A stretch of 37,468 nt of DNA, taken from Neophaeotheca triangularis (lineage: Eukaryota). This document shows positions 1-37,468 of this stretch, piece after piece. How positions within the stretch are numbered: the first letter of the stretch is position 1; each line of letters begins with the position of its first letter. The stretch spans positions 124,001 through 161,468 of the forward strand of contig BAAIJX010000052.1 in the NCBI GenBank assembly GCA_054600435.1, in the 5' to 3' direction. The notes beneath the pieces are model-generated. The model was not told the DNA's origin. It was given only the letters and a program-made list of their open reading frames with translations, and did no database searches. The translations under genes were made by a program, and so were the position numbers.

Positions 1-1537
1 ACGAGCGCCACTACCGACTGCGGCGATCCGAATGGCCACCGGAAGCTGGCGAGGATGGTGGGGGGATCGAACTCAATGATGATAATGCAGGTGTAGGTGC
101 TAGTGGGTGGGCATCCAACCCGGCACGTTTTGCCATTCCGCTAGGCCACCAGGTCCAAGCTGATAATTATTATTATTACAAGTTGTAATAATAAAATCGG
201 CAGCGCACGTGGGCCATGACTGACCGCAAGAGTGGCGGCATCCGGAGCTGATGAGAGTTATACCTACCCAACTCTACAGGAGAGAGTTGCGTCAAAGCAA
301 AGTCAAAAAGCCAAACCTTACAGCAGTTCAGCCTGCGGACGTATAGCGACGCACGCGACCTGACGCTCACCGAGGCAGGCGGCTCTACAAAAGCCTTGTA
401 ATCATAGGTAAAACGGCACTCGACGCATCATGTTGGCAAGGAGAATCAATACTCCACCAGTAGCAGTGAAAGACAGAACTGACGGGCACTTTTTACACTT
501 TTTCCCTTTCCCAAAACATCCCTCCCGCTTTTTCATCAGCGTTTGCCAGCAGGCGAGGAGGGGGAGGTGAGGCCAGCGATCCACCCAATCGACCCCCGGC
601 ACTGCGGTCGCCACCCGTCGACGCTTTAATGATAAAAGGTAGTGCTAAGGTAATAATGACATGCGCGGCAGTCGGCTCGTTCGCTACCTCCCGCTTTCAA
701 TGCATAATCAACAATAAACAAACGACCCGGTGTACGGCGTGAAAGTATAATAAATCAGCCACCACACGATTCATGTTCGACGTGATGGTGAATCCTGAAT
801 CCTGAACCCATCCTGATATAGGCAGACTCGCTCGAAGCTTTCCAGTCTTCGGCCACTCCGAGAGAAAGTCTCTCGAGTAGTCTAGCAAAACTTAACACTG
901 CCCACATGCCTGCAGTTGGAGTTTACAAATTGTGCAGATGTGGGCTCCGCCTACCTAGGTAGTTTGACCGGCGTGTCGGGTCGCTGGTCTTTTACAGCTT
1001 GGCAGGGAGGTACTAGTAGTTGTAGTAGTAGGTACCTCCCTGGTGTCCACACTAACTACTACTACTACTACATACAGGACCATCAGCATGGGTTGGCGAA
1101 TCAGCTAATTCGATCTGCGTGGCCGCAGTAATGCGTGTGCTCTGTCCTTGGTATCGGGGGGCAGGCTTGTAGACTCGCAGGTGTCCCCTGAGTCAGGGCG
1201 GCAGCGTTCCTGTCACCGACTCACCGTCTCCCCGCCGGGGAGAAACATGGGTCGGAAATCTTATCAAGCATATTTCCGACGCGGGCACGGGCACGGGCGA
1301 AAAAAGGCAAGTCTTCACGCCGTCCAGAACTAGGTACTGGCTTTCACCGCAAATAATTATTGCCAGGCTCGAAGAAGGTGGTCTCAACTTTCTTTCGCCT
1401 CGTCCTTGCCCGAGATGAGTTTGGTGTTACCCACAGCCTATGTAGGTAAGCCTGGACAGCCTCGTTGGCTGGGGGAAAGAGGAAGTCACTATGGCATCAA
1501 TGATCATCACCCTTCGGGCGCCCACAATGCATTGTTA

Positions 1538-3060
1538 TTACTCAGTGACCCTATCTCTCCCGCTCTCGGCCTCGATCTGCCTGACCTTCTCATCCACCAC
1601 ACCCGCTTTCCTGCGCGCGTCCAGGTACATCATAAACTCGGTGTAGTTCCGAGGCATGACCTTGATATCCCTATCGACGGTAAAGGTGTAGTTGAATTGG
1701 CCAGTGGGCTTGGTGGAGCCGTGTTCGACGTTGCGGACTTTGGAGTCCACTCTGACGACGACGCGGGTGCTTTTGCTGCCGCCTTCCGGGGGCCGGGCTT
1801 GGGCGTCTGGTGAATGCCCATTGTCGACGAGTGGTGGGTCTGTGTATACTACTGTTGCCGTTAGGTAGAGGACGCTGCCGACCGGGACGGGGTTTTGAAA
1901 GGTTGACGGGTCGAGAGAGACAAAGGTCGGGCGTGTGCGGGCGAAGCTCGAGGCACAGCAGAAGGCGAGCTCGAAGGCTGATCTCAGTAGTCGTCCTCCG
2001 AATATCATGAAATTGTGGCTTTGGTATCGTTAGCGTCTGCTCCTTATCGTGTGACAAGGCATGGGAAGGCGGACTCACCGGTTGCGATATTGCGGTTGCA
2101 TAATGTCCGCTGTCGACAGTTTCGTAGCGTCCATGAAGTGCACGTTATCCGGCTTCCGTAAGGGGTCGTTTGGGTCGTGGTACTTGAGTTGCTTCAGCCA
2201 CATGGCGTGTATGAGATCAGACTCCTCGTCGTTAGGTGTCTGCTTCAGCAACGATCGTCTCGAAAGCTCTTTGCGGTGTTGATTGTTCTTCTCGCCTCTC
2301 GCAAACAAACTCTTCTCCTCTTCCGTGTCTGTCCGGACGGGATTGATGCTCACTGGCTTCTTGGTGCCTGGGTCGAGAGACACCATGGTCATCTGGCAAG
2401 TCATCATCACCTCTTCGGGCTTGACTTTCTCGCCTTCTTTGGGCGCCTTCGCCACTTGAAGACTGATCTCCATTGAACTCCTGCCCGTGGCGTAAGTTAC
2501 CTGACCGCTGAGCTCTAGATCGCAGATCTCTTTCAGGGGGTGATTGATGGTGATGCGATCGCAAGCTGCCGTTACCGTGGTCACGTCGTCTCCAGTATGC
2601 TTGTATGCCACAACGCCGGAGAGGGCATCGAGATCCATGAACAACGCACCGAGACGGATATGGCCAGATGCATTGAGGTATGTGTCTAGTAACCAAGGAT
2701 CCTGCGCCAGTGGCAGTACCTGTAACGAGAGTTTTAGTGGACAGTCGCTTGAATTGGCTCCTGGTGCCTACCTACCACGCTATGGTAGCTATCGGACATC
2801 CTCTTGGGTGAAAGATCGCGGTTGGAAGGAGTTTGGGGCGCTTCCGACGGCTGACTCCCATCCTGGGCTTCTCTCTGCTGCTTTCGCAATGCTTCAATCC
2901 ATGGCGTCTGAATCCTACTCTCGGTCAAATCACGAAAGACACCATCAGTCTCTCTTCTGCTTGTTGCGGAGAGGAAGCGCTTTGCCTGTGTGGGAAACGT
3001 GTTGCAGCGTCTCACTAAGCTATATGGACGCGACGCTCTTGTTATCAGGTATCGCGACAT
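1538..3060 (-). CDS. Mitochondrial-type acyl-CoA thioester hydrolase (double HotDog fold, ACOT9-like), 3 exons, ~468 aa
   Basis: Exons 3060-2776, 2719-2079 and 2018-1538 join in frame across introns 2775-2720 (GTAGGT..CAG) and 2078-2019 (GTGAGT..GCTAAC..AAG). Motifs DTYLNASGHIR, MDLDALSGVVAYKH, VTAACDRI, TGRSSME and RNRHNFMIFGG..FELA. Arg/Ser-rich N-terminus resembles a mitochondrial presequence. Confidence 0.9.
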
Positions 3061-3554
3061 TGTATTTTATCGCGTGATTATCGAGCAAAGAATGTACAAG
3101 TAGTCGAATTTTGTGAAGCTGATGATTTCCGTTTCACCGGCGGTCGTTACTACCACGCTTGGTTAAACTAGAGAAATACGCGGGTAATCTGAAGATTCAT
3201 AGAGGTGTAAAGTGCTTGATAGCAGAACAATGGCTCTGTGAAACTACCTCCTGTATGCCTGTAGTCGAGAACAACTTGCCTACTAACTACATACCAGTAG
3301 ATAGGCTTTCCATGTTGGAGGTAGTGCTAGAGTTTGGGATAAGCTGACCGAGCCCCACCCGTGAACACCCGAAGCAATGGGACAGCGAGGCAATCGCGTA
3401 TCGACAAGAGGTATAGATAGATATTCCTTGAACAATTCGCAAAGTGTCGGTCAAACCAAAAGCACCTCAAAAAATCAATGGAATGCATCAAAAGGTAAGA
3501 GGGACCAGAAAATGGTGATTAGATTGGCATAAGGCGTTGGTTAAGAAAAAGTTC

Positions 3555-3562
3555 AAAAAAAA
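3555..3562 (-). terminator. RNA polymerase III oligo(T) terminator (T8) of the tRNA-Pro gene
   Basis: A8 on + (T8 on -), starting 12 nt downstream of the discriminator base at 3574. Confidence 0.8.
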
Positions 3563-3593
3563 TGTAACGATTTGGGTCGGGCCGGGATTCGAA

Positions 3594-3654
3594 CTATTCG
3601 GATATCGTTAGAACAAGACCATTGGAATATGTCTGATTAATAGTAGATGCTTAC
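3594..3654 (-). other. Spliceosomal-type intron (61 nt) between tRNA positions G53 and T54
   Basis: GTAAGC donor, TCTAAC branch motif (CTAAC at 3611-3607), AATAG acceptor. Removal restores CCGGG-TTCGAAT-CCCGG. Confidence 0.85.
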
Positions 3655-3670
3655 CCCGGGGCCTCTCGCA

Positions 3671-3709
3671 TTGATGCTCACGTGAACGTGAACCCGGACT
3701 CAGAGTGTA
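3671..3709 (-). other. Canonical tRNA intron (39 nt) at position 37/38
   Basis: Lies one base 3' of the anticodon (after G37) and has no AG end, so it fits a tRNA-endonuclease intron rather than a spliceosomal one. Confidence 0.85.
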
Positions 3710-3736
3710 CCCTAAGCGAGAATCATACCACTAGAC

Positions 3737-3796
3737 CTTTGAAGCGAAAGTCAGTACTGAGTCTGCTTGGGAGACGTTCAGTTTGGGGAGAGATAC
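3737..3796 (-). other. Spliceosomal-type intron (60 nt) between tRNA positions 9 and 10
   Basis: GTATCT donor, ACTGAC branch motif (CTGAC at 3754-3750), TTTCGCTTCAAAG 3' end. Removal restores the acceptor stem and T8-G9-G10. Confidence 0.8.
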
Positions 3797-4310
3797 CACT
3801 CGACCACTGGACTTCATTTCTAGAGCTGATGTCCTAATTAGGAAGCTAGACCGAAGAATTTTGGACGCAAGCTGATGTAGATTGCTGATGTAAGCCGAAC
3901 GCCATTTTGTATTATAATAGCTAACAGTTGGTCGGCCACGGACATGGGGTGAAGCGTTGATGGTCATTGGAATTAACGAGCAGAGGCAAAGATTCAAGAA
4001 CACCTGGAGCGCCTGAGGCATGATTAATGATGATAAAATCAAGATTCGACCTCACAGATGTCGCCATGACACGACAAAATCGGAAAACACAAGCGATATC
4101 TTTTGACGTCCACTACTTGGATGGTGGCAAATTGGGAAAAAGAGATATAACAAAATTTGAGCCGCGTTATTAGTGTTTTCCACCTATTGATGGAAATGCG
4201 TAGCCTTAGGAAGACGCGAAAAGAGTACTCGTACACGCAAGTTTCCTCCAAGGCTTGAGAAGACTACTGAACACCGAAGCTACCTCCCCGCACTACAGCA
4301 ATACCTATCC

Positions 4311-5594
4311 CTAATCAACCTCATCGAAAGGCACGCTCAATTTCCGCCTCTCCTCCCCGTACAATTCCCATCTTTTGGCAAAATACTCCGCCCCAAGCCC
4401 TGTGCTGACCACACCACCAGTGAGCCACGCACCTTTCTTGAACCAAGCCCAACAGTCACGCACACTCTTCAAATCCACCTTCCTTATCATATATCCCAAA
4501 CTCCCCGCCGCGCCGCCACAAACACCCACGTAGAATACCGGCCCAGCCGCAATCGCATATCCTGCGCCCGCCAGCAGCGCGACTTGCACAGCCGAAACCG
4601 CGGATAAGAAGCGTTTCCCATTAGCCTCCTGCGCGAGAGCGATGCTCTTGATGCCCGCAGCCACGTCATCGCGGATGTCCTGGTAGGCGTAGATCATGTC
4701 GTAGACGAGGGTCCAAGCTACGCAGCTTGCGTACAGACAGACCGCAGACGCGAGAGCGGGCATGTTGTGAAGGAGATCCACGCCCAGAGCCGGAAAGCCC
4801 ATGATTGCGCCCCAACTAAATGTCAGGCCGAGGACGAATTGTGGGTAGTTTGTGACGCGTTTGGCGAGAGGGTAGGTGCCTACGAGAAAGAGGGAGGGGA
4901 TGCCGTAGTAGAGGCATTGGGAGGGGAATTGTAGAAGGATGGCTAGGCCGGTGAAGAGTTGTACGCCGAGGAAGGGGATGGCTTGGTGGACGGAGATCGC
5001 GCCACGGGCAATTGGACGGAGCCGTGTGCGTGTTACGTGAGGGTCGAGGTTGCGGTCCCAGATGTCGTTGATCGTGCAACCTGCGCCGCGCATTATCAGA
5101 GCACCAGAAAAGAAGAGAGTGCTAGTTGTAAGGACGGTTAGGGGCGAAATGATGGGGTCGGTGAGAGGTGCAGCTAGTAGAGTGCTGAAGAGGCAGGGAA
5201 AGAAGAGGTAGTAGGTTCCTGTAGGCTTGTCGAGGCGTATGAGTTCGGCATACGGAACCCATGAGGCTGGTAGCAGCGACAGTAGGCCGGTCGTTGGTGG
5301 TGTGTATGGAGTGGGCTGCGGCTTAATCTGAACCTTTCTTGAGACATTCTGTCCCTCAGTCGACACCCATTGTTTCTGTGCTCTTGAATGTCTCACAGGG
5401 TCCAAACTTTTCCCTTCACTGCGGTAGTCGAACTTAGGTGGCTGCAGAGAGTTATGAGGCAGCGTTCTCAGATGCCTTGCAGATCCGGCGTTCGAACTCC
5501 CAAGTGAGTGTGGCTGGCGCGATAATTTCGAGAAAGAGCAATGTGACGATCGGAGCGTGGAAAGGCGGTATCGCAAGAGGAGTAGGTTCGCCAT
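4311..5594 (-). CDS. COQ2: 4-hydroxybenzoate polyprenyltransferase (UbiA family), mitochondrial, 427 aa, single exon
   Basis: ELIRLDKPTGTYYL, RGAGCTINDIWDRNLDPHVTRTRLRPIARG, YPLAKRVTNYPQ and YDMIYAYQDIRDD motifs; basic N-terminal presequence. Confidence 0.97.
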   Translation of the reverse strand: MANLLLLRYRLSTLRSSHCSFSKLSRQPHSLGSSNAGSARHLRTLPHNSLQPPKFDYRSEGKSLDPVRHSRAQKQWVSTEGQNVSRKVQIKPQPTPYTPPTTGLLSLLPASWVPYAELIRLDKPTGTYYLFFPCLFSTLLAAPLTDPIISPLTVLTTSTLFFSGALIMRGAGCTINDIWDRNLDPHVTRTRLRPIARGAISVHQAIPFLGVQLFTGLAILLQFPSQCLYYGIPSLFLVGTYPLAKRVTNYPQFVLGLTFSWGAIMGFPALGVDLLHNMPALASAVCLYASCVAWTLVYDMIYAYQDIRDDVAAGIKSIALAQEANGKRFLSAVSAVQVALLAGAGYAIAAGPVFYVGVCGGAAGSLGYMIRKVDLKSVRDCWAWFKKGAWLTGGVVSTGLGAEYFAKRWELYGEERRKLSVPFDEVD

Positions 5595-6178
5595 GGGCGG
5601 AGGACCTGCATACCTACCTCAATACTCGTGTCTCGTTCGAAGATGATTCGGGGAACCTACAAGTTGAGTGAGCAGCAACGAAGCTTAAAACATTACGAAG
5701 CAGCGACGATGATATTGACCATGAAAGGTAATGACCGAATCAGGAAGGTAAGTTGATGGTACGTTTGCTGCACTTGGGCAAGCTGTGAGATCTTGAGGAG
5801 ATGTTCCAAAGTGAAGGGCTTGGCAGTCTGCTTACTCATCGTGCGCAGGTAGGTAGCTTCCCCCCGCGATATACCTCCGACTTTCAACCTCCAACCTCCC
5901 ACCGCGCACAATCTTGCTTTTGTCCGCACTCACCCGCCTCACCGCACTGTTTTTGCTTGCCTGTTCACTTGTAAGCAAAGCTCGAGTGAGCTCTTCCCGA
6001 AGTCTGGCGCGTCAAAACACCCTCACATTGCTACACGAACGAACGCGCCGCATACAGACTATGCGACAACGGCTGGAGCCTTAATCGCGCGTCTTACGAA
6101 TTGTCACCCCAACTCGTCCTCTACTCAGCATATCGGCGGCTTACACTGAAGTGCCTGGCGGCAGCACTTACCCTCACC

Positions 6179-9100
6179 ATGCCGGCCCAGACGCCTCGGG
6201 CGTCCTTTCAGCCTATTCCGCCCAACTTCGACGTCAAGCAGCTTGTCGAGTCGACCAACAACTTCTCCTATGTCGATCGAATCAGCTATGATATGATTGA
6301 ACAGCAGGGGCAGGCTGCTTTTGAGCGCCTGGTTACTCTGCACGTCGTCGTGGGCGGTAAACCCCTGGTCATCGACGGTTTCGACGAGTTGCTGGATCCG
6401 TGGACATTCAGTGCAAAGTGGCTACGAGACAACGCTGGTGACAGACCGGAGAATGCGCGCAACCTCACCAACAAGGACAGCTTGCCACTCACGATGGCGC
6501 ACTATCTCAAGAACATGGGGCTTCTGACGAACCAATTCTTCGATGAGCCTGGCGCGTATGCGGAGAAGAAGAGGCAGAGGGTTTATCTTAAGGATATTGA
6601 TTGCCCGGAGGTTTGGGAGAACAAGCTAAAGGAACACATCCCAAGTTCACTTTTCTATCTCAACGACAGCACTGGTGAGCATGGTGGACTAGGGTCTGTA
6701 CCAGATCCGAACAGCAACGTTCCCGGTAGGCGTCTTGGGAAGGGCATTGCAAGAGCAGGGGATCTTATGAGCTCGTTGCCGCCGGAGATGAGAGCAGAGA
6801 ACTTGATGTGTTATATTGGCCACGAAGGAACGTACACACCCGCGCACCGAGAGATGTGCGCTAGCTTAGGGCAGAACATCATGGTCGAAGCTTCGAAGAC
6901 GGTTTCGGATGAGGGCAAGGCCGAGAAGCCGGGGTCCTCACTGTGGTTCATGACAGAATCAAAAGATCGCCACACTGTCTCCGAATACTGGCTCAGTGTC
7001 CTGGGTCATGACATCGAGGTCGAGAATCACTTTGCCCAGGTTGTCGCATGGAAGAAGGCACCGTTCAGTGTCTACGTTGTGGAACAGCGGCCAGGAGACT
7101 TAATCCTGATACCACCACTCGCCCCACACCAGGTCTGGAACCGTGGCACTCGCACCATGAAAGTCGCCTGGAATCGTACGACAGTTGAGACGCTGGAAAT
7201 GGCTATCAATGAAGCATTGCCACGCAGCCGCATCGTTTGCCGAGACGAGCAGTACAAGAACAAGGCCATTGTCTACTACACCCTGCAAAAGTACAGTTCA
7301 CTTCTTGCGCTGGCTCAGCAGCAGGCGTCTCGCATGCCAGCCGACGCCGCGGACGAACTTCTTTCCAAAGGCAAGGTCAGACAATTGGCAAAAGACTTCA
7401 AGCGACTGTTCTACTTGTACCGGCAGATCTTGCTTAGCGAAATGTTCAACCCCGAAGACCGCGACAATCCCAAGGCACTCGAATATCTGCCATTCGACTC
7501 TCATGTCACCTGTGCATACTGCCGAGGCAACATTTTCAACCGCTTCCTTAGTTGTCCATCGTGCAAGGACCTGCTGGGTCACCACGCCGACAATGAAGAT
7601 GGGGATCCGTACGATGTCTGCCTAGACTGCTACGCCATGGGTCGTTCTTGTGGTTGTCTCAGCAACCTCAAATGGGTTGAGCAGTTCAGGTGGAAGGAGC
7701 TGAGTGCCAAGTACGAGAGCTGGCGCAAGTTGATCATCGCATTGGAAGGCGGCACCACCGAGAAGACGCCGTTGCCTATCAACGAAGAACGCAAGCGTTA
7801 CGGGAAGCGCACTTTAGCAGAAGTCTGCAAGCTTCAGCTCAAGCGTAGGCCCTTCAAGGACGTCGTAAAGCCAACCAAGGACGCAAAATCAAGCGAAAGC
7901 GAGGAAGAGATTGACATGAACGACGACGGAACTGTCAAGAAGATCAAGAAGAAGCGTTCACCGGCCTGGCTCAAGAGCAACCATTCCTGCCATGTCTGCT
8001 TGAAGCGTCACCCAGCCTGGAAAATGGCTTCCTGCACCACTTGCGATCGTTGGTGGTGCTATGGCTCGCTTTTCAGAGGTTGGGACAAGATGCCCTTGGA
8101 GATTATGGAGAACCCTGACTTTAGTTGCCCGCACTGCTTGGGGATATGCTTCGCAGGATCCTGCAGGCGTGAGGGCAAGGGCGTTCCATACGAGCCGAAA
8201 GGTACCCTCCTAGGCCACGACACGAAGAAGGTCGCAGATGTCAGGAGTGTTGAGGCGCTTGTCGATTTCAGCCACAGTAATCTCAATTGGCTGAAAGACA
8301 ACGAGGAAGCGCGCACTGGGGAGACCACCAGGCTGAAGCGTGCCAGAGCCGAAGCTCAAAGGGCCAAGGAAGCCGACCCATCGCTCGACGATGATGAAGC
8401 CCACCACGAGCAGCCCGACGGTGGAGTGGATCAAAGCAGAGTGGACTTTGAATACTCACCCGGTGCCGAGGCCATCGACCCTGCGCTCGGTGGTGCCCCT
8501 CCGAGACAGGATCCCAACATAGATCCCGGCCTCGACGATAGCGACGATGCGATAGCTGCGCGACTACAGCAAGCAATGCTGCCGCCACCTGCCGCCATGG
8601 TCGCTGGTGCGCCCGCTCACAGTGCACCCGAGGGATACACCCCTGTTGGTTCTGCTGGATACGCGCCTCCCGCCGCACAGATGTACCAGCAAGGTGAAGA
8701 TGGTGAGTACAGCTATCCTGAACCCTATCAGCGACCTCAAAGCATCGAACCCACCGGAGACGATGGCAATGCCAACGGACGGAAACGCTCCCGCCAAGCG
8801 AACGAAGACGATGACTATGGCGACGAGGACATGGTCATGTCCTTCAAGCCCAAACCTAAGAAGCCTCGTCTCGCCGTTGCCGGCTTCCGCTCGACCGACC
8901 TTGCCGACGGCGCTACAGCCTCGAACAAAGCGAAGAGTGAAGCTCAACGGCAGTTCGAGAAAGAGAAGGAACGCAAGGCTGTCGACAAGGCAAAAGCCGA
9001 AGGGCGTTTCATCATGTTGCAGGCACGTCTCAAGGGCAAGCGCCGTATCGTGCAGCTCAAAGTTCCAGGTGCACGTCTTGCGCAACTCCTGGCTCAACAG

Positions 9101-10189
9101 GCTGCTCGTGCTGCTTTGGAAGGCGACGATACAGCAGAACCGGTTGCGGAGCGTGAAGCCGAACAAGGTGCGGCGCAACAACATCCCGGCAACGATGCCA
9201 ACGGCGAGGAAGAAGACGGCAGCCTGCTCCTATTGAAGAGTGATATTGCTCCCAAGAAACCCAAGGAGACTGGACCCTCCGCTTACGAGCAAAAACAACG
9301 TGATGGCTTCATCCTCACCAGCAAGACGAAGAAGGCTATGATACCGGTAGAGCGTGACGAAAACTACGGCTATCGCATCAAAACAAGCAAACAGGTGCAA
9401 CTTGCACCAGCTGAGAAGAGGAGACAGCCACGACGCAGCAACGTAGATTACGAGGAGATTGATGTTGGTTCCGATGAGGACGAACAAACCGAGAACTTCC
9501 TTTCTCAAAGCATGAACGGCGCCAGCGCCAAAACCAGCGGAGGGGCCAGCCGTCGCGCCATGCCTAGCTATCTCCAAAATAAGCACGCTGCTGACGACGA
9601 CTTGCCGGACGAACTTCCCGATGGGTACCGCGATCAAGACTCCCATGACAGGCGAGAGAGGCGCAAAGAGCTGAAACTCGCCCGTCTAGCCGCCGCCGGA
9701 GAAGCTTCACCGAACAACCAAGGCCACTCCACCACGAGCGGTAAAAGACCCAGCATGCGCCCCGCCACCACAACATCCAACACCCAAAACGATGACGACG
9801 ACCAGTTCATGGACATCGAGGAAGCAATGTCGCAACCACCTGCTCCTCACTCTCTCCCAAACAAGCACAAAAAAGGAACCATCAATGGCACTTTCGCCCC
9901 CGCCGCCTCCGCATCTTCCACCGCCAGTCCCGCCAAAGCCAAACCTTCCCCCGCCACGGCTCCATCGGGCAAACGTCCGCGCGGCCGTCCCCGTAAGTCT
10001 GGGAATTTGCAACCGGCTGCTCCAGCTACGAGCACGTCGTCTGCGCCCAGGGTGCAGGATGAGCAGGAGAAGAACCGGCTCGCGAAGTTGGAGCTGCTGA
10101 ATGGTGGTGGTGCTATGGTTATTAGTAGTGGGGAGAGCAGTAGTAGTGAGGGCGAGGATGAGGAGGGGATGGATAGTGTGAGAGCTTAG
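6179..10189 (+). CDS. JmjC-domain chromatin protein with Cys-rich zinc fingers (zf-4CXXC_R1-like) and a C-terminal AT-hook; resembles Neurospora DMM-1; ~1336 aa
   Basis: First ATG of the long ORF is at 6179. JmjC core YLKDIDCP..YIGHEGTYTPAHREMCASLGQN..QRPGDLILIPPLAPHQVWN (HxE..H triad), CxxC clusters, SCHVC..SCPHCLGIC, and KRPRGRPRK AT-hook. DMM-1 orthology is inferred from architecture only. Confidence 0.88.
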   Translation: MPAQTPRASFQPIPPNFDVKQLVESTNNFSYVDRISYDMIEQQGQAAFERLVTLHVVVGGKPLVIDGFDELLDPWTFSAKWLRDNAGDRPENARNLTNKDSLPLTMAHYLKNMGLLTNQFFDEPGAYAEKKRQRVYLKDIDCPEVWENKLKEHIPSSLFYLNDSTGEHGGLGSVPDPNSNVPGRRLGKGIARAGDLMSSLPPEMRAENLMCYIGHEGTYTPAHREMCASLGQNIMVEASKTVSDEGKAEKPGSSLWFMTESKDRHTVSEYWLSVLGHDIEVENHFAQVVAWKKAPFSVYVVEQRPGDLILIPPLAPHQVWNRGTRTMKVAWNRTTVETLEMAINEALPRSRIVCRDEQYKNKAIVYYTLQKYSSLLALAQQQASRMPADAADELLSKGKVRQLAKDFKRLFYLYRQILLSEMFNPEDRDNPKALEYLPFDSHVTCAYCRGNIFNRFLSCPSCKDLLGHHADNEDGDPYDVCLDCYAMGRSCGCLSNLKWVEQFRWKELSAKYESWRKLIIALEGGTTEKTPLPINEERKRYGKRTLAEVCKLQLKRRPFKDVVKPTKDAKSSESEEEIDMNDDGTVKKIKKKRSPAWLKSNHSCHVCLKRHPAWKMASCTTCDRWWCYGSLFRGWDKMPLEIMENPDFSCPHCLGICFAGSCRREGKGVPYEPKGTLLGHDTKKVADVRSVEALVDFSHSNLNWLKDNEEARTGETTRLKRARAEAQRAKEADPSLDDDEAHHEQPDGGVDQSRVDFEYSPGAEAIDPALGGAPPRQDPNIDPGLDDSDDAIAARLQQAMLPPPAAMVAGAPAHSAPEGYTPVGSAGYAPPAAQMYQQGEDGEYSYPEPYQRPQSIEPTGDDGNANGRKRSRQANEDDDYGDEDMVMSFKPKPKKPRLAVAGFRSTDLADGATASNKAKSEAQRQFEKEKERKAVDKAKAEGRFIMLQARLKGKRRIVQLKVPGARLAQLLAQQAARAALEGDDTAEPVAEREAEQGAAQQHPGNDANGEEEDGSLLLLKSDIAPKKPKETGPSAYEQKQRDGFILTSKTKKAMIPVERDENYGYRIKTSKQVQLAPAEKRRQPRRSNVDYEEIDVGSDEDEQTENFLSQSMNGASAKTSGGASRRAMPSYLQNKHAADDDLPDELPDGYRDQDSHDRRERRKELKLARLAAAGEASPNNQGHSTTSGKRPSMRPATTTSNTQNDDDDQFMDIEEAMSQPPAPHSLPNKHKKGTINGTFAPAASASSTASPAKAKPSPATAPSGKRPRGRPRKSGNLQPAAPATSTSSAPRVQDEQEKNRLAKLELLNGGGAMVISSGESSSSEGEDEEGMDSVRA

Positions 10190-10858
10190 CTGTCTGTGGT
10201 GAGGGGAGTTACGAGGTTGTGGTTTGTGTGGTGGCTTTTTGCGATGATCTTCGTGGAGGTGCGGAGGGACTCCAAAGAGGAGGCATGGCCATGATTGCGA
10301 GCCTGTCTCGGCTCTTTCGATGAGAAGAGTGAGAAAGCAGTGTCGGGAGAGAGTGCAACCTCTGTGGTTGCATCTTACCCGAAACGACTGAAATGTGCAA
10401 CGAGTGCGAAGAGACAGCATCAGTATTAATAAGTAGTATTAACCCTAGTCCTGGAAGGACGGATAGTGTGTATACCATAAAAAACATCAATATGAACACA
10501 GTGCTTGCCTGTATGATTGATGCCTCGTTGTACAGGGGAATTTTCGCTCTACATGAGTATCGGTCGTGCATCTTGAGGGTTTGTTTCCTCTGTGACTGAC
10601 GGTAAGACGAGGACGTACATCTCTAGCTCAAGCTCCCTACATACTGACTTGTTGACATCAGAAACACTCGCCCGGAGTCGAGCACTACCTGAACCCCTCC
10701 CCCCCCGCCCATACAGACGAGTCCTATATTCATCCCTTCAGCGGCCAGACTGCAGGATATAGACACACTCTCACGCCCAACGCGTTGCCGCACCCTAACT
10801 CAAACCGTACTCCAACCCTGTCAGTCTGTCCCCGAACCAGGCGTTCCCCAGTTCAAGA

Positions 10859-12798
10859 CTACCACATGAACCTCTGCACCCTCCCGGGCTCACTCTCCCA
10901 CTCGAACCCCCGTCTCAAAAACAGCCACCCCGTTGCCAAATTCACAACCACAAACCAACCCGTCTCAGCCCACAAAACGGGATTTTGCGCTTCCCACCAC
11001 TGCGACGCGCTCTGGCGGCGGTTGTTGTTCTTGCGGCCGCTGCTAGAAGCGGAAGGCACGGGCTGCTGGGTGGGCAGGTGCAGACGCCAGAAAATCCAGG
11101 GGAGGAGAAGGTAGCGGGGTTCGAAGAGCGGGGCGGTTGTGAGTTGGAGGCTGGTCGTAAGGAGGTACAGGAGGAGGAAGGGGAGGGTGGTTGGCGTGGA
11201 GGAGGTAGGGAGGACGCTGGCGGCGTTGGATGGGCTGGGTGGGTCGATGGTTCGGGGGGCATTGGTGTTGGCTTCGGGCTGAGAAGGTTTGGTTGCCTGT
11301 ACCTTGGTTTGGGGGCTGGATTGGGAGGGATTGGTTGTAGGGCCGGGCGCCAAGGTGCGGTTTCGCGAGCCGAGGGTTTGTATCGCTGCCCATGCTGTTA
11401 GCAGATAGATTGGAGTTACTGCGTAGCGGACCAGTGGGTGTGTGTTGAGGAGGAGGCGGAAGATGTAGAAGGTGTAATGACGGTTGTCGGCGAGTGTGAA
11501 TGGGTGGACAATGGTGTTGAAGCGGATTGCTAGCATTGCGATAAGAGCAATGACAGCTAGGAGCAGGCGGCGTGGGAGGAAGTCTCGACGGCGGAAGATA
11601 AGGAGTGATTCGAGGGGGAAATTGCCGACTGAAGCGAGAACGGGAAGGATTAGTAGGTACGGGGCTAACAGCGGCCAGCTGAAGAAGGCGATGTAGGGCC
11701 ATATGTAGAGCATTTGCGGGAAGTGGAGGGTTGCCGTGTGATTTGACTTGTCCCCAAGGACCACGCTACCGTTGTAAACGATGAAAGAGCCGAATATGAC
11801 GAGGGTTGTGATGTAAGGAGCCAGGCGAACCAGCAGGGTGAGCAGGCCCTGCGGCTGAGAGATGGTTCTGAGCGTGCTGACTGCGATTGATGCGATGGTC
11901 TTGAAGATTTCTTCGAGGAAGTGTTAGCAGATTGGCAAAATCGGCACATATTCGTCAACAAGGCGTACCTCCCAAAGACGCCTGCCGTACAGGTGGTGCG
12001 TAGACGACATTATGTTTCCAGCTTGTTTTAATCACGCTCGTGAGAGAGTCGCCAAAACCCTCGGCTCTCCGGTACATGCTTTGCCTGATCACTGCATGGC
12101 CTCTATCCACCTCGCGGACTAGCGTTATACCAGCGGGGAATATGGCCACCCAGAAGATGTTGGTCTGTCTGAACAGCAGACTGATGACGCCGCTGAAAGT
12201 TAAAAAGAGGCCCTGGGATCCACTCGGCGGCCAGCTTTCTTTATGTGATGTCTGGAAAAGGTACCAAAAAAGCATGACCGACAGTGTTGAGGGGATGTCG
12301 GTGTAGTAGAGGCCGGAGAAAAAAAAGAGAGGTGGGAAGAGGGCGATGTTCAGCGCGTTATGCCAAGCGAAGCCCTCGAGATCGTTGCGGCCATTCGATC
12401 CATCGTCAGAGACCTGCGCAGAGTAGATCCCAAAGACGACGAAAAAGAGCCCTAATAGAGAAGCGGCTGCTACGAGTCTGAGGCTTGAGATGTCGCAGCC
12501 TAGGACGGGTTTGGCCAAGACCGAGAGGAGGTAGAGACCAGGTGGCGTGGTGATTTTCGGATCCCATACATCGAAGTTGCCTTTGCAGTACTCCTGGGCT
12601 TGACGGACGTGGAACACTTCATCCTATGAAGAGACTCGTAAGAACTTGATCCGGTGACCTACCTTTTAAGGCTACGTTGGTATGGTGACCTACTAGGTAT
12701 GGATCCGGTACTGTGGTCTGGACTTGGTAGAGCCAGAGGGCAACACTTGCACTGAGCAGGACATACGCCAGGGTGATAGCAGTATTTCGTGGAGCCAT
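10859..12798 (-). CDS. ALG10: Dol-P-Glc:Glc2Man9GlcNAc2-PP-Dol alpha-1,2-glucosyltransferase (DIE2/ALG10), 3 exons, ~603 aa
   Basis: Exons 12798-12694, 12623-11969, 11910-10859; introns 12693-12624 and 11968-11911. Motifs VPDPYL|DEVFHVRQAQ, WDPKITTPPGLY, FRQTNIFW, LGDKSNH, HPFTLADNRHYTFY, EPRY and terminal QRFMW. Confidence 0.95.
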
Positions 12799-13052
12799 GA
12801 CACCGATCCGGGCGCGAGTCAGTCAGCTCATATAGGGAGTCGCAGAGGGAGGGTGTAGGTTATGCAGAGGAAGGTAAAGTCAAGCATTCTGATAGTGTCT
12901 CACATCGACCCCTCATTGGCTGAAATCGACTTCACCCGTCGACGCGCCGGCTTCGCGTCTCCCAATATCATCATTGGACATACCAACACATCAATGTCCC
13001 GATAAACCCGTAGCAAAAGACGGGCAATGCCCAATACGACCACCTCCCAACC

Positions 13053-13915
13053 ATGGCGCTTCAACTCAACCCAGGCCTCACCCCCTCCGAGGTCGGCTTC
13101 CTCTGCGAAATGGAGCTCGTCACGGTAATCCCACGTCAACGCCTCGATGCGCTCGAGTTACTAGGAGTACGTTTGCCCTAGCATGCCGTAGGTCTTGCTT
13201 TTGCTTCCCAGACAAAACAACCAAGCCCCACTAACATTCTCCTCCCCACCAGGGCCCAACTCAACCCCTCACTCCGCCCTTCCCCACCACTCTCCCCCTC
13301 TGGCTAGCCCTCCTCCTCAAACGCCAAAACCGCGCCAACATTCAACCGCCCCCCTGGCTGTCCAAAGACAGCCTCCAAGCAATCCTCGAATTCGAGACCG
13401 ACGATCGCACAGCCGCAGTCTTTAGCCCGCACCCCCGACTCCCACGGCCGCAAAATGCCGCAAGAGACGACCGTGACCCAACCTATCTCGACTCAAACTC
13501 CAATCTCGAACCCTCGCCGCCCTTTCTCAAGGACGCCGCGACCTCTCGCGCTCAGGCCGATGCTTTGCCGTATCATTGGCTCGAGCTGTCGCATCTGTTG
13601 CTCAGTCACGCTGGGGATGATTTCGCGGACGCAGACGCTATTAAGAGGTTGTTGAGAGATTTGCAAGAGGTGAGAATGAGCAAGTTGCGGAAAGGTTTCA
13701 AGGTATTGGACGCTGGAGCGGGGTTGAAATTGAATGGTGTGGGGGGTATGGAGGTTGCGGAGGTTAGGGGGTTCGTGGGTGGGGTTGTTGATGGCCTGAG
13801 GAAGATTGGGAAATCGAGGGAGGAGTCGAGAAGGGAAGAGGAAGAAGCGGAGAATGGGATTGGTGGAGGGAGGTACGAGGACGATGATGATGACGATGAC
13901 GATATGCAGCTATGA
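13053..13915 (+). CDS. PSF2: DNA replication GINS complex subunit Psf2, 2 exons, ~258 aa
   Basis: Exons 13053-13166 and 13253-13915; intron GTACGT..CTAAC..CAG. Motifs [44 protein letters not shown] and [14 protein letters not shown]. Confidence 0.95.
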
Positions 13916-14378
13916 AACAATTGCATGGGTTTTCTCCTGAGCAAAGGATCACGACGTCCTTGTACCCAGACTCTGGGTCTGATGCCTGGGTATGGGGCTG
14001 AGAAGCTCTCGGAGTAACAGCGTGGCGACCCAAGGTGAACGATCACATGGAGATGAAGACCACTGATACAGCTATTGCTACTGCCGTCACTGAAACTCTG
14101 TGGAAGCTTCTCGTGGACGCCCCACAAGTCCCTCTATTCAGGTCAGCCAGACCTCGTAATAATACGGTGCCAAAGCAACGCACGCCTCCCAGCCTTCTAC
14201 AAGAGCTGCTTGTTGCTAACTGCTCCGTAGGAACACCCACCACCAGCACGTCTTTGCCTCATGGCTTTGTCCTTAGGCGAAGAATTCGCCGTGGAAAGCC
14301 GGCGGTTGGCGCCATGGGTTTGAGGATACCTTGAAAACGGTCAATTATGTCTCGAAAAAACCTGCATGCTTTTTGCAC

Positions 14379-14988
14379 TCACCGACAACGACGACAACAT
14401 TGACGTTTCCAGTCATGCAAGGCCTCCTGGAATCTTCGAATATCGGCAGCCCCCAACCTTCCGACGTGTGGATGCGTGAAGATTTCGTTGATGACTTTTT
14501 TCAGTGAACCGTGGAGCTTGAGGGGTCTCGTGTACTCTGTGGGTCCCTGATATCTCTTCGTCTTCTCTTTCTCAGAGAAGTCGATCTTCCAGGACCATTT
14601 CCTGTTGAAGATACCTCGGCCGCCTACAATGATGGTAGTGAGTTTCATGATGAAGCCCAGTTTTAGAGGGGAGATATTGAAGAAGGCGCCACTCGTGCCT
14701 ATTTCGCCCGCTGTATGCAGACTGTGGAGGTCTCCGAGGATGAACGTGCAGGTCGAGTAGAAGATTGGCAAGCTCTCGGTGCGCAACAGACTTGACACTT
14801 TGCATAGTGGTGGCTGAACGTGATTGGTGAGTAGGGTCGGAAGGCAGGAGAAGTACAACTCGTAAATCACCACTCTGAGCTCACGGCGGTAGGAGAGTGA
14901 AGCCGCGGAACGTGCAAGAATCGTCGGCGAACCAGAGGCGACTGACAAGCTCACAAAACTTCAAGCCGCTGATCTTACCGTGAATGCT
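14379..14988 (-). pseudogene. Frameshifted member of a fungal F-box-like (LPxELRxxIY) hypothetical protein family
   Basis: ADDSCTFRGFTLLPP in one frame joins ELRVVIYE..QPPLCKVSSLLRTESLPIFY in another via one extra base at 14883. The upstream frame is closed by TAA at 14991-14989 with no ATG in between. Confidence 0.55.
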
Positions 14989-15667
14989 TTACTTGCCAGG
15001 TGAATACATGACAACTGGACGGCCATGGGCTTGGATCAGGGGCGAGATAATACAAGGTAGATCACGCAAAGTATGAAGGTAGAAGCTATGTAGAAGTACG
15101 GGTCGTTCGGGACGGGGCCAAGTCCTGATAGCATGATCCTAGCTAAACACTGACTTCCGTCGCCTTCTCGGCTACAGCAGTCAACATTAAGCACTTCCAA
15201 ATGCCTTGGGGTCTCGTTCTGATTGATCCGGAGATCCTATCGTATGTGAACATTAGAGAAACCTATGTACAGTACAGCGGAGAGACAAAGAAGTTAGGTA
15301 ACCAAGAACGCCCGACGCCATTATAGAGAACAGGGGCGCACTGTTGCAGTGCCAAACCTCTTCATCTTCCTGCACACTGCAAGTGCTTCTCGTTCGCTCC
15401 GTCAGTCCCTCGGTCAGTATCTCTTAGTCTCAGGAATTGGCAGACAACTCCAGAAGCCGGACCGCGACAACCGCCATACCTACCACGCCTTACCATTACC
15501 ACGCCACGCTCGCGTTCACACCACTGGACGCCACGCCCACGCCCACGCCCATGCCCGCGGCCCCAAGCCATGCGATGTTGAAACCGCGAGCAATACTCGA
15601 GCCGTTGAGCTCTAGCATCCAGCCCCTCAGCCCCAGTACTTGGACCACCCGCTCGCTCGCTCCAGAA

Positions 15668-17453
15668 TCAACCAGAATTGTCCGCGCAAGAGAAAGGAGC
15701 CTGAGTGCTGTCATTCTCCGCTATAGCCATGCCAGCGCCGTAAAGTCCGAGCACGCACTGTCAAACCACAGACAAGCAAGTCAGCAAAACCTCCAAAAGG
15801 GAAACCCCTCTGCAGCCCTATCATTCCCGCAGCAAGGGCAAGGGGCGGAAAAGGAAAGGGACCAAGACAAAACTCACCATAACACCACTCAAAAGAACAA
15901 TCACCCCGTTAACCCCCAAAAGCAGCGCCCTCTTGACCCCATACCGATGCCCGACCTCATCCCTCCCCTCAGCCTCCCTCTTGCCGCGAACCGTCATCCA
16001 CATCCACAACCCAGCGGGAAACCCGAGCGAGAACCAGGTACAAAACCCAGCCCCAATTATGCCCAACATCTGGCTGAAAACGGGAATGGCCTCGCTGATG
16101 AGCCAAGCGGCGAGCCACAGCGCCGAGATGATTGCCCACCAGGAGCCACGAGCTTTGAGACCGCGCTCGGCCATGACGGCCGGGTTTTTGCGCCAGAGCA
16201 GCATGTAGCAGTTTTTGGCGGCGACGTTGGCGTTGATGACGCCGGCGATGACGATGGTGGGTGCCGCGATTCCGAAAGCGACTTTGCGGATCGTCGGGCT
16301 GGCGGAGCCCAGGGCTGGGGATTTGACGTCTTGGCCCGCGTAGTAGTAGATTACGACTGCCACGGTGATGTAGAAGCTTATGGCGACCGATTGCTGCATT
16401 GCGAGCGCTTTGGGGAAGTCGCGGGGTTTGCGCATTTCCGTTAGGAAGTGGAAGTAGGCGATGTGGCCGGTGAAGGCGATGATGATTTCGCTGACGGCCG
16501 AGGAGCCTTGGGCTAGGGAGGTTTGGGAGGATGGGGTTACTATGTATGCGGTTCCTTTGCCGGGGGGTTCGATGCCGACGCCGATCATGGTTACTAGGAC
16601 TGCGATGGCGATGGAGAGGCAGGCTGTCGGGTAGGGGTTAATTGTGGGGGGTGGAAGGGGGGGCGTGAGGGATGGGCTTACAGAAGATGGAGATGTAGCT
16701 TTGGGCTTTGAGGGTTCGGGGGATGGTTAGGATCAGCGATACGATTGTTCCCATCACCATGAAGATGGTGGTGCAAGTGGCGTGGTCGGTGAGGACGTTC
16801 ATCATGACGCTGAAGGTTAGCACGTGGGCGGCCATGACGAAGACGAGGACGAGTTGTTGGAGGATTTGTCCCATCCATTGTCCGAATCTTCCGCAGGTCA
16901 GGTATCCTGCGTCGGCGAAGGAGTTGATTGATGGGTACGCGGCCTTGAATTGGGACAATGCGTAGGCGGTATAGGTGGCCATGATGCCTAGGACGACGAG
17001 GAGTAAGACGCCCGGGACGAAGCCGACCAAGGAGATGGCGTGCGGGAGGGAGAGGATGCCAAGGGAGATGGTCTCGGCGATCATTACTGGAGAGATGATC
17101 AGTACAATCGTCTCACACTTTCACATTTCTTCAAATATTACGGAATCCAGCATGCCACCATTCCCTGAGTTTAGTCAGTAAAAGCTCGTCTTACACTGGG
17201 CAACCACCGCCAGCACTCACATGGTCTTGTAGTTAACAGCGGGAGCACCGTTGACATCTTGATCTCTATTAAAGGGGTCAGGCTGCTCGAGCGTGCCGTC
17301 GCCAGCACTCGCTATGGTGGTCTCGCCATCGCTCGCTTGTCGGATTTTGACAGCATCTTTCTCTTGATCGGTAATTTCGGGCGAAGTGCTGTCAGTGCGC
17401 TCGACCTCTTGCTCATGGGAGATTGTCCGGTCAAAGGGGTTATTCGTCGCCAT
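15668..17453 (-). CDS. Neutral amino acid permease (Aa_trans/AAAP family, Neurospora Mtr-like), 5 exons, ~498 aa
   Basis: Exons 17453-17221, 17164-17142 (23-nt microexon), 17086-16682, 16623-15878, 15757-15668, all with GT-AG introns. Motifs YKTMEWWHAGFLMIAETISLGILSLP, AFTGHIAYFHFLTEMRKPRDFPKAL, SPALGSA and terminal FSCADNSG. Confidence 0.93.
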
Positions 17454-18781
17454 GCTTGCGGTGTTGCCTCGACGTTGCGGGAAATCGTTGCTTGTGTCGA
17501 AGCTGAGGATCAAAAAGCTGAGCGGACGGGAGTGTTGGTTGTTCAGAAGAGGAGAAGGTCCGAAATAGAATGTGAAGTGCTTTTTGTGTGTCCAAGTTCC
17601 CCTCGTCTTGTGAGTAAGCTATTTGGTTAGGTTTGGGGTCATGGTGCTACTGTAGTCTGTAGCGAATGAGAGGCGTGATAATGGAAATGTGAGAGGCTTT
17701 TGAAGGGAAAGCTACAAATGCTGAGCTGGGAATGATGCGTGTATACGAATGGGAAGTGGATGAAAGGGACAGGAGTAAGAAAATAATCGAGTCCGTAAGA
17801 AGTAAGAAGAGACGTTGCCTTGTGTGTGCGTGTGCTCGCAATATCTCTTTCCTACATTGAGCCTTGAGGTAACTTGATGGCAGCGGCTCTTACCCATCTA
17901 CCATTAGACTCGCCTCCGGCCGGGCCTTTCATGGATGTTGCGGCGTAATAAAGTGTAAGGAGCGCATTCCAGCAAGCAGAGCAAGATTCCTACCTGACAT
18001 TACCTAGGCAAGGTAGGTAGTATTTTGATGGCATGAGCAATCCGAGGCATTCAGGTTCAGCTCTTTGCCTGCGTATTGATTGATTGTGCTTGAGATGGCA
18101 GTGAGCGCATTGGCAGTTCAGCCTCTCCTTTCGCATCGACTCGGTATTGTCTGGACTTATTGAACGAGAAAGTCATCTCGATCGTTAGAGGCCATTGTCG
18201 CCTCTACTACAAGTCTGCCTGTCGTGTTTAGACTAAAAGACTGATGAGGGTCGATGGGGTCGATGAGGGTCGATGAGGTAAGGTAGTCGGTTGATGGTAG
18301 GAGAATTGACGCTGAACTCCTCCACTCAGCCTCACGACAGCATTTCATTTGAATATTGATTGATCTAGGGTAAACAATAACGTATTCATTGATACCTCCG
18401 CCAGCGCCTACACGACAGGAGACAGGGCTAATAATCAATATCTTTTCTAGGTACAGTATGCCGCCAAGGTAGGTACCTTACTGTGCATGTACAGTACAGT
18501 AGGTAAGTACCTACTGTACATGAAGCAACATCGATGATTGCCAGCCACCACGACCGAGTCCCTCCTCTAGCCTACCGTAGCTCTCTCTCTCTCTCTCTAG
18601 CTGCACTCGACCCCGACCTCACCTCTCCTATAATCAATTTGGATCTGCTCATAATCATGTCACACATGTAGGTACACAAGAGCCGCCGCATTCACACAAC
18701 CCACCGTACATATAGCTCTGCCTCTTCCTTCTTGTTCACCAGCTTTATCACACTCCCAATCCCACCCCAAACCAACAAATC

Positions 18782-19650
18782 ATGGTCGAGCTACGCAAGC
18801 GCCCGGCGCCTCCTCCAGCTCCCCCTCCAGCAAAAAAGAAAGCAACCCCGAAGCCCAAGACAACAAAAGAGAAACCCACAGTCTCCACAACCACCCCGGC
18901 CGACCCTCCAGCTCCCACGGCACCCGAAGAAGAACCAACCCAAACCGCAATCCCCCTCAACGACAACCCAACCAGCGCTCCCAGCGCCCCCAGTGGCCCA
19001 CCAAACCCCAACGACACAATTTCCCTAACCGACTTCGGCGGCGAAATCCAAACCAACTCGGGCGAAAAAACCACCCTAGCCTCCCTCGTCCAAGCCAGCA
19101 AATCCGGCGTGGTCCTCTTCACATACCCCAAAGCCAGCACCCCAGGCTGTAAGCACGCGCCGCTCCCCCACCATCAACCCCACTAACGTCACTCGCAGGC
19201 ACAACCCAAGCCTGCCTTTTCCGCGACGCCTACACGCCCCTCACAACCACCGGCCTAAGCCTCTACGGCCTCTCCACGGACTCCCCGTCCGCCAACTCTT
19301 CTTTCAAAACTAAGCAGAACCTGCCCTACACTCTTCTCTCCGACCCGCAAGCCTCCTTGATCGGGGCCATAGGTTTCAAAAAGTCGCCAAAGGGCACGCA
19401 ACGTGGGGTTTTCGTCGTGGATAAGGCGGGGAAAGTGCTGGCGAGGGAGGCTGGGGGGCCAGCGGCGACTGTGGAGGTTGTGAAGGGTCTTGTCGGGAAA
19501 ATGGATGGGGAGGGGGAGGGATTGGAAAAGGCTGAGGAGAGGGTTGCTGAGGAGAAGGAGGGGACGGGGGACAAGGATAAGAGGGCTGCAGAGGCGGCGG
19601 CCGAGGTTGCGGATGATGCTGAGGCTGCGGGTTTGGATGCCAAGGTTTAA
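18782..19650 (+). CDS. DOT5: Peroxiredoxin of the BCP/PrxQ class (nuclear Dot5-like), 2 exons, ~272 aa
   Basis: Exons 18782-19148 and 19199-19650; intron GTAAGC..CTAAC..CAG. Splicing restores FTYPKASTPGCTTQACLFRD (CxxxxC). Basic N-terminus MVELRKR..AKKK. Confidence 0.92.
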
Positions 19651-20280
19651 ATTGATGGGGTTGAGGGGTGGTGCCGGGGGGGGGTAAGATGCCGGGGTTG
19701 TCGGGAGGTCTTTCATCTCATCTGCTTTACGTGACGAGGGCACGAGAATACGAAACTCACGGGCGCTTCGAGGTGGAGCGGATCCAACGAGTAGTTTCCA
19801 CGTCCATTTCTCATCCAACCCTTCTACGCCGCCACCACAACTCGGTAGGTACCTAGCTATCTCAGCATTCACAAGCACAGAAAAAGAGTACCCCAACCAA
19901 CCCCCCCCCCTTCCTCAAGACTCCACTATCCCCTCCAAGCAAAAACCGCAACCCAGCTGCGCCGGAACTGACTGGGCAGACCAGACCACATACCCCACCC
20001 CACCCCCCTCCCTCGCTCTACAGAAGTACCCCCTTATCGAGCACGACAACCGCTCCTCTCACCTCATCCCGCCTTCATCTCAAACCAATACCCCAGTCCC
20101 CAGTCCCCAGTCCCCAGTCCCAGCAGCGTAGATCACAAAACCCTCTTCTTTTGCCCTTTTTTTGTTCTTTGTTTTGAACCCAGCCAATCGCGAGTGTTTC
20201 GAACTTGTTTTCCTTTTCCCGCTGCGCTGCGGAGACCCGGGCCTCCTGTTGAGGGCTTTTTTCTTCTGGCATGTCCGGCG

Positions 20281-20285
20281 AGAGA

Positions 20286-20324
<39 letters not shown>

Positions 20325-20358
20325 CGACGTTCGAGGCTGAGGTCGACGTTCGAGGCTG
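20281..20358. repeat. (AG)n microsatellite (~20 units, one interruption) followed by a perfect 19-bp tandem duplication
   Basis: AG run at 20281-20322; AGGTCGACGTTCGAGGCTG at 20321-20339 and 20340-20358. Confidence 0.95.
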
Positions 20359-20693
20359 AGGAATGGCGGTGCTTGCGAGTTTGTTTGGGGTGGTTGGTTG
20401 TGTAGTAAGGACCGTCGTAGAAGGGCGTGTGTCTGCTACGAGAAGCCTGCGTGCGGGCTTTGGTGATGTTCAGGCTGGAGGACTGAGGTCTTGGACGGGC
20501 GGGACGTCGAGAGTGTCTGTTGTTGCTTTGCAATGTACAAGGGTATCGTTGGGGAATGTATATAGGAAAAACAAACAAAAGAACAAAAGCAGTCGCCTGG
20601 CCACGGGACAAAAGCTTCAAGACAACAAGAGCGCTCACGCACACCGTTCTCCGCCCACCATTCCCCACCACACTCCAAGCACCCCTCCCTTCC

Positions 20694-23126
20694 TCAATCC
20701 TCCCCAACCTCGTGCTCAAAAACCAAATCCACCTGCTTGACTGGGTGCAAAAGCATAGCCGGTAAGCACATCCTACCCTCCCCCATAGCCTCCCCCTCAG
20801 CCCCACTCCCTCCAACCCCCAACTCCCACTCCTCACCCCCATCGTTATCAACCTTGTACCCCAACCAGCGCTTCCACAAATTCGCCGCAAAACCGGCATG
20901 ATAATACCAAGTCGTACCGAGGAAGTTATGCTGGCGTTCGTCGCTGAAGACGCTGGTGCGAGCGCCGCCGGATGCGCCGTTGCGGCCGTTGTTGAAGACG
21001 GCGGCGAGGTACGAGGTCGGCCAGGCGCGGTCGATGTAGACGGGGTGCGGGGCGTAGACGGCTTTGTAGCCGTGGTGGAGCGCGCAGGACCCGGGCCACA
21101 TTTCGCTGAACATGGTGTGCCGGTCGAAGGTTGTTTCGGCGTGCATGGTTGTGAGCAGGCGGCGGGAGAGGCGAGAGGCGGTAATGATGGCGGTGCGGCG
21201 GGGTGGGTAGGTTGGGTTGGTGTTGTAGCCTGTGACGTCTTCGGCGAGGATCCAGTTGGTGCCTGAGGGGTCGAAGAGCGGGTTAAAGGTTATGAAGTCG
21301 GCTTCTTCGCCCACGCCCCAGGTGTAGGTGTCTTTGTCGTAGGAGGATGGGGGTTGGGGGTCGGCGTCTGGGTTGGCGGTATGGTCGTTTTCGTTGGTTG
21401 GGGGGAGAGGGCCCCAGATTGGTTGTTCGCTACGGCGGGAGTCGGAGGTGGAGAGCGGGTCGGTGGTTTTGTCGTCGGAGCCGAGCGCACCGTGGTACAT
21501 GTTCTGCTTGTTGCTGGTCCCGGAGTCGATTTGAACGCGCACAAGTTGGCGGAAGTCTTCCCACGTGCCATGTTCGGCTGGCACGTAAAAGCGACTGTTG
21601 CGCTCCCATAGGCCTTTGCGGGGTTGTTGTCTTGCCCATTCGCTAACGCGATTGAAGAGGTGGTAGAAGTGGCCCGTGTAGCGGACGTCCATCTCCCACT
21701 GCCAGAAGAAGTCATACTCCGGGTGCATGTGTGCAAAGTACTGGACGGGCATGTAAGTGCTTCGGTAAGCTCCGTGGACGGGGAGGTCGCGGTAGAAATG
21801 CTCATCTACACCTCCGTAGATTAGTCCCATTTGCCGTTCCGACCAGAGAGTACCCATTCCTCTAAATTCTCGCGGTAGTACGTCGTTGAGGGTTCGTTGA
21901 TACACATCCTCATCGGCCCAGATCTGGAGATTGTCGTCCTTGACGTGAACGAGGAAATGTACAGTATACTCTCCCCCTGATTGGAGTGCGAGCTCGGACA
22001 TCAAAGCTCGTAGATATATTATGTCTTCTTTGTCGTACTTGTAGTCGGACATTGTTCGAATAATGACAGCAGTTCTCGGAAGCAACGGCTTGCCCGTGGG
22101 TCCTTTGGTCTTCTTTTCCTCGTCAATTTTCTCGTCAGACGACTCGGCAGCCGGACCACCCGATCGCATAGGGGTGAAGAAGTGGTTCGCCTTTTTCTCC
22201 GGGATCTCCAGGAAACGATGAGCGTTTGCTTCCATGCACGCCTCCTGTGCAGGACCCCATTCAACCTTTCTATAGTCAATCTCCAACTCGCCGTCCCAGA
22301 CAGCTTCAACACCCTCCCTATCGCCTTCCATGCCCGCGCCTGTGCCGCCAAACTTACTACTGTACCCAAACCCATACGGGCCCAAGCGTCCATGTCGTTC
22401 AAAGCAAACATCATTTCTCAGCCCAAACAGCTCATGACTGCCCATGACCGGCTCAGGAAAGCCTTTCGTAACGCCAGGGTATACCAACAGCTGCGGAATC
22501 TCCAGCTTCGTCTCATTATTCAAATAACACTTCACCCTAGGCTCAAACTCAGCATCCCATTCCCTTGCGTAGGGATCGAACCGCTCCGGCTGCGGCAAAT
22601 CCCTCTTCCCGAACCCTTTAGCATTGTCGTGAGGATCGACCTTGTCATCTTGCGCCGCTTTTCGCAGCATAGCCTCATTCAACAACGCCTGCAAAGCCTC
22701 GTCATCCCCCACGGGATATTCTGGGACATTCTCCTCCTTCTTCACCAAAGTCTTGATCCCTCCATGGTATCGCTTGAGAAATGGGAACGATTCCCACGCC
22801 GGCGGAGGTGGGGGTTTCTTTTTCAAGCCCAAACGTACCTCAGCTTGTGACGTCCAGGAAGCGTGGAAGAGGTAGTAGATGAAGAAGACGAGAACGGCGG
22901 CGATGATGAGGGTAAAGTAGCGACTGAAGCGCCGACGGGGGAGGTGGTAGGAGTAGGCAGGTCTTCGCGGTGGTCCGTTGCCGAGCATAGGGGCATAGGA
23001 GGAGGAGGAGACGAGGTCCGGGGCATCGGCTTCATCATCGTATTCATTACTGTTACGTTGTTTCTTTTCGCTGTTGCTGCTGTCTACGATGGCTCCGGAG
23101 AGGGAGCGGTATCTCCCGCTTGCCAT
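20694..23126 (-). CDS. DUF3405-family fungal type II membrane protein, ~810 aa, single exon
   Basis: Likely ATG at 23126 (MASGRYRS). One TM helix YFTLIIAAVLVFFIYYLF after a basic stretch. Family motifs RLGPYG, RTAVIIR, YDFFWQWEMDVRYTGH, QPRKGLWERNSRFY, SRLSRRLL and MLLHPVK. Confidence 0.85.
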   Translation of the reverse strand: MASGRYRSLSGAIVDSSNSEKKQRNSNEYDDEADAPDLVSSSSYAPMLGNGPPRRPAYSYHLPRRRFSRYFTLIIAAVLVFFIYYLFHASWTSQAEVRLGLKKKPPPPPAWESFPFLKRYHGGIKTLVKKEENVPEYPVGDDEALQALLNEAMLRKAAQDDKVDPHDNAKGFGKRDLPQPERFDPYAREWDAEFEPRVKCYLNNETKLEIPQLLVYPGVTKGFPEPVMGSHELFGLRNDVCFERHGRLGPYGFGYSSKFGGTGAGMEGDREGVEAVWDGELEIDYRKVEWGPAQEACMEANAHRFLEIPEKKANHFFTPMRSGGPAAESSDEKIDEEKKTKGPTGKPLLPRTAVIIRTMSDYKYDKEDIIYLRALMSELALQSGGEYTVHFLVHVKDDNLQIWADEDVYQRTLNDVLPREFRGMGTLWSERQMGLIYGGVDEHFYRDLPVHGAYRSTYMPVQYFAHMHPEYDFFWQWEMDVRYTGHFYHLFNRVSEWARQQPRKGLWERNSRFYVPAEHGTWEDFRQLVRVQIDSGTSNKQNMYHGALGSDDKTTDPLSTSDSRRSEQPIWGPLPPTNENDHTANPDADPQPPSSYDKDTYTWGVGEEADFITFNPLFDPSGTNWILAEDVTGYNTNPTYPPRRTAIITASRLSRRLLTTMHAETTFDRHTMFSEMWPGSCALHHGYKAVYAPHPVYIDRAWPTSYLAAVFNNGRNGASGGARTSVFSDERQHNFLGTTWYYHAGFAANLWKRWLGYKVDNDGGEEWELGVGGSGAEGEAMGEGRMCLPAMLLHPVKQVDLVFEHEVGED

Positions 23127-24230
23127 TTGGGGATGGTTGTGGATTAAGGCGATGCTATTGGGATATCGAAAGCATGCTTCTGTTGCGATGCAGGCTAAGC
23201 AATCAATCAATGAAGACGGCTCGGCAGGCAGCGCCGTTTGCTCTCTCGGCGGGTTGTGGAGTGTCGACGTCGAACAGGGAGAAAGTGTCCCTACTGCTCT
23301 CGAAGGAAGCAATCGTACATGTTCAGAGATTCGAATATACTTCTTTGTACCTGGGTAGTAAACAGAACGCGAGAGCACGTGATTGGCGATAAGGAGATTA
23401 GGTGATAATAACTAATGGGAGGAATTCCATGGATGGAAAGCCAATGCCCAGATGCCAAGACGGGAGAGGTCGGGCAGGTCGGGGCGGATGCGGCGACGCA
23501 GGCAGGAGAGGAAGGAAGTACACCTAAGTGTAGGTACCTAAGTTAGGTTGTCACTACTTACTACTACTACTAACGTACAGTATCTATCTACCTGTACCTA
23601 GGTATGGACCAACGCCGTCGCTACTAGTATTATTCCGTCGCGGTCCAGGTCTCGTCTCTTCCTCTCCTTCCTTCGCCTCCGCCTGCCTGTCTCTGCTACT
23701 GCTAGCCTACAGTAGTACTACTGAGTACTACTACTGGCACTGCCGCTAGCTAGCTGCGTGCACCGACCGCCTGTCCAACAGTCTTGGCCAAGGTCCTCCC
23801 CCAGCCAGAATTGACCCTTTCCACCCTCTGCTCCACCACCGGTCCACCACCACCACCACCACCACCGCCGCCCTTCTACACTTCACCTCCCTCCAACGTA
23901 TTAGCAATACACACCAAAACACCGAGGTACCTCTCTTCCGCGCCCATAACTCACGCCATTCCTCTCTTGCCCGCCCCGATACCGTATTCCTCCTCCAACA
24001 GCTGGTCGTTACACCACTCTCCCACTTTAACTGCTCGATCCCACCTGCCGCGTTTGCTGGAAATCGCCCTGTGCAACTCTTACTTTCACAGCCACCCGCG
24101 CTCCCCCTTCAGGACCTCACTCCGCCAGCTCGGCCTCCACTCTTCCCGACTCACCTCCGCCTGCTTTTGACCGCGTCTCTACCTCCCGCCGGCAGCAGCT
24201 CGGTGGCCCTCGGCGGGCATCAACATTACC

Positions 24231-25778
24231 ATGGCCAGCAGCAGTAGTAATGTTGTCGGCGTCCACTACCGCGTCGGCAAGAAGATTGGAGAAGGCAGCT
24301 TCGGCGTCATCTTTGAGGGCACCAACCTGCTCAACAACACCCAAGTCGCCATCAAGTTTGAGCCGCGCAAAAGTGACGCGCCGCAACTGAGAGATGAGTA
24401 CCGCACTTACAAGATACTCGTCGGATGTCGTGAGTCTCCATTCTCTCGCTCCCCAGATTCCCCTCTTCACGAACACGACCCTGTAGAGTCGATCGCTCTC
24501 ATGTCCCTTTTGACGCGTCCCGAAAGTGGTACTGACTTTGTAGCAGCCGGTATACCCAATGTCTACTACTTTGGTCAAGAAGGCCTACACAACATCCTCG
24601 TCATCGATCTCCTCGGCCCCTCTCTAGAAGACCTCTTCGACCATTGCAACCGCCGCTTCTCAACAAAGACTGTAGTCATGGTAGCAAAACAAATGCTTTC
24701 AAGAGTACAAACCATCCACGAAAAGAACCTGATCTACCGCGATATCAAGCCCGACAACTTCCTCATCGGCCGACCCGGCAGCAAGGCGCAAAATGTGATA
24801 CACGTGGTTGACTTTGGCATGGCGAAGCAATACCGAGATCCCAAAACCAAACAGCACATTCCATACCGAGAACGCAAATCCTTATCAGGCACAGCTCGAT
24901 ACATGTCAATCAACACGCATTTGGGAAGGGAGCAGAGCAGAAGAGACGATCTCGAAGCGTTAGGACATGTCTTTATGTACTTCCTCAGAGGCGGCCTGCC
25001 ATGGCAAGGTTTAAAGGCGGCGACGAATAAGCAAAAGTATGAGAAAATTGGCGAGAAGAAGCAGTCTACGGCCATCAAGGACCTCTGCGACGGCTTCCCC
25101 CCTGAATTCATCGAGTACCTCAAGTACGTCCGCAATCTTGGCTTCGAGGACACACCCGACTACGACTTCCTGCGCGGTCTCTTCACCACCGCTCTTACAA
25201 ACACCGGCGAGGTAGAGGACGGCGAGTATGATTGGATGAAGCTCAACAACGGCAAGGGCTGGGACGTGCCACGACACCCTTCCCAGCAAGCTCACCCAGG
25301 ACAGACTACCAAGGAACTCCACGGCGCCAACGCAGCACATCGAGCAAGCAAGACGCCCGTTACCGGTGAGCGCCTCAATGCCGAGCTGCCCAAACCCGGC
25401 GCCGCCCGCAACCCTCAACTGAGCAATGTCCGCCAACAGGGACGAAGAGGTCACGACAGCCAGGAGTTTGCAAAAAGGCGGAGTCAGGGCCAGATGGAGG
25501 CGCCGGAGGGTAGTACAGCGGCGCAATTCGCCAACAGCACGCCCAACCTCCCCGGGCGGTTGAGCACTCAAGGTCAACCACCGGCCAGTCGACAGCAGAG
25601 TGGAGGACAAACGCAACAAACTCAGCAATCGCAGCAAGCTCGAGCTCAGCAACAGCAACAGTCTCAAACGCAGCAGCAGCAACAACAACAGCAGCAGCAG
25701 CAACAGCAAACTCAGCAGCAAAGTGAACACAAGCCAACGTTTATGCAGAAAGTTTTGAATGTGCTTTGTTGTGGCTAG
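24231..25778 (+). CDS. Casein kinase I, membrane-anchored YCK1/YCK2/Cki-type, 2 exons, ~476 aa
   Basis: [42 protein letters not shown] and EQSRRDDLE motifs. Intron 24430-24546 restores [16 protein letters not shown]. Poly-Q tail and C-terminal CCG palmitoylation motif. Confidence 0.96.
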
Positions 25779-27979
25779 GGGCCACGCAGACAGCGGCGGT
25801 GGGAACGCAAACAGGCGAAGCGTGCGTCGAGGCAGGGCGAGAGCAGGTATTGCTGGAGTCGTGGTCGTCGTGCTTGGTGCTGCTGTTGTTCTTGACTTCC
25901 CTTTCTCACTTAGGGTAAATGACAGACACTGTTGCGGCTGTGTCTTTTCTGGACCACACTCGCCGCGATTCGACTTGACTCAACTCGACGCCGCCCGTCC
26001 AAACCACCATTCTCCTCACCCAGCCAACCTCTCCGGTCTTCGGCTTCGACACCGAATTATCCTACCTCACACAAAAAGAAATTAAGCACGACAAGGGCGA
26101 GAGCGAAGGCGCAGTCGGGCGTTTTCACACTTTTTTTTCCTAGAGCAAGCCTTGCCTTTTGCTTTTTGGGCGAGGCGAGCGATGGAGGCTAGACATTTTC
26201 TTCCCAATAAAATAGCCGTCCGTCTAGAAGAGAAAGAGAGAAGGAGCGTGCTCTTTTTGGGGGGGACGCGGTTTCTTGATTCGACGGTTCGGTTGGCATA
26301 TTCTGTACTAATTCTTCCTTTTCCCTTTTTCGAAGATAAGAGTGGAGAGATGCCTTTTTTTTTTTTTTTTTGTAATGGGCATTGCTTTGCATTGTGTTGT
26401 GTTCGCATTGCTGCATTGCACGAGGCTGGCACGAAAGCGATGGCGTTTTGGTCGTTCTCTCTTGCCTGTCTGCGGGCATCTTTTTCTTTTGTGTAGTAGG
26501 GTGTAGGTGGTCGATAGTCAGTTGTGGTGGATACACAGGGCTAGTTACAGTGCGGTTCAGGGGATGGACTAGATGTCATTTTTGCTTGTTGTCACTATCA
26601 CTACTTACACCGTAATACTTTTTTACCCTTCCATCCCCCACTTCTACCCATCTTTCTAACAAACTGGATCCCCCCTTCAGGCCATCCATCTATCTACCAA
26701 GGCCCGGGACAAGTTGTCTTCCCTCGCCTCATCGGCCCTCTCCCGCTATTATACAACACTACTATTCCATTCCATCCCATAGACCTCTCCGCACACCCCC
26801 ATTCGCTCGTCAACCTCGTAGCGCTAGCGCGCCGCCCCCCCCCCCCCCCTCCTTGGGAGAAGAACCCGCTGGCGTCTAAAAGCACACGACTAGATATCTG
26901 CCCACGTCACGGCTCGGCTTAGTCCTTCGTTAGGGGTTGACGCCTTGGCCGACTGGCTAGAAGGAAAAGAAGAAGGACAGAGCAAGCGAGTGAGTGCGTT
27001 CCTCGACGGGAAGCGGTCTCGGTCCTCACTCACGCGTACGGGCATTTGTGTTGGGCTGCGAGGGGTCGGGTCGAGTGGGGAGTGTTTCGAATTGGATGGA
27101 TGGATGGACGGGGTTTATTTCGTTGGGATGGCGGGGATGGGTTTCGGTGCGAGTGCAGTGGAGGAGGAGGAGGAGGGGAGTGCGGTTGTATACGAGCAAG
27201 GGGGAAGATGGGTGCTGGACTCGCTGGCTCTTTTGTCTCTCCGTTGGGCTCTGCTTTGTGAGTTTTTTTCCTGATAGTTTTTCGAGCCCTTGCTCTTTCC
27301 TTTCCTTCTCTTCTCTCCCTCTCCACTTTGAGCTAAATCTCCTCCTCTTCCTCCCCCTCGACTCCCAGTCCGCGGCGAATGCAAGACAGCCAGCCAGCCG
27401 GCAAAGCCATCTAAGACCCTGGGCGAAGATTTCTTCGTGGCTTAGTCGCTAACAACAACAGAAGAAGAAGAAGAAGAAGAACCCAAACCACCCGAATCAA
27501 AAAGCGATCCCCAAACCCGCCTTCCCAAAAAAAAGAAAAGGAAGAAAAAAAAGAAAAAACCCCGAACCCATCAAACCCAGAACCTCACCCATCAATTGCA
27601 ATCCAGCTTCTCACGAGCCCGATCGACCTATAGATAGGCTAACCAATTGCAATCGCTAGTCCCATGAGTAAATAGGAAATTTTAACAAGTTCCCTCTCAG
27701 GGGCTAAGGGGACCCGTCCACGGCACCCGTTCGGAAATCTTTGTAGACGGGGGAGCTAGTTGTATAGGTAGGTAAGTAGGTAGGACGGCAATGACTTGTG
27801 CAAAAAAAAGAAAAGAAAAAAACACCCCTTACCCTAAAGATGAGAGGTGGTGGATGTACCTAGGTATGCATACATGCGGTTTTTGGCTTAGCTTAGGCAG
27901 ACGAGGATTACATGTATATTTGTGAATATGTGTGTATGTGTGTGTGTGTGTATACACGATAGAGACGGCACTTTAATTT

Positions 27980-28175
27980 CACTTTTTTGACCGACGTTTA
28001 TGAATGTAGATGGGTATGTATGTAGATGCCTTACTGTAGCTTAATACACTTGCTTTTCGACCGACGCTTGAATATGTAGATGAGCAGATACACGGCCTAG
28101 CACTTGCTTTTCGACCGACGTTCATACATATAGATAGGTAATGTAGATAGATACCTTACGCGGCTTGATACATTT
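27980..28175. repeat. Degenerate minisatellite, ~3 copies with core CACTTGCTTTTCGACCGACG
   Basis: Core copies end at 27996, 28066 and 28120 (spacings 70 and 54 nt). Downstream GTAGAT..CCTTAC..GCTT.ATACA is shared by copies 1 and 3. Confidence 0.8.
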
Positions 28176-28375
28176 TCTAGGCTCTAAAAGGGGAAATACC
28201 GGCTACAACGTCTATTCCCTTTCCTTTCCCTTCTACCTAGGTATTCTCTTCCCTCCCTCCCTTTCCCTTAGGTTCCCTTCTTTTCCCTTCCCCTTCCTTC
28301 CCTAGGTTCCCTTCCATATTAACCCCACTCGGGTAAAGAATACACTCAAGATAGTACACCAACCCAAACCCTCAA

Positions 28376-28457
28376 CCATCCATCTCCACCGCCATCCATC
28401 TCCACCGCCATCCATCTCCACCGCCATCCATCTCTCCACCCGCCATCCATCTCTACC
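28376..28457. repeat. 16-bp tandem repeat CCATCCATCTCCACCG, ~5 copies
   Basis: Directly visible; later copies are slightly degenerate. Confidence 0.92.
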
Positions 28458-28740
28458 AACCACAAGGCAAGACGGGGAAAAGGGCCTCAACAAACCGCTA
28501 AAAACCGCTCCCGGCCCCTACCCCCTTGTCTCTGCCCATGCCGTGGCCGTGCCATACCATGGCATGCAACGCCATCGAGCCCCAAAACGGAAGAGTAGGC
28601 AGGGCCTATAACTTTTTCCAGTTCTCGTGAAGAACCCACCGAGAGAGAGAGAGAGAATGAAGGAGGAAGACAGAAGAACTCCCAGAACCATGCGTGGCCT
28701 TTTCCTTGTTGGCTGTCTGCCCGCCATGGCTCAATTTTTC

Positions 28741-28917
28741 CCCAGCTACCCAGCCAAGTAGCCAGTTAGCCAGCCTATTCAGCCGATCAGCCAGCCAGCC
28801 AATTCAGCCAGCCTATTCAGCCGATCAGCCAGCCAGCCAATTCAGCCAGCCAATTTAGCCAGCCAATTCAGCCAGCCAATTCAGCCAACTCAGCCAGCCA
28901 ACCAGCCAACCAGCCAA
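28741..28917. repeat. CAGC-based compound tandem repeat (AGCCAGCCAATTC-like units)
   Basis: Repeated CAGCCAGCCAATT and CAGCCTATTCAGCCGAT units. Confidence 0.9.
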
Positions 28918-29739
28918 CACTCAAAACCCACCCCTCCCCCAACCCACACAATACAGCCAAAACCAACGCCAACACCAACGCTCACTCCAGCGCAAGCGCA
29001 AGTAGGCAAGAGCAATGGTAAAGGACAAGGCAAAAGCAAAAGCAGCTCACACGCACACACAAACTTGCCCCCAAACCCCTTTCGCGGAGGGCGGTATCAT
29101 GTCAAGCCCACGACCCGCACGGGAGAAGCCGCCATCGGCATCGGCATCGGCATCGCCATCGCCATCGCCATCGCCACCACCAACCCTCCACCAATCCAAC
29201 CCCGAACCAAAGCGTGAGGGGACAAGGCAAAGACGCCGCAAACCGAACCGCCGCACTCCCACGCGATCGAAAACGGCAGTGGGAGGTCAAAGGCAAAAAC
29301 GTCCAGATCGGTAGGCGAAAGCGGTTCTCAGCGGGGGGAGTTGCGAATCCCCCATACCACCGGCAAAGTGGGCGAGAAAGGCGAAAGGGAGGGGGGAGTG
29401 AAGACGTGGGTGGGGAAAGGGTCCAGACGACAAGTGTCCAGGGACGGGGAACGCGACGGTGTTCACTCGGGTCGATTGGTCGCTTGCAAGAATCTCCAGG
29501 GGAAAGGGGTGGGGCGGCTCGTGTCTAGTAACTCGTTCGTACGCCGGAAAGAGAGGGCTTGATGGATGCGCTCTTGAGATCCCGGGCCGGCTGCTTGGGT
29601 CGTACTCGATATTTTTCGCGGCGTGTTGCGGCTTCGTATTCGGTGCCCTGTGCGGTCATTTTAAAACGGCTGGCGAGGGCATGAGGGAGGGTTTTCCATG
29701 GTAAAGTTGGAGTAAGCTCTGTAGTGTTTTGTGTGGGTT

Positions 29740-31094
29740 TTAATCGACTTCGAGCGTGTTGATGTGTTTCTTGATCATTTCGAAATTGCTAAAGAAAATC
29801 ATGTTGATGAGACAGGAGCGGAGGATGGAGACGCCTAGACCTGTAGACACACAGATACATAAAGTCAGCGTAAATGACCTCGCTGCGTAAGCATTTCTGG
29901 AAAGCTCTTGGGACGTCCTTCCTCCAAGTCCTGTTCCCATTCCTTTCCCCAATGCCGTAATGTCGTTTGTTGTGTTGGTAGAACTCACCTCTATAAGATC
30001 CGATCTGAAAAAAGCGGATATCAGGCCTTACGGCATGGCCGGGACCGGCGGATAGGAGGGCTTTTTGGTAGACGGTTTTGGCAACGTCGACGGGATAGAT
30101 CTGCACATCAACACAAACACCGAGTCAGCCGGTTTTGCTCGTTCCTACTGGCAAAATTCTTGATGGAGATTAGGGAGAAGTGGATACTCACGCAAGCCCA
30201 ACTGACGATACCGCAAAGTCCGCCAGCGACGACAACCGCATACGGGCTCGTCGGACTTCTCCCACGGGCGTTTGCGAGAAGTTGTTTCGCGCTCTCGTAA
30301 GTGGTGAAGTAGATGGCGGTGCCAATTGTGTCTCTGAGTAAATGCAACCTGTAGCCGCAATACAAGCCCGCGATTCCTCTATCCTTGACCAGCTGCTTGG
30401 CAGTGCTCCAGCTCCCGCTCTTGATTTTCTTGGTTTGTGCGGATAGTCCTTCATCGCGAGCCATTTTGCCCGCCAGTTGGGCGTTGAGTTTGGTGAGCTC
30501 GAAGGGGCAGGAGATGGAAGTTATAAGAGCGCCGGCTGTAGCGCCTGCTGCGCCGAAACAGGCCAGCGTAGAAGCTGTAGGGTAGGAGCCGGGGGCATTG
30601 GCGATGACGAGGGGGGATTGCCCTGTGATTTGCGCAATGGAGCGGTCGTAAGCGTATTTGGCGCGTTGGTAGAGGGAGAAGCTGATGGTGCGGACAACGG
30701 TGACGCTGACGAGGGGCGGACCCACTCCCCGCCAGAAAGCTCGCAGGCCTTCAGTTTTATAGGCGTCGATTATGGTTGCGCGAAAGGGGATCTCGTAGCT
30801 CTGCATGCGGGATTTGGCGAAGTCGAGCGGGAAGGCGATGAAGGTTGAGAGGATGGAGGAGCTGCCGGCGGCGATTTCGGTGCGGTATTTGCGGGCGTAG
30901 CGTTTGACAGTGGATGAGGGTTGGAAGGCTAGGATGGAGGAGGGGGAGGGGGGTTTTGGTTGGGAGTTTGTCATTTGGGAGGGAGTGTCGGGGGCTGTGA
31001 TGTCGCCTTGGGGGGTTGTAGTGGGGTTTTGGTTTTGGGGGGAGGATGATGATTGTGTCCGGGGGACATCTTCATCGACTCGGCGCGCGGGCAT
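29740..31094 (-). CDS. Mitochondrial carrier family (SLC25) protein, 3 exons, ~371 aa; substrate not determinable
   Basis: Exons 31094-30192, 30100-29989, 29840-29740. Three PxD/ExxK signatures: PLDFAKSRMQ, PFELTKLNAQ and PVDVAKTVYQ. The start could instead be the downstream Met (MTNSQ). Confidence 0.92.
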
Positions 31095-32302
31095 GCTTGG
31101 TAAGGTGGGGTCCGTGGGGATTGGGGTTGGGAAGACGGCGTGTCTTCAGGGAATTCGATGGAGGTACCGTCTCGGGCGCTCCATGAAGCGCGTTGAGTTA
31201 GGTATGGATGTGGTCTGGTCTGGTCTGGTCTGGTCTGGTCTGCTTGCTGCTGCCGTTCTGTGACTGACTGATGGTTGGCCACCTAGTCGCCTGCTCCCCG
31301 GGTTTGCTCCTTCCGTTGCAAACGAGATGGTGTTTGTGGGACCTTTGCTGTCCGGCGAGATGCTCCGCCACCGAAGCAGCAGATGTAGCTCAAGGTAGGT
31401 AGGTAAGGTAGGTAGGAGTCAGGTAGGAGGTAAGGTAGAGGTAGAGGTAGGTAGTGCTCGACCTCGAGACTCGACCAATGCCGTCAGTGATGAAGCCAAT
31501 CCAATCCAATCCAGCAAGCCAAGCCAAGCGTCGTCCCAATCAACGATTGTTATTCCAACTCTTCAGCAAATACAGTAGATAGAAGACCAAAATCAATCCC
31601 AGGCAGTCGTGGTAGGCGCAGAAGCGAAGTAAAGCGAGTTAAAAGTAGGCAAAGAGCAGAGCAAAAGACGACGAAGTCAATCCAGACTCTGGGCTTGGCC
31701 AAAAGCAGATGCAGCTCTGACGGAGTCAGTCCTCATGCCGTTGTCGTCGTCGTCGGAGCTTACCCAAGCTTCTTCCGATCATCTACCTTACCTTAGCTAC
31801 CTCCTACTGGTTAACTACTCGACTTGCCCCGATTCCACTGGCTGTGGTTGGCTCCGAGGCGCTTTGAACATGACACGGAATGCGGGGGAAGTTGTAACTT
31901 TTGCCCTTGGGCTGGGATGATTGTCACGAGCAGAGCTTCTCAATTACACCTCAAGGCAATACCTACTTACCCACCCATGTGTCGAGCTGCGTACCTCTTT
32001 GCAGCCCGTGTCCAGCTCTCTCGATCACCTGCATTCTTTGGACATTATTGCCGAGGCGGCGACGCGAGTGGCTTGGGCTTTCGTTTCGACAAAGCGCCCC
32101 GAGCATGTGAAGATTAGAGGGTTTCGCAAAGACACAAGACATGGCTCATTACAATGGGGGGTATATAGCAATCAAATTTACAATCCGTCTCACAAGCCTC
32201 GAGTCCCTCTTCCACTCCGCAACCTCGTCCTCGCTGACTTGAGCTCCTCTACTCCCGAAACCCAGACCACAACCCCCCATCAGTCAACACCGACACCCCC
32301 TC

Positions 32303-33732
32303 TCACAAAACCACCATCCCCACCCCCGTAGCAACACCCAGCACCCAAAACCCCCAAACCCACCCCACCACAACCCTCAAGCCCGCCTGACTCGGCGCCT
32401 CCTTCCCGACATCCTCGACCTCGGCATCCGTCGCACTGCAACTATCCTCCCCACAAGCATAACCCCGAGGACAACAGCCCCCACCCTCCTCCTCGGGGCA
32501 TAAGAACCACTCGCTCGCGCAACCGCCTTGGTTTTCACCCGCTGTCGTGGTCGCGGGGACGGCGATAGTGGCACTGGAAGTTATGACAGTGGTTGCGGCT
32601 GAGGGCGGGCACGAGGTGGTGTCGCAGTCGCGGCCAACGCGGCAGCAGTCGCCTAGGTAGACGGCGGAGCATTGGTAGTAGCCGCCAGGGCAGGTTGCGG
32701 GAGGGGGGTTGTCCGGGTTTTGGGTTGTGCGGGGGGGAGGGCTGGTGGCGGAGGAGGCGGAAGTGGGGCGGACGGGGGCGTTGGGGGTGACGGTTGTGGT
32801 GGAGGTGTAGCTTTCCTCGCTGGAGGTTGAAGGGGGTGGAACGAGGATTGTGGTAGTTGTTGTGTCGGTGTCGCCGGGCGAGGGTTCGGTGAGGGTGTTG
32901 GCTGGGACTACTATCGTGGTCGGGAGAGTGTCGGTCGAGGTTGAGGAGATGACTACGGTAGTCGTGCTTGGGGGACGGCCGGTGGTGACGGTTTCGACCG
33001 GCAGAGTCGTGAAGACTGTCGAAGTCCCTGCCGCGACGCCTGCAAAAGTCCATTAGCATCACCCTTCTTCCGCTGCAAAGATGGCAACTCACACCCAACC
33101 CCCGCGCAAGTAAAACCGGGGATACAGCACCCACCCCCCTCGTCCCCAGGACAACTCTCATACCCAGCAGCAGCATCACACCCGGCCACGGCAGTCCCGC
33201 AAGTCACCCCATCAGGACAACACCCCACCCCACCCTCGTCCGTCTCAAAACAACCCTCCCCATCACCACAACAATAATTAACCTCCCCAATCCCCCCACA
33301 ATCATGCGTATTCCCCGGACACGCTCCCCACCCGGGCGTCTGTCTGCCAAACACTCTCCCCCCCAGCGCCCGCAATCCCAAGATATCTCGTCGTTCTCGG
33401 TAGCCGTGAGGCGCATAAGGCGCGTGCAACTGTTGCAAACCCGTCGCATTCCCGCTTGCCGCTCCTCCCCTATCATCTTGCCCCATGGCTCCGTACGACC
33501 AGTACCCGAGGTAGAACTTCTCGCCCTCGTCTTCGCTCATTTTGCGCACTTTTGCTGGTTTAGTACCGGCGAGGGTTGGGGTGTTTGTCGGTTGTTTTTC
33601 CGGACCGCCGTGGAGAGTGTGGAGGTGGTGGTTGGGAGGCCATTGTGCGTGATTTTCCGCTTGGCCTGCTACGGTTGCGAGGAGCGTTAGGAGGGCGGTC
33701 GGGAGGGATAGGAGGGTGGGGGAGGTGGGCAT
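32303..33732 (-). CDS. Secreted Cys-rich, Thr/Pro-rich, probably GPI-anchored cell-surface protein, 2 exons, ~458 aa
   Basis: Exons 33732-33093 and 33039-32303; intron GTGAGT..GCTAAT..CAG. Signal peptide, KMSEDEGEKFYLGYW motif, repeated GCCP/GCCIPG modules, Thr-rich linker, CPGGYYQC..CCRVGRDC and hydrophobic C-terminus. Exon 2 is absent from the ORF track. Confidence 0.85.
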
Positions 33733-34365
33733 TGGGTGGGTTTGATGAGATGGGAGGGTCGGCGTTTGAGGGTGGTAGCGAGGTTGAGATGGGGATAAGG
33801 CGGCGAGGTGGGAGATGTCTGGTAGGAATGAAAAGATACTTTATGAGAGGATGTGTTACGGAGTATAACCTACGCGTAGAAATTGGTATAATAATCGGGC
33901 TAGGGTCGTGGTACGCCTCACTCTCGGGTGCTCGAGTCGCTCCCGTCTATGCCGCTTGAAGTGGCTGGGGAAAGTGAAGGTCAGAGCTCCAGCGGTGTCT
34001 TGGCGCCGGAGAGTCGACTCCATATTCTTCGCGTACCTTAACCTCTTGATCAATCTCATGTCACGATAGTCGCCCACCAAATCACTTTACTCTCGCCGAC
34101 AAAATCTTATGTGTCGAAGCTGTTGCCCAGGATGAAACCTCTCGAAGCTACTTGCACCACATGATGTAAGCAACACTGCTCCCGCCTCAGCCTCGCATAG
34201 GTAGGTAAGGTAGGTCGACGTGCATTACAGCTGATGAAGCAGCACCGCCGCAAGGCTGAGCTGCTTGGCTATAAACCGGATGGGCCAGCATCGTGCTGGT
34301 TTCCTTTCGTAACCTTGTCCTTTGTCCTCGGTTTCTTCAAACCCCCTTTCCAAGGTCATCTGGCT

Positions 34366-36267
34366 ATGGAGACTTTCCACTTCTCAAGGGATCCCGCTGC
34401 TGAGATTGCCTCTTGGAGCGATGGAGTGCAGCCGGCTTCTCTAGCGGAACGGCTAGGCATCCTCTATAGCCAGCAGGAACAGCAAGAAAATGGCGAAAAC
34501 CAGCTTTATGATCCCTTGCCTTTGGACCAAAATTATATTCGTCTTTTGAAGCTGGATCGTGTTTTGGAGGACCAGGGTCTACGCGTAGATTGCAGCATGC
34601 AAACTTTCCCGCTCTCGAAGCTACCCCAATACGACGCCATCAGCTACGTATGGGGAGATTCTACAGACCGCACGCCTATCAATGTCTGTGGACAGACACT
34701 GTCGGTAACCGTTAACCTGGTTCTCGCGTTACGAACTCTTCGTGGGCATTTACAAAATCACTTTTGGATAGACGGCGTGTGTATCAATCAAGCCAATATC
34801 CAAGAACGAAATAGCCAGGTTCAACTTATGCACGTTATCTACGGTGAGGCGGCAACGGTACACGCTTTCATCGGGCATGCGCTGACACCGTCTACGCGAA
34901 ATGCCCTGGACATGGAGAGCCTTTCGTTTCCGTCTACTGCAGCGCGTGAACTCCTCATGTGGCCGTGGTGGAATCGATTGTACGTGTCATGCTGACAAAC
35001 ACAGTACCAGTATTAAAAAGCTAACGTGTACAACAGGTGGGTAATACAAGAGGTCAAGCTCGCACGTAAAGTCGTAGCTCATTTTGATACCCTTTGCATC
35101 GACTTTGACACGCTCACGGATAAGCTTGATTCTTGTCACGACAACGTTCGGCTGGTAACGGTCTGGAAGACACGCAACGGGCTCGGTTTGTATCGTCGCG
35201 GGACTTTCGATAAGATAGACCGTCTCATGCGAGGAATGGGTCTTCAAGAAGCCTCTGATCCTCGAGACTATGTTTATGGTGCTCTCGCCTTGCTCCCACC
35301 AGCGATTGATATCCAAGCGGATTACACCAAAAGCGTGGAGCATGTGTTCGAAGAGTTTGCAGCACGCACAATGCAGTCTCGGAATTCCCTCGACTTGCTC
35401 GATAACCTCGATCTTGGCGTACGATCTATCTCATTGCCTTCCTGGAGCCCGGACTGGAGGCTAAGCTCAATGCTGGCCCTTGGGCCTCCAGCACGGTGGA
35501 CCGCTTCCTGGGACGCTACTCCGCGCGTAGAGTACGTGTCTCGTGGCAGACTTCTCGTGCGAGCGTTCATCATCGACCGAGTAATCACTATCGCCTGCGA
35601 GTCAGCACCTGCGCCGCCGCTACAACATCTTTCCGAACTGGCTTACGTTGAGAGACTTCGCGTTCGTTTAGCCAATCAACGCCAAGTCATCGAGCGCGTT
35701 TCCACAACAGCGGCCACAAATTTCTGGAACTGTCAAGGCCTGTCGACTCTCATTATAGCCTCTGTTTTCGCATGTGAGACGGATGATTGCGAGCACGTTT
35801 GTGAGCGGTGGCTGAAAGGGGATGTTCAAGCAAGCCTGAGAGCCCAACAGTGGCTCACTGAACACCCCTCCATCTTTCAAGCTGATGTTTTTCTTACACA
35901 CCAAAGCCTCCTTGGCGATATACCTCAATGTATGCAGGTAATGAAGCCTGGCGATGCCATCGCTGCTCTCGCTGGCGCACGAAGTCTATGGATAATCAGA
36001 TGTTATGGCTGCCAGTCAGGTGCAGATGTGTACGAACTGATCTGCCCATTTCGATCAGAGGGTATGTAATACGCCTCACGCATTCCGATGTTGTAACATC
36101 CACTTTAACTATATTTTGCAGGCTATCCATTCAATGCAGCCTATAAGCAAGCCGTGAAGATTTCCGCAGGAGATGTCGAAGCCAGCTACATGCATAGCTG
36201 CGATGTGCGTGGGGATGATTTGGACGGTGTCCCCGACCACCTCTACAAAGAGATCATCCTTGTCTAA
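34366..36267 (+). CDS. Heterokaryon-incompatibility (HET, PF06985-type, HET-6-like) domain protein, 3 exons, ~594 aa
   Basis: Exons 34366-34979, 35037-36061, 36122-36267. Motifs IRLLKL, YDAISYVWG, FWIDGVCINQ..ERNSQVQLM..IY, WWNRLWVIQE (restored by splicing), ASDPRDYVY, LPSWSPDW, GDAIAALAG and terminal EIILV. Alternative start at 34234. Confidence 0.88.
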
Positions 36268-36367
36268 TGCCACTCGCGTTCGATTGTCCCCACTTTGTAC
36301 TCCTTCTTCACCTTTTCGCCAATCTAAAATCTCGACATCCATCCTTTCGATTTGGGCTCCTTCCTCT

Positions 36368-37014
36368 ATACCTGTGGAAAGGTTCTGGAAATCGGTATTA
36401 GATCCCACCCGGTTCTCAAAGCTGATTGTGTCGTATGACAATCCGGCTGTCTGAGAAAGCTGGGTGCAAGGAGATGCCTCAGCGAGCCTCCAGGTCGAAT
36501 CATGGCTCAGTAGCTATCCGGCACTCTTTGGCGGTAACTTCTTCGTATCGCACGGTTTCGGACTTCGTTGGGCTGCGTCGCGGAATTCTTCAGTTCAGAC
36601 TGGAGACATGCTTGCGACCGCAGCTGGTTCGTGGTATCCGTGGCTCCTTCGATATTGCAAGAATCAAACACACTTTGGACAGAGAGATGCCTACACGAAT
36701 AGGTCGGGAAGATTCGGTGCCCTTGGGACACGAACAGATGTTGATCATGAAGTCTATGATATCGTTGGCACGTTCACCGCGTCTCAGACCAGTGAAGGCA
36801 GCAAACGTAAGCTTACACTGTCTCAATATAATGGCGTACATGACGTTGACATTGCACAGCGTACCAACGTGCAGATAGGTACTGGCTAACCACCGTATGC
36901 CGAATGTCCAAGGAGGCCGCCTCAGGTAGCGCAGCCGAGTACTCATCACCAAACCACAGGCGATCCAAAGTATTCAAACTATATGTAGAGCCTGTCGCAA
37001 ACCTCTCTATGTGA
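36368..37014 (+). pseudogene. Truncated tandem paralog of the C-terminal part of the HET gene, with an in-frame stop
   Basis: V*ESWVQGDASASLQVESWLSSYPALFGGNFFVSH matches VCERWLKGDVQASLRAQQWLTEHPSIFQADVFLTH of the upstream gene (14/35 identical). TGA at 36452-36454. Phase-1 intron 36807-36859 shortly after SEG, as in the paralog. Confidence 0.75.
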
Positions 37015-37053
37015 GTGAGACTGGAACGCCCAACAAACTTGAATTGATTATAA

Positions 37054-37157
37054 TGGTCTAATGGCTGGTAACCACACAGACCTTCCCCTTTCGCTGACTC
37101 CCCTTAGATTCTCCAGGTATAGGTAAGACTGCGGTTCGAATCCCAGCTCTACAACCC
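37054..37157 (+). other. Degenerate tRNA-like (A box/B box) element with a GT-AG insertion
   Basis: TGGTCTAATGG (A box) at 37054-37064; GTAACC..GCTGAC..TAG at 37068-37107; then ATTCTC and GGTTCGAATCC (B box) at 37133-37143. Does not fold into a full cloverleaf. Confidence 0.35.
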
Positions 37158-37468
37158 TTCGCAAAAGCAAACCAGCCTTCGGGTGCGGGTGCTGCTAAGT
37201 GGTTTCTTCTCCCATTGGGAGTTTCTTTTTGCCTTTGCTCTTTTTTTCTATGGTGCTCAGATGACCAACTGAAGGGAGGTCAGCCTCCCCAGCCTTGCCC
37301 ACCCCAGCACCACCGCAACGAAACCGATGAACGCTGAAATCATCGACATTGTCAGCCTCACAGCCTCGTCCCCCACGTACATGGGAAGCTAAAAGCGACA
37401 AGGACCTTCAACACCAACCTCCCCACCAGCAAGACGGACATACAACGAGCTCTCTCCCCCCCCCCCCC

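Follow-up and report, generated by a model that had tools for sequence, protein, structure and literature searches.

Spliceosomal introns are known from genes for noncoding RNAs as well as from protein-coding genes. They interrupt, according to the available text of PMC5855946, the U6 gene of Schizosaccharomyces pombe and other fungi, with up to four in a single gene, and also the U1, U2, and U5 snRNA genes of Rhodotorula hasegawae and the rRNA genes of ascomycetes. The introns of tRNA genes are set apart from these: recent reviews, in the parts available, treat spliceosomal and tRNA introns as unrelated and as having separate substrates (PMC12530127, PMC10485636), and the four-subunit tRNA splicing endonuclease (TSEN) of fungi and animals is described as removing introns only at position 37/38 (PMC10485636). 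A search of the literature turned up no description of spliceosomal introns in a tRNA gene, in keeping with the first-pass annotation of the DNA analyzed here, which knew of none. In this stretch of 37,468 nucleotides (hereafter the window), which derives from a dothideomycete-like fungus, we find a tRNA-Pro(AGG) gene that is interrupted three times and that is, judging from its sequence, likely to be a working nuclear gene whose precursor depends on the tRNA endonuclease as well as on the spliceosome.

The gene lies on the minus strand from 3805 to 3574, as do all of its parts, and its four exons, which measure 9, 27, 16, and 20 nt, give a tRNA of 72 nt when joined. Exon 1 (3797..3805) supplies tRNA positions 1–9, comprising the 5′ acceptor strand, U8, and G9; exon 2 (3710..3736) supplies the D arm, the 5′ side of the anticodon stem, and the loop as far as position 37, with the anticodon AGG; exon 3 (3655..3670) extends from position 38 through the 3′ side of the anticodon stem and the variable loop to the 5′ side of the T stem, ending at G53; and exon 4 (3574..3593) contributes the T loop, the 3′ sides of the T stem and the acceptor stem, and the discriminator C, the CCA not being encoded. 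Between them lie a 60-nt intron of spliceosomal type at 9/10 (intron 1, 3737..3796; donor GTATCT, acceptor AAG), a canonical tRNA intron of 39 nt at 37/38 (3671..3709), whose ends are not GT–AG, and a 61-nt intron of spliceosomal type at 53/54 (intron 3, 3594..3654; donor GTAAGC, acceptor TAG). The first-pass annotation was exact in its coordinates, in the lengths of the pieces, and in the ends of the introns. The locus itself sits between two same-strand genes, a UbiA-family open reading frame and a thioesterase gene.

As that annotation had claimed, the four exons yield an intact tRNA-Pro: joined by coordinate with a script, they were called as tRNA-Pro(AGG) by ARAGORN, the result that it had anticipated for a tRNA finder run on the spliced 72-mer. 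When the two GT–AG insertions alone were excised, ARAGORN reported tRNA-Pro(AGG) with a 39-nt intron in the anticodon loop. Excision at the GT and AG ends neither added a base to the resulting tRNA nor removed one, and the spliced 72-mer forms a cloverleaf with the conserved residues of the D loop, anticodon loop, and T loop. Six of the seven acceptor pairs between exons 1 and 4 are formed, the sole flaw named in the cloverleaf being an A·C mismatch at 6:67, where a homologue described below (L004) has G-C. Counted over the stems, 20 of 21 positions are G-C, A-T, or G-T, with the A·C at 6:67 and a T·T at 13:22, common to L004, recorded as exceptions. An alternative 5′ splice site in an upstream near-repeat was rejected, as the acceptor stem that it gave was poorer by pairing count.

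The insertions at 9/10 and 53/54 had been likened to the mRNA introns of the window, and the likeness extends to donor, branch spacing, acceptor, and length, with the reservation that the intron 1 donor lacks the G at +5 that is present in all five local mRNA introns. These five are 50, 53, 57, 58, and 60 nt long, and two of them have the AAG acceptor to which the first-pass annotation had drawn attention: the 60-nt intron at 2019–2078 was confirmed by a tblastn comparison with a homologue, which revealed a 20-residue gap containing stops, and the 58-nt intron at 11911–11968 was assigned by continuity of the open frame only. Branch sites of spliceosomal introns conform to a CTRAY-type consensus; intron 1 contains the branch-like sequence TACTGAC (3756–3750) and intron 3 the sequence TTCTAAC (3613–3607), each placing the branch A 14 nt ahead of the acceptor. 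Both introns thus have the GT donor, branch motif, AG end, and length of U2-type introns. Neither forms the bulge–helix–bulge structure, with its two 3-nt bulges and 4-bp helix: in strict register only zero to two of the four central-helix pairs were found in any of the nine introns tested from three genomes (one of four for intron 1 of the window, none of four for intron 3, and one or two of four for the homologues L004 and L005). The 37/38 position of canonical TSEN-type introns is occupied by the 39-nt insertion only and not by the 60- and 61-nt ones.

The first-pass annotation had also supposed that standard finders would overlook such a gene. On the unspliced genomic locus ARAGORN made no call, and Rfam returned no match at the gathering score or at E ≤ 10. 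As a control for chance we searched the two strands of the window for GT...AG segments of 35–110 nt that contain YTRAY close to the 3′ end and excised all of them in silico, singly and in neighboring pairs. Of the resulting 13,430 constructs, four gave a tRNA, each of them a version of this locus; no other split tRNA gene came to light in the window when one or two segments were excised.

A scan of metagenomes, anchored only on AG followed by exon 2, returned five loci, three of which are the same three-intron gene in two distinct sequences (L002, which is identical to L004, and L005). The search for tRNA pieces parted by GT–AG introns that had been proposed led to this one locus in the window and to two more genomes outside it. 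Exon 2 of the window is identical in L004 and L005 at 27 of 27 positions. The exons of both measure 9, 27, 17, and 19 nt, the GT–AG introns 53 and 53/54 nt, and the canonical intron 21 nt, and ARAGORN called Pro(AGG) only once the introns had been excised. Intron 1 has the same position as in the window, with a GTTAGT or GTAAGT donor, TACTAAC, a CAG acceptor, and a branch spacing of 11 nt; intron 3 reads GTAAGT...AACTGAC...CAG, with a spacing of 13 nt. The T-loop intron, which is at 53/54 in the window, lies one nucleotide further on, at 54/55, in L004 and L005, and it is GT–AG in both positions. Of the other two loci, L001 proved to be an ordinary tRNA-Pro(TGG) gene with A at position 8 that does not share the architecture, and L003 resembles part of a tRNA-Pro, but its contig contains no 5′ acceptor strand to match, and we do not count it as an example. 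No synteny with the window was detected within the 1.3–3 kb around each homologue; around L004 a 130-aa open reading frame had no homologue, and eight open reading frames had no Pfam match above curated cut-offs. The exon 2 anchor and a pattern of exon 3 plus donor each gave zero matches in prokaryotic and viral contig collections, as expected for DNA of those groups.

Comparison of L004 with L005 revealed the pattern that an orthologue comparison had been proposed to look for, namely, constant exons and splice signals together with diverged intron interiors. The exons are identical at 72 of 72 positions and the canonical intron at 21 of 21, versus 43 of 53 and 33 of 54 for the two GT–AG introns (76 of 107 in total) and 172 of 201 and 136 of 212 for the 200-nt flanks. 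By the Fisher test the exons differ from the GT–AG introns (p = 2e-8), and the introns do not differ from the flanks (p = 0.46). Within the GT–AG introns, conservation is seen in blocks at the donor, branch site, and acceptor, and the rest drifts; GT, a branch site at 11–14 nt, and AG are present in all six such introns of the three genomes. The window differs from L004 at eight of the 72 nt. Four of these differences make up two double compensatory changes, both G-C to T-A, at 5:68 (exons 1 and 4) and at 52:62 (exons 3 and 4); of the remainder, one converts the A·C at 6:67 to G-C and three are unpaired, and none breaks a pair in L004. The sequence and structure of the mature tRNA-Pro(AGG) are evidently under purifying selection.

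How might such a gene be transcribed? A run of eight T's resembling a Pol III terminator (3555..3562, minus strand) starts 12 nt past the tRNA 3′ end and is followed by a second run, of five T's (3546–3550, minus strand). Runs of T5 and T7 in L004 and of T6 in L005 lie within 20 nt downstream, so that T5–8 is found across the three genomes; the 232-nt window gene contains no internal run of four or more T's, and at most one T4 run occurs inside the genes. Because T runs directly after the gene are conserved, we favor transcription by Pol III. The A and B promoter boxes are, however, both interrupted by introns. In the window the terminal AG/G of the introns restores sequences close to the box consensus where exons 2 and 4 begin, and in L004 and L005 the B-box-like stretch loses one base at the junction, both as read against that consensus. 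Since intron 1 lies where an A-box-directed start would fall, the gene may instead use a promoter further upstream or be transcribed by Pol II. The intron of fission-yeast U6 carries a B box; a replacement B box inside the canonical intron was considered and dropped, L004 having GTTCAA and the window only GTTCAC. To our knowledge, no Pol III transcript other than U6 has been known as a substrate of the spliceosome.

The snRNA and rRNA introns, as far as the available text of PMC5855946 describes them, resemble those of the tRNA-Pro gene in being short GT–AG introns with canonical signals and otherwise unconserved sequence, in interrupting conserved structured parts of noncoding RNAs, and in being concentrated in fungi. 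U6 is, moreover, a Pol III transcript that is spliced by the spliceosome, which is what we propose here. The host, in contrast, is a tRNA gene, a class absent from the list of such genes in the accessible part of PMC5855946, and its precursor, unlike those of the snRNA and rRNA genes, also carries a protein-spliced intron, so that two splicing systems would act on one RNA. The 39-nt insertion agrees with canonical TSEN introns, as described in the available portions of PMC10485636 and PMC12530127, in position, in its non-GT–AG ends, and in a predicted helix between anticodon and intron, whereas the 9/10 and 53/54 insertions lie off the TSEN position and bear spliceosomal signals. The bulge–helix–bulge introns of Archaea, Cyanidioschyzon merolae, and nucleomorphs likewise occur several to a gene, in D-arm and T-arm regions, and cause finders to miss genes, but, in the available text of PMC3978253, they have the bulge–helix–bulge fold and no GT, branch, or AG signals, and the GT–AG introns of tRNA-Pro are the reverse. 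As to origin, the introns of U6 are usually explained, in what is available of that literature, by reverse splicing into RNA of the spliceosome's catalytic center, a model that is not obviously applicable to a tRNA and is therefore called into question by the present case. Dothideomycetes reportedly harbor introner-like elements, multiplying families of introns that bring about recent gain of spliceosomal introns. The class matches the dothideomycete-like host, but neither intron 1 nor intron 3 has a second copy elsewhere in the 37-kb window.

We picture the maturation of this RNA as follows. The precursor of tRNA-Pro(AGG) would carry three introns of two unrelated kinds. The spliceosome would excise the U2-type introns at 9/10 and 53/54 as lariats, as it does in the fission-yeast U6 precursor, and only after their removal could the D arm, T arm, and acceptor stem fold. 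The tRNA splicing endonuclease, measuring from the folded body, would then cut out the intron at 37/38, and tRNA ligase would seal the exons. That the pre-tRNA needs both machines, as the first-pass annotation had proposed, is supported by the splice signals, by the lack of a bulge–helix–bulge, and by conservation; we infer spliceosomal cutting, as well as the order of the steps, from the sequence and its conservation.

No spliced RNA, spliced junction, lariat, or mature tRNA from the locus was seen, and the contigs of the RNA libraries at this place are all unspliced. There are three such contigs of depth 2 from two libraries, covering 3580–3730 and 3726–3876 in X3 and 3666–3835 in X5; they retain the introns and extend 71 nt upstream of exon 1. 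They may represent contaminating DNA, and at this depth the X3 and X5 contigs show neither transcription nor its absence. The sequencing run X7, which carries the same organism label, yielded no contig here, a result that does not prove absence. In the relative X2 five differences fall inside intron 3 and none in an exon, all in-gene differences being intronic, among the 40 of 112 differences listed. At least two X2 contigs have exon 4 running straight into exon 3 (with a loose end at 3594), from which it follows that there are tRNA genes that share this T arm and are not interrupted in it. The window locus may, on this evidence, be a redundant copy, and the thought that it is indispensable has so far gained no support, there being uninterrupted copies with the same T arm in the X2 genome.

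Those copies bear on the explanation that this is a dispensable, decaying tRNA-Pro gene, struck by two insertions and never spliced, with uninterrupted paralogues supplying the tRNA. The A·C mismatch at 6:67, the weak intron 1 donor without G at +5, the split promoter boxes, and the exclusively unspliced library contigs agree with such decay. We nevertheless regard it as unlikely, for the layout is kept in two further genomes, where the exons match at 72 of 72 positions while the GT–AG introns and flanks diverge by about 15–40%, and compensatory changes maintain stems that exist only after splicing. Chance insertions, moreover, would not be expected to bring GT, a branch site at 11–14 nt, and AG in six of six introns, nor does decay predict that in X2, among the 40 of 112 differences listed, none lies in an exon and five lie in intron 3.

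The compensatory changes also weigh against the proposal that the pieces are kept for some role other than that of a tRNA, either as a DNA element (a TFIIIC-binding or chromatin-boundary element) or as an unspliced tRNA-like module in a Pol II transcript. Unspliced library contigs reaching 71 nt upstream of exon 1 and a location between the same-strand UbiA-family and thioesterase genes would suit it, but a DNA element leaves unexplained both the changes in RNA stems and the complete tRNA reading, with its anticodon loop, T loop, and discriminator, and all three genomes keep T runs just past the final exon; we consider it very improbable. Least probable of all, in our estimation, is that the spliceosome plays no part in removing the insertions and that they are cut out by the tRNA endonuclease on the strength of a local structure, as in archaea, red algae, and nucleomorphs, or by another endonuclease–ligase pair, the GT–AG ends being incidental. 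It is true that removal of the 37/38 intron already makes the gene dependent on the endonuclease and that the noncanonical eukaryotic tRNA introns described in the available text of PMC3978253 are all of the bulge–helix–bulge kind. The central helix of that structure is, however, absent in three genomes (zero to two of four pairs), and the fungal enzyme is reported, in the accessible part of PMC10485636, to be active at 37/38 only. The introns drift except at the GT, the branch motif, and the AG, which are conserved, and GT–AG is kept despite the 1-nt shift in intron position.

A tRNA precursor dependent on spliceosome and tRNA endonuclease alike would break the separation of spliceosomal from tRNA introns on which textbooks and reviews rely, and it would extend to tRNA the list of noncoding RNAs with spliceosomal introns, which so far comprises snRNAs and rRNA. 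It raises the questions of how a gene with interrupted internal promoter boxes is transcribed, how the spliceosome handles a first exon of 9 nt, and whether translation is coupled to the capacity for splicing. Annotation of the tRNAscan type would miss or mislabel such genes, and apparent gaps in fungal tRNA sets may be artefacts. More speculatively, and with less than even confidence, spliceosome-dependent tRNA biogenesis could be a conserved, selected trait of the lineage, this gene could supply most or all of the tRNA-Pro(AGG), and many more tRNA genes could lie hidden behind spliceosomal introns in the genomes of eukaryotes. Were it the main or only source, decoding of the proline codons CCU and CCC would depend on spliceosome activity; were there many hidden split genes, the current tRNA gene sets of eukaryotes would be incomplete.

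Finally, we note a resemblance among the canonical introns. Bases 5–11 of the 39-nt intron are able to pair with the anticodon loop, and an anticodon–intron hairpin is predicted in the window gene as well as in L004 and L005. Ten bases near the 5′ end are common to the 39-nt intron of the window and the 21-nt introns of L004 and L005.

The tRNA-Pro(AGG) gene on the minus strand of the window (3805-3574) consists of exon 1 (3805-3797, 9 nt), exon 2 (3736-3710, 27 nt), exon 3 (3670-3655, 16 nt), and exon 4 (3593-3574, 20 nt), separated by insertions of 60 nt (intron 1, 3796-3737; GTATCT ... TACTGAC ... AAG), 39 nt (intron 2, 3709-3671), and 61 nt (intron 3, 3654-3594; GTAAGC ... TTCTAAC ... TAG). 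The piece lengths, coordinates, and intron ends proposed in the first-pass annotation were found exactly so. Joining the four exons by coordinate with a script yielded 72 nt that ARAGORN called as tRNA-Pro(AGG), confirming that cutting at GT and AG restores an intact tRNA, and excising the two GT-AG insertions alone led ARAGORN to call a tRNA-Pro(AGG) whose anticodon loop contains a 39-nt intron. Pair 6:67 of the acceptor stem, an A.C mismatch, is the one flaw in the cloverleaf of the spliced product. Standard tRNA numbering (our own conversion; this tRNA has no position 17) places the insertions at 9/10, 37/38, and 53/54. Although the tRNA, and not any splice signal, sets the exon boundaries, each of the two non-canonical insertions has GT and AG at its ends and contains a heptamer of the branch-site type with its A 14 nt upstream of the acceptor. 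Exon 1 also overlaps an 8-nt tandem near-repeat (GTCCAGTG then GTCGAGTG; 3797-3813, minus strand), directly followed by the GT of the intron, which could be a trace of intron origin or a matter of chance.

As had been anticipated, standard finders miss the gene: ARAGORN called no tRNA on the untouched genomic DNA of the locus, and Rfam gave no match in the window at the gathering score and, at E<=10, only four weak non-tRNA matches, all in other parts of the window. (Microsatellites, (GA)n and (TG)n, appear in the weak Rfam alignments at about 20295-20330 and 27930-27950.) As a control for chance, every GT...AG candidate of 35-110 nt with YTRAY near its 3' end was excised on both strands of the window (1,381 plus-strand and 1,202 minus-strand candidates). 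Single and neighboring-pair excisions gave 13,430 constructs, and ARAGORN found a tRNA in four, all of them variants of the split locus.

The split gene lies midway in a 1.26-kb spacer, on the same strand as both of its neighbors, an acyl-CoA thioesterase gene of the HotDog ACOT type with at least two short introns (1541-3048, minus strand) and a UbiA-family prenyltransferase open reading frame (4314-5618, minus strand); a long JmjC-domain open reading frame follows (5990-10189, plus strand). The best protein matches of the thioesterase are from rock-inhabiting Dothideomycetes, with up to 84% identity, and so point to a dothideomycete-like ascomycete that the protein collection itself does not include. 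A tblastn search with a homologue left a 20-residue gap containing stop codons at a 60-nt intron (2078-2019, GTGAGT...GCTAAC...AAG) and a break between aligned segments that fits a 53-nt intron (2772-2720). Continuity of the open frame supports three further introns, of 58 nt (11911-11968, AAG acceptor), 50 nt (19149-19198), and 57 nt (34980-35036). The tRNA insertions, at 60 and 61 nt with AAG and TAG acceptors, fit this population, so that the likeness to local mRNA introns noted earlier in size and in the AAG acceptors at 2019 (by tblastn) and 11911 (by open-frame continuity) is borne out. A G at +5 is present in all five mRNA introns and absent from the donor of intron 1.

A single metagenome scan, with a pattern anchored on exon 2 that demanded nothing but AG immediately 5' of it, matched five loci. 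One (L001) is an ordinary tRNA-Pro(TGG) gene with A at position 8. Another (L003) holds a tRNA-Pro-like piece (1080-1250) that is missing its first 9 nt and whose matching 5' acceptor strand is absent from the contig, with a degenerate partial D/anticodon copy about 60 nt upstream; the likely reading is a repeat or pseudogene of tRNA origin from an unrelated organism. The other three are two homologues of the split gene, L002/L004 (identical across 3,029 nt) and the distinct L005, with the same three-intron architecture. Their exons are 9, 27, 17, and 19 nt long; the intron at 9/10 is 53 nt (GTTAGT or GTAAGT, TACTAAC, CAG), that at 37/38 is 21 nt, and the third is 53 or 54 nt (GTAAGT, AACTGAC, CAG). 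In both, ARAGORN called tRNA-Pro(AGG) from the excised sequence and no tRNA from the unexcised one. Neither locus shows synteny with the window.

The two homologues reveal what has been conserved. L004 and L005 are identical at 72/72 exon positions and 21/21 positions of the canonical intron, as compared with 43/53 in GT-AG intron 1, 33/54 in GT-AG intron 3, 172/201 in the upstream 200 nt, and 136/212 in the downstream 200 nt. Exons differ from GT-AG introns (Fisher p=2e-8), whereas no difference was seen between the latter and the flanks (p=0.46). Inside the GT-AG introns, sequence is kept at the donor, from the branch site down to the acceptor, and at the acceptor itself; thus the comparison of orthologues suggested in the first-pass annotation gave conserved exons and splice signals with diverged intron interiors. 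Between the window and L004, eight of the 72 positions of the mature tRNA differ. Three are in loops, two pairs (5:68 and 52:62) show double compensatory changes from G-C to T-A, and 6:67 changes from A.C to G-C. One compensated pair joins exon 1 with exon 4 and the other exon 3 with exon 4, and hence the selected structure is one that has to span the insertions or to form once they are gone.

How might the insertions be removed? In archaea, red algae, and nucleomorphs, non-canonical tRNA introns rely on a bulge-helix-bulge fold, according to the relevant part of one report (PMC3978253), whereas the central 4-bp helix of that fold, sought in strict register, had only 0-2 pairs in all nine introns we tested, those of the split gene included. 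According to a 2023 review (PMC10485636), 37/38 is the only site from which the four-subunit tRNA splicing endonuclease (TSEN) of fungi and animals excises introns. Moreover, the T-loop intron of the window interrupts 53/54 and that of L004/L005 interrupts 54/55, with GT-AG in both, a 1-nt shift that is explained by splicing that reads GT and AG and not by measurement of tRNA geometry. The 39-nt insertion fits the ordinary class of tRNA introns: a stretch of ten bases close to its 5' end (3698-3707) recurs unchanged in L004/L005 despite the difference in length (39 versus 21 nt), and in both cases pairing of this stretch with the anticodon loop is predicted. Most likely the spliceosome would first remove both GT-AG introns from the precursor, the acceptor, D, and T arms could then form, and TSEN and tRNA ligase would take out the 37/38 intron. 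In two metatranscriptome runs the locus was unspliced at depth 2, one contig reaching 71 nt upstream of exon 1; these contigs may be DNA. The anatomy and the comparisons with independent genomes support the proposed need for both the spliceosome and the tRNA endonuclease, and we consider it probable that this is a working split tRNA-Pro(AGG) gene.

The earlier annotation knew of no described case in tRNA genes, and our full-text literature search, largely limited to open-access papers so that a prior report is possible, likewise found no description and no occurrence of the phrase "spliceosomal introns in tRNA." Spliceosomal introns have been listed for U6, U1, U2, and U5 snRNA and for rRNA genes, with tRNA genes not on the list (PMC5855946), and a 2025 paper, in the portion at issue, describes the intron types as "completely unrelated" and assigns the spliceosomal ones to transcripts made by Pol II (PMC12530127). 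The split gene would extend the known spliceosomal introns of non-coding RNA genes to a tRNA host, in combination with a canonical tRNA intron.

A candidate polymerase for the precursor is Pol III. A T8 run begins 12 nt 3' of the window gene, T runs also occur within 20 nt downstream of L004 (T5, T7) and L005 (T6), and runs of four or more T are absent inside the window gene, with a single T4 in the others. What speaks against a standard internal promoter is that introns interrupt both box regions and that an A-box-directed start would presumably fall within intron 1, on our own reasoning from the box consensus. Two stretches upstream of exon 1 are common to L004 (about 1380-1440) and L005 (reverse, about 730-790), one TATA-like at a distance of about 55 nt and the other a conserved block of 16 nt at about 25-40 nt; neither has an obvious counterpart in the window.

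Finally, we examined relative X2, a DNA run with the same organism label (0.20 of sampled words). Among the 40 of 112 differences listed, five substitutions fall in intron 3, single-base indels in introns 1 and 2, and none in exons, a contrast that, drawn from 40 of the 112, is weak evidence. At least two X2 contigs have exon 4 running straight into exon 3, so uninterrupted genes with the same T arm exist. In one contig, position 3902 is linked to opposite-strand sequence near 3733, the shorter side covering 82 letters, and one X2 haplotype seems to carry an inverted tRNA-Pro-like copy, canonical intron included, some 100 nt upstream of this gene. Window positions 3018-3238 (221 nt) are covered by two contigs of similar depth, one with 4 differences and the other with 22, and the run seems to comprise two diverged haplotypes or strains.

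Follow-up and report, generated by a model that had tools for sequence, protein, structure and literature searches.

Recent accounts of splicing distinguish three unrelated classes of intron, in which spliceosomal introns belong to Pol II transcripts and the tRNA endonuclease alone removes tRNA introns (PMC12530127, PMC10275265, in the excerpts available). In the excerpted part of PMC5855946, the U6 genes of S. pombe and other fungi are described as carrying mRNA-type introns (Tani and Ohshima 1989/1991; Frendewey 1990; Canzler 2016, cited in PMC5855946), with up to four introns in fungal U6 and, in S. pombe, a B block that lies within the intron. The same excerpts describe the promoter of S. 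cerevisiae SNR6, which combines a TATA box with an A block that is internal and a B block ~200 bp away, give the A-to-B spacing of tRNA genes as 30-90 bp, and mention spliceosomal introns in ascomycete rDNA (Bhattacharya et al. 2000, cited in PMC5855946). In Cyanidioschyzon merolae, nucleomorphs, and archaea, tRNA genes carry up to three introns, at D-arm and T-arm positions as well as the canonical 37/38 site (excerpts of PMC4090602). A full-text literature search found no paper that describes nuclear tRNA genes with introns of the spliceosomal kind.

The window, which is the whole 37,468-base stretch of DNA that was analyzed, carries a nuclear tRNA-Pro(AGG) gene that is genuine and maintained, belongs to an ascomycete-like fungus, and is interrupted by three introns. 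One is an ordinary tRNA intron at 37/38 and the other two are mRNA-style introns at the edges of the promoter boxes, and joining the four exons, which lie at 3805-3574 on the minus strand, yields a 72-nt tRNA-Pro(AGG). Exon 1 (GGTCGAGTG, 3805-3797, on the minus strand like all other features of the gene) supplies tRNA positions 1-9, comprising the 5' acceptor strand with U8 and G9, and is the sole candidate for this exon, with no alternative found within 2.5 kb upstream. Intron 1 (3796-3737; 60 nt, GTATCT..TACTGAC..AAAG) falls between positions 9 and 10 and is followed by exon 2a (3736-3710; positions 10-37), which holds the D arm, the 5' strand of the anticodon stem, and the anticodon AGG. 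The canonical intron at 37/38 (3709-3671; 39 nt, with a boundary that can be shifted by one T) separates exon 2a from exon 2b (3670-3655; positions 38-53). The T-arm intron (3654-3594; 61 nt, GTAAGC..CTAAC..ATAG) is located between positions 53 and 54, and exon 3 (3593-3574; positions 54-73) completes the tRNA with the T loop, the 3' strand of the T stem, the 3' acceptor strand, and the discriminator C. In the resulting tRNA, A6 lies opposite C67, forming a mismatch.

A conserved tRNA gene dependent on spliceosome and endonuclease alike would show that real genes escape tRNA finders: ARAGORN and Rfam are both blank at the tRNA-Pro locus. The unspliced DNA of the split genes yields neither a tRNA from ARAGORN nor an Rfam match, and ARAGORN with intron search returns 0 tRNAs for the whole window. 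As a chance control, GT..AG candidates were removed at 22 B-box-like anchors, and a tRNA resulted from 4 of 3292 candidate splicings, all four of them at the tRNA-Pro locus. The search for further split tRNA genes in the window, which took in 840 candidate splicings at 36940-37175 and 452 more at 1-230, gave 0 tRNAs.

The same three-intron gene is present in a second, divergent fungal lineage, at three of five metagenome loci (L002, which equals L004, and L005); of the other two, L001 is an ordinary tRNA-Pro(TGG) with A8 and L003 a tRNA-Pro copy truncated at its 5' end, and both were left out of the comparison as irrelevant. Relatives sought with the same 25-mer in genome-contig and viral-contig collections gave no match. 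The only match between the window and L004/L005 is 41 nt long and lies within the gene, with unrelated flanks and no synteny. Between L004 and L005, the exons are identical at 72 of 72 positions, the canonical intron at 21 of 21, and the part of intron 1 that runs from the branch site through the acceptor at 18 of 18; in the T-arm intron the donor, branch site, and AG are kept while the interior has diverged, and the flanks are ~75% identical. Judged from these alignments, the pattern shows selection on the predicted splice signals. The window differs from L004 at eight exon positions, which include compensatory changes across exons at pairs 5-68 and 52-62, each G-C/T-A (standard tRNA numbering; (5,67) and (51,61) in 72-mer numbering). 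Exon 2a is the same in L004 and L005. The first 12 nt of the canonical intron are common to the window and the 21-nt intron of L004/L005; the position of this intron at 37/38 was assigned by ARAGORN, and in the predicted folds of the three pre-tRNAs its CTCTGAG is base-paired with CTTAGGG of the anticodon loop. Because the second lineage keeps the exons, GT, CTRAC, and AG and shows compensatory stem changes while the intron interiors diverge, the split gene is real and maintained.

Both extra introns of the window and all four of L004/L005 begin with GT and end with AG, and all six of these GT-AG introns contain CTRAC with the branch A 11-14 nt before the intron end. In the window the branch sites are TACTGAC (3756-3750) in intron 1, followed by an AAG acceptor, and TTCTAAC (CTAAC at 3611-3607) in the T-arm intron, followed by a TAG acceptor, each with its branch A 14 nt before the intron end. 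The branch sites of L004/L005 read TACTAAC/AACTGAC, with the branch A 11-13 nt from the end. The T-arm donor GTAAGC is the same as the donor of one control intron in the window, and the intron 1 donor GTATCT is weak, lacking the +5 G of a GTRNGT-like extended fungal consensus. In L004/L005, intron 1 reads GTTAGT/GTAAGT..TACTAAC..CAG. The extra introns are 53-61 nt long, within the range of the mRNA intron candidates of the window (50-150 nt). Excision of the introns that follow positions 9 and 53 is most likely the work of the spliceosome, which would have to precede the endonuclease, since both introns need to be gone before the acceptor, D, and T arms can form. The first-pass annotation had raised the reuse of intron positions in other such genes: intron 1 does occupy position 9/10 in L004/L005, as in the window, and the T-arm intron does not follow suit, being at 54/55 there versus 53/54 in the window.

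As far as the excerpts of PMC5855946 describe them, the fungal U6 genes are similar in that each is a small Pol III-class gene for a non-coding RNA in which the introns have a canonical 5' splice site, branch site, and 3' splice site and are otherwise unconserved. Also as in those excerpts, there are several introns per gene and the promoter boxes are interleaved with intron sequence. Unlike U6, however, the host is a tRNA and not part of the spliceosome, and the explanation of U6 introns by reverse splicing at the active site is not directly applicable to it. Whereas the B block of S. pombe U6 is intronic, the tRNA-Pro B box is exonic at an intron edge, and an endonuclease-type intron is also present. 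A further difference from U6 is that both Pol III transcription and splicing of the tRNA-Pro gene are read from its sequence. Ascomycete rDNA, in the same excerpts, likewise has spliceosome-type introns in an abundant, structured RNA gene outside Pol II, with the difference that rDNA is a Pol I gene. The product here is tRNA-Pro(AGG), with no Rfam match, and the locus may work like the U6/SNR6 family while not being a member of it.

The A-box and B-box consensus strings used here are textbook motifs. The first-pass annotation had placed the two mRNA-style introns inside the internal promoter boxes and held that their AG ends rebuild the boxes in the DNA. The strings that it quoted are present on the minus strand at 3738-3728 (AGGTCTAGTGG), 3595-3585 (AGTTCGAATCC), and 3806-3796 (TGGTCGAGTGG). 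The introns do interrupt the A and B boxes, but they do so at the 5' edge and not in the middle, so that the downstream exon keeps 9 of 11 box bases in one piece. The native A box in the DNA, AGGTCTAGTGG, matches at 10/11, with the acceptor A in place of T8, and the genomic B box, AGTTCGAATCC, also matches at 10/11. The rebuilding could not be upheld: of the two displaced bases in each box, only the G is restored, and the arrangement is not kept in L004/L005, in which 54/55 is the site of the T-arm intron and CAGTCGATCCA, the B box in the DNA, matches at 7/11 (the native A box matches at 10/11). Restoration of the G is automatic because both upstream exons end in G, and rebuilding of the boxes by AG is a by-product of introns placed after G, not a selected feature. 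A B-box-like sequence, GGTTCACGTTC (3694-3684; 9/11), also occurs within the canonical intron.

The A-box look-alike at exon 1, TGGTCGAGTGG, is composed of base -1, exon 1, and the donor G and matches TRGYNNAGTGG at 11/11. It is one of only two strict matches on both strands of the window, and its description as a good A box holds for the window; it does not extend to L004/L005, in which the equivalent CGGTCTGGTGG matches at 9/11, without the first T and the A14 equivalent. A second A-box-like 11-mer, AAGTCCAGTGG (3804-3814, minus strand; 10/11), overlaps the start of exon 1 at an offset of -9 and forms a near-tandem 8-nt repeat with the look-alike, GTCCAGTG/GTCGAGTG. In the window, the exon-1 A-like box is 211 nt from the B box and the native A box 143 nt; in L004/L005 these distances are 178-179 nt and 117-118 nt, respectively. 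Both spacings (native 117-143 nt, mimic 178-211 nt) are outside the 30-90 bp range of tRNA genes, a point against the Pol III reading. Further upstream, a TATA-like element, ATTATAATA (3910-3918, minus strand), is found ~105-113 nt from exon 1 and is a candidate TBP/TFIIIB or Pol II promoter site. In L004/L005 the upstream sequence has TATATAA/TATATAT at -57..-51, and the window has 24 occurrences of TATAA on both strands, or 0.32 per kb of strand.

The earlier comparison of the ~200-nt A-to-B spacing with SNR6 agrees with these distances, the B block of SNR6 being ~200 bp away in the excerpts of PMC5855946, and the upstream TATA-like element and the candidate oligo-T terminator extend the resemblance. 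In SNR6, however, the B block is downstream of the terminator according to those excerpts, whereas the tRNA-Pro B box lies inside the gene. The distance from the TATA-like element to the A-like box also differs, at ~105 nt in the window versus 51-57 nt in the relatives, in which the A-like box matches at 9/11. Unlike SNR6, moreover, the gene has a second and better-conserved A box 61-68 nt further in. This A box of exon 2, at 10/11, would be expected to direct transcription to start within intron 1 and so skip exon 1, which counts against the Pol III reading. The promoter question is directly testable because each box exists in separable copies.

Oligo-T runs provide a second set of clues. In the window, a T8 run that is a candidate Pol III terminator (3562-3555, minus strand) lies 11 nt past the discriminator base, starting at +12 from the tRNA end, and is followed by a T5 run (3550-3546, minus strand). 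T5 and T7 start at +4 and +13 in L004, and T6 starts at +14 in L005. For comparison, the window background per 20-nt interval is P=0.018 for the start of a run of at least five T and P=0.0018 for at least eight. The presence of oligo-T no more than 14 nt past the tRNA end in all three genes is the best support for Pol III. The first-pass annotation had also pointed to the lack of any T run longer than 3 on the transcribed strand of the introns and to the T8 after the gene, and both are seen in the window. Its conclusion that the introns are compatible with Pol III transcription is borne out as a matter of formal readability: no run of at least five T occurs inside the 232-nt unit of the window or the 199/200-nt units of L004/L005, and oligo-T follows the gene. 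The longest internal run is 3 in the window and 4 in L004/L005, in which intron 1 carries T4, contrary to the suggestion that introns of other such genes might lack runs of this length. As a sign of Pol III, avoidance of T runs was rejected: 53% of shuffled window introns also have no T run longer than 3, and runs of at least five T are found in 0 of 7 ORF-joining control intron candidates of the window as well. The T4-free stretch at 4034-3563 on the minus strand is about as expected from the density of T4.

We give an even chance to the overall explanation of a three-intron tRNA-Pro(AGG) gene that would be served by both the spliceosome and the endonuclease and transcribed by Pol III with a U6/SNR6-like layout. 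For the polymerase itself, we infer from the motifs and the oligo-T that the unit is, with slight preference, still transcribed by Pol III. In this scheme, TFIIIC would bind the B-box core in exon 3, and initiation would occur upstream of exon 1, set by the TATA-like element and/or the exon-1 A-box-like sequence, with the boxes 180-210 bp apart. Transcription would end at the conserved oligo-T just past the tRNA, after which the spliceosome would remove the introns at 9/10 and 53/54 first and the tRNA splicing endonuclease would remove the 37/38 intron. A more specific form of this scheme is tentative and somewhat doubtful: Pol III would start from a stretched U6/SNR6-like promoter with a TATA-like element, exon 1 as a surrogate A box, and a distant B-box core, the two spliceosomal events would precede RNase P/Z and the endonuclease, and the A6.C67 mismatch would be the cost of a perfect exon-1 A box in the window lineage.

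Splicing is normally coupled to Pol II, and recruitment of the spliceosome is generally understood to depend on it. It is possible, if unlikely, that Pol II has taken over the gene, with a TATA-driven, capped non-coding transcript starting well upstream of exon 1 and undergoing co-transcriptional splicing in the manner of an mRNA, the tRNA then being excised by RNase P and RNase Z, the endonuclease removing the 37/38 intron, and the A and B boxes reflecting only tRNA structure. This possibility accommodates the TATA-like elements upstream in both lineages (ATTATAATA near -105 and TATATAA/TATATAT at -57..-51); TATAA is rare in the window. The 7/11 B box and 9/11 mimic of L004/L005 also fit, as if box function at the DNA level were unselected. 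One RNA-library contig reaches 71 nt upstream of exon 1, which is beyond expectation for an A-box-directed Pol III start and would suit a Pol II transcript, but contigs cannot show RNA ends and those from RNA libraries are possibly DNA. To our knowledge Pol II has no need for oligo-T, and yet oligo-T is kept within 14 nt in all three genes despite flanks that are ~75% identical (L004 versus L005), with no run of at least five T within the units. Spliceosomal introns in fungal genes of the Pol III class (U6) and of the Pol I class (rDNA) are, moreover, described in the excerpts of PMC5855946.

A decaying or unexpressed pseudogene, be it the copy in the window or the family as a whole, is improbable; the insertions would then be merely intron-like and ordinary tRNA-Pro(AGG) paralogues would do the work. 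The window copy, with its weak GTATCT donor, AAG acceptor, and A6.C67 mismatch, could be drifting, and D- or T-arm insertions in eukaryotic tRNA genes are usually taken as pseudogenes in the excerpts of PMC4090602. The DNA of a related strain contains junctions of ordinary paralogues without the T-arm intron (at a loose end at 3594), and the split copy, judged from these junctions, need not be essential. In RNA, no spliced junction was found among three contigs from two RNA libraries, which run colinear with the DNA across each of the three introns, although such libraries may hold DNA; coverage in the RNA-library runs X2 and X4 is confined to 3580-3876 of 2400-5200, where absence of coverage is not informative. 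Decay is nevertheless difficult to reconcile with exons and splice signals that are kept between L004 and L005 while intron interiors and flanks diverge, with a canonical intron that is identical at 21 of 21 positions against ~75% for the flanks, or with two compensatory stem changes between lineages. In the related strain, X3, the differences from the window listed within the gene are all intronic (five substitutions, one insertion, and one deletion), and none of the 72 exon bases is among the differences listed; downstream, the strain has T7 instead of T8, with one base absent at 3555.

Finally, although D-arm and T-arm tRNA introns are removed without the spliceosome in some eukaryotes and 53/54 is a known archaeal site (excerpts of PMC4090602), it is highly improbable that the two extra introns are ectopic tRNA introns of the endonuclease type with a bulge-helix-bulge (BHB): a simple helix search found that five of the six could not form a 4-bp central helix between intron start and 3' exon start and that none is conserved, GT, CTRAC at 11-14 nt, and AG in all six are exactly what L004/L005 conserve, and the introns of C. 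merolae, nucleomorphs, and archaea have a BHB or are 3-24 nt long (the latter in nucleomorphs), unlike these introns of 53-61 nt with spliceosomal signals and no BHB helix.

If the more specific Pol III scheme with its stretched promoter is true, the spliceosome would have a pre-tRNA among its natural substrates, and a single RNA would be served by both splicing systems of eukaryotes. Dependence of a conserved tRNA gene on the two machineries would blur the division between intron classes, and would offer a natural test of whether the spliceosome can act on Pol III transcripts, other than U6, that lack a cap.

Several ideas for the origin of the introns were rejected. No second copy of either intron was found in the window, as an introner-like repeated element would have, and alignments of the introns to the rest of the gene are not above those of dinucleotide shuffles, of which 206-600 in 1000 score at least as high. 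Tandem duplication of the D arm as a source of intron 1 was likewise rejected, as the match has no significant extension into the intron, the score being equalled by 578 of 2000 shuffles for the window, 2000 of 2000 for L004, and 59 of 2000 for L005. The match itself, of exon 1 plus GT to G9-T19, is 10/11 in all three genes.

Four pieces on the minus strand of the window, between positions 3805 and 3574, join into a 72-nt tRNA-Pro(AGG) whose cloverleaf is normal apart from an A6·C67 mismatch and a T13·T22 pair, the latter also found in relatives. Two of the three introns have the GT-AG form: intron 1 (60 nt, after position 9; GTATCT ... TACTGAC ... AAAG) and the T-arm intron (61 nt, 3654-3594, minus strand, after position 53; GTAAGC ... 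TTCTAAC ... ATAG), with the branch A 14 nt from the intron end in both. Between them, a 39-nt canonical intron occupies the 37/38 site, and its CTCTGAG pairs with the anticodon loop. Neither ARAGORN nor Rfam gave a match to the unspliced DNA of the gene. The window is eukaryotic and fungal, with nearest protein clusters mostly from Ascomycota; a COQ2-type UbiA prenyltransferase (5618-4311, minus strand, as the tRNA) lies directly upstream of the gene, and further proteins in the window are ALG10, a DUF3405 protein, a mitochondrial carrier and a JmjC protein. As a control for chance, candidate GT..AG introns were cut out around each of the 22 B-box-like anchors that the window contains. A tRNA resulted from 4 of 3292 candidate splicings, all four of them at this locus and with the 3654-3594 intron, and no alternative exon 1 was found within 2.5 kb upstream. 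The split gene was described accurately in the first-pass annotation, and the interest lies in the split gene itself, which is real and conserved.

Stronger evidence than this control comes from comparison. Scanning metagenome contigs with a 25-mer that spans the intron 1 acceptor and exon 2 returned five loci, three of which have the three-intron design, namely L004, its identical twin L002 and their relative L005; an unsplit tRNA-Pro(TGG) (L001) and a truncated copy (L003) were set aside. In L004 and L005, exon 1 (GGTCTGGTG) is followed by a 53-nt intron 1 (GTTAGT or GTAAGT, TACTAAC, CAG), an exon 2a identical to that of the window, a 21-nt canonical intron, exon 2b, a T-arm intron of 53/54 nt (GTAAGT, AACTGAC, CAG) and exon 3, with the oligo-T next. 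The two loci are identical in their exons (72/72), in the canonical intron (21/21) and from the branch site to the acceptor of intron 1 (18/18), while the T-arm intron retains its donor, branch site and AG with a rewritten interior, and the immediate flanks are ~75% identical. This pattern shows purifying selection on exactly the three signals that are read by the spliceosome. Between the window and L004, introns and flanks are no longer alignable and the mature tRNAs differ at eight positions; two compensatory double changes link different exons, at pairs 5-68 and 52-62 (standard tRNA numbering), each G-C versus T-A. In X3, a DNA run of a related strain, the in-gene differences listed, in a table that leaves out 110 rows (106 substitutions, 4 indels), are all intronic, with none in the 72 exon bases. 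Together, these comparisons show a split gene that has been maintained, with exons that function together in one RNA.

Both GT-AG introns had been placed inside the Pol III internal promoter boxes, with their AG ends said to rebuild the boxes in DNA. The introns do interrupt both boxes, but at the 5′ edge, leaving 9 of the 11 bases of each contiguous in the downstream exon; scored against consensus 11-mers, the genomic A and B boxes of the window (AGGTCTAGTGG and AGTTCGAATCC) reach 10/11 each. The rebuilding does not hold up: G alone is restored, and at no cost, as G is already the last base of either upstream exon. It is also neither conserved nor selected, since the T-arm intron of L004 and L005 lies one base further and leaves a genomic B box (CAGTCGATCCA) of 7/11. 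The offset of this intron (53/54 in the window, 54/55 in L004 and L005) reflects either a slide of the intron by one base or separate gains at two neighbouring sites. The surrogate A box proposed at exon 1 (TGGTCGAGTGG) is real and unusual in the window, being one of two strict matches on both strands, and takes its A from the acceptor-stem base that mismatches. Its counterpart in L004 and L005 (CGGTCTGGTGG) scores 9/11; the look-alike is of interest but lineage-specific. The stretched spacing between the A and B boxes holds numerically. In all three genes, 10 of 11 bases agree between tRNA positions 9-19 and exon 1 extended by the donor GT; read off the sequences, part of this likeness is inherent in tRNA-Pro (G7 U8 G9 G10 U11 versus G15 U16 G17 G18 U19), and a duplication origin was unsupported by shuffle controls. 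At the 5′ end of the gene, overlapping A-box-like 11-mers (3804-3814 and 3796-3806, minus strand) form a near-tandem 8-nt repeat, GTCCAGTG GTCGAGTG, which hints at a small local duplication in the window lineage only.

The mechanism that seems most likely is transcription by Pol III and then splicing by the spliceosome, and we hold its first step, transcription by Pol III, to be somewhat probable. The T8 past the gene is borne out, and an oligo-T is retained in all three genes, starting at +12 in the window (T8, 11 nt beyond the discriminator base), at +4 and +13 in L004 (T5, T7) and at +14 in L005 (T6). In the window, the background per 20-nt interval is 0.018 for runs of at least five T and 0.0018 for at least eight; on the tRNA strand, such oligo-T runs number only 4 in 1225 bases of L004 and 3 in 1049 of L005. 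The oligo-T is the sole feature that is both improbable and conserved. With no run of at least five T inside the units of the three genes, an oligo-T conserved directly past the tRNA meets a need of Pol III and none of Pol II. The supposed avoidance of T runs by the introns is uninformative: runs longer than T3 are absent from the window introns, yet 53% of shuffles are alike. In this GC-rich genome, no control intron has a run longer than T4, and intron 1 of the relatives carries a conserved T4. As precedent, the available portion of PMC5855946 indicates from fungal U6 genes that transcripts made by Pol III can be spliced by the spliceosome, and that in SNR6 a distance of ~200 bp from A block to B block is tolerated and even needed.

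A simple internal promoter fits less well. From the well-kept A box in exon 2, transcription would be expected to start inside intron 1, losing exon 1, and in the second lineage the imperfect surrogate A box and the B box degraded in DNA also weigh against it. So does a TATA-like element upstream of the gene in both lineages (about −105 in the window, −57 to −51 in L004 and L005), TATAA being rare in the window; TFIIIB might use this element, as it does in SNR6, or it might be part of a Pol II promoter. Transcription of the split gene by Pol II, for which the oligo-T has no use, is possible but rather unlikely. Contigs from two RNA libraries of two studies are colinear with the DNA through all three introns and extend 71 nt (one) and 30 nt (one) upstream of exon 1; if RNA, they are unspliced precursor with a long leader, although they may equally be DNA, and assembled contigs cannot show RNA ends. 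The contigs contain no spliced joint. That the gene is unexpressed or decaying is improbable.

In the likely order of events, the spliceosome would come first, working in the nucleus on a precursor with no more than the leader and 9 nt as its first exon. Because the acceptor arm, the D arm and the T arm are each broken up, no tRNA fold is available until the two GT-AG introns are removed. The folded tRNA body is what RNase P, RNase Z and the tRNA endonuclease read, and these enzymes must therefore follow GT-AG intron removal. No support was found for bulge-helix-bulge introns.

The gene belongs with mRNA-type introns in non-coding RNA genes. It most resembles the fungal U6 genes that carry mRNA-type introns and the spliceosomal introns of ascomycete rDNA, U1, U2 and U5 (PMC5855946, available portion). 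The multi-intron tRNA genes of C. merolae, nucleomorphs and archaea are also close, but are endonuclease-processed, according to the accessible text of PMC4090602. In the sections available, a 2023 review treats tRNA introns as endonuclease substrates (PMC10275265), and a 2025 paper does likewise, with spliceosomal introns in Pol II transcripts (PMC12530127). A full-text search of the literature outside subscription-only sources turned up no paper that describes a nuclear tRNA gene with spliceosomal introns. The B block of S. pombe U6 lies in its intron (PMC5855946, same portion). The canonical intron here holds a B-box-like string (GGTTCACGTTC, 9/11; 3684-3694, minus strand), which recalls that arrangement and could be chance; the 21-nt canonical intron of L004 and L005, 100% conserved between both, contains a B-box-like AGTTCAATATC by eye, unscored.

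Elsewhere in the window, a tRNA-like relic (36984-37160, plus strand) combines an A box (TGGTCTAATGG, at 37054) with a perfect B box (GGTTCGAATCC, at 37133) and with complementary segments TGTAGAGC and GCTCTACA ~150 nt apart; it yielded no tRNA from 840 candidate GT..AG splicings and could represent either a tRNA gene that has decayed or a repeat derived from a tRNA. At the window edge (50-160, minus strand), 75 nt separate a class-II-like D-arm/A-box (TGGCCTAGCGG, at 148) from AGTTCGATCC (at 73), AG again preceding the T loop, with no tRNA from 452 candidate splicings. The last 10 bases of the window (37459-37468) are all C, which may be an artefact of the assembly or of a contig end. X3 has two contig versions across 3714-4350, at ~60x each versus ~120-140x elsewhere, which look like two haplotypes; its DNA contigs that join exon 2b straight to exon 3 at 3594 are ordinary tRNA-Pro paralogues without the T-arm intron. 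Finally, L004 and L005 (reverse strand) are ~96% identical over positions 1-450, a stretch located 90-540 nt upstream of the split gene, in contrast to 72-80% for the introns and near flanks; none of its frames has a long ORF and Rfam gave no match, and this is a conserved non-coding block.
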